A stretch of DNA of 64,000 nt from Vreelandella nigrificans (GTDB lineage: Bacteria > Pseudomonadota > Gammaproteobacteria > Pseudomonadales > Halomonadaceae). How positions within the stretch are numbered: the first letter of the stretch is position 1; each line of letters starts with the position of its first letter. This document shows, piece by piece, positions 1 to 64,000 of the stretch. The stretch is taken from the NCBI RefSeq assembly GCF_002374315.1, contig NZ_NWUX01000006.1, forward strand, positions 127,947 through 191,946, in the 5' to 3' direction. The position numbers and the translations under genes are program-made. The notes under the pieces are model-generated. The model was not told where the DNA came from. It searched no databases and saw nothing but the letters and a program-made list of their open reading frames with translations.

Positions 1-270
1 CCTCTGCCAAGTAATGCCCGCCAAGCACATGATACACTCAACCCACAGGCGTCGGCTTCCGACCGCGAAGGTGCTGCGTTTTTAATTCTTACAGGACGCT
101 TTATCGGCTTTCTGCCTGAACACGTAGCCGCCCAGTGGGTAGCGGCAGGCAAAATGCGCGCGCTCCACGCATCCACCCAGCACTACCGTACGCCATTTGT
201 CCTGATCACTCGCCATGACCGCCGCCCCAACCGAGTGGTGAATGCTTTTCTGAGCTTCCTTAAACAGCCA
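1..270 (+). CDS. LysR-family transcriptional regulator, C-terminal fragment; the gene starts upstream of the window
   Basis: Frame-1 translation ...GAAFLILTGRFIGFLPEHVAAQWVAAGKMRALHA...YRTPFVLITRHDRRPNRVVNAFLSFLKQPG* looks like a LysR substrate-binding domain C-terminus; stop TAA at 268-270. Confidence 0.55.
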
Positions 271-372
271 GGATAAAACCTACAACGCCCGGCATTTGGC
301 CGAGCGTTACTTTTCAGTCAGGTCGATATTCTATCAACAGGCACCGCGTAGGGCTGTTTTCAAAAAACTGTT

Positions 373-1959
373 TTATGGCTGTTTTGCCACGTCACTAGCG
401 ACCAATGGCACAGGCCCTACCTGGGAAGACGTTGCTAGCATTTGGCTTGCAATATAATAAATAATTGCCCCCAGCGCTGAGCCTGTAAACCAGCCGTAGT
501 TGTAAAACCAGTTCATCGTGCCTGTCAGCAGCGAAACCAACGTAAGTAATACCGGAACACCGAAGGCAATAAACCCCGCAGTATTCACCGCTGGATAGGC
601 GTGGTTATCCATATAGAGGCTTGGTACATCCAAGCGCTGCTTTTTAATCAGGAAGTAATCCACTGCCATAATACCAGCAATAGGACCTAGCAGGCTGGAG
701 TAACCCAGCAGCCAGTTAGAGTACATTTGCTCTAGCGAAGCACCTTGAGTAATCACCCCCGCTTTTTGCAAAAGATCGTAACCCATCAGCAACACACCTA
801 CCGCCCCCGTTAATAGTACGCCGCGGGTTTGGTTAATCCATTTGGGAGCGATGTTCTGAAAGTCATTAGTGGGAGACACTATATTAGCGGCGGTATTGGT
901 AGAAAGCGTTGCAATAATAATTAACAGCATCGCTAGCACAACCCAAAAGGGGCTATTGATCATACCGATCAGGTTGACTGGGTCAGCGATTGTTTGTCCC
1001 ACTAGCGACTCAGAGGCTGCGGTGAGGACCACCCCTAATGCGGCAAAGAAAAACATCGTTAGCGGTAAGCCAATCACTTGCCCAACAATTTGATCTTTTT
1101 GGCTTTTGGCAAAACGGCTAAAGTCAGGAATATTCAACGACAGCGTCGCCCAAAAGCCCACCATAGCGGTCAAGCCCGCGAAGAAGTAACCATATACCGA
1201 GGCACCCTCAGGGCGTGATGGCGGCTGCGCCAGCAGCTCAGTCATCGACATATGTGGCCACGCCCACATCATCAGCCCGATACCAACGGCAAGTAGCAGC
1301 GGTGCCGCTAGTGTTTCCAGCCACTTAATCGACTCTGCCCCACGAATTACCACATAGAGGTTCATCGCGCCAAATACAAAAAAGCCAATCACCTCCCCCA
1401 CACCGCCCAAGGCTGCCCAGGCAGGAATCAGTGCTGAAAGCAGCAGGTGAATGGCTAAACCACCAAACATGGTCTGAATACCAAACCAACCACAGCCTAC
1501 AAGTGCACGTATTAAACAAGGCACATTAGAGCCTAAGATACCGAATGAGGAGCGCAATACGACAGGAAAGGGAATGCCAAATTTAGTGCCAGGGAAAGCG
1601 TTTAAGGTGAGAGGAATCAGTACGATCACATTTGCCAGCAAGATAGCAAACAGCGCCTCACCCACACTTAATCCGAAGTAGGCGGTTAACACACCTCCTA
1701 GCGTATAGGTAGGCACACAAATCGACATACCTACCCATAACGCTGCTATGTTCCATTTGCTCCAGGTGCGCTCGCTAGCCTGAGTGGGTGCGATATCCTC
1801 GTTAAAACGGGAACTACCACGCACGTCCTCTTTCACATCAAGTTCAATTAGCCCCTCTTTATCTACCATTTGGGATGTTGAGCCAGTCATTTTTCTCTCC
1901 TCAGCAGCGCCGTTGCCCATCGTATTCACGGTATCAGCCATATTCAGAGCAATAAGCAT
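373..1959 (-). CDS. NCS1 family nucleobase:cation symporter (hydantoin/uracil/allantoin permease-like), 12-TM
   Basis: 528-aa hydrophobic ORF with NCS1-type motifs; GGAG lies 6 nt upstream of the first ATG; divergent from the pyrimidine-reductive operon. Confidence 0.85.
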   Translation of the reverse strand: MLIALNMADTVNTMGNGAAEERKMTGSTSQMVDKEGLIELDVKEDVRGSSRFNEDIAPTQASERTWSKWNIAALWVGMSICVPTYTLGGVLTAYFGLSVGEALFAILLANVIVLIPLTLNAFPGTKFGIPFPVVLRSSFGILGSNVPCLIRALVGCGWFGIQTMFGGLAIHLLLSALIPAWAALGGVGEVIGFFVFGAMNLYVVIRGAESIKWLETLAAPLLLAVGIGLMMWAWPHMSMTELLAQPPSRPEGASVYGYFFAGLTAMVGFWATLSLNIPDFSRFAKSQKDQIVGQVIGLPLTMFFFAALGVVLTAASESLVGQTIADPVNLIGMINSPFWVVLAMLLIIIATLSTNTAANIVSPTNDFQNIAPKWINQTRGVLLTGAVGVLLMGYDLLQKAGVITQGASLEQMYSNWLLGYSSLLGPIAGIMAVDYFLIKKQRLDVPSLYMDNHAYPAVNTAGFIAFGVPVLLTLVSLLTGTMNWFYNYGWFTGSALGAIIYYIASQMLATSSQVGPVPLVASDVAKQP

Positions 1960-2411
1960 GCCTACTCCAGACCGGGACGACTAACTCATTGATTAAAAAG
2001 CTGCCTTAATGGACAACAATATTATTGTTAGCTTGTTATCTTTTTTATTTGTTATCAACCAGTAAAAACTGGCTTAACAAAGCTAGCCCAAAAAAAACAT
2101 TTGCACCAATACTAACCAACTCAAGGCCTGGTAATTTTTTAAAAAAAGCCAAAGGCAACTGATTTTAAAGGAATAATATTCATATCCAAAATAGTGCAAA
2201 GACTCACCAAAAAAGTGAAAACAATGATGCAGAACAACAAAAGCAAGCAAACTCAAAGAGTTAAATGGCATTTATAAATTTTTCACTCACCACTTGCTAA
2301 AACCACTAAGCCAGCGATACTTTGAATAAAAGCTGTCTCACCAGTCAGCTTTATAATATTAATTCTCAACTCCTAATAACACTTTAAATAAATAATCAGA
2401 GGGAGTGCCTA

Positions 2412-4749
<2,338 letters not shown>

Positions 4750-4796
4750 CCGGCAATTAATAACGGTTGTTTCTATAGAACAGCGGAGGCTCTACC

Positions 4797-6176
4797 GTGA
4801 CTAGCCAACTGAACCATCTACCCAGCGCAAAAGAGGTCGGCACTTACGACCCGCAGACGCTGGAAAGCAACTTTAGTGATCTTCACCCACCGCTAACCCA
4901 GCGCCAGGCGATGATCGAAAGCCAGCGCTGCCTTTACTGCTTTGATGCGCCCTGTGTGGAGGCTTGCCCGTCGGATATTGATATTCCTAGCTTTATTCGC
5001 CAAATCAGCGAGAACAATATCAACGGCGCGGCGCAAACCATTCTGGAAGCCAATATCCTAGGTGGCAGCTGCGCCCGGGTGTGCCCCACCGAAATTCTCT
5101 GCGAACGCAGCTGTGTGCGTAATCACGATGCCGAGTGCCAGCCGGTACTAATCGGCCTGTTACAGCGCCACGCCACCGATAATATGCAGTTCGATAGCCA
5201 CCCGTTTAAACGCGCCGCCAGTACAGGCCGCCATATTGCCGTCGTCGGCGCTGGGCCCGCGGGGCTCTCCTGCGCTCACCGCCTGGCGATGCTGGGCCAT
5301 CAGGTAACGATTTTTGAAGCCGAGCAAAAACCCGGCGGGCTGAACGAATATGGTATTGCCCGCTATAAAATGACTGATGACTTCGCCCGCAAGGAAGTGG
5401 AATTCTTGCTTGAGATCGGAGGCATCGATATTCAGTACGCCCAGCGCCTGGGCGATAACCTGACTCTCGACACCCTGCGTCACAGGTACGACAGCGTTTT
5501 CTTGGGGTTGGGTCTCGGTGCCAGCCGCGCTTTGGGCCTCACTGGGGAGGATGCCCCAGGCCTCATGCCAGCAGTGGATTACATCAAAACCCTGCGCCAA
5601 GCCGATGACCTGGGCAGTTTGGCCGTGGCCAAGCGCTGCATTGTGATCGGTGCGGGCAATACCGCCATTGATATGGCCACCCAAATGGCGCGCTTGGGGG
5701 CGAGCGAGGTCACGCTGGTCTACCGCCGTGGTGTTGAGGCGATGTCCGCCACCGACCATGAGCAAGAGATCGCCAAAGCCAACGGCGTGCGTATGGTCAC
5801 CTGGGCGCAGCCCGACGATATTTTGCTGGATGCCCAAGGCCGTGTCGCAGGTATGCGCTTTGCCAAGACCGCCGATCAAGCAGGCAGATTAACCACCACT
5901 GGGGAAACTTTTGAAATTACCGCCGATGCCATTTTCACCGCTATCGGCCAGGGCTTTGAGAACGCAAGCCTAAGCGATGCTACTGCTGCCGAGCTCGCTC
6001 GCGATGGCGAGCGCATTCACGTCGATGAGATGTTCCAAACCTCACTGCCCAATGTGTACGCGGGCGGCGACTGTGTAAAACCGGGTCAAGACCTTACCGT
6101 TCAGGCCGTGCAGCACGGCAAACTGGCGGCTCACGCCATTCATCAAGCACTCGCCGCTAAGCAGGAGGCCGCATGA
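4797..6176 (+). CDS. preT: NAD-dependent dihydropyrimidine dehydrogenase subunit PreT (GltD-like; FAD/NAD binding plus 4Fe-4S)
   Basis: Cys clusters CLYCFDAPCVEACP and the GAGPAG dinucleotide motif; GTG start with gcggagg RBS; stop overlaps the next start (ATGA). Confidence 0.85.
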   Translation: MTSQLNHLPSAKEVGTYDPQTLESNFSDLHPPLTQRQAMIESQRCLYCFDAPCVEACPSDIDIPSFIRQISENNINGAAQTILEANILGGSCARVCPTEILCERSCVRNHDAECQPVLIGLLQRHATDNMQFDSHPFKRAASTGRHIAVVGAGPAGLSCAHRLAMLGHQVTIFEAEQKPGGLNEYGIARYKMTDDFARKEVEFLLEIGGIDIQYAQRLGDNLTLDTLRHRYDSVFLGLGLGASRALGLTGEDAPGLMPAVDYIKTLRQADDLGSLAVAKRCIVIGAGNTAIDMATQMARLGASEVTLVYRRGVEAMSATDHEQEIAKANGVRMVTWAQPDDILLDAQGRVAGMRFAKTADQAGRLTTTGETFEITADAIFTAIGQGFENASLSDATAAELARDGERIHVDEMFQTSLPNVYAGGDCVKPGQDLTVQAVQHGKLAAHAIHQALAAKQEAA

Positions 6177-7516
6177 ACACGACATTTTCCACTCCTCTCT
6201 CGTTTCCAGGGAAGAAAAATAGCGGCGACAGCGTGGTCAATGGCGTTGATCTGTCGGTGAATTTCGCCGGCATCAAAGCCCCCAATCCATTCTGGTTGGC
6301 CTCCGCCCCGCCCACCGATAAAGCCTACAACGTGGTACGCGCCTATGAAGCTGGCTGGGGCGGCGTGGTATGGAAAACCCTTGGCGAAGAGCCGCCTGCG
6401 GTGAATGTCTCCTCACGCTACTCGGCCCATTATGGCAAAAACCGCGAAGTGATCGGCTTTAACAATATCGAGCTGATTACCGACCGCTCGCTTGCGATCA
6501 ATCTTAAAGAGATCACCCAGGTGAAGAAGGATTGGCCTGATCGCGCGCTGATCGTGTCTATTATGGTGCCCTGCAACGAGGAAGCCTGGGCTTATATTCT
6601 TCCCTTAGTGGAAGCCACCGGCGCGGACGGTATCGAGCTAAACCTGGGCTGCCCCCACGGTATGCCAGAGCGCGGTATGGGTGCGGCGGTAGGCCAAAAC
6701 CCCGACCTTATCGAAAAAGTCACCTACTGGTGTAAAAAGCACTACTCCAAGCCAGTGATTGTAAAACTCACGCCCAATATCACCGATATTCGTGTCGGTG
6801 CCCAGGCGGCACTGCGGGGTGGTGCCGATGCAGTGTCGCTAATCAATACCATCAACTCGATCACCAGCATCGACTTGGACAATATGGTTGCCAAGCCCAC
6901 CGTGGGCCATCAAAGCACTCACGGCGGCTACTGCGGCAGCGCCGTTAAGCCTATCGCGATGAATATGGTGGCGGAAATTGCCCGTGACCCAGCGACGCCA
7001 ACACTGCCGATTTCCGGTATTGGTGGCATTTCCACCTGGAGGGATGCGGCGGAATTTATCGCACTCGGTTCCGGCAGCGTCCAGGTATGCACGGCGGCGA
7101 TGCTCAACGGTTTTCGCATTGTGGAGGAGATGAAAGATGGCCTCTCCCGCTGGATGGCGGAGAAGGGCTACGCCTCAATTGAGGCGTTTTCCCGCAAGGC
7201 GATACCGCAAACCACTGACTGGAAATACCTGGATATCAATTTCAAAACCATCGCCAAGATCGACCAGGATTTATGCATCGAGTGCGGTCGCTGCTATATC
7301 GCTTGCGAAGATACCTCTCACCAATCAATTGCCAAACTCACCGAGCAGGACGGAGCCCGCCGCTATGAGGTGATCGAAGAGGAGTGTGTCGGTTGCAATC
7401 TGTGTCAGATCACCTGCCCAGTAGAAAACTGCATCACCATGGTGCCCCAAGAGACCGGCAAACCCTTCCTAGCCTGGGATAACGACCCGCGTAACCCATT
7501 CCGGGTTGCCTCTTAA
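6173..7516 (+). CDS. preA: NAD-dependent dihydropyrimidine dehydrogenase subunit PreA (DHODH-like TIM barrel plus C-terminal 2x[4Fe-4S] ferredoxin)
   Basis: DHOD-like domain followed by CIECGRCYIACED...CVGCNLCQITCP ferredoxin motifs; translationally coupled to preT. Confidence 0.9.
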   Translation: MNTTFSTPLSFPGKKNSGDSVVNGVDLSVNFAGIKAPNPFWLASAPPTDKAYNVVRAYEAGWGGVVWKTLGEEPPAVNVSSRYSAHYGKNREVIGFNNIELITDRSLAINLKEITQVKKDWPDRALIVSIMVPCNEEAWAYILPLVEATGADGIELNLGCPHGMPERGMGAAVGQNPDLIEKVTYWCKKHYSKPVIVKLTPNITDIRVGAQAALRGGADAVSLINTINSITSIDLDNMVAKPTVGHQSTHGGYCGSAVKPIAMNMVAEIARDPATPTLPISGIGGISTWRDAAEFIALGSGSVQVCTAAMLNGFRIVEEMKDGLSRWMAEKGYASIEAFSRKAIPQTTDWKYLDINFKTIAKIDQDLCIECGRCYIACEDTSHQSIAKLTEQDGARRYEVIEEECVGCNLCQITCPVENCITMVPQETGKPFLAWDNDPRNPFRVAS

Positions 7517-7542
7517 GCACCATTTCAACTCCCCCCAACCCG

Positions 7543-7575
7543 CCGCCCTCAACCTGTGAGGGCGGACGCATTTTA
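7543..7575 (+). terminator. Rho-independent terminator after preA
   Basis: Perfect 9-bp stem CCGCCCTCA-acctg-TGAGGGCGG followed by acgcaTTTT. Confidence 0.6.
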
Positions 7576-7676
7576 CGCAACATGCTGTTCCAGCGCTGAG
7601 TGGCGACACGCCACATTTTCCTTGAGAATATGAGAAAATATCGCATATACAATGTTTTCTCATAAAAGGAAGAGCA

Positions 7677-8540
7677 ATGAAGTTCGCTATTACTACCACC
7701 GCTATACTCTTAGCAACTGCAAGCGCCACCGCGAGCGCCGGCCAACGTATCGCCACTTTTGATTTAGGTAGTTTGGATACCCTTGACGCACTGGGTTTAA
7801 GCGAGCAAGTTGTCGGCGTGCCAAAAGCCAGCTTGCCAAACTACCTTGAGCAGTACGCGGAAGAGACATACACCAATATCGGAGGCCTACGCTCGCCGGA
7901 TATGGAAGCCCTTGGCGAAAGCGAGCCTACTCTGATTCTCTACACCGGACGTCAGGGCGACTGGGAAGAAGAGCTGGGCGAGATTGCCCCTCTGCTCAAC
8001 ACTAGCCTGCAAGGCGACGACTACCTCGCCGCTTTTGACACTAACGTTCGCGAGCTAGCCAGCCAGACAGGGGCAGAAGCTAAGGCAGAAGAAGCGCTTG
8101 AAATCCTACATAACGAGCTAGAAACTCAGCGCGAAGCCCTGAGTAACGCTCCCAGCACTCTGGTAGTGACGCATAACAGCGGCAATTTGATGCTAAACCA
8201 ACACCCGGTGGTTCACGACGTGCTGGGCGTAAAAGCACTTGAGATGCCGGAGAGTGTCACTTCAGAGACACGCGGCGAGCGCACCTTTACCCCGCTTTCT
8301 GCTGAAGCCATTGCTGAAATTGATCCAGAAATCGTGCTGGTTATTGACCGCAGCGCCGCCATTGGCGGTGAGCCAGCCGACACAGATACGCTAGCGCAAA
8401 CCCTGGCCGAAGCCGGTGCCGAGAACACGCAGGTCATTATGCTAACGCCCGCGTTGTGGTACCTCTCCGGTGGCGGCCTGCAGAGCCTTGCGCTTCAGGT
8501 TGAAGAAATCTCGGCGGCACTGAGCTCACCACATAACTAA
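7677..8540 (+). CDS. Periplasmic substrate-binding protein, class III (Peripla_BP_2 / siderophore-B12 type); orphan, no adjacent permease or ATPase
   Basis: Signal peptide MKFAITTTAILLATASATASA; layout ATFDLGSLDTLDALGL...VVGV...PTLILYTG...PEIVLVIDR typical of FecB-like binding proteins. Confidence 0.5.
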   Translation: MKFAITTTAILLATASATASAGQRIATFDLGSLDTLDALGLSEQVVGVPKASLPNYLEQYAEETYTNIGGLRSPDMEALGESEPTLILYTGRQGDWEEELGEIAPLLNTSLQGDDYLAAFDTNVRELASQTGAEAKAEEALEILHNELETQREALSNAPSTLVVTHNSGNLMLNQHPVVHDVLGVKALEMPESVTSETRGERTFTPLSAEAIAEIDPEIVLVIDRSAAIGGEPADTDTLAQTLAEAGAENTQVIMLTPALWYLSGGGLQSLALQVEEISAALSSPHN

Positions 8541-8550
8541 ATTGGCATTC

Positions 8551-8586
8551 GCTCTCCCTCTCATAACATGGGCTGAGAGGGAGAGC
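8551..8586. terminator. Strong hairpin between convergent genes; 13-bp perfect stem, no clear U-tract
   Basis: GCTCTCCCTCTCA-N10-TGAGAGGGAGAGC. Confidence 0.4.
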
Positions 8587-8614
8587 AGCCAAACGACAAG
8601 CAAGACGTGTAGGC

Positions 8615-10294
8615 CTAAAACTCCTCCCACTCGTGATCCGCACTGCTTGTTGATTGGGTTGCCCGAGGTGCGGGGCGAAGTAATGCTTGTTGCGTTTTCG
8701 CCGGAATTATTGGCGTGGGTTGAGCAACGGCCTCGCCTTCGACTAAGCGGAAAGAAGCCACAACACTTTCAAGCCGCGCTGCCTGCTCCTCCAACGAACT
8801 CGCCGCGGAAGAGGCCTCTTGAACAAGCGCCGCATTCTGCTGGGTCACCTCGTCCATCTGAGAAACGGCTTGGTTAACCTGCTCAATACCTGAACTCTGC
8901 TCCTGAGACGCCGCCGATATCTCATCCATAATATCGGTCACGCGACGCACCGAAGAGACAACATCACGCATCGTAGCCCCCGCACTTTCGACTAAAGCCG
9001 AGCCTTCTTTTACCTGAGTCGATGATGCATCAATCAGTGTTTTAATCTCTTTGGCTGCATCAGCACTGCGGCTGGCCAAGTTACGTACTTCGCTGGCCAC
9101 CACGGCAAAACCACGCCCCTGCTCGCCCGCTCGAGCTGCTTCCACCGAAGCATTCAGCGCCAGAATATTGGTTTGAAAAGCGATAGAGTCGATAACACTA
9201 ATAATATCCGCCACTTTTTGCGAACTATCAGAGATGCCATGCATGGTAGTGATCACCTGCTCAACAACCTCCCCTCCCTGAACGGCCGTACTAGAAGCAT
9301 CATTCGCGAGCGAGCTTGCCTGGCGCGCATTATCAGCGTTTTGTTTTACCGTTTGTGTTAATTGTTCCATGCTTGCCGCCGTCTCTTGTAACGAGGCAGC
9401 CTGCTCTTCCGTCCGCGATGACAGATCCGCATTGCCACTAGCAATTTCCCGCGCACCGATATGAATCGAGCCACTGCTATCGCGTACCTCGGAAACGGTC
9501 TTCGCCAAACCACTCTGCATATGCTGCATGGCACTAAACAGTTTGCCAATCTCATTACGGCCACGGTCGCTTACCTGACCGGAAAGATCATTTTTAGCAA
9601 TACGCTCAAAATGCAACACAGCCTCGTCCAGCGGTTTAACGATAGAGCTCACCATAGCGATACGCACAAATAGAACAACCATCACAGCGATGATAAGCGC
9701 TGCAAGCTCAATGTAACCAAAAAGCTGCATCTCACTCTCATAGCTGGTCACCAACTGATTATTTTGATCAGCCAAATGATCATTAAAAGCAGTACTTGTG
9801 TCCATAAACTGCCGGTTCAATGCACTCGTTAGCTCTCTTAAAGAGCGAAAGCGAGCATCATCTCCTACCTGTAATGCATCGCCTTGCGCTACCAGTCCCT
9901 GCTGAACCATATTGTTAAAAGCTGTAATCACCGCATCGGCAAATTCAGGCTGTGTAGCGCGGGGATCATTTGCCTCAAAGGCTGCAAAGTAATTCTGGGC
10001 CCCTTGCTGCATAGCTTGCGCTTGAGATAAGTAATCACGGGCTAAGCTGGCGTCACCTTCATAGGACGCAATGAAACTGTTCGTATAAAAAAGCTGGGCA
10101 TAGGCTACCGAACGCTGACTACGGTTCAGCGGCAGCATCTGATCTGCTGCGCGGTCAAGCTCAGACATTGAAGCCGCGCCTCTTTCACCTGCCTGGTAAC
10201 CGAGAAACGCAATGATTATTATCAGCAGTGAAAAAATGGCTAGAACAAGAGTTAGGCTCAGTTTCACTGAGATATTACTAAGCGTTCGATTCAT
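8615..10294 (-). CDS. Methyl-accepting chemotaxis protein (4HB-type periplasmic sensor, HAMP, MCP signalling domain)
   Basis: N-terminal TM, second TM plus HAMP, highly conserved MCP hairpin region ...[41 protein letters not shown]...; C-terminal EWEEF pentapeptide. Confidence 0.9.
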
Positions 10295-10644
10295 ATGGGC
10301 CCTCCGGGGCTGGTCTACTTAATGTCGGCATATTGAAACTTTCTAATTAACCATGACTTAAAACAGAAAATCAGGATTCAATCAGCCAACATCCTTCAAC
10401 ATGGAGAGCTATCTATCGGCGATAAAGATGGGAGCTTTAGCCTTATCTTAAAAAGATTAAACAATCTAACCAATCAAACAAAAAAACATCAAATAAGAAT
10501 CATAACAATAAAGAATTATTCAAAAAAATCGTAAACCTCACCTCCTTAGCCAATCATAAATTGATCAAGATCACCGATAATAAGTAATACCTTATAAATG
10601 AGAACTAATAGAAATAGAGTAACCGAATCCCATCATCAACCTGT

Positions 10645-10690
10645 CTCATCACAAAACTGTCCCATCACAAACTATCCCATCACAAACTAT
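10645..10690. repeat. Three tandem copies of a ~15-bp unit (CCCATCACAAACTAT, first copy degenerate)
   Basis: tctCATCACAAAACTgt / CCCATCACAAACTAT / CCCATCACAAACTAT read directly. Confidence 0.6.
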
Positions 10691-10703
10691 GTAGGGCCGA
10701 ACT

Positions 10704-10728
10704 GGTGCAACCATCTGGTTGCTGCACC
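10704..10728. promoter_or_regulatory. Imperfect palindrome GGTGCAACCAtcTGGTTGCTGCACC; candidate enhancer-binding-protein (NtrC-type) site
   Basis: GGTGCA...TGCACC outer arms and AACCA/TGGTT inner arms; lies ~115-135 bp upstream of the -24/-12 element. Confidence 0.3.
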
Positions 10729-10840
10729 ATTTATATACTGCGCCGCACAATCGGCGGTGTGGTTCCTACCTATCATCACATCGAGGTCGCTTTATCAAGC
10801 GCATGAAAGTCAATGCTTTATGAAATCAAATAAGCGATTT

Positions 10841-10856
10841 TGGCACACAACCTGCA
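10841..10856 (+). promoter_or_regulatory. Candidate sigma54 (-24/-12) promoter TGGCAC-N5-CTGCA
   Basis: tGGcacacaacctGCa has the GG-N10-GC spacing of the sigma54 consensus TGGCAC-N5-TTGCA; positioned ~200 nt upstream of the ABC-transporter start. Confidence 0.4.
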
Positions 10857-10906
10857 GCGTACTCATCACCTGAGCCAACGTAGGTTCAGTGACAAAACGA
10901 TGAACA

Positions 10907-10976
10907 AACAGACAACGGCGTCTGCAACAGTCTTCATACGATTAGATGAAGACGCGATTGCAGACGCCGTTTTGGC
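10907..10976 (+). terminator. Leader-region compound hairpin followed by a U-tract (candidate attenuator / antitermination target)
   Basis: Outer stem ACGGCGTCTGCAA...TTGCAGACGCCGT (13 bp perfect), inner stem GTCTTCAT-acgattag-ATGAAGAC, then TTTTggcgTTTT; ~80 nt before the ATG at 11056. Confidence 0.55.
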
Positions 10977-11055
10977 GTTTTAAAAGGCGTTTTTAAACCA
11001 TTCTTTATTAAAAAATGTTTTATCAAACAGCACTTTAAACGAAAGGTACCGTGCA

Positions 11056-12354
11056 ATGAGCAAAAAAATCTCTCACTCCCCTGAACGCCGTCACTTTCTC
11101 AAAAGCTCTGCAACCATCGTCGGTGGCTCGGCACTGCTTAGCAGTCTGCCGGTTAGCTGGGCTTTTGCTAATGGAGCACCAGAAACCACTGCGGCAAAGC
11201 TAGGTTTTATTGCCTTAACGGATGCGGCGCCGCTATTTGTGGCCGATGAAAAGGGATTTTTTGCCAAGCATGGCATGACCGATGTGGAAGTGCTTAAGCA
11301 GTCTTCCTGGGGTACTACACGCGACAACCTAGTGCTAGGTTCACAGCGTAATGGTATTGATGGGGCACATATTCTTACCCCCATGCCCTATCTCATCGCC
11401 AGTGGTGCTATGACGCCCAACAACATACCAGTGCCGATGAGTATTTTGGCGCGCTTAAACCTTAACGGCCAGTGTATTTCGGTGGGTAGCGAGTACGCGG
11501 ACTTAGAGGTAGCCCTGGATACCAGTGAATTTGCCCAGGCGCTAGCCACCAAACGCAGTGGTGGTAACGAGGTAAGCGCCGCCATGACCTTCCCTGGCGG
11601 CACCCACGATATGTGGATTCGCTACTGGATGGCGGCTGGTGGCATTAACCCCAAACGGGATATTTCTACTATCACTATCCCCCCCGCCCAAATGGTCGCC
11701 AATATGCGGGTGGGCAGCATGGATACTTTTTGCGTCTGCGAGCCGTGGAACCAGCAGCTAATCAACCAAGGAATCGGCTATACCGCCAACACCACCGGCG
11801 AGTTGTGGAACGACCACCCTGAAAAAGCCTTCGCTATGCGCAGCGACTATGTGGAAGCCAACCCGAATGCCACCAAAGCGCTGCTGATGGCCATTATGGA
11901 AGCCCAAATGTGGTGTGAAGATGCCGCCAACCACGAAGAGATGGCACAGATTTGCTCACGCCGCCGCTGGATTCACGCCCCCTACGCTGACCTGATTGAT
12001 CGTATTCAAGGCAACTTTGATTACGGCACCGGTCGGGTGGTCGAAAACCATCCGCACATGATGCGCTACTGGGATAAACACGCCTCTTACCCCTACAAAA
12101 GCCACGACCTGTGGTTTTTGACCGAAAACAAACGCTGGGGCTACCTCCCCCAAGATTTTGATAGCACTGCGCTAATCAACCAGGTCAACCGTGAAGACCT
12201 ATGGCGCGAAGCTGCGGATGCGTTGGGCGTTGCTTCTGCCGATATTCCTGACACCACTTCCCGAGGTGTTGAGACGCTATTTGATGGCAAGGTCTTCGAC
12301 CCTGAAAACCCACAAGCCTACCTCGACAGCCTCGAGATCAAGGCACTGGCATAA
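11056..12354 (+). CDS. ABC transporter substrate-binding protein, NrtA/CmpA/CynA family, Tat-exported
   Basis: Twin-arginine signal RRHFLKSSATIVGGSALL; NMT1/NrtA-like fold; 432 aa. Confidence 0.85.
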   Translation: MSKKISHSPERRHFLKSSATIVGGSALLSSLPVSWAFANGAPETTAAKLGFIALTDAAPLFVADEKGFFAKHGMTDVEVLKQSSWGTTRDNLVLGSQRNGIDGAHILTPMPYLIASGAMTPNNIPVPMSILARLNLNGQCISVGSEYADLEVALDTSEFAQALATKRSGGNEVSAAMTFPGGTHDMWIRYWMAAGGINPKRDISTITIPPAQMVANMRVGSMDTFCVCEPWNQQLINQGIGYTANTTGELWNDHPEKAFAMRSDYVEANPNATKALLMAIMEAQMWCEDAANHEEMAQICSRRRWIHAPYADLIDRIQGNFDYGTGRVVENHPHMMRYWDKHASYPYKSHDLWFLTENKRWGYLPQDFDSTALINQVNREDLWREAADALGVASADIPDTTSRGVETLFDGKVFDPENPQAYLDSLEIKALA

Positions 12355-12362
12355 CCTGCTAC

Positions 12363-13235
12363 GTGCTGCCTGGGAGACTTACTATGAACACATCAACACG
12401 CTCTGACACATTGGCCAAGACAATGTTTAGCATTGGCCCCTCATTGCTGTGCCTTCGCGATACACTGGTACAAAAGGTCCTGCCGCCGGTGGTTATTCTG
12501 GCCCTGTTAATGGGCATTTGGGAAATTCTCTGTTCCTCCCCCACCGCTTCACTACCCGCCCCTTCCCAAGTCATCAGTGACACTTGGGAATTAATCATCA
12601 ACCCGTTTTACGACTACGGCGGCAACGACAAGGGCATGGGCTGGCAGATACTCGCCAGCCTGGAGCGTGTCGCTTATGGCTACCTGCTGGCGGTGGTAGC
12701 AGGGATTAGTCTGGGCGTGCTGGTGGGCCAATCCACCTGGGCGTTACGTGGGCTAGACCCAGTGTTTCAGGTACTGCGCACCGTACCACCATTGGCTTGG
12801 CTGCCAATCTCGTTGGCTGGCTTTCAGGACAGTACACCCTCGGCAATTTTCGTTATTTTTATCACTGCTATCTGGCCAATCATCATTAACACCTCAGTAG
12901 GGGTGCGTAATATTCCTGAGGATTATCGCAACGTGGCGCGGGTCATTCGCTTAAATGGCTACGAATATTTCACCCGCATTATGCTACCTGCCGCTGCGCC
13001 CTATATCTTCTCCGGCCTGCGGATTGGTGTCGGCCTCTCTTGGTTGGCGATTGTGGCCGCTGAAATGCTGATTGGCGGTGTCGGTATTGGCTTCTTTATC
13101 TGGGATGCCTGGAACGCCTCCATGCTCAGCGACATTGTATTGGCGCTGGTCTACGTAGGTATCGTCGGTTTCTTCCTTGATCGCATCGTGGCCTTTATAG
13201 GCAACCTTGTTACTCGTGGCACCACTCAAAGTTAA
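12363..13235 (+). CDS. ABC transporter permease, NitT/TauT family (NrtB-like)
   Basis: 290-aa 6-TM protein with an EAA-like loop; immediately downstream of the binding-protein gene. Confidence 0.85.
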   Translation: MLPGRLTMNTSTRSDTLAKTMFSIGPSLLCLRDTLVQKVLPPVVILALLMGIWEILCSSPTASLPAPSQVISDTWELIINPFYDYGGNDKGMGWQILASLERVAYGYLLAVVAGISLGVLVGQSTWALRGLDPVFQVLRTVPPLAWLPISLAGFQDSTPSAIFVIFITAIWPIIINTSVGVRNIPEDYRNVARVIRLNGYEYFTRIMLPAAAPYIFSGLRIGVGLSWLAIVAAEMLIGGVGIGFFIWDAWNASMLSDIVLALVYVGIVGFFLDRIVAFIGNLVTRGTTQS

Positions 13236-13253
13236 TCGAAGGGAGTTTTGATC

Positions 13254-14105
13254 ATGGCGGCTCATTATTTAAGCGTCGAGCAGGTTGAGATGACCTTTGA
13301 AACTAAAGGCGCAACCACCAATGTATTAAAAGAGATTAGCCTAGGTGTCGAGCGCGGCGAATATATCTCGATTATTGGCCACTCAGGGTGCGGTAAGTCG
13401 ACCCTATTGAACATCATTGCTGGATTAACTGAGTCTACCTCAGGCGCAGTCATTCTCGATGGTAAAGAGGTCAATGCGCCAGGCCCAGATCGCAGCGTCG
13501 TCTTTCAAAATCACTCGCTGCTGCCCTGGTTAACGGTGTATGAAAACGTATCGCTGGCAGTAAACAAAACCTTTGCCCGCAGCAAAAGCAAAACCGAGCG
13601 CCACGAGTGGATTTTAAAAAACCTTGAAATGGTTGGCATGTCCCACGCGCTTAACAAACGTCCTGCAGAGATTTCTGGCGGCATGAAGCAGCGGGTAGGC
13701 ATTGCCCGCGCGCTCTCCATGGAGCCAAAAGTGCTACTGTTGGATGAGCCCTTTGGGGCCCTAGATGCACTCACCCGCGCCCATCTTCAGGAAGAGGTCA
13801 TGCGTATTCAGGACGAACTAGGCAATACGGTGATTATGATAACCCACGATGTGGACGAAGCCGTGTTGCTATCTGACCGTATTGTAATGCTCACCAACGG
13901 CCCTTCGGCACGCATTGGCGAAGTTCTCAATATCGACCTACCGCGTCCGCGCAACCGTATCGCACTGGCGGATGATGCTAAGTACAACCACTACCGCCAG
14001 GAAGTGCTGCGATTTCTCTATGAGAAACAGCGCAAGGTGGAAAGCCTCGCGGAGCACCGGGAAAAAGCAGCTCCCATCAGCTCCGCCAAAAAGGCGCATG
14101 CTTAG
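13254..14105 (+). CDS. ABC transporter ATP-binding protein, NitT/TauT family
   Basis: Walker A GHSGCGKST, signature ISGGMKQRVGIARAL, Walker B LLLDEPFGALD; RBS gaagggag 8 nt ahead of the ATG at 13254; the track's TTG at 13248 is less likely. Confidence 0.9.
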   Translation: MAAHYLSVEQVEMTFETKGATTNVLKEISLGVERGEYISIIGHSGCGKSTLLNIIAGLTESTSGAVILDGKEVNAPGPDRSVVFQNHSLLPWLTVYENVSLAVNKTFARSKSKTERHEWILKNLEMVGMSHALNKRPAEISGGMKQRVGIARALSMEPKVLLLDEPFGALDALTRAHLQEEVMRIQDELGNTVIMITHDVDEAVLLSDRIVMLTNGPSARIGEVLNIDLPRPRNRIALADDAKYNHYRQEVLRFLYEKQRKVESLAEHREKAAPISSAKKAHA

Positions 14106-14141
14106 GCACATTATTTACTCTTTCCCTCAGTACCCTCTTGG

Positions 14142-14166
14142 CCGCCTTTACAGGGCGGTTTTTTAT
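14142..14166 (+). terminator. Rho-independent terminator after the ABC operon
   Basis: CCGCC-tttacag-GGCGG followed by TTTTTTaT. Confidence 0.55.
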
Positions 14167-14266
14167 TTATCAATGCAAATCACCACAGGTTGGCGCATAT
14201 TTTGCCTATCAGTGTTGTAGCCATGGAGTTTCCTTTCATCCCTAACTCACTAGGTGAAATGCCACC

Positions 14267-15532
14267 ATGAACCAGTCTGATTATCCTCTCAGTGAAGTAC
14301 CTATTAGCGCCCGCAAGGGCCTTCTTTCCACCTCAGCCGTACTACTCGGCTTCACCTTTTTCACTGCCACCATGTGGGCCGGAGGTTCGCTTGGCCAAGC
14401 TTTCTCCATTGGTCAACTGCTTTGGATCATTCTTGTCGGCAACCTGCTGCTGGGAGTCTACGCAGCAACGCTTGCTTATATCGCCTGTAAAAGCGGGCTA
14501 AACTCGGTGCTCATGGGACGCTTCTGCTTCGGTGAAAAGGGCAGCAAGCTCTCCGACTTTATCCTTGGCTTTACCCAGATTGGCTGGTACGCCTGGGGTA
14601 CGGCGACTATTGCACTGGTGTTGGTGCGCACCACAGGGATGCCGGAGTGGCTGGAAATCCCCTTAATGGTGCTATTTGGCTTTGGTTTCTGCGTTACCGC
14701 CATGGTTGGCTATAAAGGCATGGACTGGCTCTCGCGCTTTGCTGTCCCCGCTATGATGCTGTTTATCTTGATTAGTCTGTTTACCGGGATAGTGGACGCA
14801 CGCGGCTTCGCTGGACTAAACCAGCAAACGCCAACAGAAAGCATGAGCGTAGCGGCAGCGATTACCGTCATTATCGGCACCTTTATCAGCGGCGGCACCC
14901 AAGCAACTAACTGGAGCCGTTTTGCTAAAACGCCAAAAATTGCGGTCATCGCTACCCTGGCAGCCTTTTTTGTCGGTAACGGCTTAATGGTGCTGACCGG
15001 CGCACTAGGCACCATGGTTTATCAACAAGCGGATATCGTAGATGTGTTGATCGCCCAGGGGCTCGTCAGCATCGCTGTGCTGATGCTGTTTCTGAATATC
15101 TGGACCACCCAAGACAACACCATCTACAACTTTGCCGTAGCGGGCTGCAATTTGCTGCGTACCGAGAAGCGCCGCTTAGTCACCGTTGGCGGCGCAGCGA
15201 CTGGAACCGTGCTGGCGATAGGCGGCATGTATAACCTACTGATTCCCTTTCTGGTGCTGCTAGGTACTTTTATACCGCCAATGGGTGGAGTGATCATGGC
15301 CAACTTCTGGCTTAAGCATAAAGGCCGCTACCCCGCGCTAGAGTTTGCACAACTGCCGGATTTCAACCGCCGAGGTTTAGCCGCTTATGCATTAGGCGCA
15401 GGGGCTGCTTACTTCTCCCCACTACTACCACCGCTGGTGGGTGTGGCAGTGGCCGCGGGAAGCTACGCCGTGTTGCTTCGTTTAAACCACGCTACGCTGA
15501 GCGATAACCTTCCTTCAATCGCCAAACAATAA
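14267..15532 (+). CDS. codB: Cytosine/purine permease, NCS1 family
   Basis: 421-aa 12-TM protein; directly upstream of and coupled to codA. Confidence 0.8.
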   Translation: MNQSDYPLSEVPISARKGLLSTSAVLLGFTFFTATMWAGGSLGQAFSIGQLLWIILVGNLLLGVYAATLAYIACKSGLNSVLMGRFCFGEKGSKLSDFILGFTQIGWYAWGTATIALVLVRTTGMPEWLEIPLMVLFGFGFCVTAMVGYKGMDWLSRFAVPAMMLFILISLFTGIVDARGFAGLNQQTPTESMSVAAAITVIIGTFISGGTQATNWSRFAKTPKIAVIATLAAFFVGNGLMVLTGALGTMVYQQADIVDVLIAQGLVSIAVLMLFLNIWTTQDNTIYNFAVAGCNLLRTEKRRLVTVGGAATGTVLAIGGMYNLLIPFLVLLGTFIPPMGGVIMANFWLKHKGRYPALEFAQLPDFNRRGLAAYALGAGAAYFSPLLPPLVGVAVAAGSYAVLLRLNHATLSDNLPSIAKQ

Positions 15533-15548
15533 GTGAGTCCTTTTTAAT

Positions 15549-16805
15549 ATGCGCATGCAGATCATTAATGCTCGCCTACGCCAGCGTCCTGAACTTTATC
15601 GGCTCGAGATAGACAACGGCACGTTCACTGCGATAACTGCCCAAGATACGCCACTCAAGGCAAGTGAGGGGCAAATTGATGCAGGCGCCAAGCTACTGTG
15701 CGCGCCATTTATTGAGCCACATATTCATCTTGATGCCGCTCTGACCGCAGGCGAGCCAAGCTGGAATCAGAGTGGAACATTGTTTGAAGGCATTGAGCGC
15801 TGGGGCGAGCGTAAGCCCATGCTGACAGAAGCGGATATTCGCGAGCGGGCCCTAAAAACGCTCAACCTGCTCATCGGTAATGGCGTTCAATTTGTGCGCA
15901 CCCACGCTGATACCAGCGACCCCAGCTTGATTGGGCTTAAAACCCTGTGCACCTTGCGCGATGAACTAAAGGATAAGATTGATATTCAGGTCGTGGCTTT
16001 CCCTCAGGATGGTTTGCTCTCCTACCCCGGCGGCGACAAGCTGATGGAAGAAGCGCTAGAGTTCGGCGCTGACGTAGTCGGTGGCATTCCTCACTTTGAA
16101 TACACCCGCGAGCTGGGTGTCGCTTCCATGAAGCGGGTCATCGAGTTGGCGATCAAATATGACCGTTTGGTGGACGTACACTGCGATGAGATCGACGACC
16201 CCAACTCGCGTTTTCTCGAAGTGCTGGCCTGCGAATCCCTGTTTAACGACTTAGGCAGCCGCGTTACCGCTAGCCACACCACAGCAATGCACTCCTACGA
16301 TAACGCTTACTGCTCCAAGCTATTCCTGTTGCTCAAGCGCTCAGGTACCAACTTTGTCTCCTGCCCAACCGAGAGTATTCACCTGCAGGGCCGCTTTGAT
16401 ACCTACCCAAAACGCCGCGGCGTGACCCGTGTGAAAGAATTGAATGCAGCGGGTATTAACGTCTGTTTTGCCGAAGACTCCATCTTCGACCCCTGGTACT
16501 CGCTAGGTAACGGTAAGCTGTTAAGAACGCTGGATTTCGGTCTACATATCTGCCAAATGATGGGCTATCAGGATTTCAGCCAGGCACTATCGCTGATTAC
16601 CGATAACAGCGCCCGCGCACTCAATGTTGAGGAGCGTTACGGCATTGAGGTAGGCAAACCCGCCAGCTTCAACCTGTTAGACGGCGAAGATGACTACAGC
16701 GTGCTGCGCACCCAAGGTGAGGTACTGCTTTCGGTACGCCACGGAGAGATCATCATGCAGCGCGAGCCTGCAAAGATTACGACACCCCCGTGGCTTGGCT
16801 TTTAG
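15549..16805 (+). CDS. codA: Cytosine deaminase
   Basis: Strong similarity along the whole length to E. coli CodA: FIEPHIHLD, NQSGTLFEGIERW, RTHADTSDP, DVHCDEIDD, SHTTAMHSY, GRFDTYPKRRG. Confidence 0.9.
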   Translation: MRMQIINARLRQRPELYRLEIDNGTFTAITAQDTPLKASEGQIDAGAKLLCAPFIEPHIHLDAALTAGEPSWNQSGTLFEGIERWGERKPMLTEADIRERALKTLNLLIGNGVQFVRTHADTSDPSLIGLKTLCTLRDELKDKIDIQVVAFPQDGLLSYPGGDKLMEEALEFGADVVGGIPHFEYTRELGVASMKRVIELAIKYDRLVDVHCDEIDDPNSRFLEVLACESLFNDLGSRVTASHTTAMHSYDNAYCSKLFLLLKRSGTNFVSCPTESIHLQGRFDTYPKRRGVTRVKELNAAGINVCFAEDSIFDPWYSLGNGKLLRTLDFGLHICQMMGYQDFSQALSLITDNSARALNVEERYGIEVGKPASFNLLDGEDDYSVLRTQGEVLLSVRHGEIIMQREPAKITTPPWLGF

Positions 16806-16842
16806 AAAAAGCGTAATATAGCCGGGCTGATATTCAGCAAAG

Positions 16843-17010
16843 TTCTCAGGGCGGGGTGAAAGTCCCCACCGGCGGTGATGGTGGCTTACTACATGTTTGC
16901 CATCTAAGCCCGCGAGCGCTCAAGATTGTTGTTTTTTTATTGCAGCTTCTTGAGGTCAGCAGATTCGGTGAAAAGCCGAAGCCGACGGTGATAGTCCGGA
17001 TGAAAGAGAA
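16843..17010 (+). ncRNA. FMN riboswitch (RFN element)
   Basis: TTCTCAGGGCGGGGTGAAAGTCCCCACCGGCGGT...AGCCCGCGAGCG...GGTCAGCAGATTCGGTGAAAAGCCGAAGCCGACGGTGATAGTCCGGATGAAAGAGAA matches the conserved RFN core; P1 is TTCTC/GAGAA. Confidence 0.85.
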
Positions 17011-17034
17011 CGGCACCTTAGACAGGCAACTTCA

Positions 17035-17058
17035 AAAGTGGCTTAAGCCATCTTTTTT
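17035..17058 (+). terminator. Short hairpin plus U6 between the riboswitch and the ribH2 start (candidate expression-platform terminator)
   Basis: GTGGC-ttaa-GCCAT then CTTTTTTG. Confidence 0.45.
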
Positions 17059-17114
17059 GTTTGCCTGGCGACCGGTTCCGCGTGCCCTGATTCTGGTACA
17101 ACTTATCCAAGAGA

Positions 17115-17618
17115 ATGACCATGAATCAGACATTTCCGCTTACGTTTTCAACCCACACCACGTCTCAACGCATCGCGTTTATTCAAGGCCACTGGCATCA
17201 AGATATTGTCGAGAGGGCCTATGAAGCATTTATCGCTGAAGTAGAACGCTGCGGTCTTAACGCCGAACAAGTGGACATCTTCACCGTATCAGGTGCTTAC
17301 GAGATACCTCTACAAGCAAAAGTGCTCGCCGAGAGTGGTTGCTATGGCGCCATTGTAGGTGCAGGCTTTGTGGTCGATGGCGGTATTTATCGTCACGACT
17401 TTGTTGCCCATGCGGTGATTGATGGCTTAATGCGCGTGCAGTTAGATACCCAAGTACCGGTGATCTCCGCCGTCTTAACACCGCACCACTTCCATGAACA
17501 CAGTACCCACCACGACTTCTACACCCAGCACTTTGTTACCAAAGGGAAAGAAGCCGCTCAGGCGTGCCTAAACACCATGGAAAATCTGCATGGAGCACGC
17601 AAGCTTAGCAACACTTGA
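17115..17618 (+). CDS. ribH: 6,7-dimethyl-8-ribityllumazine synthase, type II (RibH2-like)
   Basis: 167 aa, lumazine-synthase fold signature ...FTVSGAYEIPLQAKVLAESGCYGAIVGAGFVVDGG...; preceded by the FMN riboswitch, as ribH2 is in alpha-proteobacteria. Confidence 0.8.
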   Translation: MTMNQTFPLTFSTHTTSQRIAFIQGHWHQDIVERAYEAFIAEVERCGLNAEQVDIFTVSGAYEIPLQAKVLAESGCYGAIVGAGFVVDGGIYRHDFVAHAVIDGLMRVQLDTQVPVISAVLTPHHFHEHSTHHDFYTQHFVTKGKEAAQACLNTMENLHGARKLSNT

Positions 17619-17631
17619 TCCTCTATTGTTT

Positions 17632-17654
17632 AAGCCCGGCTCCACGCCGGGCTT
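17632..17654. terminator. Hairpin between convergent ribH2 and rhodanese genes
   Basis: AAGCCCGGC-tccac-GCCGGGCTT perfect 9-bp stem; T-rich 5' flank ttgttt serves the minus-strand transcript. Confidence 0.5.
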
Positions 17655-17678
17655 GGCAAGCATAGTAGATAAATAACG

Positions 17679-18134
17679 CTAACAACCGCAGTTACTAGCA
17701 ATCGCGCCAGGTAAACTCCCCTGCTGCTCACCTGTTTGAATAGGGTGTTGGTCACGGCGCCAAAAATCCAGCCCTCCCAGTAGCTCTTTTACTGTCAGCC
17801 CTGCGCTCGCCAGCTTCCATGCCCCTTTGGTTGAGCCATTACAGCCGATACCATCGCAGTAAGTGATATAAACCCTTGTGTTATCTAACTCAGCCAAATG
17901 CTCAGGCGTCATCTCCTTGTGCGGTAAACTGATCGCCCCAGGGATATGCCCTGCGCAGTAGTGTTCAAAGCTACGGGTATCGATCACCACAATATCCTTA
18001 ATGCCATTAGCCAAATCCTGCGCCACATCCCAAGCATCAGTGTGATAGCAGAGCTTGTCATACATCATAGCTGCCATTGAGGTGGGCTTGGCGGGAGGAA
18101 ACTCCAGCACTGCAGAGTGATCTTCATTAACCAT
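17679..18134 (-). CDS. Rhodanese-domain protein (sulfurtransferase-like)
   Basis: 151 aa; rhodanese fold with CDGIGCNGS active-site loop region. Confidence 0.7.
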   Translation of the reverse strand: MVNEDHSAVLEFPPAKPTSMAAMMYDKLCYHTDAWDVAQDLANGIKDIVVIDTRSFEHYCAGHIPGAISLPHKEMTPEHLAELDNTRVYITYCDGIGCNGSTKGAWKLASAGLTVKELLGGLDFWRRDQHPIQTGEQQGSLPGAIASNCGC

Positions 18135-18144
18135 CGTTTGCCCC

Positions 18145-18594
18145 TTATTTAGTATCCAGCAAGTAACCGTAAAACGCCGTATTGCGCTGCCAACCTAGCG
18201 ACTCATACAGATGCTGGGCACGTTCATTCTCTACCTGAGTCATTAATATCAAACGTGCCACACCATGATCATAAGCCAGCTGCGTGGCGGCCTCCATTAG
18301 CGCTCTGCCGGTACCCTTATCGCGACATTCCGGCAGTACAAACAGATCGTTTAACGTCCAACGGGCATTCAAACCCACTGTGGAGACCCCGGGGTAAAGC
18401 TGTACAAAACCAGTGAGCGCTCCTTCACTGTTCTCGCTAACCAGAATGAATGAATCCCCTAGCCCCATGCGTTGATCTAAAAAATCACGCGCTGCTTGAA
18501 TATCACTCGGCTGCTGATAGAACTGACGATAGCCATCAAGTAAACCACTGAGTGCTTCCAAGTCATTGAGTACCGCTGCACGAACGTTAACCAT
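18145..18594 (-). CDS. GNAT family N-acetyltransferase
   Basis: Acetyl-CoA binding motif ...RDKGTGRALMEAA...; start taken at MVNVRAAV rather than the overlapping upstream ATG. Confidence 0.8.
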   Translation of the reverse strand: MVNVRAAVLNDLEALSGLLDGYRQFYQQPSDIQAARDFLDQRMGLGDSFILVSENSEGALTGFVQLYPGVSTVGLNARWTLNDLFVLPECRDKGTGRALMEAATQLAYDHGVARLILMTQVENERAQHLYESLGWQRNTAFYGYLLDTK

Positions 18595-18686
18595 AACGAC
18601 TGCTCCATGTGGGTGGTGATTTAACACAGCTTGCCGCTATAGTGGTCTATGATAAAGAGCCACTTATCACTAAATTAAGGGAACCA

Positions 18687-20162
18687 GTGAGACGACGTGA
18701 TGCGGCTAGCGACTGGATTGCCGAGGCGCTTGCGCTAAAACTAACTGAGACTGGAAAAGCTACGCTTGTTCAGCAGCTTTACTGCTCGCTTAAGGAGTGG
18801 ATTCAACACGGTGAATTGACGGCTGGCGATGCGCTTCCCTCTTCCCGCTATCTAGCCCTTTCCTTGGGTATTAGTCGCAATACGGTACTTGCCGCCCTGG
18901 ACCGACTATTGGCGGAAGGGTTACTGATTGCCCGCCAGGGAGCTGGGCTCTACGTCGCAGATCTACCCACGCTGTTAACAAGAGACGAACGTCCTCCCCC
19001 GTTACCTGTTCGCTACTCAAAGCGGGGCATGACACTGTTAGCACTAAGCGGAACACTAAGCTATGGCCATCGTGCCTTTGCTCCTGGCGTCCCAGCACTC
19101 GACCTATTTCCCCGCGAGCAGTGGCAACGTCTTTTGCGGCGTCACTATCACCATGCAAAGGTGTCATGGCTAGATTATCAAACCAGCGGTGGGCTACCTG
19201 AACTCAAAGCTGCCCTGTGCGACTATTTACGGCTCTCCCGCTCGGTGCGCTGCCAGCCAGAACAGATCGTGATTACCCAAGGGGCCCAACAGGCATTCGA
19301 GCTGATTACTCAGTTACTCACCGACCCTGGGGATTCGGTTTGGATGGAAGAGCCAGGTTACGGTGGGGCCCAGGCCTGCTTTCTGGCCTCAGGATTGACG
19401 GTAACGCCCATCCCCGTGGATCAAGAAGGGCTAAACCCTTCACTTACTTCTAAGAATGCGCCAGCGCCTCGGCTCATTTATGTGACACCGTCCCACCAGT
19501 ACCCCAGCGGAGTAACAATGCCAGTACCCAGACGGCTGGCGTTACTTGAGCATGCTACTCACACTGGTAGCTGGATCATTGAAGATGATTATGACAGCGA
19601 ATTTCGTTACGACACGCCACCCACGCCTTCCTTACAAGGCCTCTCCGAGCAGTCATCGGTTATCTATGTGGGTACCTTCAGTAAAGTGCTCTATCCCGGC
19701 TTACGCTTAGGCTATTTGGTACTGCCCGACACGCTTGCCGAAGACTTCAGGTGCGCCCATGCGCGGCTGCACCGCGAAGGTAACTACCCTGTCCAATCAG
19801 CGCTTGCTGAGTTTATTGCCAATGGGCATTTTACGCGTCACATCAACCGTATGAGAGCCGCTTATCGCCAGCGCCAAGCCTGCTTGCGCGCAGCATTAGC
19901 ACCAGCAGTGGCCGCCGGGCTTCGACTCTCTGGCGGCCATGCGGGTATGCACTTGGTAGCCGAACTCGATACTATTGAGGTGGAGGAGAGTCTTGTTAAG
20001 CACGCCAATGACGTGGGTATTACGCTTTCGCCTCTCTCTCGTTATTACCTTGCTGAGAATAAGCGCCCTGGTTTAGTACTTGGCTATGCAGGCTCAACGG
20101 AAAACGAGCTTTTGACAGCAGGTGCATGGCTAAGTGAGGCATGGCAGAGGCTGCGCCACTAA
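18687..20162 (+). CDS. MocR-family (GntR-HTH plus PLP-dependent aminotransferase-like) transcriptional regulator
   Basis: N-terminal wHTH then a fold-type I aminotransferase domain with the PLP-lysine region FSKVLYPGLRLGY; GTG start chosen to avoid overlap with the divergent GNAT gene. Confidence 0.8.
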   Translation: MRRRDAASDWIAEALALKLTETGKATLVQQLYCSLKEWIQHGELTAGDALPSSRYLALSLGISRNTVLAALDRLLAEGLLIARQGAGLYVADLPTLLTRDERPPPLPVRYSKRGMTLLALSGTLSYGHRAFAPGVPALDLFPREQWQRLLRRHYHHAKVSWLDYQTSGGLPELKAALCDYLRLSRSVRCQPEQIVITQGAQQAFELITQLLTDPGDSVWMEEPGYGGAQACFLASGLTVTPIPVDQEGLNPSLTSKNAPAPRLIYVTPSHQYPSGVTMPVPRRLALLEHATHTGSWIIEDDYDSEFRYDTPPTPSLQGLSEQSSVIYVGTFSKVLYPGLRLGYLVLPDTLAEDFRCAHARLHREGNYPVQSALAEFIANGHFTRHINRMRAAYRQRQACLRAALAPAVAAGLRLSGGHAGMHLVAELDTIEVEESLVKHANDVGITLSPLSRYYLAENKRPGLVLGYAGSTENELLTAGAWLSEAWQRLRH

Positions 20163-20318
20163 TGAGTGTGTAGCGTGTGAAGCCGAACATCGACCACGCC
20201 ATCATAGGATGTGCTTCCGACGTATTCTCTGGAAGCCTTCTTGTAGTAGTGTATCTTTCTTTACAGACTTATCTATAAACCAAACGGAAAGGGAACTCAC
20301 CTTCCCTATGGGGTTAAT

Positions 20319-21044
20319 GTGGCTCAATCGCTCTCTTCGCACACAGAATCCCGCGCTTCGATATGGAAGGCATGGAGCGTGCACATCTTTACCGCCAGCG
20401 GTGTACTGCTTGGCACGATGGCGCTGCTTGCACTGATCGATAATAATCCAGTCGCCTGCCTGCTCTGGCTGGGTGCTGCAATGATGATTGATGGCATTGA
20501 TGGTACTCTGGCGCGCAAATATGAAGTGAAAACCATACTGCCCCATTTCGATGGCTCAACCCTTGATATGGTCATCGACTATCTGACCTGGGCCTTTATT
20601 CCTGCCCTTTTCATCTATTACTTTATTGACTTGCCGACCAATTTTGCACTGTTTGCAGTGTTCATTATTCTGCTGTCATCAATGTTCTGCTTTTGTAACG
20701 TCGATATGAAAAGCCAGGATAATTACTTCGTAGGCTTTCCTGCCGCCTGGAATATCGCCGCCGCCTACTTCTATATTCTCGATTTCCCGCCGTTCATCAC
20801 CTTTGCCACTATTGTGCTCCTGGCCATTCTTACCGTTACGCGGATGAAGTTTCTTCACCCCTTTCGAGTCCGCCTATTCATGCCACTCAATATCGCCGTC
20901 ACGCTGGTATGGTGCGCATGTACTACCTCGCTAGTGCTTTCCAGCCCCGAGCATGCAGTCTGGGCATTATGGGGATGGGGAATTACATCGGCTTATTTCA
21001 TCGGCATGTGCCTGTGGCGTACCGCCCAGGAGTGGTTCAATTGA
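20319..21044 (+). CDS. pcs: Phosphatidylcholine synthase (CDP-alcohol phosphatidyltransferase family)
   Basis: SVHIFTASG, IDGIDGTLARK...D...D (the DG-x2-AR-x8-G-x3-D-x3-D motif) and FLHPFRVRLFMPLN closely resemble rhizobial Pcs; 8 TM; GTG start. Confidence 0.65.
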   Translation: MAQSLSSHTESRASIWKAWSVHIFTASGVLLGTMALLALIDNNPVACLLWLGAAMMIDGIDGTLARKYEVKTILPHFDGSTLDMVIDYLTWAFIPALFIYYFIDLPTNFALFAVFIILLSSMFCFCNVDMKSQDNYFVGFPAAWNIAAAYFYILDFPPFITFATIVLLAILTVTRMKFLHPFRVRLFMPLNIAVTLVWCACTTSLVLSSPEHAVWALWGWGITSAYFIGMCLWRTAQEWFN

Positions 21045-21058
21045 TAGGTGACTAGCTA

Positions 21059-21661
21059 ATGGCCAACGACTTTATCGCCCCTGATGGGCTCCCCCGCTGC
21101 CAGTGGTGCGGCGGTGCGGCGGAATTTCTGCCCTACCATGATAACGAGTGGGGTTTCCCGGTAGACGATGATCAGAGGCTGTTCGAGAAGCTCTGCTTGG
21201 AGAGCTTTCAATCAGGCTTAAGCTGGCGCACCATTCTCAATAAACGCGAGAACTTTCGCGCTGCTTTTCACCACTTCGATTTCCACCAAGTCGCTCTCTT
21301 TAGCGAAGAGGATGTGCAGCGCTTGCTTCAAGATGCAGGCATTATTCGCCACCGAGGAAAAATCGAAGCGACTATCAACAACGCCCAACGTGCAAAGGAG
21401 ATGGTCGAGCAGGAAGGCTCGCTGGCGGCGTTCTTCTGGCGCTATGAGCCTACCGAATCAGCAACGCCACAAACTCAGACTACCTCGCCCGAATCCATCG
21501 CCCTTGCCAAGGAGTTAAAAAAACGTGGCTGGAAATTTTTCGGCCCCACCACCGCTTTTGCCTTTATGCAGGCCATGGGGTTGCTCAACGACCACTCGCT
21601 AAATTGCGTTACGCGTCAAAGGGTAGAACAAGCGCGGCAGCAGTTTCAGCGGCCCTATTAG
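21059..21661 (+). CDS. tag: DNA-3-methyladenine glycosylase I
   Basis: CQWCGG...YHDNEWGFP...LCLESFQSGLSWRTIL typical of Tag. Confidence 0.85.
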   Translation: MANDFIAPDGLPRCQWCGGAAEFLPYHDNEWGFPVDDDQRLFEKLCLESFQSGLSWRTILNKRENFRAAFHHFDFHQVALFSEEDVQRLLQDAGIIRHRGKIEATINNAQRAKEMVEQEGSLAAFFWRYEPTESATPQTQTTSPESIALAKELKKRGWKFFGPTTAFAFMQAMGLLNDHSLNCVTRQRVEQARQQFQRPY

Positions 21662-21694
21662 ATAAAGTCGAAGTAAACACACAACCTATCGTTA

Positions 21695-23146
21695 TTACTT
21701 CAGCACCACCTCATGCGCCTGTACCTCCTCCACCATTTCGGTGGCCAGCATCCCTATCGTTCTCACAGCATCTTCGATAGCAGGAGTAAGCGTAAACGCG
21801 TAGTTAAGACGCAGACATTGGCGGAACTTGCCCGAGGCTGAAAACAGCGAGCCCGGCGCCACGTGGATAGCATGCTGTGCCAAGCGTTCATTGAGGCGCA
21901 CGCAGTCCACCGCCGCGGGTAACTCAACCCATAGCAAGAAACTGCCTTGGGGGAAGCTGATACCTGAACCCTTAGGAAAGTAGCGCTGAACCCAGCTGAT
22001 CATGATATCGCGCTGGCGCTGATACTGGCGGGTGGCGTAGCGAAGGTGGCGCTCGTAGTGGCCTTTAGCGACGAACTCCGCCACTGCCAGCTGCGGCATT
22101 GTAGCCGAGGCACCGGTGGAGACGTACTTCATATGCAGGGCCTGATCGCGGTAGCGGCCCGGTGCCAGCCAGCCCACCCGCAGGCCTGGGCCCACCGTTT
22201 TGGAAAAGCCGCTACACAGCATCACACGCCCGTCATCGTCGAAGGATTTCACCGTGCGCGGCCTGGGCAAGGTAAATGATAAATCGCCGTAGATATCGTC
22301 TTCGATAATCGCCACATCAAAACGTTGGGCAAGTTGAAACAACGACCGCTTGCGTGCTTCAGGCATGGTGTAACCCAGCGGGTTGTTGTATGTGGGCGTG
22401 ACCTGTATCGCGCGGATTGGCCACTGCTCCAACGCTAGCTCCAGAGCTTCCAGGCTAATGCCAGTTTGCGGGTCGGTGGGAATTTCCAGCGCTTTCAAGC
22501 CGTTGGCTTTGAGAATCTGCATGGTGCCGTAGAAGCTGGGCGAATCAACGGCCACGACGTCGCCAGGCTGGGTTAGCGTGCGCAGTGAAATGGCCAACGC
22601 CTCCTGGCAGCCGGTGGTGACCATAATGTCATCCGGATGCAGCAAGCAGCCAGAGGCGATCGCCAGCCGTGCCACCTGTTGGCGCAGTTCGGGGCTACCG
22701 TTCAATTTATCGTAATTGAAACCGTTTAAGTCATTGCCGCGATGCAAACCAGAGAGGATTTTCGACAATGGCTTAAGCGTTTCATAAGCCAGATTCGGCA
22801 CGCCACGACCTAGTAGCAGGCGACTATCATCACGCTGAGTAGCGACTAGCTCTAATACTTGATCCCACTGAGAAATATCCAATGGCCGTTGGGCAGGACG
22901 AGAGACCGATGGCAGCACCGATGGCACCCGGCTAGGCAGTACAAAGTAGCCAGACTTAGGCCGCGACTCAATCAATGCCACATCCATTAGTTGGCGGTAG
23001 GCCTCCTGGGCTGTAGAAATGCTGACATCCAGCTCCTGGCACACCGCACGAATAGAGGGCAAGCGATCACCTACACGGTAAATACCGTGCTCGATGCGCT
23101 CGCGCAAAATGCTGGCGACTTCTTCATAGCGTGTCATGACACTCAC
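21695..23146 (-). CDS. MocR-family (GntR-HTH plus aminotransferase-like) transcriptional regulator
   Basis: wHTH LPSIRAVCQELDVSISTAQEAYRQL plus a PLP-dependent fold; FSKTVGPGLRVGW lysine region. Confidence 0.8.
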   Translation of the reverse strand: MSVMTRYEEVASILRERIEHGIYRVGDRLPSIRAVCQELDVSISTAQEAYRQLMDVALIESRPKSGYFVLPSRVPSVLPSVSRPAQRPLDISQWDQVLELVATQRDDSRLLLGRGVPNLAYETLKPLSKILSGLHRGNDLNGFNYDKLNGSPELRQQVARLAIASGCLLHPDDIMVTTGCQEALAISLRTLTQPGDVVAVDSPSFYGTMQILKANGLKALEIPTDPQTGISLEALELALEQWPIRAIQVTPTYNNPLGYTMPEARKRSLFQLAQRFDVAIIEDDIYGDLSFTLPRPRTVKSFDDDGRVMLCSGFSKTVGPGLRVGWLAPGRYRDQALHMKYVSTGASATMPQLAVAEFVAKGHYERHLRYATRQYQRQRDIMISWVQRYFPKGSGISFPQGSFLLWVELPAAVDCVRLNERLAQHAIHVAPGSLFSASGKFRQCLRLNYAFTLTPAIEDAVRTIGMLATEMVEEVQAHEVVLK

Positions 23147-23301
23147 CCTAATGCAGCCTGATAACGATACAGATGACCTCTACATCGGCCATACAGAGGC
23201 ATAACACGCCCTTCTGTATCCTAAAAACATTAAACTCTATATCTGTATTCAAATGATAGCACTGAGTAATCTGGTTGGGCATATAACACGGAGGATTAGC
23301 C

Positions 23302-23499
23302 ATGCCACGCTTCAGCCTCACTCAGCTTCGTTATCAGCTAAGATCTCAACTGCGCCAGTACCGCCACTACCGCCGTAGCCGCCGTCAGCTATTGGCTCTG
23401 GATGACCGACTACTTGAAGATATTGGCATCAACCGTGCAGAGGCGCTAAAAGAGGGTCATAAAGTGTTTTGGCAGCACGCACCACTTAACAAGGACTGA
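23302..23499 (+). CDS. DUF1127 domain small protein
   Basis: 65 aa; RRSRRQLLALDDRLLEDIGINRAEA matches the DUF1127 core. Confidence 0.7.
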   Translation: MPRFSLTQLRYQLRSQLRQYRHYRRSRRQLLALDDRLLEDIGINRAEALKEGHKVFWQHAPLNKD

Positions 23500-23500
23500 T

Positions 23501-24373
23501 ATGAAAACCGCTGAGTATTACTTGCTGGACGTCTTTACCGCCCAGCCGTTTACCGGCAACCCTTTGGCCATCTTTCTTGAGGCCGATGAGTTGACAACCA
23601 GTACCATGCAGGCGATGGCCAATGAGCTTAACCTTGCTGAAACGGTGTTTTTGAGTGCTGCTACTGGGCCAAATCACTACCCCATGCGCATATTTACCCC
23701 TACTGAGGAGCTACCTTTTGCTGGCCACCCCACAGTGGGCACTGCGCAGTTGCTAGCACAGCTGAAGCTAGTGAGTCCTACGCAAACGTTAGTACTGCAG
23801 CCCCCCATCGGTGAGTTAGCGGTAAATTATGAACAAGGTAGAGCAACCTTTACCACTGCCCAGCCCACCATAGTTTCAGACAGCACTTTTGATCGTATCA
23901 CTGCCGTTGAGCTGCTGGGACTGGACATTCACCAGGTTATTGGTGACCCCGTGCTGTCCTCCTGCGGGCTACCTTTTCACTTGATTGAACTCACCGACGT
24001 AGCTGCATTAGAGAGCGTTCATATCTCGACGACCACCTGGGCAAGTGCTGTCGCATCCAGCAGCGCCGAACAGGTATATCTATATGTGATAGAGCAGACC
24101 AATGGAGCAGAAACAGTGGTTAAAAGCCGCATGTTCTGTATGCACACCAGTATCTGCGAAGACCCCGCCACCGGCAGCGCCGCAGCAGCATTAACCGGCT
24201 ACTTGGCAACACTTCAGCCGAACACCTTGCAATGCACAATTCATCAGGGTGTTGAGATGGGCCGCCCCAGTGTTATCTACACAGCAGCAAATGGCGGTAT
24301 CAAACCCGGCTTTGTGCAGGTTGGCGGTAACGCAGTGGTAGTGGGTAAGGGAGAGTTTTACCTAGAACAGTAA
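23501..24373 (+). CDS. PhzF-family isomerase (phenazine biosynthesis-like protein)
   Basis: YLLDVFTAQPFTGNPLAIF...LAETVFL N-terminal PhzF signature; 290 aa. Confidence 0.85.
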   Translation: MKTAEYYLLDVFTAQPFTGNPLAIFLEADELTTSTMQAMANELNLAETVFLSAATGPNHYPMRIFTPTEELPFAGHPTVGTAQLLAQLKLVSPTQTLVLQPPIGELAVNYEQGRATFTTAQPTIVSDSTFDRITAVELLGLDIHQVIGDPVLSSCGLPFHLIELTDVAALESVHISTTTWASAVASSSAEQVYLYVIEQTNGAETVVKSRMFCMHTSICEDPATGSAAAALTGYLATLQPNTLQCTIHQGVEMGRPSVIYTAANGGIKPGFVQVGGNAVVVGKGEFYLEQ

Positions 24374-24383
24374 CCAAAAGCTG

Positions 24384-24419
24384 AAACAAAAAAGAGTGCC
24401 CACGATATCGCGGACACTC
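24384..24419 (-). terminator. Hairpin plus U-tract on the minus strand downstream of the Hsp20 remnant
   Basis: GAGTG...CACTC stem around a GATATC-centred near-palindrome, preceded on the plus strand by AAACAAAAAA, which is the U-run for the minus transcript. Confidence 0.45.
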
Positions 24420-24444
24420 AGCATCTGTTCTCAGTTGGCTAACG

Positions 24445-24711
24445 TTATGCTGCCTGTACCTCAATACGGCGGGTACGGTGGCTATCTTTCTTGGGCAGCG
24501 TTAGCGTCAGTACGCCGTTGACGAGAGTGGCGCTAATGGCATCACTGTCCACTTCGTGACTGAGGTTAAAACGCCGCGCAAAACGCTGGCCGCGAACCTC
24601 GGCGTGCAGCGCGCTCAGCCCTTCAGGCATATTCAGCGCTATCTCACCCTCCAGGCTTAACACGTTGTTGTCGAGTTCTACTTTAAGCGTCTCGTTGGTG
24701 ACGCCGGGCAT
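24445..24711 (-). pseudogene. Hsp20/alpha-crystallin small heat-shock protein, N-terminally truncated remnant
   Basis: Only the C-terminal ~85 residues of an alpha-crystallin domain are present (KVELDNNVLSLEGE...RRFNLSHEVDSDAISATLVNGVLTLTLPKK). Homology stops abruptly at ~24711, where TonB-dependent receptor homology begins on the opposite strand. Confidence 0.65.
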
Positions 24712-24714
24712 AGA

Positions 24715-25840
24715 GTGATGCGGGTCAATGAATCTACCGGAGCACTAACTCGCCGTGCTGATGCCAACTACGGCTTTGACCGGCGCGTACAGTACACCGC
24801 CTGGGATACCACAGGTAGCGCCACTCTGGCAGGTATGCGCCACGACTTCACCATCGGTGTAGATCATGAGCGCCAGCAGGATTATCTGGCCGAGGTGTAT
24901 CGCGGCACAGCGGTGAGCGATCAGAATATATACGACATCAGTTACGGCGGCCTTAACCTGGATAGCAATAGCCTCAGATGAAGTGAGCACTACCGGGGTG
25001 TATGTGAGTGACCGCTGGCACCTTAACGAGCGCTGGATACTGGGGCTAGGTGGGCGTTATACCCACTATGAACAACTCGGCGGCCGCGGACAGAACTTCA
25101 TCACTGAGACCGATATTAGCGACAATATCTTCCTACCGTCGGTCAGCTTGCTGCATCGTCTAACCCCAGAGACCTCCGTTTACGCTAGCTACAGTGAGGC
25201 CTTTGTGCCCAATGGCGCCGACAGCGATACAGGGCAAACGCTAGACCCGGAGCATAGCAAGGGCAGTGAAATTGGGGTGAAGCATCTATGGAACGACCAA
25301 CTATCGCTAGCCGTTGCACTATTTGATATCCGCAAAGAGAATATTGCAGTCTCTGACAACGGTGTCACCCGCACAATAGGCGAAGCAGGCTCCCAGGGTG
25401 TGGAGCTAACGATCTCCGGTCAGTTAACCGATCAGTTATCGCTATTGGGGTCTTATGCTTATACCGACACTGAAGTGCTAAAAGACACCGCTGGCACTCA
25501 GGGCAACCGGCTCAGCAACTCCGCACGCCATACCGCCAACCTTTACTTAGCTCACGACCTAACCACTGCACCAGAACTGGGTAACTGGCGTGTGGGCGGC
25601 GGTGTACGCTACGTGGGTAAACGCGAAGGCGATGCTAACAACAGCTTTCAGCTAGACGCTTATACCGTCGCCGATGCGTTTATCGGCTGGGATACCCCCT
25701 GGCTGGGCGACAACCTGCACCTGCAGCTCAATGCCAAGAACCTATTTGATACTACTTACTACCCTTCAAGCGGCGGCAACACGCGGGTAGTAGTCGGCAA
25801 TCCACTGGAAGTTAGTCTTCAGGCGTCGGTGAGGTTTTAG
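24715..25840 (+). pseudogene. TonB-dependent receptor, C-terminal beta-barrel fragment lacking the plug and N-terminal half, with a frameshift near 24980
   Basis: Two ORFs in different frames (24715-24981, 24983-25840) both with TBDR barrel homology; terminal ...SLQASVRF with C-terminal Phe; no TonB box or plug. Confidence 0.7.
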
Positions 25841-25875
25841 TACTCCTCCATTGGCTAACGGCTTAGTCAGCCGCT

Positions 25876-25900
25876 GTTTACCAGCGGCTGATGTTCTATC
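25876..25900. terminator. Hairpin between the TBDR remnant and the 3' end of the giant ATPase gene
   Basis: TCAGCCGCTG-tttac-CAGCGGCTGA perfect 10-bp stem. Confidence 0.45.
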
Positions 25901-25938
25901 CATCGCGGATCATTAGTCAATCACGCATGATTAGCATC

Positions 25939-28900
25939 TCAGTCAGTATTAACTCCCCCCGGTTTTACCTTCCCCCACTGGCCAACCCCTTCCGCAATTA
26001 AGCTTAACTGGCGAACCACCAAGGCACCGGTCTCTTCATTGCCACCGGTTAGTTGCCGACGTTGGAACTCACGTTTGATATCTGCCCAGCGCTGTTTTTC
26101 CTCTTCGCTTAAGGTGCCTCTCAGCTCTTTCAGCTTGAGCAGATTCTCTTCGGCCCCTTGGGTTAACAGCTGCGCTTCACCGACGTAATGATCATCAATG
26201 ATCGCTTCAAGCTCGTCGTCGCTGAGTATCGGCGACATCTTTTCCGCCAAGCGATTCATATTGCGGTAGCTGCCCTGTAGGCGGAATGACGGCTCCGTCC
26301 GGTACTCGTCAGCCTGGGCGCTGGAGGCGATATACTGCTGATTCACGCGCAGCACCACTTCACGTGCTTTAAACATACTCTTCAGCACCGCCACGATCTC
26401 TTCTCGCTCTGCGGCGCTATAGTCGTGTTCAAAGTCGGTGCTCGGCACCTCGCGGCCCATGGCGATATCAACAAAGCGGTAGAAATCGTCCATGCCCCGC
26501 GTGGCCAAAGAGGCGAGCACCGTATTGGCACTCATGGCGTTCTCAATGTAAGAGAGCGCAAACACCTCTTCCATGCCGCTTAATACATCACCCAGGTTAT
26601 AAACGTCGGCGCGGTTAGCCAGCATGTCGGGCACTTTGAACACGTCGCCGCTTTCGGTGTAAGGGTTACCCGCCATGGCGATACAGAAGCGCTTACCGCG
26701 CATATCGTAGGTTTTAGTACGCCCGTTCCAGATACCGTCTACCCGCCGACTGCCATCGCATAACGAGATAAATTTCTGCAAAAACTCAGGATGGGTATGC
26801 TGAATATCATCCAGATAGAGCATAACGTTGTTGCCCATCTCAAAGGCGAGGTTGAGCTTGATCAGCTCGGCCCGGGCGGTGGAATGAGTAGCAGCATCAG
26901 GATCCAGCGAGGTCACATCATGACCAAGGCTGGGGCAGTTAATCTTCATAAAGATCAGCCCCAAGCGGTTCGCCACATACTCCATTAGCGTGGTTTTACC
27001 GTAGCCAGGTGGCGAAATCATCATCAGCAAACCGCTGTTATCCGTTCGCCTTGTATCGCCCACCGTGCCCATCTGCTTAGCCAGGTTATCGCCAATAATG
27101 GGTAGGTAGCTTTCGGTAATCAGCTTGTTGCGCACAAAGGAGTTGAGCGGTTTAGGTAGGTACTCTTCTAGCCGCAACCGCTCCCGCTGCTCGCGTAAAA
27201 TCAGCTGACGACGCTCTTGCAGTGCCGTCCAGTCGCGTATAACGACCTGCTCATGGTGGCGCAGTCGCTCCTGAAAGTCATCGAGTTGAAACGTTAGCTC
27301 CTGCTGCTCAAGGCGCCCATGCTGCCCCAGCAAGCCAGTAACGGTGAAAGCTAGCTCGACATTATGGGGAGCGGTGCTTAACCGGTCAGCCGTGTTAAGC
27401 ATGGCAATCGCTTCAGGCAGGTAGTGCAGCAACGCCTCTTGCTTGGCTTGCCCCGCGTGGGCCTGTAGCCAGTGGGAAGTGATCACCCAGCGGGCGCCGG
27501 GATTACCCGCAACCACCGCCAAGGCTTCTTGAAAATGCGCGTAGTGGCCCTGCTGCTGCATGGAGGTGGTAAAGCTCTCTACCAGGCTGGCGGCGTACTG
27601 GGTGACCGGAAAACGCTCGCCCTCTTCAGCCAACTGGCGCACCAGAAAATCAGTGGCACTGCTTATCTCACTCACCGAGCAGTTGATCTGCTGGGCCGAT
27701 ACAAAGGCACCAAGCTGCGGCTGCACTTCCTGGATCAAGGCGTTTAACAGATCCTCGTTATTCATAATGCGGCACAGGATACCCGCCGATAGACAGCGGG
27801 TGCGCAGGTTGCGGGTCGCCTCTTCATCATGGATGCGGTCGGCCCAGAACAGCATCGCCAGCGCCCGGGACAGTGGCCCAAATCCTAGCAAACCAGCACT
27901 TTGGCGTGCTGGCCATAGAGTGCGTACGATGTGCGCAGCATCGTGATCGTGGATACCTTTTTCGTAGCTTTCGCGATAGCGCGGCGAGGCAAAATTGGCA
28001 ATCTGCCGCTGAAGCTCGCTGAAATCTTCGACATTAACTGGCTTGGCACCGGGCTTCGCCAACTCGTCCATAAAACGATAGGCAAGGTACTCAGCGCGAT
28101 AAACAGTGGGGCTTTCGGAAGGCAGCAGCATTCCCCAGTAATCTTGCAGTTCGGTCAGCCGCTCATCTTCCAACGGCTCGTAATACTGGGTGCCCGTCAG
28201 GTGCAGCATGATGCGCTCTTGGCGCGGCACCAGGGTTAAATCGAGATGCTGCTGGTTGACGCTGAAGCGGTGGCGCGGCCCTAAGCGAATAACATCGCCA
28301 CCGGACTCATAGATATCGGAGCGGTCGCGCACGCTACGCATGGCAGCATCTTGGGAGGAGCGTAGACGCCCGGCGATATCATCCGCCTCAAGGTTACCGC
28401 CCATTTCGCGTAGCTCATCGATCATGCTACGCACTTTACCTACCATGGCATCCGCCGCGAAGAAGCTATGTAGCTCTTCCAGCGTTTCAAAGCGTTCCGT
28501 GCGCCGCTCCACATTGGCCAGGATTCTCTGACTGGCGTCGGTTAGAGTGGAGACCCGGCGTTGACGTTCATCCTGCAACTGCTGGCGACGTGCTTCGATG
28601 CTTTCATGGGCACTTTCACGCTGCTCAAGGATAGTGGTCAAAAATTCATCAAATTCGCCGAACTGACTCTCCAACTCCTGGAGTTGGTCGAGTATGCGGG
28701 TCATTAACTGATCGCAGTCGTCGGGTTCCCGCAGCGCACCCACGCCGTTAGCCAAGCTCTGCTCAAACAGCCGAATCTGGGCCGCAAACTGCGCCTGGGC
28801 TTCTGCGCTCCCCTGCTCTCTTAAACGGATCTCAGCCTCGGAGCGCTGCTGGTTGATCGAGGCATAGATACTGGAGATATTCTCGGTAATCCGCGTCTGT

Positions 28901-30876
28901 TCGATGGCATCGCCGCCGGACATTGACGATAGCAGCCCTTGGATCATATCCAGGCCCGCAGTCAATTCGCGATAGCGCCCTACGCACTCTGCCAACTGCT
29001 GGCGATTTTCCGCCTCACCTACCTGCTCTTTTAGTGCTGCCAGGGTTTCCCGGTAGCCGTCCAAGGCTTCAGGTTGAGCAAGAAAGCTGAAGGTCTGCTG
29101 GGTAAGCGACTGCTCCGCTTTATCCAGCGCTTGTTCCAACGCCTGCAAGCGCTCTTCATCCAGGTAGCGGCGCTCGCGTAGCGCCATTAGCCGCCCACGA
29201 TGGTCGCGTAGGTGTTTCAGGTAGGTGACGAATAGGTCGGGGGTTTTCCAACTGCTCGGCTTTAGCTCCCTCAGCAGCGCCGTCTGCTGTTGCTCAACCT
29301 CGTCTAGCGCTTGGGCAGTCTGGGCACGAATCGCCTGAACTTTCTCATACTCATCGAGCATCAGCTCAGCGGTGTGCTTTAGCTGTTCAAGCGCGGCATG
29401 AATGGTTTGAAAGTCAGCTTCACCAATCCAGTGGAACTGGTTCAGCGTGCGGTCGACCCGACGAATAATAGCGTTAAAGTGCCGCTCAGATGCCTGCTGC
29501 TCGTTAGCGAGCTGCACAATGCTATTGAGCTCGGCAATGCCACGCACCAGATCAGGGTTGCCGATTCGGCCTAGTGGCGTGTCGTTACGCACCGCATCCT
29601 GGGCATGAAAACGCTCCGACATAAAGGGCGTTGCCCATACCTGGATGGGGTGAACCAGCGTTGGCTCGTCTTCGGCATAAAAAATCGCCAGGTGGCCGCT
29701 TTCAAGTATCGCCGCACCATGCCCCACCATAGGGGTATCGACCTGCTTGCGGATCAAATTATAACGGTAAAGCACCACCTGCCCAGTTTGCGGCGCGTAG
29801 AAGATATACAGAACATCTTCTCCGTTTGGCGAGCGCACCATGCGCTTGAAACGCAGGTCTTCCTCGGGTACTTCGTAGGTGGTCAACTCACCGGTATTTA
29901 AATAGTATCCTGAAGGGAAAATCAGGCCGTGGTTTTCCGGCAGCTCAACCACCGAGCCCGCCATGGCATCAACACGTTTAACGTGCTGCTCGGCACGATT
30001 AAAAACATAGTAGCGCCACTGTTTCTCGTTGAAGGGCAAAATGCGGATCAGCACCACCGCGCCAAGATCAGCATATTCAAAGGTGGCATCATCCAGCGAC
30101 TGAGAGTCAGACTCTACAGGGTCGGTAAAGATACCCTCGCCGCTGCTGGTGTTGTTCTCAATCTTGAAGGTAATGTTGCCGCGCAGGTTATCAACGAAGA
30201 CGGTATCAAGGATATTCAAATGGGGGGCGCGGCCCTGCTCTTGCATATCCCGGCCTGCTGTCTGCCAGGGGAAAGCGAAGCGGTCAGGAAAGGTCAGGTC
30301 GCGCTCACCGCGGTTATCGATATAGCGGCTCACCTCGCCGCTGGCGGCTAATTCCCAACGGAAAACGCGCAGGTCGCTTAGCTTTTCACCTATTTGAAAA
30401 GCAATCAGCAGTTTGTTGTTAAGGGTGACCAGTTGAACCAGCGTGGCATGACTGTAGTATTTCTGGAGTTCTTTGAAATCTTGAACAAAGCGGCTCTCGG
30501 TGAGAAAGCTATCCGCCATTGGCGCTTCGCTTAACTCAAGCCCCTCTTCATCATCTTTAAGGTAGTAGAGCGCAAAGATATCGGTCGCTTCTAATGCTTT
30601 ACGCAGCCCCAACTGCACATTGAAGCCAAACAGAATTTGCTCGCCAATGCGTACCATATCGCGAGCAATGGCGTTATTTTCGGTGCGTACCCGGGCCCTG
30701 CCCAGCAACGACATGCTACTGCTACCGAAAACCTCAGCTCGGGCTTCGTTCAGTTTACCGATCGACGCGCCCAGTTCACCGCCTTGGGTTCTCAGCCGCC
30801 GCTGAATCGTCTCGAATGCGGTGCTTTCTCTGACAATGTTTTCAACCGAAGAGTGCTCCTTCGACATAGTGTTCAT
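25939..30876 (-). CDS. Giant (1645 aa) multidomain protein of unknown function: beta-rich N-terminal domain, ~450-aa coiled-coil region, helical region, then a MoxR/AAA_5-like AAA+ ATPase near the C-terminus
   Basis: Single uninterrupted ORF; Walker A ISPPGYGKTTL (~nt 26988-27012), Walker B VMLYLDDIQ, AAA_5-like CIAMAGNPYTESG...VPDMLANRADVYNL; co-oriented with and 158 bp downstream of yqiK; the second ATG at 30867 has the better RBS. Confidence 0.8.
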   Translation of the reverse strand: MNTMSKEHSSVENIVRESTAFETIQRRLRTQGGELGASIGKLNEARAEVFGSSSMSLLGRARVRTENNAIARDMVRIGEQILFGFNVQLGLRKALEATDIFALYYLKDDEEGLELSEAPMADSFLTESRFVQDFKELQKYYSHATLVQLVTLNNKLLIAFQIGEKLSDLRVFRWELAASGEVSRYIDNRGERDLTFPDRFAFPWQTAGRDMQEQGRAPHLNILDTVFVDNLRGNITFKIENNTSSGEGIFTDPVESDSQSLDDATFEYADLGAVVLIRILPFNEKQWRYYVFNRAEQHVKRVDAMAGSVVELPENHGLIFPSGYYLNTGELTTYEVPEEDLRFKRMVRSPNGEDVLYIFYAPQTGQVVLYRYNLIRKQVDTPMVGHGAAILESGHLAIFYAEDEPTLVHPIQVWATPFMSERFHAQDAVRNDTPLGRIGNPDLVRGIAELNSIVQLANEQQASERHFNAIIRRVDRTLNQFHWIGEADFQTIHAALEQLKHTAELMLDEYEKVQAIRAQTAQALDEVEQQQTALLRELKPSSWKTPDLFVTYLKHLRDHRGRLMALRERRYLDEERLQALEQALDKAEQSLTQQTFSFLAQPEALDGYRETLAALKEQVGEAENRQQLAECVGRYRELTAGLDMIQGLLSSMSGGDAIEQTRITENISSIYASINQQRSEAEIRLREQGSAEAQAQFAAQIRLFEQSLANGVGALREPDDCDQLMTRILDQLQELESQFGEFDEFLTTILEQRESAHESIEARRQQLQDERQRRVSTLTDASQRILANVERRTERFETLEELHSFFAADAMVGKVRSMIDELREMGGNLEADDIAGRLRSSQDAAMRSVRDRSDIYESGGDVIRLGPRHRFSVNQQHLDLTLVPRQERIMLHLTGTQYYEPLEDERLTELQDYWGMLLPSESPTVYRAEYLAYRFMDELAKPGAKPVNVEDFSELQRQIANFASPRYRESYEKGIHDHDAAHIVRTLWPARQSAGLLGFGPLSRALAMLFWADRIHDEEATRNLRTRCLSAGILCRIMNNEDLLNALIQEVQPQLGAFVSAQQINCSVSEISSATDFLVRQLAEEGERFPVTQYAASLVESFTTSMQQQGHYAHFQEALAVVAGNPGARWVITSHWLQAHAGQAKQEALLHYLPEAIAMLNTADRLSTAPHNVELAFTVTGLLGQHGRLEQQELTFQLDDFQERLRHHEQVVIRDWTALQERRQLILREQRERLRLEEYLPKPLNSFVRNKLITESYLPIIGDNLAKQMGTVGDTRRTDNSGLLMMISPPGYGKTTLMEYVANRLGLIFMKINCPSLGHDVTSLDPDAATHSTARAELIKLNLAFEMGNNVMLYLDDIQHTHPEFLQKFISLCDGSRRVDGIWNGRTKTYDMRGKRFCIAMAGNPYTESGDVFKVPDMLANRADVYNLGDVLSGMEEVFALSYIENAMSANTVLASLATRGMDDFYRFVDIAMGREVPSTDFEHDYSAAEREEIVAVLKSMFKAREVVLRVNQQYIASSAQADEYRTEPSFRLQGSYRNMNRLAEKMSPILSDDELEAIIDDHYVGEAQLLTQGAEENLLKLKELRGTLSEEEKQRWADIKREFQRRQLTGGNEETGALVVRQLSLIAEGVGQWGKVKPGGVNTD

Positions 30877-30904
30877 CCTGAAAAAGTGCTCACTTGAAAT
30901 AGCA

Positions 30905-30935
30905 AAGACCGCAATTGGGTGACAGTTGCGGTCTT
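30905..30935. other. Stem-loop in the yqiK-to-ATPase intergenic spacer
   Basis: AAGACCGCAA-N11-TTGCGGTCTT perfect 10-bp stem. Confidence 0.4.
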
Positions 30936-31034
30936 AGGCTTTTACGAAAACTGCCTGGGTAGGTCATCGGCCGCTTGGCGCGATACTACCGGCAAGGCTG
31001 GGGCAGTTCCCACGGTAGAGAGCCGCCCTATCCT

Positions 31035-32984
31035 TTAGGCAGATTCGGAGGATTTGCCAGAACTCATAGCACGATTCGCCAAGCCCGCCAGGGTAGCTTG
31101 CAGTGCTGGTGACTTATCGAGCACCCCTTGAACCGCTTTACCGTAGCCTAGGCCCGCGGTGAGTTTTTCAAACACATCACTATCGCCACCTATCAGCTCA
31201 AACTTGGCATTGTGCATTGCGGCAGCCATTACCTTGCCATTTTCGAGCATACCGATGCGCTGGGCTTCGATTTGCGCCATGACTTCTTTTTCGTGAACTT
31301 CCAGGTTCATACGGAACTCTTCGAAGTGGCGAGCTTCTTCAGACATATTGTCGTAAGCGCGCAGTTTCTCGACCAAGCCATTGGCTTCGGCTTTGGCCAT
31401 TGCTTCCCGGGCCTGTGCTTTAGCAGTGCCCAGTTTCTCCTCGCCCATCGCTTCTGCTTCAAGGCGTTGTTCAAGAATACGTACTTCCGCCAAGCCAGCA
31501 TCTTCGTCAGCTTTCGCGTTAGCTGTTTTAACCTCGGCCTGGGCAAAGCCTTCACTACGCTGGGCATGAGCACGCGCTTCCAGCACTTGTGCTTCGGCAA
31601 GCCCGTCTGCAGCAGCAAGGGCTTGATGGCCGCGTGCCTGCTTCTCTTCTGCCGTCGCACGCTTCTCTGCTGCATCCAGCTCGGCTTGTGCCCGAATAAC
31701 AGTCTCTTCCGCTTCCAGCTTGGAGCGCTCGAACACTGCTTCTGCTGCACGTACTTCTTTCAGTTTGCGCTCTTCTGCTTCGGCTTGAGCTGCGGTCAGG
31801 CGAGTTACCTTCTGACGTTCAGCTTCAGCGCGGTTGCGTACATCGTTAATGTTCTCTTCTTCTTCAGCCACGTTGCGCTCAACCGCAATACGCTGGCTGG
31901 TAATGTCGGCAATCTCTTTGCGCTCTTCTTCCAGCGCTTTTTCCATGCCGATTCGTTCAATTTCTACCGCACGTTCACGGGTAACATCCTCAAGCTCTTT
32001 GGCCTGACGAATCCGTACCTCTTCGATCTGTACCGCACGCTCGCGAGCCTTAGTAGCCATTTCAATCTGGCGCAGCTTGTTCTCTTCAGCAATCGCCAAC
32101 TCTTCATCGGTTTTAATCCGCGCGGCTTCGCTTTTCGAACGCTCTTGCTGGAGCACCTGCTCGGCTTCAGACTGTTCACGAGACTGCAGACTTTCAATTT
32201 CACGACGCTGACGCGCTTCGGCGTCTGCCTGAGTGCGCTCCAGCTCTAACGCTGCTTCACGAGCCGAGACATTCTTGCGCTGAATCTCCAGCTCTTGGTC
32301 GCGTTCCAGACGGTTGGTTTCAACATTGTGCCGAGCAGTAATCTCGGTGATGCATTTAATACCTTCCGAATCCAGAATATTGTTCGGATCCAGCGAGCTT
32401 TTCGGCGTTTGTTCTAAGTAGTCAATCGCAACGTCTTCAAGAATATAGCCATTAAGATCCTGACCAATGGTATGAACAATGGCGTCGCGGAACTGCTGGC
32501 GCTCTTCGAAGAGTTGCATGAAGTCCATCTTTTTACCGACAGTCTTCAATGCTTCGCTGAACTTGGCGTTAAACAGCTCATTAACAGCATCACGATCTGA
32601 CGCACGACCAACACCCACGGACTTAGCAACACGTAAGACATCGTCCGCCGTAGCATTAACCCGCAAATAAAATGCCACGCTGATATCAGCACGTAGGTTG
32701 TCCCGGCAAATCAGTCCCTCTTTACCCGTACGGTTAAGCTCAAGGGTGATCACCGAGATCTTCATGATCTCTGCACGATGCACAACAGGCAGCACCATGG
32801 CGCCGGTAAAATAGACCTTCGGTATCGTGGAAAGGTCATTAACGATTAAAGCCTGGCCTTGATCTATTTTCCGATAAAAGGCTTTAAACAGTGACAATAT
32901 GGCAAGCAGTGCAATCACTATTACACTGATGCTTACCAATAGCGGCATGACCCACGACAAATTCATCTTTATCTCCTGCAGCAA
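31035..32984 (-). CDS. yqiK: Flotillin-like SPFH/band-7 protein with a long Ala/Glu-rich coiled coil (YqiK family)
   Basis: N-terminal TM, SPFH domain (residues ~40-230), then ~350 aa of heptad EA/ER repeats and a flotillin C-terminal region; 5 bp downstream of yqiJ. Confidence 0.85.
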   Translation of the reverse strand: MLQEIKMNLSWVMPLLVSISVIVIALLAILSLFKAFYRKIDQGQALIVNDLSTIPKVYFTGAMVLPVVHRAEIMKISVITLELNRTGKEGLICRDNLRADISVAFYLRVNATADDVLRVAKSVGVGRASDRDAVNELFNAKFSEALKTVGKKMDFMQLFEERQQFRDAIVHTIGQDLNGYILEDVAIDYLEQTPKSSLDPNNILDSEGIKCITEITARHNVETNRLERDQELEIQRKNVSAREAALELERTQADAEARQRREIESLQSREQSEAEQVLQQERSKSEAARIKTDEELAIAEENKLRQIEMATKARERAVQIEEVRIRQAKELEDVTRERAVEIERIGMEKALEEERKEIADITSQRIAVERNVAEEEENINDVRNRAEAERQKVTRLTAAQAEAEERKLKEVRAAEAVFERSKLEAEETVIRAQAELDAAEKRATAEEKQARGHQALAAADGLAEAQVLEARAHAQRSEGFAQAEVKTANAKADEDAGLAEVRILEQRLEAEAMGEEKLGTAKAQAREAMAKAEANGLVEKLRAYDNMSEEARHFEEFRMNLEVHEKEVMAQIEAQRIGMLENGKVMAAAMHNAKFELIGGDSDVFEKLTAGLGYGKAVQGVLDKSPALQATLAGLANRAMSSGKSSESA

Positions 32985-32989
32985 GGCAA

Positions 32990-33622
32990 TTAATCGGCTA
33001 AGCCGGCTTCGAAAGCTATTTCAGAAATGACCCAGTACGCATCTTCGTTTTCAAGGTACTGAATCATGATGGCACGTTCACCACGCGCTAATGGCGGGTC
33101 GCTACGCACTTGCAAAATAAGATGGTCACCATCGATATGTGCATCGGCTCGGCCATGCTCTTTGGTTGCAGTTGCTGAGCGAATTGTGCACAGCCTACCT
33201 ATTAGGCGCTGCTCGGTGGGCTTAGTCTGAGCCGGGCGAAACAGCGGCCGCAAAGGGCGAATTAGAAAGGAGGTCACTACAGTGGCAATAGCAAGACCCA
33301 GAATTAGCACGACGCCATTAAACAGCCACAGCAATAAGCCTGGAGTAAGCTGTATACCCAAGAGCAGCGTTGCAAAGTAGCTAAATAGCCAGCCGGTCAA
33401 TGCCAGCAGAGTGACTACCAGGGGCAGAGGGACTCCATGCAACCCCAACGTTGCCAGTAAGCCTCCAAAATCTAGCGAGCCACCATCACCCAAATCACCC
33501 TCTACAGTATCGCTATCGACTAACCCTGATAGCGAAATTAGCCAGTAAATAACCGCAACACTTAGCAATATCGTAAAAATGACAGTAGGAAAGGTGGTGA
33601 TAATAGAAATAAATAGAGGCAT
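32990..33622 (-). CDS. yqiJ: YqiJ / NfeD-like membrane protein with C-terminal OB-fold (DUF1449 type)
   Basis: MPLF... N-terminus, Gly/Asp-rich loop GDLGDGGSLDFGG, multiple TM helices then a soluble C-terminal beta domain; conserved partner of yqiK. Confidence 0.65.
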   Translation of the reverse strand: MPLFISIITTFPTVIFTILLSVAVIYWLISLSGLVDSDTVEGDLGDGGSLDFGGLLATLGLHGVPLPLVVTLLALTGWLFSYFATLLLGIQLTPGLLLWLFNGVVLILGLAIATVVTSFLIRPLRPLFRPAQTKPTEQRLIGRLCTIRSATATKEHGRADAHIDGDHLILQVRSDPPLARGERAIMIQYLENEDAYWVISEIAFEAGLAD

Positions 33623-33853
33623 ACGCCTGAGACCCAGTTAGGCTAAACATAAGCGCCATCACTACTGGATGTCGCCATGAATGAATGCCCTTTTTCATTT
33701 CTGCTGAGAAAGGGCACTGTTATGAAAGTAGTATTCAGCCGCCATCACCTACGGCTATGCTTTGGGCACTTGTTTATGGCTTGAACACGGTTTGGGCTAA
33801 GCATTCAATTCCCGCAGTTTCACAACCTAAGCGCAGAGAAAAGCTACAGCATC

Positions 33854-33929
33854 TCTTCGCAAAATCAATTCAGTCATCAACTTTTAAGAGATCTCTTACA
33901 AAATCTATAGCGAATGTCTTACAAAATCT
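33854..33929. repeat. Three copies of the TCTTACAAAATCT-like motif (two perfect, 23 bp apart, plus one degenerate) upstream of the yqiJ operon
   Basis: TCTTcgCAAAATCa (33854), TCTTACAAAATCT (33894), TCTTACAAAATCT (33917). Confidence 0.5.
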
Positions 33930-34002
33930 GCCATTTTGGACGGCTAGGCCTGATCACCAACGACGAAGCGGTGTTCAAACAAAGAAAGCTTTGTGAAGGG
34001 GT

Positions 34003-34965
34003 TTACTGTCGCTTTCGCTCACCTAATCGAGCTATTGGCCTAGGCCAACGGGCAATAACCGCAGTAACGATAACGGCAAACAGCAACCTTGCCCACAATA
34101 TGCCTGATATATCAGCCCCCAGCATTAGGATCAGCAGTGTATCTTCTATAACACTATGGCAGAGGCCAAGAAAGCACAGCGCTAACGTGCTATCCCGCTT
34201 GCTAAGCACACCGTTTTGCACGTCACGAATCAGCAGCCCTGCGCCGTAGCTTAAACCCAACGTGAACCCAATCACGGTAACGTTAGCCGCCGAACGACCA
34301 ATGCCTAATAGCTTAAGTAATGGTAGCAAGCCAAGGTGAATCCAGCGTTCAAGACCAAGCTTTTGTAAAACCTTCAGGAGTACAATTAGCGCTAAAATAA
34401 TTACAAAAATAAGTACTAACGTTTCAAGCTGAGTAACTACCCACCCACTCAGCGTTGGCGCCGATGAAAAACTTGGCTGCCATACCAATGCAATGGGCTC
34501 TTGTAACAAGCCAAAATACGAATAGAAGCAGTGTAAAAGCCAAGCCAGCAGTAAAGCACCTCCCACTCGTAGTAATAGTGTGGCCCACCAGGGTACACCG
34601 GCGCGCTTGGCAACGGCCCCTTCAACAGGAATCGAGTGCCCTACCAGCATCAACGCCCCCAGCACTGTTACTTGCTCAACACTCAAGGACATATCACCAG
34701 CAACTTGAAAAAATACCGCAATGGCGGTGTACAAGTTGGTAAAGAGCGCCGCCGCCCACACAACGCCTAACTGCTCGGGCAAGCCAAGTATGTTCATTAA
34801 GGGGGCCAGTACCGCCCCTAACCAGTCGACAACACCCAACAACTCTAACCCTTTGACGATGAGTAGCGCCGGAATCAGGATTTTTAGTAGCGTCACATAT
34901 ACGCGCAGTGCATCTTTTAGAACGCCACTGAAGCCGCCCAATAGGTGATAAATACTCATATGCAT
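34003..34965 (-). CDS. Membrane protein with nucleoside-recognition (Gate) domains, SpmA/SpmB-like
   Basis: 320 aa, polytopic, two Gate-like halves. Confidence 0.55.
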   Translation of the reverse strand: MHMSIYHLLGGFSGVLKDALRVYVTLLKILIPALLIVKGLELLGVVDWLGAVLAPLMNILGLPEQLGVVWAAALFTNLYTAIAVFFQVAGDMSLSVEQVTVLGALMLVGHSIPVEGAVAKRAGVPWWATLLLRVGGALLLAWLLHCFYSYFGLLQEPIALVWQPSFSSAPTLSGWVVTQLETLVLIFVIILALIVLLKVLQKLGLERWIHLGLLPLLKLLGIGRSAANVTVIGFTLGLSYGAGLLIRDVQNGVLSKRDSTLALCFLGLCHSVIEDTLLILMLGADISGILWARLLFAVIVTAVIARWPRPIARLGERKRQ

Positions 34966-35091
34966 TTAGCTCTCCCTTGCCATCGTCTGAATAACCGTTA
35001 TGGTAATGGAGGCAATGCAGAATCTTCTTTCGAATACTTCAAAAACAATCAATATTCGTTCTTTTCAACTTACTAATAAGCATTTTATTTC

Positions 35092-35550
35092 ATGGACAGC
35101 ATTGATCGGCGCATTCTTGACCAGCTTCAACGTGATTCCAGCCTGACCAATCAAGCGCTGGCGGATGAAGTAGGACTCTCTCCCTCAGCTTGTTTAAAAC
35201 GAGTTAAGCGCTTACGCGAAGAAGGAATCATTGAAAGAGAGGTAGCACTACTCAACCCTAATGCGCTAGGGCAGTGTCTTCACATGGTGGTAGAAGTCAC
35301 CATGGAGCGGGATAACAAATCACTCTACCAGCGGTTCTTAACGTCAGCGGTAAACGCCCCTGAAGTGAAGCAGTGCTATCAAGTAACTGGCGAATGTGAC
35401 TTTGTATTGATCGTGACAGTCGCTGATTTAGATGAGTATGACCGCTTCTGCGATCGCGTGCTCTATAGCGATGACAATATGCGTAAGTTCCGCACTCTGT
35501 TATCCCGTAAACGACATAAGTTTGATACATCTGTACAGCTCAATCGTTGA
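35092..35550 (+). CDS. Lrp/AsnC family transcriptional regulator
   Basis: MDSIDRRILDQLQRDSSLTNQALADEVGLSPSACLKRVKRLREEGII HTH plus a RAM domain. Confidence 0.85.
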   Translation: MDSIDRRILDQLQRDSSLTNQALADEVGLSPSACLKRVKRLREEGIIEREVALLNPNALGQCLHMVVEVTMERDNKSLYQRFLTSAVNAPEVKQCYQVTGECDFVLIVTVADLDEYDRFCDRVLYSDDNMRKFRTLLSRKRHKFDTSVQLNR

Positions 35551-35557
35551 GTGCTGT

Positions 35558-36178
35558 TCACGCTGTCAACCCAATGCCTCGCAAGATCACCGAGGTAACC
35601 GACTGTACGGCTTTTTCAAACTGTAGGTCGTCTAGTGGCTTATCGTCATTGAGCAGGTAGATTTGATAGTCGAAGTCGGCGTAGTGCTGGGTCGATGCCC
35701 AAATCATATAGAGCAGGTAGGAAGGCTCAACGGGGTTGATTTGACCTGACTCGACCCACTCGCGAATTTTCGACTCTTTAAGCTTGGCCCATTCGTAAAG
35801 GTTATCCCGCAATCGTTCTTTCAGGATCGGCGCGCCTTGCATCACTTCTGCTGCCCATATTTTAGAGCCATGAGCACGATAGCGTGAATGATTCATTTTG
35901 GCGCGAATGTAGGTAGAGAGCACTACACGGGGATCATCGTAAAGCTCGAAGCAGAGCGCGTCTTGCTTCCAGATTTCCAGCAGCGCTAGTAACACTTCCT
36001 GGTAAAGCGTCTTTTTAGTGGAAAAATAGTAGTGCACGTTGGACTTAGGAATATCCGCCAACTGAGCGATTTCGCCCATGGAGGCACCGGCATAGCCTTT
36101 TTCGGCAAATAGCTGTTCTGCCGCCAAGAGAATCTTCTTAACATTGGTCTGGCGAATTTCATCCTGAGTTCTTGCCAC
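35558..36178 (-). CDS. TetR/AcrR family transcriptional regulator
   Basis: HTH EKGYAGASMGEIAQLADIPKSNVHYYFSTKKTLY; GTG start with an AGGA RBS chosen because the upstream ATG at 36223 would overlap the mmsA terminator. Confidence 0.75.
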   Translation of the reverse strand: MARTQDEIRQTNVKKILLAAEQLFAEKGYAGASMGEIAQLADIPKSNVHYYFSTKKTLYQEVLLALLEIWKQDALCFELYDDPRVVLSTYIRAKMNHSRYRAHGSKIWAAEVMQGAPILKERLRDNLYEWAKLKESKIREWVESGQINPVEPSYLLYMIWASTQHYADFDYQIYLLNDDKPLDDLQFEKAVQSVTSVILRGIGLTA

Positions 36179-36202
36179 GCTGCACTCGTCCTTTACGTCG
36201 AA

Positions 36203-36231
36203 GATAGGCACCAAAAAAAACACCGTCGCAG
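36203..36231 (-). terminator. Rho-independent terminator downstream of mmsA
   Basis: CACCGTCG-cagaa-CGACGGTG perfect 8-bp stem, followed on the minus strand by T8. Confidence 0.7.
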
Positions 36232-36271
36232 AACGACGGTGCTGAGAAGATCTCCTATTTACTCTAGGACG

Positions 36272-37768
36272 TCAACTTTGGTTGACAGGAAACGAGAACT
36301 CCGCCCGTGTCGCCTCGCTAACCGATGGCCAGCGCTGGGAAACCGCTTTGCGGCGGGTATAGAAGCGTACGGAGTCGGGGCCATAGGCGTGGAGATCACC
36401 GAACAGCGAGCGCTTCCAGCCGCCAAAGCTGTGATAAGCCACTGGTACGGGCAGCGGAACATTCACGCCGACCATGCCCACTTCAATACCATCAGTGAAG
36501 CGCCGAGCGGCTTCACCATCGCGGGTAAACAGGCAAGTGCCATTACCGTACTCGTGGTCGTTAATCAGTTGCATGGCGTCGTCCAGACTGCCGACCCGCA
36601 CTATGCACAGTACTGGCCCGAAGATCTCTTCCTGATAGATACGCATTTCAGCGGTCACATTATCAAACAGACAGCCGCCAACGAAATAGCCTTCTTCATG
36701 GCCAGCTACTTTCAGGCTGCGACCATCGGCCACCAGCCTCGCGCCAGCACTAATACCATCTTCGATATAGCCGAGCACTTTATCGCGGTGCTCTGCTGTC
36801 ACCAGTGGGCCCATATCCAGGCCTTTATCGGTACCTGGACCAACCTTAAGCTCGGCGATTTTCGGTAGCAGTGTGGCTACCAAGCGATCCGCTGTTTCAT
36901 CACCGACGCATACTGCCACCGAAATCGCCATGCAGCGTTCGCCACAGCTACCGTATGCCGCGCCCATTAGCGTATTGGCAGCGTTCTCCAAATCGGCATC
37001 TGGTAGCACCACGGCATGATTCTTCGCCCCGCCAAGTGCCTGGACGCGTTTGCCAGCAGCAGAGCCGCGTGAGTAAATCGCTTCCGCCACTGGCGTTGAG
37101 CCAACAAATGAGATGGCTTTGACGGCCTTGGCATCCAGTAAGGTTTCTACTGCTTCGCGTCCACCGTGAACCACATTCATCACACCTTTGGGCAACCCTG
37201 CTTCTTGAAGCAGTTCGGCCACGGCCAGCGCTGCCGAAGGGTCTTTTTCTGAGGGTTTGAGGATAAAGGTATTACCGCAGGCAATTGCCATGGGGTACAT
37301 CCACAGCGGCACCATAGCGGGGAAGTTAAACGGGGTAATACCTGCCACCACACCCAAGGGCTGGAAGTTAGACCAAGCATCAATGCCTGGCCCTACGTTG
37401 TGGGAGTATTCTCCTTTTAACAGCTCAGGTACGCCGCAAGCGTACTCGACGTTTTCAATGCCGCGCTTAAGCTCGCCCATGGCATCTTCTATTGTCTTGC
37501 CATGCTCTTCACTGACCAGGTGCACTAAACGGTCGGCGTGATCTTCCAGCAGTTGCTTAAAGCGGTACATCACCTGGACACGCTTGGCGGGCGGAGTATC
37601 GCGCCAGGCAGGAAATGCAGCCTGTGCAGCGGCAATGGCACGCTCAACATCAGCCGCACTCGCGTCTGCCACTTGGCGAATCACCTTGCCCGTGGAGGGG
37701 TTGGTCACCTCCAGCGTGCGCTGGCTCTCAACTAACTCACCGTTAATCAGATGGGAAACAACACTCAT
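36272..37768 (-). CDS. mmsA: Methylmalonate/malonate-semialdehyde dehydrogenase (CoA-acylating)
   Basis: ALDH superfamily with an MmsA-type catalytic Cys region GQRCMAIS-like (...CGERCMAISVAV...) and an NAD-binding fingerprint. Confidence 0.9.
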   Translation of the reverse strand: MSVVSHLINGELVESQRTLEVTNPSTGKVIRQVADASAADVERAIAAAQAAFPAWRDTPPAKRVQVMYRFKQLLEDHADRLVHLVSEEHGKTIEDAMGELKRGIENVEYACGVPELLKGEYSHNVGPGIDAWSNFQPLGVVAGITPFNFPAMVPLWMYPMAIACGNTFILKPSEKDPSAALAVAELLQEAGLPKGVMNVVHGGREAVETLLDAKAVKAISFVGSTPVAEAIYSRGSAAGKRVQALGGAKNHAVVLPDADLENAANTLMGAAYGSCGERCMAISVAVCVGDETADRLVATLLPKIAELKVGPGTDKGLDMGPLVTAEHRDKVLGYIEDGISAGARLVADGRSLKVAGHEEGYFVGGCLFDNVTAEMRIYQEEIFGPVLCIVRVGSLDDAMQLINDHEYGNGTCLFTRDGEAARRFTDGIEVGMVGVNVPLPVPVAYHSFGGWKRSLFGDLHAYGPDSVRFYTRRKAVSQRWPSVSEATRAEFSFPVNQS

Positions 37769-37814
37769 ATTTAAACTCTCTGAAGTTTAGATCAGCAGGT
37801 TATGCCAACGACGC

Positions 37815-39233
37815 TTATGCTAATGAATCCAGGGTGGTTGCCACAGCGTCGAACAGCCGCTCTAGTTCAGCCTCTGTGGTGCCAAAGGGAGGACCAAACT
37901 GCAGTGTGTCGCCGCCATAGCGAACATAGAAACCCGCTTCCCAAAGCGCCATATGCGCATCCCTTGGGCGAATCGTTGGGTCGCCCCCCCGGGGCGTTAG
38001 CTGAATAGCACCAGCTAGGCCGTAGTTGCGAATATCAACAATATGGTTACGGCCTTTCAGGGCATGAAGCTTTCGCTCAAAAGCAGGTGCAATGGCGCTA
38101 ACCTGAGCAGGGAAGTTTTCACGCTCCATCATTTCCAGCGCAGCAAGTCCTGCCGCACAGGCCACCGGGTGGGCGCTGTAGGTGTATCCATGGGGGAACT
38201 CAACGGCGTGCTGGGGGCCACCAGCGTGCATAAAGGTGTCGAAAATCTCACTGGAGGCGATCACCGCCCCCATGGGGATGGCGCCGTTGGTGATCTGCTT
38301 TGCCACGTTCATGATATCCGGCGTTACGCCAAAGGCTTCCGCGCCGGTGGTCGCGCCGCTGCGGCCAAAGGCGGTAATAACTTCATCAAAAATCAGCAGA
38401 ATATCGTGGGCAGTGCAGATCTCACGCAGCCGGTTCAGGTAGCCTTTAGGCGGTACGATCACCCCCGCCGAGCCGGACATCGGCTCAACAATCACCGCCG
38501 CAATGGTGGATGCATCATGTAAGGCTATTTGATCCAGCAGCGCATCGGCAAGCTCGGCACCAGTTTCCGCTTGGCCACGGGTGTAGGCCTGGCCCGCTTG
38601 AAGAGTGTGGGGGAGATGCGTCACATCCATCAGTTGGCCATAGTGTTTACGGTTACCACCAATCCCGCCAAGGCTAGTGCCGCCGATATTAACCCCGTGA
38701 TAGCCCTTAGCACGGCCAATCATACGGGTCTTCTCCGGCTTACCTTTTAACCGCCAGTAGGCCTTGGCCATCTTGACCGAGGTATCAGCGGCTTCTGAAC
38801 CTGAGTTGGTAAAGAACACGTGGTCCAACCCAGCAGGTGTAAGGCTGGCAACCTTCTCCGCCAACTTGAACGCCAACGGATGGCCAATTTGAAAACCAGG
38901 GGCAAAGTCGAGGCTGCCTAGCTGCGCCGCCACGGCTTTTTGGATCTCTTCACGATTATGGCCCGCGCCACAGGTCCATAGCCCTGAAAGCGAATCAAAC
39001 AGCTTACGACCCTGGTCATCAATGTAGTAACGCCCTTCCGCCCCAGCGATAACCCGCGGATTGGCATGGAAGTCGCGATTGGCACTAAATGGCATCCAGT
39101 AGTGTTGATTTAGCTCGGTAGCGGATGCGCTTTCTCCAACAGCATGCTCAGATGCTTGTGGGGTTGTTTGGCTTTTTATTTCCAACATGGTGTCCAGCTC
39201 CATCGTATGAGGCATTGCCTCAGCATGCGCCAC
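37815..39233 (-). CDS. Class-III aminotransferase, beta-alanine/omega-amino acid:pyruvate transaminase type
   Basis: PLP-dependent class III fold; adjacent to mmsA, as in beta-alanine catabolic operons. Confidence 0.85.
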   Translation of the reverse strand: MAHAEAMPHTMELDTMLEIKSQTTPQASEHAVGESASATELNQHYWMPFSANRDFHANPRVIAGAEGRYYIDDQGRKLFDSLSGLWTCGAGHNREEIQKAVAAQLGSLDFAPGFQIGHPLAFKLAEKVASLTPAGLDHVFFTNSGSEAADTSVKMAKAYWRLKGKPEKTRMIGRAKGYHGVNIGGTSLGGIGGNRKHYGQLMDVTHLPHTLQAGQAYTRGQAETGAELADALLDQIALHDASTIAAVIVEPMSGSAGVIVPPKGYLNRLREICTAHDILLIFDEVITAFGRSGATTGAEAFGVTPDIMNVAKQITNGAIPMGAVIASSEIFDTFMHAGGPQHAVEFPHGYTYSAHPVACAAGLAALEMMERENFPAQVSAIAPAFERKLHALKGRNHIVDIRNYGLAGAIQLTPRGGDPTIRPRDAHMALWEAGFYVRYGGDTLQFGPPFGTTEAELERLFDAVATTLDSLA

Positions 39234-39497
39234 TGAACACGTTTATAAAATTACGCTTTTCTTTTGTTCACGTTAGATAATTTATACGTAAACGAGGACA
39301 CCAGATATCAATTCTCTCTTGACGACATTTAGAAAAACACCTAGTTGTTATATTTATACGAATAAATACAACAAACCTGTGGTTCACGCCTCAAATTAGT
39401 GTTCGGCAGCCGCACTGCGCTTAAAAACGCCGTCGTTGGTAGCTTTACGCTGCAAACTAAGCTCACAGACTAACCATAAACATAGGGCTAACTTGCC

Positions 39498-39740
39498 ATG
39501 AAACATTTATCTCCACTTAAGCTGTCTATTTATGGCGGCATGATACTTGGCTTCTTAATGTTGGAAAGCCCAGCCATTATGCTGGCTAACCGAATAGAGC
39601 CCATGCTGATGGGTCTCCCCTTTTTATTGGTCTGGAATCTCTTTTGGTGGTTTGTATTAACAGCACTTTTTTTGGTGGCCTATTTGACCAACTGGGGAAG
39701 CCCTACTCCGTCGAATAACCATGCTATTAAGCAACCATAA
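39498..39740 (+). CDS. Small 2-TM membrane protein (DUF3311/DUF485-like) paired with the SSS transporter
   Basis: 80 aa with two hydrophobic helices, 15 bp upstream of the symporter gene. Confidence 0.45.
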   Translation: MKHLSPLKLSIYGGMILGFLMLESPAIMLANRIEPMLMGLPFLLVWNLFWWFVLTALFLVAYLTNWGSPTPSNNHAIKQP

Positions 39741-39754
39741 GAAGGGGATGACGC

Positions 39755-41284
39755 ATGACCGGTAGCTTATTAATTATCGCAGCGTTTATGATTATCCCCT
39801 TAATGGTCGGGGTTTTATCAGCGCGCCAATCGCAAGAAACCAGCGAAGACTTTTTCGTTCAGGGCCGCGCCATGGGCAGTACTGCGGTGTTTTTCACCGT
39901 AGCGGCAACCTGGTGGAGTGCGTTTGCTTTCCTAGGTTCTAATGCCACTTTCTATACCAACGGCCCAGTCTTTCTTACCGCCCTAGCATGGAATCTGTTG
40001 TTTGGCTTTATGTATTACTGGATTGGCAAGCGGGTTTGGTTTTTAGGGAAGCGGTTCAATTACTTAACACCCTCAGATTTAATCGGTGACTTTTATAACA
40101 GTGAAGCGCTGCGCATTACCGTTGCTGCTATTACACTTATTTTCACTGTGCCTTATTTACAGATTCAGTTAACTGGTGGCGCCTACTTAATTGAAGTAGC
40201 CTCCGGTGGCTTGATCCCTTTCTGGCTAGCAGCGCTGCTATTCTACTTCATTATTATTATCTACGTATGGATTGGCGGTATTCGTGCCATCGCCTGGACA
40301 GACGTTATTTACGGCGCTCTGTTGTTTTTCGGCATGATGTACGCAGGCTACTACATTTCCACTCAAGTAGGAGGACCAACCGCCCTATTTAGCCAGCTTC
40401 AGCAAAGTTCTCCCGAGCACCTCACCATGCCAGGGCCCAACGGTAATATGGGCTATCCCATGTGGTTCTCACTGTTTGCTATTACCGCTATTGGCGCCTT
40501 TATGGGCCCACAAATCTGGCTACGCATGTACTCGGTCAAACACGGCAAACTGTTTAATCTAATGCCCTTTCTACTTGGCTTGGCAGCTTTTGCCTATGTG
40601 GGCTCAGTGCTGTCAGGTTACTCCGGTGTACTGCTTGAGCCCAATGTGGAAAATCCCGATCAAATCCTGCCCATCATGCTGATGGAGTATGCCCCTTACC
40701 TGCTTGCCTCATTGATTATGGCGGCAGGCGCATCTGCGGCCATGTCCACAGCTAACTCCCAGATTCACGCAGTCTCCACTGTGGTAACGATGGATATCTA
40801 CAAGCGTTATGTGAACCGTGAAGCGAGCCAGGCTCGTATTGTTTATATCGGCCGTCTATCACTGGTCGGCTTCTCACTTGCGGCTTATATCATGGCACTT
40901 ACCGTGCCTGGTGTACTGGTCACTATCGGTATTGCAGCTTTAGCGGGCACCGCACAGCTGATTATTCCTACCATCGGCGCCATCACCTGGAAAAAAGCTC
41001 ACCCTACCGCCGCACTAGCGGGTTTATGGGGTGGTGTTGCCTGTGTATTGCTAATGACCTTTGGCCCTCTGAGCGCACCCTTTGGCTACCATGCTGGCAT
41101 TTGGGGGCTGATGCTCAACACTGTGCTATTTGTTGGCCTAAGTCATGTGCTGCATCGTCGTGACACAGCGGTAGTAGAGCGTTTTACCCAAGCACGCTAC
41201 GACTATGATGCTGAGTACCACCCCGAGCGTTTGCCTGCCTACGCACAAGAAACGCCACCGACTGATAGCTACAACTATCGCTAA
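39755..41284 (+). CDS. Sodium:solute symporter (SSS family)
   Basis: 509 aa, 13-14 TM, SSS-type N-terminal motifs. Confidence 0.85.
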   Translation: MTGSLLIIAAFMIIPLMVGVLSARQSQETSEDFFVQGRAMGSTAVFFTVAATWWSAFAFLGSNATFYTNGPVFLTALAWNLLFGFMYYWIGKRVWFLGKRFNYLTPSDLIGDFYNSEALRITVAAITLIFTVPYLQIQLTGGAYLIEVASGGLIPFWLAALLFYFIIIIYVWIGGIRAIAWTDVIYGALLFFGMMYAGYYISTQVGGPTALFSQLQQSSPEHLTMPGPNGNMGYPMWFSLFAITAIGAFMGPQIWLRMYSVKHGKLFNLMPFLLGLAAFAYVGSVLSGYSGVLLEPNVENPDQILPIMLMEYAPYLLASLIMAAGASAAMSTANSQIHAVSTVVTMDIYKRYVNREASQARIVYIGRLSLVGFSLAAYIMALTVPGVLVTIGIAALAGTAQLIIPTIGAITWKKAHPTAALAGLWGGVACVLLMTFGPLSAPFGYHAGIWGLMLNTVLFVGLSHVLHRRDTAVVERFTQARYDYDAEYHPERLPAYAQETPPTDSYNYR

Positions 41285-41316
41285 CGACAGCTATCGCTTA
41301 TGAAAAATCAAGGAGC

Positions 41317-42141
41317 GTGTTGATGGCCCAAGCCCCGATTTCAACCACTAGTCCAGCTGCTAAGCGTCGCCCCAAACTCGCCGAGCTGATCAGTGATGAT
41401 ATCAAGCGCTGGATTGCAGCAGAGGGGTTAGGTGAAGGAGCTCGCCTACCAAACGAAAGAGCTCTTATGGAGCTTTACGGCAGCGCCAAAGCCACTGTAC
41501 GCGAAGCGCTCAAGATTCTTGAGGTTGAGGGGCTAATCACTTTAAAAACCGGCCCTCAAGGTGGCGCGGTTATTAACCAGCCGGGCATGGAACCCGCCAG
41601 CCGCATGCTGCGCAACTTTCTGCATTTCCAACAGCTGGATGGCAAGCAGGTGTATCAGTTGCGCAAGTTGTTGGAAGTCGAGCTGGCGGCATCCGTGGTC
41701 GGCAGGCTTACGGAAGACGATTTCCAGCAGCTTGAAGCCAATATGGCGGCCTGTGCCTGCTGTGGCGGTGAGGAAGACCATAGGCACCAGCGCTTCTTAG
41801 AACTGGAGTTTCACCAATTGTTGGCCCGTGCCTGCCCGAATCCTCTGCTGGCGTTTATGTGTCAGTTTTTAAACGACATGCTGCGGGATTTAGTAGTGAT
41901 CAAAAAAGCTTACGTCCCCGAACGCAAGCAGTTCGACCATGCCAATCAGGATTACCACCGCCAGTTGGTTGAGGCCTACCGCGCTGAAGATACCCAGCGT
42001 GTCCGCGCCATCATGGCCGAACACATGATGGATGCCGAACACCATATGAGCGCGCTGGAAGCTGAAATGGCCGAGCAGATGCTGGTCAGCAACGACTCAC
42101 TAGGCACTCTTATCCAGCGCTCAAAACTACATAATTTATAA
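41317..42141 (+). CDS. GntR-family transcriptional regulator (FadR/FCD subfamily)
   Basis: wHTH LPNERALMELYGSAKATVREALKILEVEGLI followed by an FCD domain. Confidence 0.8.
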   Translation: MLMAQAPISTTSPAAKRRPKLAELISDDIKRWIAAEGLGEGARLPNERALMELYGSAKATVREALKILEVEGLITLKTGPQGGAVINQPGMEPASRMLRNFLHFQQLDGKQVYQLRKLLEVELAASVVGRLTEDDFQQLEANMAACACCGGEEDHRHQRFLELEFHQLLARACPNPLLAFMCQFLNDMLRDLVVIKKAYVPERKQFDHANQDYHRQLVEAYRAEDTQRVRAIMAEHMMDAEHHMSALEAEMAEQMLVSNDSLGTLIQRSKLHNL

Positions 42142-42190
42142 GTAAAAATGTTGTGTTTTACACTCTATTTCACCTTACGAGGATAGCAAA

Positions 42191-43465
42191 ATGAACACCT
42201 ACGTAACGCCAACAAATGAGATCACTGACCTGCGTACCGATAGCGATCGTCTTTGGGGTTCTCTGATGGAAATGGCCAAGCTGGGAGCCACACCCAAGGG
42301 CGGCGTCAATAGACAAGCGCTCACTGACCTGGACCGTCATGGGCGTGACCTGTTTATTCAGTGGTGCCGTGCCGAAGGTTGTACGATTCGCATTGACAAT
42401 ATTGGCAATATCTTTGCCCGACGGGAAGGTAGCGACCCCACAGCAAAAACAGTTATGGCGGGCAGCCACCTTGATAGTCAGCCCACCGGCGGCAAGTATG
42501 ATGGCTGCTTTGGCGTGCTTTCTGGCCTGGAAGTGATCCGTACCCTTAACCAGCACAAAATCACTACCCAAGCCCCCATCGAAGTCGTCGCGTGGACCAA
42601 CGAAGAGGGCTGCCGATTCCCTCCCTGCATGATGGGCTCTGGTGTGTTCAGTGGTGTGCTGGAGTTTGATGCCATGATGGCACGCAGCGACGCTGAAGGT
42701 GTGACGGTAAGCGATGCGCTAGATGCTATCCACTATCGCGGCAACGATGAGGTATCGCCCAGCGAAATAAAGACATACTTCGAGCCGCACATTGAGCAAG
42801 GCCCTATTCTTGAAGACACCGACACCACCATTGGCGTGGTTATCGGCGGGCTTGGCCAAAAGTGGTTCGATTTAACACTGACCGGGCTTGAAGCCCATGC
42901 AGGCCCCACACCAATGCACCTGCGCCGAGATGCCATGATGGGCGCAGCGGAGGTCACTCAAGCACTCAACCGTATCGCCAATGCACACCAGCCCCACGGC
43001 CGTGGCACGGTAGGCTGTATGACACTGCACCCAGGTTCGCGCAATGTGATTCCCGGCCAGGTCAAAATGACCCTGGATATGCGCCACTGGGAGCCAGAAG
43101 CTCTTATCGCAATGGGGCAATCCGTTGCCACTGCCGTTGAGGAAATTTGCCAACGTCACGGGCTGGAGTACGAGCTAACACCCACCGCGGATTTTGCACC
43201 GGAGCACTTCAATAAAATGTGTGTTGATACTGTGCGACAAGCAGCTGAACAGCTCCAGCTGTCGCATATGGATATCATCAGCGGCGCAGGACACGATGCG
43301 ATGTTTATTGGCCGAGTCGCTCCCGCCGCAATGATCTTTATTCCCTGCAAGGATGGCATTAGCCACAACGAGATCGAGAGCGCCAAGCCAGAGCATGTTC
43401 ACGCTGGTTGCAACGTTCTACTGCACGCGATGCTAGACGCAGCCGGTATTGAAAGCAGGGAGTAA
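42191..43465 (+). CDS. M20-family Zn-dependent amidohydrolase (allantoate amidohydrolase / N-carbamoyl-L-amino-acid hydrolase / beta-ureidopropionase type)
   Basis: AllC/AmaB-like motifs MAGSHLDSQPTGGKYDG, WTNEEG. Confidence 0.8.
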   Translation: MNTYVTPTNEITDLRTDSDRLWGSLMEMAKLGATPKGGVNRQALTDLDRHGRDLFIQWCRAEGCTIRIDNIGNIFARREGSDPTAKTVMAGSHLDSQPTGGKYDGCFGVLSGLEVIRTLNQHKITTQAPIEVVAWTNEEGCRFPPCMMGSGVFSGVLEFDAMMARSDAEGVTVSDALDAIHYRGNDEVSPSEIKTYFEPHIEQGPILEDTDTTIGVVIGGLGQKWFDLTLTGLEAHAGPTPMHLRRDAMMGAAEVTQALNRIANAHQPHGRGTVGCMTLHPGSRNVIPGQVKMTLDMRHWEPEALIAMGQSVATAVEEICQRHGLEYELTPTADFAPEHFNKMCVDTVRQAAEQLQLSHMDIISGAGHDAMFIGRVAPAAMIFIPCKDGISHNEIESAKPEHVHAGCNVLLHAMLDAAGIESRE

Positions 43466-43467
43466 CC

Positions 43468-44886
43468 ATGGCTGACACCTTTGAAACACTGACAGCAGTC
43501 GACGCATTGACACGCTTCGGCGAGGGTTCGCTCTCGCCGGAAATGCTGGTAGATGACTGCTTAGCACGTATTGAGCGGGATAACCCCAAGGTAAATGCCT
43601 TCACCTGTGTGAACGGCGAGGAGGCCCAGCGTTTAGCAGCAGCGTCTGCCAAACGCTGGCAAACAGGAGCACCATGCGGCCCGCTAGATGGCATTCCCGT
43701 GACCATTAAGGATTTAACCTTAACCAAAGGGCTGCCCACCCGCATGGGCTCTAAAACCACTACACAGGACGGCCCTTGGGAGGTGGATGCTCCTATTAGC
43801 CGTCATCTTCGTAATGCTGGGGCTATCGTGATTGGCAAGACCACCTCGCCGGAGTTTGGCTGGAAAGGCGTCACCGATAACCCGCTGCATGGCATTACCC
43901 GCAACCCCTGGAACACTGAACTAACACCTGGGGGATCATCGGGTGGCGCGGGGGCAGCTGCAGCGCTTAACCTTGGCTTGTTGCATCAGGGCAGCGACGC
44001 GGGAGGCTCTATTCGCATACCGTGCAGCTTTACCGGCACCTTTGGCCTTAAACCGACCTTTGGCTGGGTGCCCCAGTGGCCCGCTAGTGCCATGAGTACA
44101 CTTTCTCACCTGGGCCCGATGACCCGCACCGCCGCCGACAGCGCGCTGATGCTTAGTGTAATGGTGCAGCCCGATGCGCGAGATGGCTACTCCGGCAATC
44201 CGCGTGGGCCAGACTGGCTAACACCTCCCCCTTTGGATCTACGTGGCTGGCGCATCGCTTTTAGCGCCAACCTTGGCTATATAGACGTAGCTCCAGATAT
44301 TGCCCAGCGGGTCGAAGAGGCCGTTGCCTATCTCGAAGTGCTAGGCGCTAAGGTAGAACGAGTAGACCCAGGCTTTAGCGACCCACTTAAAACGTTTAAT
44401 ACACTGTGGTTTGCAGGCGCTACTCAAGCACTCGAAAAACTCGACAAACAGCAGCAGGCGGCTCTCGATCCAGGATTTCTGGATATCGCAAAACGTGGGC
44501 AGGATGTATCGCTTTCCGCCTATCTCGCCGCACGGCGCGAGCGTAGCGAGCTGACGGCACATATGGCGGCGTTTCATCAGCGATATGATTTGCTCGTCAC
44601 ACCCACCATGCCAATTGCCCCCTTTGCAGCGGGTCACAACGTGCCACCGGGTCGAACCTACCGCGACTGGATGGACTGGACACCGTTCAGCTACCCCTTC
44701 AACCTCACCCAGCAGCCCGCCGCTTCCATGTCTTGTGGGCTGGATAATCAAGGCCTGCCGGTAGGCTTGCACCTTATAGCAGGCAAATACCAAGATCTAA
44801 AAGTACTACATGCCGCTCAGCTGCTTGAGCGCTATTTGCCGCCACTGATCTTTCCCTCAAAACTAACACCGCCGGGAATAGCATAA
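43468..44886 (+). CDS. Amidase-signature (AS) family amidase
   Basis: GGSSGGAGAAAALNLG...GSDAGGSIRIPCSFTG, the Ser-cisSer-Lys signature. Confidence 0.85.
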   Translation: MADTFETLTAVDALTRFGEGSLSPEMLVDDCLARIERDNPKVNAFTCVNGEEAQRLAAASAKRWQTGAPCGPLDGIPVTIKDLTLTKGLPTRMGSKTTTQDGPWEVDAPISRHLRNAGAIVIGKTTSPEFGWKGVTDNPLHGITRNPWNTELTPGGSSGGAGAAAALNLGLLHQGSDAGGSIRIPCSFTGTFGLKPTFGWVPQWPASAMSTLSHLGPMTRTAADSALMLSVMVQPDARDGYSGNPRGPDWLTPPPLDLRGWRIAFSANLGYIDVAPDIAQRVEEAVAYLEVLGAKVERVDPGFSDPLKTFNTLWFAGATQALEKLDKQQQAALDPGFLDIAKRGQDVSLSAYLAARRERSELTAHMAAFHQRYDLLVTPTMPIAPFAAGHNVPPGRTYRDWMDWTPFSYPFNLTQQPAASMSCGLDNQGLPVGLHLIAGKYQDLKVLHAAQLLERYLPPLIFPSKLTPPGIA

Positions 44887-44899
44887 CCACGCGGGCTGG

Positions 44900-46294
44900 C
44901 TACTTATTAGCCAACTGTGCTCGTGCCAACTCAGCAAACTGCTTGCGGGAGGGTTTAAAGCCTACCCCTGGCGGCCAAACTAACCAGGCATCGGGCACCA
45001 TAAAGCCGGGTAGTGCTTCGCGAACCCAGGCGTTTAACGCCTGCTCAGATACGGTTTCTCCATGCCAGTCGATAAACGCCACCGGGCGCTCCCCCCACTC
45101 AGAGTGGGGCACCGGTACGACTAACGACTGGGCGATGCTGGGGTGGTCGACCAAGCGCTGCTCGATTGCTTCGGGCTGAATATTCTCGCCGCCGGAGATA
45201 AAGCCGTTATCGAGTCGCCCTTCCACCACCAGTGCCCCATCCGCGTTGAAATGGCCCCTGTCACGAGTAGCAAACCAGCCTTCGTCATTGAGGGCAGGGG
45301 CAACCTTGCCATTGCTTAAATAGCCACAGAATAGGGTATCGCCGCGCAGCTGAATTTCCCCATCGACCACTCTCACCTCTCGGCCCGGTAGCGGTTTGCC
45401 GACCACTCCCGGCGCGGTGGGAATGCCTGTACAGACCTGACTGGCCATTTCCGATAGCCCGTAGCTCACCTTAGGGGTAAGCCCCAGCGCTACCATCCGC
45501 GCCACCAATGGCGCTGGAATAGCAGCACCGCCCAGCAACAGCTCACGCAGTTGGGTGCGCTGGGGCGTAAAGCCCGCCTGCAGCAGCCTCCACAGTTGTG
45601 TCGGCACTAGGGAAAGGTGGCTAATCACCTGCTGCTCAAGGCGCTCGGCCAGTGACTGGGGAGCATCGTCGAGAATCACCCGCCCACCGGCAAGAAAAAT
45701 GCGGAACGGGATAGCGTAGCCGCCGATATGAAACAGCGGCAACGACAGCAGCCAGCCACTGTTTTGATCAACGGGAGTAAACGATGCCGACCCACGGGCA
45801 GAGGCCAAATGATTGGCCACACGATGCAGCACCGCTTTGGGGGTGCCGCTGGAGCCAGAGGTAAAAATTGTATTGCATAGTTGGTTGCCATCCAGTGTCG
45901 GAGGCTCACCCGTATTGGCTTCGGCTAGAAAATCGAGGCTAACCGGCGTTAGTTCGGCAGGGTAACGATGGTAGCTTTCCGTTTGGCAAACCCGCCCAGC
46001 CTGCAAGCGTTTGGCCAGATTAAGCTGCTGGACAATAGGGAACGCTGGGTTAAGCGGGCAAAAGATAACCCCTGCACGCAAGCAGGCCCATGCCAGCAGC
46101 AAGGATTCAAGCGAGCCTTTGGCGGGCACCATTAAGCGATCACCCGGCACAAAACCTTCCCGTGCAAGCTGCTGCGCTAAAGACGCCACCCGGCGATTTA
46201 GCGTTCGGTAACTTAGGCGTACCGAGCCCGCCTCTACCGCAATATGCTCAGGAGCCTCTTCGGCCCAGTAGTAAATGGGGCAGGTGTCTTTCAC
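44900..46294 (-). CDS. menE: o-Succinylbenzoate--CoA ligase (AMP-binding)
   Basis: AMP-binding motif TSGSSGTPKAV; position in the menC-menB cluster. Confidence 0.75.
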   Translation of the reverse strand: MKDTCPIYYWAEEAPEHIAVEAGSVRLSYRTLNRRVASLAQQLAREGFVPGDRLMVPAKGSLESLLLAWACLRAGVIFCPLNPAFPIVQQLNLAKRLQAGRVCQTESYHRYPAELTPVSLDFLAEANTGEPPTLDGNQLCNTIFTSGSSGTPKAVLHRVANHLASARGSASFTPVDQNSGWLLSLPLFHIGGYAIPFRIFLAGGRVILDDAPQSLAERLEQQVISHLSLVPTQLWRLLQAGFTPQRTQLRELLLGGAAIPAPLVARMVALGLTPKVSYGLSEMASQVCTGIPTAPGVVGKPLPGREVRVVDGEIQLRGDTLFCGYLSNGKVAPALNDEGWFATRDRGHFNADGALVVEGRLDNGFISGGENIQPEAIEQRLVDHPSIAQSLVVPVPHSEWGERPVAFIDWHGETVSEQALNAWVREALPGFMVPDAWLVWPPGVGFKPSRKQFAELARAQLANK

Positions 46295-47241
46295 GCTGAA
46301 TTTTCCATTTTAGAGAGACAGTGCAAGTTTTCTGTCATTACCTCACCGGTGGCATTGGTCACTCGCTCAGTAAGCCAATGCCCCGTATCCAGCCCCGGCG
46401 GCTCATTCGGCGCCCACTCGCTTGCTAGGCGGGCAAGCAGCCAAAGGCTTAAATCGGATTCAAAGCTGGAGGAGATGACTATGCGCAGGTTGCCCGCCTG
46501 TGCTCGTTGAATAAGCGCTTGGCAGGCACTTAGCGAGCCAATCAAGGTGGGTTTAATTACCAGGGCTTTAAGCTGGGGGTGATAGTTCCAAGCGTTTCCC
46601 CGCGATAGCGTTTCATCCAGGGCGATAGATACTCCCGTTGCCTCGGCCACGGCGATGCTGTCCGCAAAAGCAGCGCAGGGCTCTTCCAGGTAGTCGATAT
46701 GGTCAAGGGGAAGACACCTACAGAAACGCTGAGCTTCTTCCCTTGTCCAACCGCCGTTGGCATCCAGAATCAGTTTGGTGGTGGGTAGCCAAGAGGCAAG
46801 CCGGTTAATCAACGCCAGCTCCTCTTCCATGGCGTAGCGCGCCACTTTTAGTTTGAGCCGAGCCGGCGGCAAAGCCCCCCAATCGGCTACGATATTATCC
46901 AGCGTGGCCACCAGCGCCCTGGGCGCCCCTTGGAGCAGTGGGTAGGGCGGCAAAGGCGTGGGAAGATTTGCAGGCCAGTTGCGCTGGGCGCAGTCAAACC
47001 CAAACTGCACCGAAGGTAACGTTGGCATGGCTTTCTCGCCATGCTGTATAGCAGTAAGACTGGCTAGGCTCTCTGCTTTCGCTTCGGCGAGGGTTTCGGT
47101 TGAGAAGCCAGGCAGTGGGGCAATTTCGCCCCACTGGCCATTGATCGTCACTAGCAGTCCTTCTCTACTGGCCAGCCGTTCTCCTTTAAACATCAGCGGC
47201 TGGCGAAACGGTAGAGAGTAACCATAAAGCCCTAGTTGCAT
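46291..47241 (-). CDS. menC: o-Succinylbenzoate synthase (enolase superfamily)
   Basis: 316-aa enolase-superfamily ORF between menB and menE with overlapping stop/start codons. Confidence 0.75.
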   Translation of the reverse strand: MQLGLYGYSLPFRQPLMFKGERLASREGLLVTINGQWGEIAPLPGFSTETLAEAKAESLASLTAIQHGEKAMPTLPSVQFGFDCAQRNWPANLPTPLPPYPLLQGAPRALVATLDNIVADWGALPPARLKLKVARYAMEEELALINRLASWLPTTKLILDANGGWTREEAQRFCRCLPLDHIDYLEEPCAAFADSIAVAEATGVSIALDETLSRGNAWNYHPQLKALVIKPTLIGSLSACQALIQRAQAGNLRIVISSSFESDLSLWLLARLASEWAPNEPPGLDTGHWLTERVTNATGEVMTENLHCLSKMENSA

Positions 47242-48101
47242 TAAGGATTGCGCGGGTAGCGGGAGAAGTCTGGGCGACGTTTCTCGTTAAAGGCGTTACG
47301 CCCTTCCTGGCCCTCTTCGGTCATATAGAAGAGCATGGTAGCGTTGCCAGCCAGCTCCTGAAGCCCGGCCTGCCCATCGCAATCCGCATTGAGTGCGGCT
47401 TTCAAACAGCGCAGCGCCATCGGGCTATTCTGTAGCATTTCACGGCACCAGCGGACGCTCTCTTTTTCCAGCTCTGCCAGGGGCACTACATGATTGACCA
47501 GTCCCATTTCAAGCGCTTGGGCGGCATCATACTGGCGGCATAGGAACCAGATTTCCCGAGCCTTTTTCTGGCCCACAATGCGTGCCATATAAGAGGCGCC
47601 GTAGCCGCCATCGAAGGAGCCGACCTTGGGGCCGGTCTGGCCAAAAATGGCGTTATCGGCGGCGACGGTCAAGTCGCACATCATATGCAGCACATGGCCG
47701 CCGCCAATGGCATAACCTGCCACCATGGCGATAATCGGCTTAGGGCAGGTGCGAATATCGCGCTGAAAATCCAGTACGTTAAGGTGGTGGGCACCCTCTT
47801 CGTCCTGATAACCGCCGTAGTCGCCACGAATGCGCTGATCGCCTCCGGAACAGAACGCTTTGTCGCCTGCGCCGGTGAGAATAATCGCGCCAATGGCGCT
47901 GTCGTAGCGGGCCCGGCTTAGCGCCTGGATCATCTCGCTAACCGTCAACGGGCGAAAGGCGTTACGCACCTCGGGGCGGTTAATGGTGATGCGCGCAATG
48001 CCCTCCTTCGACGTGTGATACAGAATATCCTGGTAGTCGTTTGAGTGATCCTGCCACTCAATAGGGGCGTAAAGTTCCGTTTCAGAGAGTCCTTTAATCA
48101 T
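47241..48101 (-). CDS. menB: 1,4-dihydroxy-2-naphthoyl-CoA synthase (crotonase fold)
   Basis: High identity across the full length to MenB, e.g. ...[34 protein letters not shown]... Confidence 0.9.
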
Positions 48102-48149
48102 GCCAATCTCTTTTTATCTGTCAGGGGTAAGGTGATGACAAGGCGCCGT

Positions 48150-48536
48150 TTAGCTAAAGAAACCCGCCACGACTAGGCCCAGCGCCAAAGCACTCAGTAG
48201 CGCGGCACCGCCGTACATCAGCTTCTTATTGAGTGCGTCATTACCCACGCTGATATCAAACATCCCATGACGTAGTCGGTGGGCGGCATGGAATAGCGGC
48301 AGGCACACCGCAGCCCCAACAAATAGAAAGCCCGGTACGCTGAACAGTAGCGAGGAGGCCCGCTCATAGCTCAGTGCCTCAGCGGGCAGCAGGCCCAGAG
48401 GCAGTAGAACGGCGATAAAGAGAATCACGGCGGGCAGCAAGACGGCGAAACAGACACCGCCCGCGCTGAAAAGCCCCCACCAGAGCGGCTCGTCAAAGGC
48501 TTGTTTGTGCTGAATATCATGTTTGTTCATGCTCAT
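48150..48536 (-). CDS. frdD: Fumarate reductase membrane anchor subunit D
   Basis: PLWWGLFSAGGVCFAVLLPAVILFIAVLLPLGLLPAEALSYER aligns with E. coli FrdD; start at MSMNK. Confidence 0.75.
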   Translation of the reverse strand: MSMNKHDIQHKQAFDEPLWWGLFSAGGVCFAVLLPAVILFIAVLLPLGLLPAEALSYERASSLLFSVPGFLFVGAAVCLPLFHAAHRLRHGMFDISVGNDALNKKLMYGGAALLSALALGLVVAGFFS

Positions 48537-48934
48537 ACTCCCCCCCTCCCTAGTAGCCAGAAAAACAACAGCGCAACGGCCACGACTCCCGCCCACTGTC
48601 CAGCGACAATGGCCTTATCAGGCAGACTGTGCCCTGCGATACGCAGCGGCATAACTCTCGGGAACAGTACAAAGAAGGTGGCGGCGTGGAACAAGCTGGC
48701 AGCCAATGCTAAAAGGTTCAGTAGCAGTACAATGGGGGAACCCATAAAGGCGATCCACCCCTGCCAACTCTCGGCCCCTTGAAGAAGAGCGACCATACCT
48801 GCAAGGAAGCAGAGAATGAAAAATACCAGCGGTAACACCGTGGCTTCGCGGAGCATATAGAGCTTAAAAAAGCGATGCTTCAGCCACCAATTACGTTTCA
48901 GGGGTGGCAGGCGTTGCGATGTCGACTTATTCAT
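48533..48934 (-). CDS. frdC: Fumarate reductase membrane anchor subunit C
   Basis: WWLKHRFFKLYMLREATVLPLVFF resembles E. coli FrdC [24 protein letters not shown]. Confidence 0.75.
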   Translation of the reverse strand: MNKSTSQRLPPLKRNWWLKHRFFKLYMLREATVLPLVFFILCFLAGMVALLQGAESWQGWIAFMGSPIVLLLNLLALAASLFHAATFFVLFPRVMPLRIAGHSLPDKAIVAGQWAGVVAVALLFFWLLGRGGV

Positions 48935-48950
48935 ATTTATTCTCCTCACC

Positions 48951-49733
48951 CTACCCTTTAAACAACGCAATAAGCGTGTGTTTAGCAGCCTCGACCTTGC
49001 CTTGATTTACCGCGGCGGCAGGGTCAACGTGTTTGGGGCACACCTTCGAGCAGAAGCCGACAAAGGTGCAGCTCCATACGCCGTCGTGGCGGTTAAGCTC
49101 GGCCATGCGCTGTTTTTTGCCATTGTCGCGGCTATCCAGGTTGTAACGGTGAGCAAGCGTTAACGCTGCCGGGCCGAGGAACTCTGGATTAAGCCCAAAC
49201 TGCGGGCAAGCGGAGTAGCAGAGGCCACAATTAATACAGTTAGCGAACTGCTTGTAGCGCTCCAGCTGCTCTGGTGTCTGCTGATAGGTTTCCGGCGCAT
49301 TGGGGTCGTAGGGTTTTACCGGGTTATCGTCAATCAGGTAGGGCTTAACTGCCGCCAGGTGCTCAAGGAAGATCTCCATATCCACCACCAGATCCCGCTG
49401 CACTGGGAAGTGGGCCAGCGGCTCGATACGGATATCGCCCTCGTAATCGCGTAGGAAGGTTTTGCAGCCCAGCTTGGGAATGCCGTTAACCATCACCCCG
49501 CAGGAGCCGCAAATCGCCATGCGGCAGGACCAGCGATAACTCAGCGTGCTATCGAGCTGCTCCTTAATATGGTTGAGAGCATCCAGCAGCGAGGTGCTGT
49601 CATCCACCGGCAGGTCGTACTCTTGCCAGTACGTTTCAGTCGAATTATCCGGCAGGTAGCGTTTGACGCTGATGTGCTTGGTGCTGGCACTCTGCGTACT
49701 GATTACGTTAGTACTAATCTGCTCGGTACTCAT
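48951..49733 (-). CDS. frdB: Fumarate reductase iron-sulfur subunit
   Basis: 2Fe-2S CxxxxCxxC...C plus 4Fe-4[13 protein letters not shown] and 3Fe-4S motifs. Confidence 0.9.
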
Positions 49734-51517
49734 GCCTTCTCCCCCTTGCCTGCATCGCCATAAGCCCGCTCCGCCGGTGCGGAGAAGCGCACATCAACGT
49801 CCTGCCAGCGCAGCTCGGCATGGGCATCGCCTTGGTAGAACACTTGGCTGTGCTTGAGGTAGTTAACGTCATCGCGTTTCTGCATACCCTCATCCAGACG
49901 CTGATGGGCGCCACGGGATTCACGCCGCTCAAGCGCGCCCAAACAGGAGGCTTCAGCAATATCCAGGCCGCACTCCAGTTCAAGACACTCAAGTAACTCA
50001 GTATTGAAAATCTTGCTGGTATCGTTAACGCGAACCTTGTTAAAGCGCGCACGCAGCTGACGCATGGTATCCAGCGAGTGGCGCATACCCTCCTCGGTGC
50101 GATAAATGCCGCAGCCGCTCTCCATGGCCTGCACCATGGCGTGCTTGAGTTCTACCCAGTTCTCCTCACTGCTGGTGCCGTCACATAGCCGCAGCAGCTT
50201 GGCTTGCTGGCGGTCGCCCTGAGCTTCCAGCAGGCGCTCATCGGCCCATTCGGTTTGTGCTGCCCGTTGGCTTGCCTGCTCACCGGCCAAGCGGCCAAAT
50301 ACCAATAGTTCAGTCAGCGAGTTAGAACCCAGACGATTGGCTCCGTGCAGGCCCACCGAGGCGCACTCTCCAGCAGCGTAGAGCCCGGCAATGGAGGTTT
50401 CGCACTGAGGGTTGGTTTCAATGCCGCCCATGGTGTAATGAACCGCCGGGCGAATAGGGACTGGCTCTTTCACCGGGTCGACGTTGATATAGGATTTGGC
50501 CAGCTCACAAATAAACGGCAGGCGCTCCAGAATGTACTTTTCACCCAAGTGGCGCAGATCAAGATAGACCACGTCGCTGTCACCAAACTTGCCGGTGCGG
50601 CCTGCCTGCTGCTCTTGCCAGAAGGCCTGGGAGAGCTTGTCCCGAGGGCCCAGTTCCATGTACTTGTTCTCCGGTTTGCCAAGGGGAGTTTCCGGGCCAA
50701 GGCCATAATCCTGCAGATAGCGATAGCCATCTTTATTGAGCAGGATGCCACCTTCGCCCCGGCACGCCTCGGTAATCAAAATGCCAGAACCGGGCAGGCC
50801 AGTAGGGTGGTATTGCACAAACTCCATATCCCGCAGCGCCACACCATGACGATAGGCCATCGCCATACCATCGCCGGTGACAATGCCTGCATTGGTATTA
50901 AAGCGGAACAGGCGCCCCGCGCCGCCAGTGGCGAGCACCACGGCTTTAGCGCGCAGCAGGGTCAGCTCACCAGTGGCGATTTGCAGAGCAATCACGCCAA
51001 TCACTGCGCCTTCGTGGACGGCAAGATCGAGTACAAAGTACTCGTCAAAGCGCTCTATCTCGGGGTATTTCAGCGAGGTCTGAAACAGCGTATGGAGCAT
51101 ATGGAAGCCAGTTTTGTCGGCGGCGAACCAGGTGCGGGCGGTTTTCATGCCGCCAAAACGGCGTACTTGAACCTGGCCATCGTCTTTACGGCTCCAGGGG
51201 CAGCCCCAGCGTTCCATCTGCACCAGCTCTTGATAGGCGTGGTGGACAAAGTAGTCCGCCACTCCTTGCTCAACCAGCCAGTCTCCGCCTGACACCGTGT
51301 CATCAAAATGCGCCTGGTGGGAGTCTTCTGCGCTGGTAACGGCAGCCGCCCCGCCTTCCGCAGCCACGGTATGGGAGCGCATGGGATACACCTTGGACAG
51401 CAGCGCAATATGCTGGGAGGCACCCTGGGCTTTGGCCTGCTCAGCGGCCCCGATGGCAGCGCGTAAGCCTGCACCACCTCCACCCACAATCACGATATCG
51501 AAATCTCGCTGCTGCAT
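49730..51517 (-). CDS. frdA: Fumarate reductase flavoprotein subunit
   Basis: FAD-binding GGGGAG; covalent-FAD His region [10 protein letters not shown]; FRD/SDH catalytic residues. Confidence 0.9.
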
Positions 51518-51579
51518 GATGCATCCTTCCGTTAGCCAGGTCTAAGGCGGTGATGGCGGCACTCTTCGGTGCCGTCTCC

Positions 51580-51621
51580 TTAATTCGAACTTATTAACTC
51601 GAACTTATTAACTCGAACTTA
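51580..51621. repeat. 3 tandem copies of the 14-bp unit TTAAyTCGAACTTA, 60-100 bp upstream of frdA
   Basis: ttaattcgaactta / ttaactcgaactta / ttaactcgaactta. Confidence 0.6.
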
Positions 51622-51758
51622 GCATATCCGTGGTCAGCGTCGTTCATTAGTCCAAAGGACTATTGATGCACATCAATAAAACTAGAAATCGAGTTGGCAC
51701 TGCTTTCACCCTAGTGCCGCAGCACCTACTCTTCAAATAACACACTGTCATTCGTAAA

Positions 51759-51788
51759 TGTTTTAGGCATTGTTTTTAAAGAAATTGT
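51759..51788. repeat. 2 tandem copies of the 15-bp unit ATTGTTTTTAAAGAA
   Basis: Two perfect adjacent copies. Confidence 0.6.
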
Positions 51789-51837
51789 TTTTAAAGAAAT
51801 TCCAAACAAGCGATTGGTAGCCGTGTTCCAGTTTGGT

Positions 51838-51879
51838 CCCATATCAAAAGTACTTGGACATACAAGTACTTGGGCATAA
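51838..51879. repeat. 3 copies of AAGTACTTrG at 16-bp spacing, immediately upstream of the DASS transporter gene
   Basis: aaagtacttgga / caagtacttggg / aaagtacttag; each contains a palindromic AGTACT core. Confidence 0.5.
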
Positions 51880-51911
51880 AAAGTACTTAGAAAACAGAAG
51901 AGAGAGGCAGT

Positions 51912-53381
51912 ATGAACAGTAGCGCTCAATTCTCGCCTCGGTGGAAGTTATTCGCCCCGCTTGTTATCGCCATCATTGTTGCATTGATACCTACGCCGGA
52001 AGGGGTGGCGCCCCATGCGTGGTATTTCTTCGCTATTTTCCTGGGTTGTGTGGTGGGCTTAATTCTTGAACCTTTGCCCGGTGCAGTCATAGGGCTGATA
52101 GGGGTTACCCTGATCGCGTTGCTCTCGCCCTGGGTACTGTTTTCCCCGGAGCAACTGGCATCGGAAGGCTTTAACCCCGCTAATCAGGCATTTTCATGGG
52201 CAGTGTCGGGTTTTACTAACTCCACCGTATGGCTGATTTTTGGCGCCTTTATGTTTGCCTTGGGGTACGAGAAAACCGGCCTTGGCAGACGTATCTCTCT
52301 ATGGCTCGTAAAGGCCATGGGCAAGCGCACTTTAACGCTTGGCTACGCGGTGATGATCTCGGATACCATTCTTGCCCCTTTTACGCCCTCCAACACGGCA
52401 CGCAGTGCAGGCACCATCTATCCTGTCATTCGCAACCTGCCACCCCTTTACGACTCGCACCCTAACGACCCCAGCATGAAGCGGATGGGTAGCTTTTTAA
52501 TGTGGACAGCACTGGCCTCGACCTGCGTTACCAGCTCGCTATTTCTGACTGCCATGGCCCCCAACTTATTAGCCGTCGCGCTAACCGAAAGCACAACCGG
52601 CATTCAAATCAACTGGGGGCAGTGGTTTATGGCAATTGCCCCGGTGGGTATTTTGATGCTGCTGTTGGTGCCACTGCTGTGCTATTGGCTGTGCGCTCCC
52701 GAGGTAAAAGCGGGCCATGAAATTTCTGACTGGGCTAGAGACGAACTAAAACAGTTAGGCGCCCTTACCCGCAAAGAAATAGTGCTGGTGCTGATGGTCG
52801 TCACCGCCTTGTTACTGTGGATTTTTGGCGGCGGCATTATTTCCGCATCATTAGTAGGCCTCGTGGTGATCTGCGGCATGCTACTAACCGGCATCGTAAC
52901 CTGGGACGATATCCTCAATAACAATGCGGCCTGGAATACCTTTGTATGGTTTGCCACGCTGGTCGCCCTGGCAGGCGGACTCAGCCAAGTGGGATTCGTG
53001 AACTGGTTTGGCACTGTCGTGGGTGGGCAGATAAGCCACTTTAACCCGTTGATGGCCATGGTAGCGCTGGTTGTACTGTTCTACGCTCTGCACTACTTCT
53101 TTGCCAGTATTACGGCACACGTCACTGCCCTACTGCCGGTGATTTTAGCGGCTGCTTCGGGTATTGCAGGGCTAGATATGCAGATGTTTGTACTGCTGCT
53201 ACTGCCCACACTTGGTTTTATGGGCATTCTCACCCCCTATGGCACAGGGCCAAGCCCGGTCTACTATGGCAGCGGCTACTTGCCTAGTGCACTCTTCTGG
53301 CGCCTTGGGGCAATCTTCGGGCTAATTTTCCTAGTGGCATGGCTGGTAATTGGCCTACCGTGGCTAATGCTGGTTCTCTGA
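51912..53381 (+). CDS. DASS-family anion permease (TtdT/CitT-like dicarboxylate antiporter)
   Basis: Near-colinear similarity to E. coli TtdT: FFAIFLGCVVGLILEPLPGAV, WAVSGFTNSTVWLIFGAFMF, TGLGRRISLWLVK, LAPFTPSNTARSAGTIYPVIRNLPPLYDS, YGTGPSPVYYGSGYLPSALFWRLGAIFGLIFL. Confidence 0.85.
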   Translation: MNSSAQFSPRWKLFAPLVIAIIVALIPTPEGVAPHAWYFFAIFLGCVVGLILEPLPGAVIGLIGVTLIALLSPWVLFSPEQLASEGFNPANQAFSWAVSGFTNSTVWLIFGAFMFALGYEKTGLGRRISLWLVKAMGKRTLTLGYAVMISDTILAPFTPSNTARSAGTIYPVIRNLPPLYDSHPNDPSMKRMGSFLMWTALASTCVTSSLFLTAMAPNLLAVALTESTTGIQINWGQWFMAIAPVGILMLLLVPLLCYWLCAPEVKAGHEISDWARDELKQLGALTRKEIVLVLMVVTALLLWIFGGGIISASLVGLVVICGMLLTGIVTWDDILNNNAAWNTFVWFATLVALAGGLSQVGFVNWFGTVVGGQISHFNPLMAMVALVVLFYALHYFFASITAHVTALLPVILAAASGIAGLDMQMFVLLLLPTLGFMGILTPYGTGPSPVYYGSGYLPSALFWRLGAIFGLIFLVAWLVIGLPWLMLVL

Positions 53382-54185
53382 GCGACGGTTTATCCCAGCG
53401 TGATACCACATGCTGAGCTGTTGTGAGATTTTCTCCGGCTGCTCAGCATGAAGATTGTGGCCTCCTTCCAACGTGATATGGCGCAGGCGCGGGGCTTTCG
53501 TTGCTAGATGGCTTGCCAAGGTATGGAACTTGGCGTCTCGCTGGCCCGAAAAATAGCTTACCGGTAGCGGGGCGTTTTCCAGCCACTGCCATAGCGAAGG
53601 CTGATGCCCTAAGGAAGTTGACCGCAGCATGTTGGCAATGGATGGCCCAAGATTAGCTAGGCGACGTTGAATTTGCCGACTGCGCTGGTGCTCGGTGAGA
53701 TCGGCAAACACCGGCTGCTGATACCAGTCGGTAAGTACGTCTTTCAGCGGTTCTTGCTCGAAGCGCCTAGCCCACCGTTCATCATGAGCAATGCGTGCAG
53801 GGCGCTCACTGGCAGGCAACCCTGGGTGGGCGCTTTCCAGCCAGAGAGCATCTAACCCCGGCGGTTGATGGCTGGCATGATACAGCGCCAAACGCCCGCC
53901 CAGGGAGTAGCCCAGCAGACAGTAACGGGTAACGCCTTGTGCCATCAATGTATCGCAAAGCCAGTGGTGAAATGCCTCAAAAGAGACTGCCTGCACATGG
54001 TGATTCTCACCGTGCCCAGGCAAGTCCAGCGCGAGACAGTTAATGCCTTTCAAGCCAGCGATTACCTCAGCCCAGTCCTGAGCATCTCCCAACAAGCCGT
54101 GGAGCAGTACCAGGGTTGGTAGCTGCTGAGGTTTACTGCTCACTCTATTCCCCTCGAATCGCTGCACCAAGGGCCTTAAGATCAT
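53364..54185 (-). CDS. menH: 2-succinyl-6-hydroxy-2,4-cyclohexadiene-1-carboxylate synthase (alpha/beta hydrolase)
   Basis: [24 protein letters not shown] nucleophile elbow, ...[12 protein letters not shown] as in E. coli MenH; start uncertain (the ORF track extends to 54218, overlapping menD). Confidence 0.7.
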
Positions 54186-55884
54186 CGGCGACTTGCTGAT
54201 GGGGCACGTTAACCTCAATCAGTGTAACGCCCGCCTTTAGGGCCTGAGTGTAGTCCATCACAAAGGCCTCCAATGCGCAGGGTACTGAATAGCTAAGCCC
54301 AAACATCTTGGCCGCATACTCGAAGTTCAATCCATGGGGTTGGCGGTAATAACGCTCCAGCAGCTCCCCTTCTTTGGGCACCGGCAGCATATGAAAAATA
54401 CTACCGCCATCATTATTGAGAATAACCACCACCAGGGGCTGAGTCGCCTGTTTTAACAATGCCAAGCTGTTGAGGTCATGCAGTGCGCTGGTATCTCCCA
54501 GCACAATGGTAGTAGGTTCCGAGCCTGTGCTGCTAAGGCCATAGGCCGTCGCGATCAGACCATCGATACCGGAGGCGCCGCGATTGGCCAATACCCGCAG
54601 TGGCGTTTGGCGATGCGTTCCCAGCATATTCATCAACCGTGCAGGCAGGCTGTTACCGATAAACAGTTGCCCTGCTGCTAGTCGAGCAATCTGGTGACAA
54701 ACACCCAGCTCTGAAAATGCCGTTCCCCACTCCTCCACAAGCTGACTGGTGCGCCGTTGCAGGCTATCCAACTGATGCCAAGGCGCTTGTTCAGGCAACG
54801 TCGGCAAAGCAGCAATAACATTGGCAGGCGAGCTTATCAAACGGCGCTTAACGCAATAATCAGGGTCCAGCCGTTGGGGCAGTGGGTCAACCAACCAGAC
54901 ATCCTGCCAGGGCTGGTGGGCAATAAACTGGGTGAGTCGCTTGGAAATTAATCGGCCGCCAAACTGTAGTAGCACCTCTGCCTTAGCCAGTTCCGCACTG
55001 AAGCGTTCGTCATGGAGCGCCAGATCAAAATAGATCAGGTTATAAGGATCAAAGCGGAGCTGACTCTGTACATCCGCCAGCAGTGGCCAGCCCAGCTGCT
55101 TAGCTAACGCAACCACTTGCTGTGCCTGTTGCGGGTCATCAATGCTACCCACCACAATTATTCCGCACTGCTGGGCAAACGCTTCCCACTCGTTCTTGAG
55201 TGCTGAAATAGCGGTGCTGGTCTGTCCATGGCTCCAGGGCCAATCACTCCAAGGCGAGGCATCCGTTAGCCAGCGCCCCAACGGGGTCAGATAGTCACTG
55301 GCATCCACTAAGCCGTCACCAGGGTAGAGGGGCTCACGGTAACGGCAGTTTATATGGATAGGCCCAGGGGTACGGCGCTGCTGATAAACTGCTTGATCAA
55401 TCGTACTGAGTAGGAACGCTGCTTTTATCTCAGCATCGGGCGGCGGCAGGTCTTGGTGAACAATAGTATGGCGGGAGAAGATATCCCGTTGATCAATCGC
55501 CTGATTGCTGCCGTTATCCAGCAGCTCAATGGGCCGGTCGGCGGAGAGCACAATAAGCGGTACGCCAAGTAAGTTGGCTTCCACCACCGCTGGGTAGAGG
55601 TTCGCCACGGCCGTGCCGGAAGTCGTGATAATCACCACCGGTCGATGGCTTCCCCGGGCAATGCCCAGTGCCATAAACCCTAGCCCCCGCTCGTCAAAAT
55701 GGCAGTGGCAACGCAACCCTGTATGCTCGCTGGCAGCCATTGTCAGAGGCGACGAGCGCGAGCCGGGCGCCACCACTACATCGCGCAGGCCTAAGCGGTA
55801 GAGTTCCTCCAACATTAGCGCCGCCCAAACGTGATTAAAGGTGGCATGTGCTTTTGCAAAACCGTTCGATGTCAGTGCCGTCAT
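54145..55884 (-). CDS. menD: 2-succinyl-5-enolpyruvyl-6-hydroxy-3-cyclohexene-1-carboxylate synthase (ThDP-dependent)
   Basis: N-terminus MTALTSNG...[32 protein letters not shown] aligns with E. coli MenD; start at ATG 55884, 5 bp after the menF stop; the ORF track's longer form to 56025 overlaps menF. Confidence 0.85.
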
Positions 55885-55889
55885 ATGTG

Positions 55890-57212
55890 TTACCCCATCC
55901 CTAGCAGGGACATAATATCGGCGATTTTGGTATCCAGCTCCCGCCACTCTTCGTCCGGCTGGGAGCCAGCCACGATACCTGCACCGGCATAGAGCCGAAT
56001 CGCTTTTTGGCCGATATGGGCACAACGAATGGTCACGGCAAGGTCGCTACTGGCGTGGCTGATTCGACCAAACACACCTGAGTACCAACCCCGTTGATGG
56101 CATTCATGTTGGCGAATAAACGCCAGTGCCGACTCACGGGAGACGCCACCCACCGCTGGCGTTGGCGGCAGTGCGGAAAGCAGTTGCTGGTCAGTGACAT
56201 TGCTATGAAGTTCGGCATGAATCAAACGGCGGATATGCTGCACCGAACGCAGCTTAACAATATGCGCCTCGCCCATGTGAACTTGATGGGCTAGAGGCTC
56301 TATCTGGGTCAGGAGTTGCTGATAGACGCACTGGTTTTCCAGCGTATTTTTCTTATCCGCCAGCAGCTCGGCGGCGAGCATTTGGTCTTGCGGGGTATCA
56401 CGCCCACGGCGCGTAGTGCCTGCCAACGCTTCGGTAATCAAATGTTGGCCTTCACGCTTGTATAACCGCTCAGGAGGACAACCGATAAACGCCTCATGGG
56501 GTTCAAACTGGACACCAAACTGAAAACAGTCTGCTGCTCCCGCCTGCCAGCGTGACAGCAGCGCCCAGGGGTTGGGGGTCTGCGAGGTTGTCAGGCACGT
56601 TTCACGAGAAAGCACCACCTTGGGCGTATGCATAAGGTGGTCGGGGTTTGTCACCTTCCCCACCCACGCCGCCCACTCTTGTTGACGAGGACGGTCTTCA
56701 CGCTGGTAAACATGGGGCTGCAGGCAAGGCAGCGGTTGCTCTTCTACCAAGGCGTCTAAACAGGCGCGGGCCTGGGCTATTTCGGCAGTGGGACAGCGGC
56801 CATCGAAACGCAGATTAAGTGACAGTGTTGCGCCGCCTTGGTGACGTTGAAGCTCGATACGCGGCAGCACAAAGTGGCAGGCGGGAAAGTGCTCCCACCC
56901 CGGCGTACCAGGATCGAAGGCCATGCCGCCAAAATAGTTTGGCTGTTGGCCACCAATCTCGGCCAGCACAGCAAGATCAGCCTCCAACGCCGCTAGAGAG
57001 TCAAAGACGTTAACTGCCCCCAGCGTCGCATACTCAATAGCATCAGCATCACGGGAATGCCAATAGAGCCGGGGATACACGCTTTGTCTGTTTAACCACC
57101 CCATCAGGCCATCTACCTGGCAGGGGGTATTTAGGCGGACAAACCCTGTTTTAGCGGTATCACAAAGCGTGTCAAGCTGATGTTTCAGTGCTTCAATAGG
57201 GTTAAATTGCAT
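55890..57212 (-). CDS. menF: Isochorismate synthase (menaquinone-specific)
   Basis: Chorismate-binding enzyme C-terminal signature ...[20 protein letters not shown]... Confidence 0.8.
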
Positions 57213-57247
57213 AATTCGCCTGTTAGGCCAGCGTTTTTAATTACCTG

Positions 57248-57748
57248 CTAGCGGCTGCTTGGTAGGCCCCAGCCTAGCTTCTTCTTAATATAGGGTAGCA
57301 CCCAACGATCACCGCCAATCCGGCCAGCATTAGCACCTGCTACTAGCAAGAAGAAGGTTAGCGCAATCATCCAGGGGTTAGTGGATACAGTACCCGCCAG
57401 CAAAAAAGACATGTTCATAACAATGGCGAAAAAAGCAGCAAATGAGGTCAACACGCCAACAATTAAGCCAAGGCCAACCAACACTTCTCCTAGCGGTATA
57501 ATAAAGTTAATAAAATCCGCATAGGGCAGCGCAAAGTTCTCAAGAAAAGCGACATAGTTGGGGTAAACCGCGCTTCCTTCTCTCATCACGGGATTTGCCA
57601 CAGCATTGCGTAGAAAGCCCTCTGCATTAAAGCCACCGGTCATCTTACCGATGCCCAGGGTTAACCAAGTAATGCCTAAATAGAGCCGCAGTAATAACCA
57701 AACTACCGCCATATATTTGTTATGTCTAAATAAGTCACCAATCATCAC
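57248..57748 (-). CDS. DoxX-family membrane protein
   Basis: 166 aa, 4 TM, DoxX-like. Confidence 0.55.
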   Translation of the reverse strand: MMIGDLFRHNKYMAVVWLLLRLYLGITWLTLGIGKMTGGFNAEGFLRNAVANPVMREGSAVYPNYVAFLENFALPYADFINFIIPLGEVLVGLGLIVGVLTSFAAFFAIVMNMSFLLAGTVSTNPWMIALTFFLLVAGANAGRIGGDRWVLPYIKKKLGWGLPSSR

Positions 57749-57908
57749 GTAAACTCCTGGTCTGGGGTATCAGCAGTATCGGATAAGGCGGTGCTGTTTA
57801 TTTTGACTTAGGTCTACTTTTCAGCACTTAATCATACATTACTGAATGTTTGACGATGACTCCGCTAGCGTTTTTAAAATGAAAATGGCCAACAGGAATA
57901 TTGATGTA

Positions 57909-58835
57909 ATGGGACAAAACAGTAAGCGCCACTACTACCAAGCTTGGCTGTTAGCCGCACGCCCTCGTACGCTGCCGCTGGCGTGCGCCTCTATTCTATT
58001 GGGTACTGGTCTAGCGGCGAGTATGGATGCTTTTAACCCTGCGGTGCTATTGCTTGCCCTGCTGACCGCCATTGCGCTACAGGTGCTTTCTAATCTGGCG
58101 AACGACTATGGTGATGCTGCGTCGGGAGCTGATGACGAGCAACGCATAGGTCCTGCTAGAGCCGTCTCTTCTGGTTTACTCAGCCCCGAAGCGATGCGTA
58201 AAGGAATAGTCATAGCGGCCATTGCCGCCGCGCTATGCGGGCTTTTATTACTGTTTGCCGCCTTTGGAACCCAGTGGGGGCAGATCGCCACTTTCCTGCT
58301 GCTAGGCGCTGCCTCATTACTGGCCGCAGTGACCTATACCGTCGGTCTGGGCGGCGCGCCCTATGGCTATCGTGGGCTAGGTGATATTGCGGTCTTTGTA
58401 TTTTTTGGGCTGCTCGGCGTATTAGGCACTTACTACCTCCACGTACAGCAGCTTAGCTGGCTACCATTGCTACCCGCCACCGCATGCGGGCTGTTAGCCA
58501 CTGCCGTGCTCAATGTGAATAACGTGCGCGATATCGAAAGCGATGCACGCAATGGCAAGATCACCCTGGCGGTGCGGCTAGGCCGCGCCAGGGCGATTAA
58601 GTACCACTGGACATTACTGGGGGTAGCTTTGCTGCTCACCTTGGCCTATCTGGTTGCACTACCAGTACCGCTGCTGGGATGGAGCTGCCTGTTAGTGGCC
58701 AAGCCGCTAACGGATGCTGCCAGAACATTACGCGATACCCATGATGGCGAAACGCTGACTGGCATGCTTAAGAAAACCGCTATTTCGACGCTACTTTACA
58801 GCGTGCTGCTCTCTATTGGCTTAGCGCTGTTTTAA
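57909..58835 (+). CDS. menA: 1,4-dihydroxy-2-naphthoate octaprenyltransferase (UbiA family)
   Basis: YQAWLLAARPRTLPLA, LQVLSNLANDYGDA, GYRGLGDIAVFVFFG, ATACGLLATAVLNVNNVRDIESD align with E. coli MenA throughout; start assigned by alignment (the ORF track starts at 57846). Confidence 0.85.
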   Translation: MGQNSKRHYYQAWLLAARPRTLPLACASILLGTGLAASMDAFNPAVLLLALLTAIALQVLSNLANDYGDAASGADDEQRIGPARAVSSGLLSPEAMRKGIVIAAIAAALCGLLLLFAAFGTQWGQIATFLLLGAASLLAAVTYTVGLGGAPYGYRGLGDIAVFVFFGLLGVLGTYYLHVQQLSWLPLLPATACGLLATAVLNVNNVRDIESDARNGKITLAVRLGRARAIKYHWTLLGVALLLTLAYLVALPVPLLGWSCLLVAKPLTDAARTLRDTHDGETLTGMLKKTAISTLLYSVLLSIGLALF

Positions 58836-58965
58836 GCTTTTTACCAAGCTTAAGTTTTTACTAAGTTTAGTTTTTACCAATTTAAGTAAGCGCTTAAAGC
58901 AGGACAACCGCCCATCTCAAAACAGGCCCGTACTCGAGCAGTGCGAGGGTGGGCCTGAACACTCT

Positions 58966-59379
58966 TTATTCAACCACGTTAACGGTAATGGTACTCGACC
59001 AATCCGGGCCGTAGGAAAGATGTGCGCCGTCGGCAAACTGTAGCGTCAGCGTGTATTCACCTGGAGGGAGGCTGAGCTCGTAACTGGTCTGCCCACCACC
59101 GAAGTGGATATGCGTATCGTCTGTGGGCACAACCTCGCCTTTAGCAATCGGCCCAGCATCAATGAGCAAGTGATGGTGGCCTGTGCCGTCCTTCATGGTG
59201 CCTGCTGGTTCGATGTCCATACCAGTGACGGCCATTTCCACCTGGATCGGACTCGATACCTCAGCGCCATCCTCTGGCGTCACAAAACTGACGCCCTCCC
59301 CGGCAATGGCCGGTATCGCCAACATCGCCAGCCCTAGAGCAATCAACCAGCGACCCGTTCCTTGCTTCACTGTCTTCAT
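58966..59379 (-). CDS. DUF4399-domain secreted protein
   Basis: Signal peptide; GHHHLLID motif. Confidence 0.55.
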   Translation of the reverse strand: MKTVKQGTGRWLIALGLAMLAIPAIAGEGVSFVTPEDGAEVSSPIQVEMAVTGMDIEPAGTMKDGTGHHHLLIDAGPIAKGEVVPTDDTHIHFGGGQTSYELSLPPGEYTLTLQFADGAHLSYGPDWSSTITVNVVE

Positions 59380-59650
59380 TTCAGTACCTCATCAGGGGTT
59401 CATAATCAGCGGTTCTAATTTCTTTTCGCCTGTTACACTTAAGCCTTGTTCATTATACTTGCTACTTATACTTGTTTTTTATAACAGTAGCGTCTCATTA
59501 GCTTAGCTGTTTGAAAGCGAATTGCTAATACAGGCCAAAGAGTTAATGGTCGTCCGTGCGGCGCACTTGGCACTATTTTTTAGCAACATGCCTTCTTTAC
59601 TTTAGCAATATGCTTTGGCGACACACCTTCCATATCAAGGATGATGAATT

Positions 59651-61246
59651 ATGACCGCAGCCATTTCTGCGCCTTTCTCTTTCACTGAGTTTAAGCAGAG
59701 TCTATCAACGGCAAACAAGCGCAAGCTGCTGCGTTGGGCCAATAGTGAACTTCATGTTGTTTTTTATCGCAACTCATCAGGCCAGGAACTGTCAGGGTTA
59801 CTACAGGTAGGTTCTCAGCAGTGCTACGTCGCTTCCAGCAATCAAGACGCTCTACAGAGGGCAATGACCAACGTAAAACTTGAAGACGGCAGCGAAATAG
59901 TAATCAAGACGCTGTCCCTTGCCGAGCTGGCTCGCAATGCCCATCTTTACAACTTGAGCATACACCTCATCGACAAGGAAGATGGTCTGACGATTGGGGG
60001 AGCCTTAATGCAGCTATTCGGCATAACGGCGATCCTGAAAGATGATGAGGGCAACGAAGTCATATACGAGGCCGATGCCTTCTTTTTCGAACCTGAGAGT
60101 GACGCTGAAACCTTACCCTACGGTGCTGTTCAGCACTGGCGCGATATCGAACTCGAGTACACTTCTGCTCGCGAACCAAGCGAGATTAAGTCGCTATACG
60201 TATTTGATGACCAACTAGATTGGAACAACCCCCTCTTTCCAGAACTACCCGATAATGCGAAGGCACTGAGTACGCTTTCTCCCAACGCTCAGATCTTTTT
60301 CGAGCATATTAGGGTGCCGCCGCTAATGAGCTGGGACGAAGAGACTGTGTCGACCATCGTTCCCGAACCTCCCTATGAGAACAGCCTGCTGGCAGCAAAC
60401 AACCTCAGCGCCTTCAATGTGCTACGTGCCATGGTCGATCAAGACATCGTGCCTACTGTCGACGATATCACTTTGATGATAAAAAAAGATATCAAGCATG
60501 AGAACGAACCCGCTGACAGTCCCGAGCGTTGGGAGATTAGAGTCAGCTTCACCACGCCCATGGGGTTTAATGCCGTCTTCAGTCCAGACTGGGTCGAAGC
60601 TTCTCTATGCAAAGCCAATACGGAACTGCCCGATACCACAGGTACCCACCTCGCCAGCGAGAAACTACGCGAGCGTATCGTCAACCATCTTGCCTGGAAC
60701 TTCTTTCAGCATGGCCGCAGCTTCACAAAGACACTCTTTCGTACAGACCTCCAAGGGTTACTACCCGGCTTCATTATCAATAGTTATGGGCCTTTTCAGC
60801 CGGACTACGCGGATAAACGGTTTCCCTGCCTAGCACGCTTTCAGTGCGGCGAACACGGAGTTCCGGTGCTTTTACTGGGGCAGAATGAAGGCAACTACGT
60901 CTGCATGCCGCTGGCGTTCGAAGAGATCCCTGAAGCGGATGTCTCTGCGCTGATCCCTCGTCGCAGCGAACTGATCAGCATGGAGTCAAAGAGCATGTTG
61001 CTTTCAGCACGCTATGAAAGGTTGGCGATCCCCGCTTCGCTGGTCGACTTTCCTGATCATTGGTATCAGGGGATAAGAGTCAGTAATCGATACCTCAAAT
61101 CCAAGTTCATCTTCGGCATGCGCTTCAATACCCTGATGACCGAAATGGAAAACGAAAGCGCTACCACCGCAAACTCCTCGCTCAAGTGGATCGTAGTGGG
61201 CTGTGCGGTGGCACTTATTGGCGTGATGTTGGTGATGAACTTGTAA
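59651..61246 (+). CDS. Hypothetical 531-aa protein, C-terminally tail-anchored by a single TM; no recognisable family
   Basis: Long ORF with consistent coding pattern; C-terminal LKWIVVGCAVALIGVMLVMNL hydrophobic helix; GC visibly lower (~50%) than neighbours. Confidence 0.6.
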   Translation: MTAAISAPFSFTEFKQSLSTANKRKLLRWANSELHVVFYRNSSGQELSGLLQVGSQQCYVASSNQDALQRAMTNVKLEDGSEIVIKTLSLAELARNAHLYNLSIHLIDKEDGLTIGGALMQLFGITAILKDDEGNEVIYEADAFFFEPESDAETLPYGAVQHWRDIELEYTSAREPSEIKSLYVFDDQLDWNNPLFPELPDNAKALSTLSPNAQIFFEHIRVPPLMSWDEETVSTIVPEPPYENSLLAANNLSAFNVLRAMVDQDIVPTVDDITLMIKKDIKHENEPADSPERWEIRVSFTTPMGFNAVFSPDWVEASLCKANTELPDTTGTHLASEKLRERIVNHLAWNFFQHGRSFTKTLFRTDLQGLLPGFIINSYGPFQPDYADKRFPCLARFQCGEHGVPVLLLGQNEGNYVCMPLAFEEIPEADVSALIPRRSELISMESKSMLLSARYERLAIPASLVDFPDHWYQGIRVSNRYLKSKFIFGMRFNTLMTEMENESATTANSSLKWIVVGCAVALIGVMLVMNL

Positions 61247-61300
61247 CCCCATATCGCTTGCCACTTGCTTGTTGCCAAGCGCTGACATAGTGCTTATGGC

Positions 61301-61603
61301 TTAAAGCACCACCTCATAGCCTTCAAACTTAGGCGGGCCAAGGTAAATGCCTTCGGGTGATTTGGCATTAGCGTGGGCTTTGCGGAACGCGTCTGACTTG
61401 GTCCACGCGCGGAATGCTTCTTCAGACTCCCACACGCTGTGGGAAATAAACACAGTGTGATCTTCCTGGCTTTCGCCTTGCAGCATTTGAAACTGCTTAA
61501 AGCCCGGCACTTCATCCAGATGGGAGTCTCTGTTGCGCCACACCTCTAAAAAATCCTCTTCGCGGCCTGGGGCAATCCGAAAACGGTTCATGGCGATATA
61601 CAT
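61301..61603 (-). CDS. ABM-domain (antibiotic biosynthesis monooxygenase-like) small protein
   Basis: 100 aa with ferredoxin-like ABM pattern MNRFRIAPGREEDFLEVW... Confidence 0.5.
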   Translation of the reverse strand: MYIAMNRFRIAPGREEDFLEVWRNRDSHLDEVPGFKQFQMLQGESQEDHTVFISHSVWESEEAFRAWTKSDAFRKAHANAKSPEGIYLGPPKFEGYEVVL

Positions 61604-61742
61604 CTTTACTCTCCTGTTTTGGTAGCAGTGTCACATTAACGTTTTACGCTACCAGGGTATACTCACTCCAGGACAGTCTCCCTCTTTATGGATGACCTAT
61701 GTCAGCTTAATGGTTAACGTTTTCCCACCTGAATAGTTCGCC

Positions 61743-62732
61743 CTACCCTCCGGTCATATTCATAAAACGCACTACCTGCACATCACCGTCAGTCGTAAAA
61801 TGGTGGCGGGCAGGTTTTTGCTGCATGGCGGCTACGATCGTGGCCTTAAGCCGTGACATATTCCCAGGGTGGGCACGCATTACCGCCCGCAAGTCGACCG
61901 AATGTTCATTGCCCAAACAAAGCAGCAGTCGCCCCTCAGCAGTCACCCTTACTCGGTTACAGGCATCGCAGAAATTATGGCTATGGGGAGAAATAAAACC
62001 GATGCGCGACTGACTGTCCGCCATACGGTAATAACGGGATGGCCCTAAGGTGGTCTCTGTGGTGGGTAAAAGTTGGTAATGTTGCTCTATGATCTCACGC
62101 ACCCTATCGGTGGAAAGAAAGGTTTCGCCACGGTTATGCTCGCTGATAGCGCCCAGCGGCATCTCCTCAATAAAGCTGATATCGACTTGTTCATCCCGGG
62201 CAAAATTCACCAGGTCGAGAATTTCGTCATCATTACGCCCCTTAAGCAGTACGGCATTGAGCTTTATCGATTGAAAGCCAACGCGGCGAGCTGCACGGAT
62301 ACCCGTGATCACTTGGCTTAGGTCACCTGTGCGGGTTAATGCTTTAAAGCGCTCGGGCTTGAGCGAGTCGAGACTGATATTGAGCCGTCCAAGCCCACCT
62401 TGGCGTAACGCGTCAGCATGTTTGACCAGCCCTGAGCCGTTAGTGGTCATCGCCAGCTCGCGCAAGCCTGCCAATTCACCGAGCTTTTCGACTAGCGTTA
62501 GTATGCCTTTGCGTACCAGTGGCTCCCCTCCTGTTAGACGAATTTTCTCCACCCCCAACTCGACAAACGCTTGCGAGAGCGTGGCCAACTCCTCCAGGGT
62601 AAGCAGCTTGGCCCGGGGCAGAAATGTCATCTCCTCAGCCATGCAATAAACACAGCGGAAGTCACAACGATCCGTCACCGACAAGCGCAGGTAACGTATC
62701 GTTCGCCCAAAACCATCCACTAATCCGCTCAT
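61743..62732 (-). CDS. moaA: GTP 3',8-cyclase (radical SAM), molybdenum cofactor biosynthesis
   Basis: CDFRCVYCM radical-SAM cluster motif and C-terminal second-cluster cysteines; [13 protein letters not shown]. Confidence 0.9.
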
Positions 62733-63157
62733 TTTTTAGGCTCCTCTACGTAGGCATTGGCATTAACAGGTAGCCGAGCAATAAGTGCCTGCACCTCAGA
62801 GGTAACGTCTTTGATGGTTTGTTCATCATAAAATTGGCCTCGCCTTTTGTGCAGTCCGCTTTCGTAGAGCTTCACATGCTCTGTGGGTGACACGCCCGCC
62901 TTGGCGAGGCAGTGGCTAGCACAGTGCATTTGACAACCATCGATAGCCACAATGGGCCGCCCACTGCGAGCTGTACGTACCAAACCTGGCACACCACCGC
63001 CCACCCCAGCAATACAGGACATTTCTGCCTCCCCTGCATGATCAAGACGCAGAGCGACACTATTGGCAAGCTGCGCAACATCAGAGCAGCCGGAGCAGGC
63101 ATATACCAATGTGCGTGGTTTGTGGTGTGAAGACATACCCTCTCCTATAAAAAGCAA
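62729..63157 (-). CDS. DGC-domain putative metal-binding protein
   Basis: [11 protein letters not shown]...[13 protein letters not shown] cysteine-rich pattern with a DGC motif; stop overlaps the moaA start; true start probably MSSHH at 63136. Confidence 0.5.
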
Positions 63158-63189
63158 ACAGCATCAGCAGCCACAGTGAGTATAAAAAC

Positions 63190-64000
63190 TCAAGCGGCGA
63201 ACTGATTAATGGGGTAGTAGTGGTAGGTGCTCCCTTCTGCTACGTCTGTTTCGGGATTAATCATTAAATAGCCATCGGCTTGGCTAGCCGCACTGAGCAT
63301 ATGCGAGCCCTGACCACCCGCTAACTGCGCCACCGGCAGCTCTCTTGCCCAGTTCAGCACCACCCTTAACAGCTCACAACGCCCCCTGGGGCCGCGCTGA
63401 GAAAAGCCTGCCTTAACGGGATAACCCTGCAACGCAGCGACACTTCTACCTTGCATGGCATGAATAAACGGCAGCGTCAGTAATTGCCAACCCACCAGGG
63501 AAGCAACAGGGTTGCCAGGCAGCGCGATTAACGGCGTAGTTGAAGAGGGCGCAGCACCTAGATAGCCAAACGCAAAAGGCTTACCAGGCTTCATGGCAAC
63601 ACCATGGAAATGTAGCCCACCGCGCTGCTCGATCACCGGACGAACATGATCCTCCTCGCCTACCGAAACACCACCGGTACACATCACCACATCTGCAACG
63701 GTTTCTGCGTTCTCAAAAGCCTGATGCAATGACTGCGGCGAATCAGCGATGACACCCAAATCCAGCACGTCGCACTGAGCTTGCGCTAGCAGTACGCTAA
63801 GCATGGCGCGATTGCTGTCGTATACCTGCCCCGGTGATCGCGTCGTGCCTGGGGCAATCAGCTCATCGCCGGTTGAAAGCAGTGCCACCCGCAGGCGCCG
63901 CTTGACGGTCACAGCATTGATTCCATGGCTTGCCAGTAGTGCAATCGATGCTGCATCAAGCAACTTACCCGCAGCGAGTAGCGGGGTCCCCATGCGAGTC
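63190..64000 (-). CDS. moeA: Molybdopterin molybdenumtransferase, C-terminal part; the gene continues beyond the window edge
   Basis: GDELIAPG...GGVSVGEEDH...LPGNPVAS MoeA domain 3/4 motifs; the ORF is open to position 64000. Confidence 0.8.
   Translation of the reverse strand, partial: TRMGTPLLAAGKLLDAASIALLASHGINAVTVKRRLRVALLSTGDELIAPGTTRSPGQVYDSNRAMLSVLLAQAQCDVLDLGVIADSPQSLHQAFENAETVADVVMCTGGVSVGEEDHVRPVIEQRGGLHFHGVAMKPGKPFAFGYLGAAPSSTTPLIALPGNPVASLVGWQLLTLPFIHAMQGRSVAALQGYPVKAGFSQRGPRGRCELLRVVLNWARELPVAQLAGGQGSHMLSAASQADGYLMINPETDVAEGSTYHYYPINQFAA

What the first reader, a model, noticed from the sequence alone, without database searches (positions are those of the whole stretch)
25939..33622. 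Three-gene locus yqiJ (NfeD-like) - yqiK (flotillin) - 1645-aa AAA+ giant protein: a candidate undescribed membrane-microdomain-associated ATPase system
yqiJ and yqiK are a well-known conserved pair and are translationally coupled here with a 5-bp gap. What is not part of any described flotillin operon is the third, co-oriented gene 158 bp downstream. It encodes a 1645-aa protein with a MoxR/AAA_5-type ATPase module, preceded by ~450 residues of coiled coil and a beta-rich N-terminal domain. The long flotillin coiled coil and the giant protein's coiled coil could plausibly interact. The locus sits next to decayed gene remnants (Hsp20 and TBDR fragments), typical of variable or accessory neighbourhoods. 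I do not recognise the large protein as a member of any characterised family.
Basis: partly seen in the sequence, partly recalled or inferred. Interest (0 to 1): 0.8.

Follow-up and report, generated by a model that had tools for sequence, protein, structure and literature searches.

The report
Flotillin operon with giant AAA+ ATPase
The three genes are real and always travel together in bacteria, but they are the already reported and still mechanistically unstudied core of the Pseudomonas "BAC" / phage-shock-associated envelope-stress system, not an undescribed one.

Summary
On the minus strand lie a YqiJ-like membrane protein (33622-32990), a flotillin-type SPFH protein (32966-31035) and a 1645-aa cytoplasmic AAA+ protein (30876-25939).

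The functional-linkage idea is strongly supported. In 76 of 76 evaluable loci, spanning Proteobacteria, Myxococcota, Actinobacteria, Clostridia and Acidobacteriota, the giant gene sits directly downstream of this SPFH gene, and I saw the same order in Bacteroidota. In the plasmid collection, the same 13 records hold both the giant and the full-length SPFH subtype.

"Undescribed" is wrong. The giant is Pfam DUF3686 + DUF7902 + AAA, which NCBI names "DNA repair ATPase". Ravi et al. 2024 described this operon: YqiJ/YuaF, Band-7/flotillin and a beta-propeller/coiled-coil AAA+ ATPase, often with CesT-PspA. In P. aeruginosa the three genes are bacC, bacD and bacE (37/53/50% identity). There they are co-transcribed by RT-PCR and induced by phage infection.

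New here:
- The AAA+ module is closest in fold to the MoxR clade (CbbQ, NorQ, dynein, midasin).
- The "coiled coil" models as a spectrin-like rod.
- A hairpin recurs in the SPFH-giant spacer.

Best mechanism, inferred: an ATP-driven remodeller working on a flotillin/PspA membrane scaffold. Biochemical function is untested.

The parts
32990..33622 (-). YqiJ-like (BacC-type) inner-membrane protein, 210 aa. Hydrophobic N-terminal ~124 aa with 3-4 TM segments, then a soluble C-terminal beta domain.
   Evidence: ORF and translation. Hydropathy. 37% identical to P. aeruginosa BacC, E=2e-34. Profile match to E. coli YqiJ, 95.5%. No Pfam hit above threshold. Present upstream of the SPFH gene in 73 of 80 loci.
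31035..32966 (-). Flotillin-type SPFH protein (BacD/PaFlo3-type), 643 aa. One N-terminal TM, then an SPFH domain, a long Ala/Glu-rich helical region and a subfamily-specific C-terminal ~200 aa.
   Evidence: Band_7 PF01145 E=6.4e-12 on aa 1-246; the full-length query returns no Pfam family even at E<=10. 53% identical to BacD and 27% to E. coli YqiK. 60-81% identical to the Hahella, Marinobacter and Halomonas copies. Start codon and Shine-Dalgarno.
30877..31034 (-). SPFH-giant intercistronic spacer (158 nt), structured. It holds a hairpin at 30905-30935 (AAGACCGCAA...UUGCGGUCUU) followed by a U-rich tail at 30896-30904.
   Evidence: Sequence. MFE -60.3 kcal/mol, z=-3.4. Comparable hairpins in five other genera. 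45% of 56 spacers have z<-2. No sigma-70-like promoter reported in the spacer. A role as attenuator or mRNA stabiliser is inferred.
25939..30876 (-). Giant cytoplasmic AAA+ protein (BacE-type; NCBI 'DNA repair ATPase'), 1645 aa, or 1642 aa from the second ATG at 30867.
   Evidence: Pfam DUF3686 E=1.6e-173, DUF7902 E=3e-18, AAA E=3e-7. 98% identical to Halomonas/Vreelandella titanicae proteins. 50% identical over 1630 aa to P. aeruginosa PA3728/PA14_16190. No TM segment.
29632..30711 (-). Beta-propeller domain (aa 56-415), the core of DUF3686. About 27 strands, probably 7 blades.
   Evidence: AF2 model, pLDDT ~90. Foldseek hits to the propellers of Rrn6, Elp1, prolyl oligopeptidase and the clathrin terminal domain, E 3e-6 to 5e-4.
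28309..29616 (-). Helical rod (aa 421-856, including DUF7902 at aa 603-687). It models as serial antiparallel helical bundles, spectrin-repeat-like.
27142..28299 (-). Middle domain (aa 860-1245): a small beta sheet plus a helical domain, with no recognisable relative.
26587..27069 (-). AAA+ alpha/beta core (aa 1270-1430). Motifs: Walker A SPPGYGKTT (aa 1288-1296, nt 26989-27015), Walker B LYLDD (D1356, D1357), a beta-hairpin before the sensor-1 strand, GNPYTE (N1404) and PDMLANRAD (R1422).
25942..26586 (-). AAA+ lid and C-terminal helical region (aa 1431-1645), including the invariant RTEPxFxLQGSYRNM motif.
   Evidence: 51% mean identity for aa 1431-1600.

Best explanation
The locus is the three-gene core (bacC-bacD-bacE type) of a widespread membrane-associated system linked to the phage-shock (PspA) envelope-stress response.

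Proposed working:
1. The YqiJ-like protein and the flotillin-type SPFH protein build an oligomeric scaffold on the cytoplasmic face of the inner membrane.
2. The 1645-aa protein is a soluble MoxR-clade AAA+ ATPase that presumably forms a ring.
3. Its beta-propeller and spectrin-like rod dock it to that scaffold or to clients held there.
4. ATP hydrolysis then remodels the scaffold, by assembling or disassembling the SPFH and/or PspA polymers, or it extracts and unfolds client membrane proteins during envelope stress.
5. A hairpin between the SPFH and ATPase genes probably lowers ATPase expression relative to the scaffold.

Shown here or in cited papers: gene content, domain folds, obligate synteny, orthology to bacCDE, and co-transcription and co-induction in P. 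aeruginosa.

Inferred: physical interaction, ring formation, the substrate, and the role of the hairpin.
For: Synteny:
- The SPFH gene lies directly upstream and co-oriented in 76 of 80 loci. The other 4 are cut off less than 400 bp upstream.
- In Actinobacteria the SPFH stop overlaps the giant's start by 4-8 bp.
- Bacteroidota and an unclassified ankyrin-rich Logan contig keep both upstream genes; in the Lachnospiraceae locus only the YqiJ-sized gene is called, with an uncalled ~2.1-kb gap before the giant.

Reverse test: 320 plasmid records carry a flotillin homologue. Only 13 carry the full-length subtype, and these are exactly the 13 with the giant, adjacent to it in the four records where I compared the coordinates.

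Link to PspA: PspA plus YjfI/CesT genes lie beside the trio in 39 of 80 loci, in Flavobacterium and in P. aeruginosa.

Topology: one TM followed by a KAFYRK stretch in the SPFH protein, and no TM in the giant, which I read as placing both on the cytoplasmic side.

ATPase:
- The core is 71% conserved, with invariant Walker A, Walker B, sensor-1 and Arg motifs.
- Its fold is nearest the ring-forming remodellers CbbQ, NorQ, dynein and midasin.

Literature:
- Ravi et al. predict the same operon and membrane-dynamics role (PMC11237479).
- RT-PCR shows bacD-bacE co-transcription, and BacB-F rise 6- to 13-fold in a bacA mutant (PMC10948618).
- PA3728-PA3732 are induced by phage infection (PMC12041424).

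Precedent, from established knowledge: SPFH cages corral AAA+ machines (HflK/C-FtsH, prohibitin-m-AAA).
Against: - No interaction, ATPase activity or phenotype has been reported for any BacE-type protein.
- Deleting the flotillin (PaFlo3) in P. aeruginosa gave only about 20% less biofilm and no stress phenotype (PMC13086221).
- This window lacks pspA/yjfI, the PLD gene and a sigma-54 site. The link to PSP here rests on orthology.
- Walker B is DD rather than DE, so hydrolysis could be slow or regulatory.
- MoxR ATPases normally pair with VWA proteins, and no VWA gene is seen in the eight annotated neighbourhoods.
- The spacer hairpin could equally be a full terminator, which would make the giant a separate transcription unit in this genome.
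Confidence: 0.6

Rival explanations
1. It is a membrane-level anti-phage defence or abortive-infection system. The flotillin/YqiJ module would sense envelope perturbation by phage, and the AAA+ protein, sometimes with a PLD-family effector, would execute the response.
For: - PA3728-PA3732 are up-regulated in all phage-infected P. aeruginosa samples (PMC12041424).
- A PLD/HKD gene follows the giant in 14 of 80 loci and in P. aeruginosa.
- TerB-like and Zn-ribbon accessory genes occur in some loci.
- The system is present on megaplasmid pQBR103.
- Its distribution within Pseudomonas is patchy and was attributed to horizontal transfer (PMC13086221).
- The immediate flanks differ between close Vreelandella relatives, one with Cas2 and PAAR nearby.
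Against: - PADLOC gives only weak LmuB hits over the helical-rod region, E~1e-4; the better one has no stretch that passes on its own.
- There is no match in 50,697 phage records, and only 13 of 72,556 plasmid records match, mostly chromids or megaplasmids.
- The core trio carries no nuclease, protease or toxin effector.
- The P. aeruginosa protein heads a 90%-identity cluster of 3222 member sequences, so it is widespread in that species.
- Induction by phage is what a general Psp-type envelope-stress response would also show.
Confidence: 0.12
2. The giant is a DNA-repair ATPase, as its database name says (SMC/Rad50/RecN-like), and its position next to the flotillin genes is functionally irrelevant.
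For: - Pfam describes DUF3686 as 'ATPase involved in DNA repair', and NCBI names the family 'DNA repair ATPase'.
- The protein has a long helical rod.
- Weak hits to the Lamassu SMC-like protein LmuB.
Against: - The ATPase is an AAA+ fold of the MoxR/dynein clade, not an ABC/SMC head.
- No SMC, nuclease or DNA-binding Pfam domain is found.
- No paper in the library mentions DUF3686, so I found no experiment behind the name.
- The gene context is uniformly membrane and PSP related.
- The rod models as spectrin-like bundles rather than an SMC-type hairpin.
Confidence: 0.03
3. The linkage is coincidental or merely positional. The giant is an independent transcription unit with its own unrelated function.
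For: A 158-nt spacer with a stable hairpin and a U-rich tail separates the SPFH gene and the giant in this window. In a few loci, unrelated genes are inserted between the two (L020, L023).
Against: - 76 of 76 evaluable loci keep the adjacency across phyla, with overlapping stop and start codons in Actinobacteria.
- The 13-of-13 reciprocal co-occurrence in plasmids.
- RT-PCR read-through and proteomic co-regulation in P. aeruginosa.
- No promoter-like site in the spacer.
Confidence: 0.02

Closest known systems
Pseudomonas aeruginosa BAC (biofilm-associated cluster) operon bacABCDEF, PA3732-PA3727 / PA14_16140-PA14_16200 (Mace 2008, PMC2587700; Wallart 2024, PMC10948618)
   Same: The window genes are orthologues of bacC (37% identity), bacD (53%) and bacE (50% over 1630 aa), in the same order and orientation.
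   Different: The window lacks bacA (YjfI/CesT-like), bacB (PspA) and bacF (PLD), and has no sigma-54 site upstream. Even in Pseudomonas, only bacA and bacB have reported phenotypes. BacE has no assigned function.
PSP-associated operon of Ravi et al. 2024 (PMC11237479): CesT/Tir-PspA + YqiJ/YuaF + Band-7/coiled-coil/flotillin + beta-propeller/coiled-coil/AAA+ ATPase
   Same: Identical domain architectures and gene order. The paper explicitly notes abbreviated operons with only the flotillin protein, the YqiJ/YuaF protein and the AAA+ ATPase. My Flavobacterium locus L087 reproduces their Dokdonia example.
   Different: That description is purely computational and gives no clade for the ATPase. 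This work adds the MoxR-clade assignment, the equivalence with Pfam DUF3686/DUF7902, the obligate 1:1 linkage to a dedicated SPFH subtype, and the spacer hairpin.
HflK/C-FtsH, prohibitin-m-AAA protease and SLP2-YME1L (SPFH cages around AAA+ machines)
   Same: An SPFH-family scaffold genetically or physically coupled to an AAA+ ATPase at a membrane. This is a functional analogy drawn from established knowledge.
   Different: FtsH is a classic-clade AAA+ with TM helices and a protease domain. The giant has no TM and no protease, belongs to the MoxR clade, and carries a propeller and a rod. The HflK/C cage is periplasmic, whereas this system is predicted to be cytoplasmic.
E. coli yqiJ-yqiK and B. 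subtilis yuaF-floT flotillin pairs
   Same: A membrane protein with a C-terminal beta domain followed by a flotillin-type SPFH protein. YqiK similarity E=8e-37; YqiJ profile match 95.5%.
   Different: E. coli has no giant ATPase downstream; sibD/ibsD and hldE follow instead. Identity is only 27%, and YqiK aligns only to aa 4-439. The C-terminal ~200 aa are specific to the giant-linked subtype.
MoxR-family AAA+ ATPases (CbbQ, NorQ, RavA) and the dynein/midasin AAA modules
   Different: Canonical MoxR proteins are about 300 aa and work with a VWA/MIDAS partner, and none is seen here. Pfam AAA_5 is below its cut-off. Walker B is DD. The module is embedded in a 1645-aa multidomain protein.
ESCRT-III / Vps4
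   Same: PspA belongs to the ESCRT-III superfamily and often neighbours the trio. An AAA+ ATPase encoded alongside a membrane-remodelling polymer is the same logic.
   Different: The giant is not a Vps4 homologue: it has no MIT domain and is not classic-clade. A 2025 review states that a Vps4-like ATPase appears absent in bacteria (PMC7619361). Any equivalence is hypothetical.

Membership tests
SPFH / Band 7 superfamily (middle gene) | Band_7 (PF01145) domain above Pfam's gathering score | tested here: met
   46.3 bits against a cut-off of 23.6, E=6.4e-12, on aa 1-246. The full-length query returns no Pfam family.
Flotillin family (YqiK/FloT type) | N-terminal membrane anchor, SPFH domain, long helical region and a flotillin C-terminal domain; significant similarity to YqiK | tested here: inconclusive
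   27% identity to E. coli YqiK over 442 aa, E=8e-37, and one N-terminal TM. No Pfam family of any kind is detected in the C-terminal 189 aa at E<=0.1. NCBI calls the Streptomyces orthologues 'flotillin family protein'.
YqiJ / short NfeD family (first gene) | Sequence membership: Pfam NfeD or YqiJ_N above threshold, or BLAST similarity to YqiJ | tested here: not met
   No Pfam hit for the window protein. Only 1 of 31 homologues hits YqiJ_N, at E=0.008. BLAST against E. coli YqiJ gives E=0.56.
YqiJ / short NfeD family (first gene) | Same architecture (multi-TM N-terminus plus soluble C-terminal beta domain), profile-level homology, and a position upstream of an SPFH gene | tested here: met
   hhalign of the 31-sequence profile against YqiJ: probability 95.5%, E=1.6e-8, 154 columns. 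Hydropathy. Position.
DUF3686-DUF7902-AAA family (NCBI 'DNA repair ATPase') | PF12458 and PF25472 above threshold, followed by a C-terminal AAA+ module, in a protein of about 1600-1900 aa | tested here: met
   PF12458 577.8 bits, PF25472 66.2 bits, PF00004 31.4 bits. 780 clusters at 50% identity match at E<=1e-3; the full-length entries among the 150 listed are about 1500-2000 aa.
MoxR / AAA_5 clade of AAA+ | Fold closest to MoxR, dynein and midasin modules, with a beta-hairpin before the sensor-1 strand | tested here: met
MoxR / AAA_5 clade of AAA+ | Pfam AAA_5 (PF07728) or AAA_3 above the curated cut-off | tested here: not met
   AAA_5 scores 19.9 bits against a cut-off of 22. AAA_3 is not reported.
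MoxR / AAA_5 clade of AAA+ | Cognate VWA/MIDAS partner encoded nearby | tested here: not met
   No VWA family appears among the Pfam-annotated neighbours in eight loci. The window flanks hold none.
BAC / PSP-associated flotillin-AAA+ system | Contiguous, co-oriented orthologues of bacC, bacD and bacE | tested here: met
   37%, 53% and 50% identity, in the same order.
BAC / PSP-associated flotillin-AAA+ system | Adjacent CesT/YjfI-PspA dyad (bacA, bacB) | tested here: not met
   Locus-built HMMs find none anywhere in the 64-kb window, yet they find the dyad in 39 of 80 other loci. Ravi et al. allow abbreviated operons without it.
BAC / PSP-associated flotillin-AAA+ system | PLD/HKD gene (bacF) downstream and a sigma-54 promoter upstream | tested here: not met
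   A PLD gene is present in 14 of 80 loci but not in the window. No -24/-12 match lies in 33623-34002.
BAC / PSP-associated flotillin-AAA+ system | Co-transcription of the genes | not testable with these tools
   Shown by RT-PCR only for P. aeruginosa PA14. Here the evidence is limited to the absence of a promoter-like site in the spacer and the presence of a hairpin.
SMC/Rad50/RecN-type DNA-repair ATPases | ABC-type ATPase head split by an antiparallel coiled coil; DNA-related domains or context | tested here: not met
   The ATPase is a single contiguous AAA+ module. The rod resembles spectrin repeats. The context is membrane and PSP related.
Catalogued anti-phage defence systems (PADLOC) | Significant match to a defence-system protein model | tested here: not met
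   The only hits are LmuB at E=1e-4 and 3e-4, over the helical-rod region (aa ~455-843); the better one has no stretch passing on its own. The other two proteins have no hit.

The most novel reading that the evidence does not exclude
The BacE-type giant is the missing bacterial counterpart of Vps4 or NSF. It would be a MoxR-clade AAA+ ring that uses its propeller-tipped spectrin-like arms to grip, and then disassemble or recycle, flotillin cages and/or YjfJ-type PspA (ESCRT-III-like) polymers at the inner membrane. That would give bacteria an ATP-driven membrane-scaffold cycle that current reviews say they lack.
Probability: 0.2. Interest if true: 0.8.

Novelty: already known. Interest (0 to 1): 0.35.

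Why it matters
What bacterial flotillins do, and how PspA/ESCRT-III-like polymers are regulated without a Vps4, are open questions. A large ATPase that never occurs without its own dedicated flotillin gives an enzymatic handle on both, through Walker mutants, substrate traps and cryo-EM of the complex.

The system is present in P. aeruginosa, where the operon affects biofilm and virulence and responds to phage. It is also present in Stenotrophomonas, Proteus, Xenorhabdus, Streptomyces and Myxococcus.

Practically, the widespread database name "DNA repair ATPase" looks wrong and misleads annotation. The full-length flotillin also returns no Pfam family, so automated pipelines under-annotate the locus.

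For this window specifically, the finding is an orthologue of a reported system, so the novelty lies only in the added detail.

Tried and rejected
- Full-length Pfam and NCBIfam scans of the SPFH and YqiJ-like proteins gave nothing. The N-terminal fragment had to be scanned separately.
- Sequence search of the PDB found no solved relative of either the giant or the SPFH protein.
- PADLOC gave only weak LmuB hits over the helical-rod region, so I rejected a known-defence assignment.
- Literature searches for DUF3686, for YqiK+YqiJ+ATPase and for flotillin+MoxR+PspA returned nothing.
- A sigma-54 consensus scan found no site upstream of the operon, and window-wide counts were at chance level.
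- The simple terminator scan missed the spacer hairpin, probably because its loop exceeds the scan's 8-nt limit; folding found it.
- The C-terminal region of the SPFH protein matched no Pfam family.
- An exact-sequence lookup of the closest NCBI orthologue, P0002, was not on record.
- My 'longest ORF' shortcut mis-picked antisense ORFs in high-GC loci. I corrected this by using the tblastn match coordinates.
- The DNA-repair reading and the coincidental-linkage reading were considered and rejected (see rival explanations).


Full report
**1. Observation**

The window carries three co-oriented ORFs on the minus strand:
- 33622-32990, 210 aa
- 32984/32966-31035, 649 or 643 aa
- 30876-25939, 1645 aa

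The middle protein hits Pfam Band_7 (E=6.4e-12), but only when its N-terminal 246 aa are scanned alone. Full-length scans return no Pfam family, even at E<=10.

The SPFH gene most likely starts at the ATG at 32966. A GGAG lies 5-6 nt upstream, and homologues begin MxLSW. The gap to the upstream stop codon is therefore 23 nt, not 5.

The giant most likely starts at its second ATG (30867). AGGA lies 8 nt upstream, and NCBI orthologues are 1642 aa.

Hydropathy gives a TM-rich N-terminal 124 aa for the first protein, one N-terminal TM for the SPFH protein, and none for the giant.

The closest proteins are from Halomonas/Vreelandella titanicae, at 97-98% identity.

**2. The giant protein**

It is not family-less. 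Pfam finds DUF3686 (PF12458, aa 35-482, E=1.6e-173), DUF7902 (aa 603-687) and AAA (aa 1285-1359). NCBI names the family "DNA repair ATPase". No paper in the library mentions DUF3686, and no PDB sequence relative exists.

AlphaFold2 models of the two halves are confident, with mean pLDDT 86.5 and 86.0. They show:
- an N-terminal helix
- about 27 strands (aa 56-415) that Foldseek matches only to beta-propellers: Rrn6, Elp1, prolyl oligopeptidase and clathrin
- an unassigned domain of about 400 aa
- an AAA+ module and its lid

Walker A (SPPGYGKTT), Walker B (LYLDD), GNPYTE and PDMLANRAD are invariant in 16 members that are 31-53% identical. The AAA+ core is by far the most conserved part, at 71% mean identity against 26-37% for the other domains.

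However, Pfam AAA_5 is sub-threshold, and no VWA partner is encoded nearby.

**3. Is the linkage real?**

A profile-guided scan of one genome per species found at least 584 species with a relative, and 80 loci were retrieved. They cover:
- Gamma-, Beta- and Zetaproteobacteria
- Myxococcota and other "delta" lineages
- Actinobacteria (Nocardiopsis, Amycolatopsis, Micromonospora, Actinoplanes)
- a Clostridia MAG
- Acidobacteriota

I built HMMs from the window and first loci and searched all ORFs of these loci. In 76 of 80 loci an SPFH gene (E<=1e-160) lies upstream and co-oriented. It is immediately upstream except where a small accessory gene, or in L020 and L023 a mobile insertion, separates the two. 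The other four loci end less than 400 bp upstream of the giant. A YqiJ-like gene precedes the SPFH gene in 73 loci.

In Actinobacteria the SPFH stop overlaps the giant's start by 4-8 bp.

Members only 25-35% identical, from Flavobacterium and an unclassified ankyrin-rich contig, keep both upstream genes. In the Lachnospiraceae locus only the YqiJ-sized gene is called, and an uncalled gap of about 2.1 kb precedes the giant.

The reverse test also holds. tblastn of the SPFH protein against 72,556 plasmid records finds 320 records with a flotillin homologue, but only 13 where the match covers at least 80% of the query. Those 13 are exactly the records that hold the giant, and the two genes are adjacent in the four records where I compared coordinates.

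The other records are mostly E. coli conjugative plasmids, with about 30% identity covering only aa 27-434, and they lack the giant. E. coli K-12 yqiJ-yqiK is likewise followed by sibD/ibsD and hldE, not by an ATPase. YqiK aligns only to aa 4-439.

The giant is thus tied one-to-one to a dedicated flotillin subtype, distinguished by its C-terminal ~200 aa.

**4. Already described**

Ravi et al. 2024 (PMC11237479) report an operon that combines:
- the CesT/Tir-PspA dyad
[quoted passage not shown] - a YqiJ/YuaF membrane protein
- sometimes a PLD hydrolase

They note that abbreviated operons with only the flotillin, the YqiJ/YuaF protein and the ATPase are more widespread. Their Table S3 example is from Dokdonia. 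My Flavobacterium locus has the same layout and carries DUF3686.

The P. aeruginosa protein P0326 heads a 90%-identity cluster of 3222 member sequences and is 50% identical to the window giant over 1630 aa. Its locus reads DUF2170 - PspA - 213 aa - 688 aa - giant - PLDc_2. This is the published bacABCDEF "biofilm-associated cluster".

[quoted passage not shown] PA3728 is listed as "ATPase" (PMC8190622). The window SPFH and YqiJ-like proteins are 53% and 37% identical to BacD and BacC.

Experimental findings on the P. aeruginosa system:
- Wallart et al. 2024 showed RT-PCR products across every junction, including bacD-bacE. BacB-F rose 6- to 13-fold in a bacA mutant, and they proposed a sigma-54 promoter (PMC10948618).
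- Mace et al. 2008 linked bacB (PspA-like) to biofilm, swarming, rhamnolipids and virulence (PMC2587700).
- PA3728-PA3732 are induced in all phage-infected samples in one study (PMC12041424).
- Deleting the flotillin alone gave only about 20% less biofilm (PMC13086221).

No paper assigns a function to BacE.

**5. What the window has and lacks**

It is the bare trio. No PspA, YjfI, PLD, TerB-like or Zn-ribbon gene lies anywhere in the 64 kb. No sigma-54 -24/-12 match lies in the 380-nt upstream region.

Across the 80 loci:
- PspA+YjfI accompany the trio in 39 (33 co-oriented, 6 divergent).
- A PLD gene follows the giant in 14.
- A PF13453-type Zn-ribbon protein occurs in 13.
- A 76-86-aa TerB-like ORF occurs in 9, sometimes between the SPFH gene and the giant.

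In a relative whose giant is 85% identical, the immediate flanks differ (Cas2, DUF1176, PAAR, Zn-ribbon), but more distant synteny returns.

The system is absent from phage records and rare on plasmids, where the hits are mostly chromids or megaplasmids, including pQBR103.

**6. The spacer**

The 158-nt SPFH-giant spacer folds well (z=-3.4). It contains a 10-bp hairpin at 30905-30935 followed by a U-rich tail, and no sigma-70-like site.

Strong hairpins of unrelated sequence lie in the same spacer, mostly within about 60 nt of the SPFH stop, in Vreelandella TE19 (a textbook terminator shape), P. aeruginosa, another Halomonas, Marinobacter and Hahella.

Over 56 spacers of 50-350 nt, the median z is -1.8, 45% have z<-2, and 55% have an uninterrupted stem of at least 8 bp.

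P. aeruginosa shows read-through. I therefore infer a partial terminator or an mRNA-stabilising structure that keeps the scaffold protein more abundant than the ATPase. This is unproven.

**7. Mechanism**

Shown:
- an obligately linked trio
- orthology to a stress-responsive operon

I read the hydropathy results as placing both the SPFH protein and the giant on the cytoplasmic face. The strong conservation of the ATPase motifs suggests an active MoxR-clade ATPase carrying a propeller and a rod.

Inferred: the YqiJ-like and SPFH proteins form a membrane scaffold. This follows established knowledge that SPFH proteins form rings and cages, as in QmcA-YbbJ, HflK/C and flotillin. The giant would oligomerise into a ring, dock through its propeller and rod, and use ATP in one of two ways:
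- remodelling the scaffold and/or PspA polymers, a Vps4-like logic
- handling client proteins confined there, an HflK/C-FtsH-like logic

I put about 0.9 on "one functional unit" and about 0.4-0.5 on this mechanistic picture. The combined figure is 0.6.

Rivals:
- Anti-phage defence, 0.12. Favoured by phage induction, the PLD gene and patchy distribution. Opposed by the lack of any PADLOC match, the lack of an effector in the core, and the gene's wide presence in P. aeruginosa.
- A true DNA-repair ATPase, 0.03. The name appears to have no experimental basis.
- Coincidental adjacency, 0.02.

**8. Verdict**

Novelty: already known, as a computationally described system with partial genetic study. 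It remains mechanistically uncharacterised.

The additions from this analysis are the strict bidirectional linkage, the MoxR-clade fold, the spectrin-like rod, the probable misnomer "DNA repair ATPase", and the recurrent spacer hairpin.

Noticed in passing
window 24445-24711 (-) and 24983-25840 (+): A truncated Hsp20 ORF (88 aa, matching profile positions 15-102) lies here. Next to it is a TonB-dependent-receptor fragment with only the C-terminal barrel (profile 170-436 of 436) and no plug domain. Both sit just downstream of the giant. A relative whose giant is 85% identical has PAAR, Zn-ribbon, TetR, ABM and UDG genes at this position instead (L092).
   Followed up: partly
window 30905-30935 (-); L092:8915-8950, L091:7894-7962, L002:7929-7964, L004:7928-7961, L001:7937-7960: Strong GC-rich hairpins of unrelated sequence recur in the SPFH-giant spacer across genera, mostly within about 60 nt of the SPFH stop. 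45% of 56 spacers fold with z<-2. This may be an attenuator that sets the scaffold-to-ATPase ratio.
   Followed up: partly
L013:9628-9867, L022:9608-9850, L055:9670-9909, L039:9567-9827 and five more loci: A conserved 76-86-aa ORF (MSEPRDYLEMSFRSIQCFANDGRLDV...) that looks TerB-like to me sits between the SPFH and giant genes, or nearby, in Pseudomonas and Lysobacter lineages. I did not run it through Pfam.
   Followed up: partly
L048:8448-9014, L057:9396-9929, L062:9394-9942, L001:13318-13869, L092:14384-14974 and others (13 loci): A ~180-aa double Zn-ribbon protein (PF13453 Zn_ribbon_TFIIB in the two Pfam-annotated copies) recurs next to the trio. It lies either between the SPFH gene and the giant or just downstream. 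It may be an accessory subunit.
   Followed up: partly
L023:6583-10000 and L020:7966-10000: Foreign genes are inserted between the SPFH gene and the giant. By my reading of the translations, L023 (Lampropedia) carries a NYN-like protein plus a nucleotidyltransferase/HEPN pair. L020 (a Zetaproteobacteria MAG) carries two tandem, nearly identical ~310-aa ORFs that look like Rpn/PD-(D/E)XK transposase-like genes. The junction evidently tolerates insertions.
   Followed up: no
L089 (pQBR103, NC_009444.1 85428-104329): The P. fluorescens SBW25 megaplasmid fuses a yjfJKLMC-like set (PspA, rhomboid, DUF2491, DUF350, DUF1190, glutathionylspermidine-synthase-like) directly to the trio in one co-oriented run.
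   Followed up: no
L004/L005:13322-18509: In Marinobacter the giant is followed, co-oriented, by a DUF1266 protein, a 913-aa protein with no Pfam domain, and an HSP70/MreB-like protein. This may be a second chaperone-type module.
   Followed up: no
P0282; L086 flanks: One distant family member (1876 aa) carries ankyrin repeats fused to the DUF3686-AAA architecture. The L086 contig that holds the most divergent homologue is rich in ankyrin-repeat genes, which hints at a host-associated organism.
   Followed up: no
window 31035-32966 (-): The full-length flotillin-type protein returns no Pfam or NCBIfam hit at any E-value, and the precomputed annotations of its homologues are also blank ('-'). 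Only the isolated N-terminal fragment scores. My guess is that the Ala/Glu-rich helical region triggers HMMER's composition filter. This is a systematic annotation blind spot for the family.
   Followed up: yes
one search hit list (P0001-P0012 versus P0098-P0100, P0112): Halomonas-group genomes carry two clearly separate lineages of the giant, one 82-98% and one 53-56% identical to the window copy. The second lineage has its own SPFH/YqiJ-like pair, next to clpB (L002). This suggests old paralogy or horizontal transfer.
   Followed up: no
literature, PMC8190622: PA3728, the P. aeruginosa orthologue of the giant, is listed among genes found mutated in cystic-fibrosis isolates in three independent studies.
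   Followed up: no
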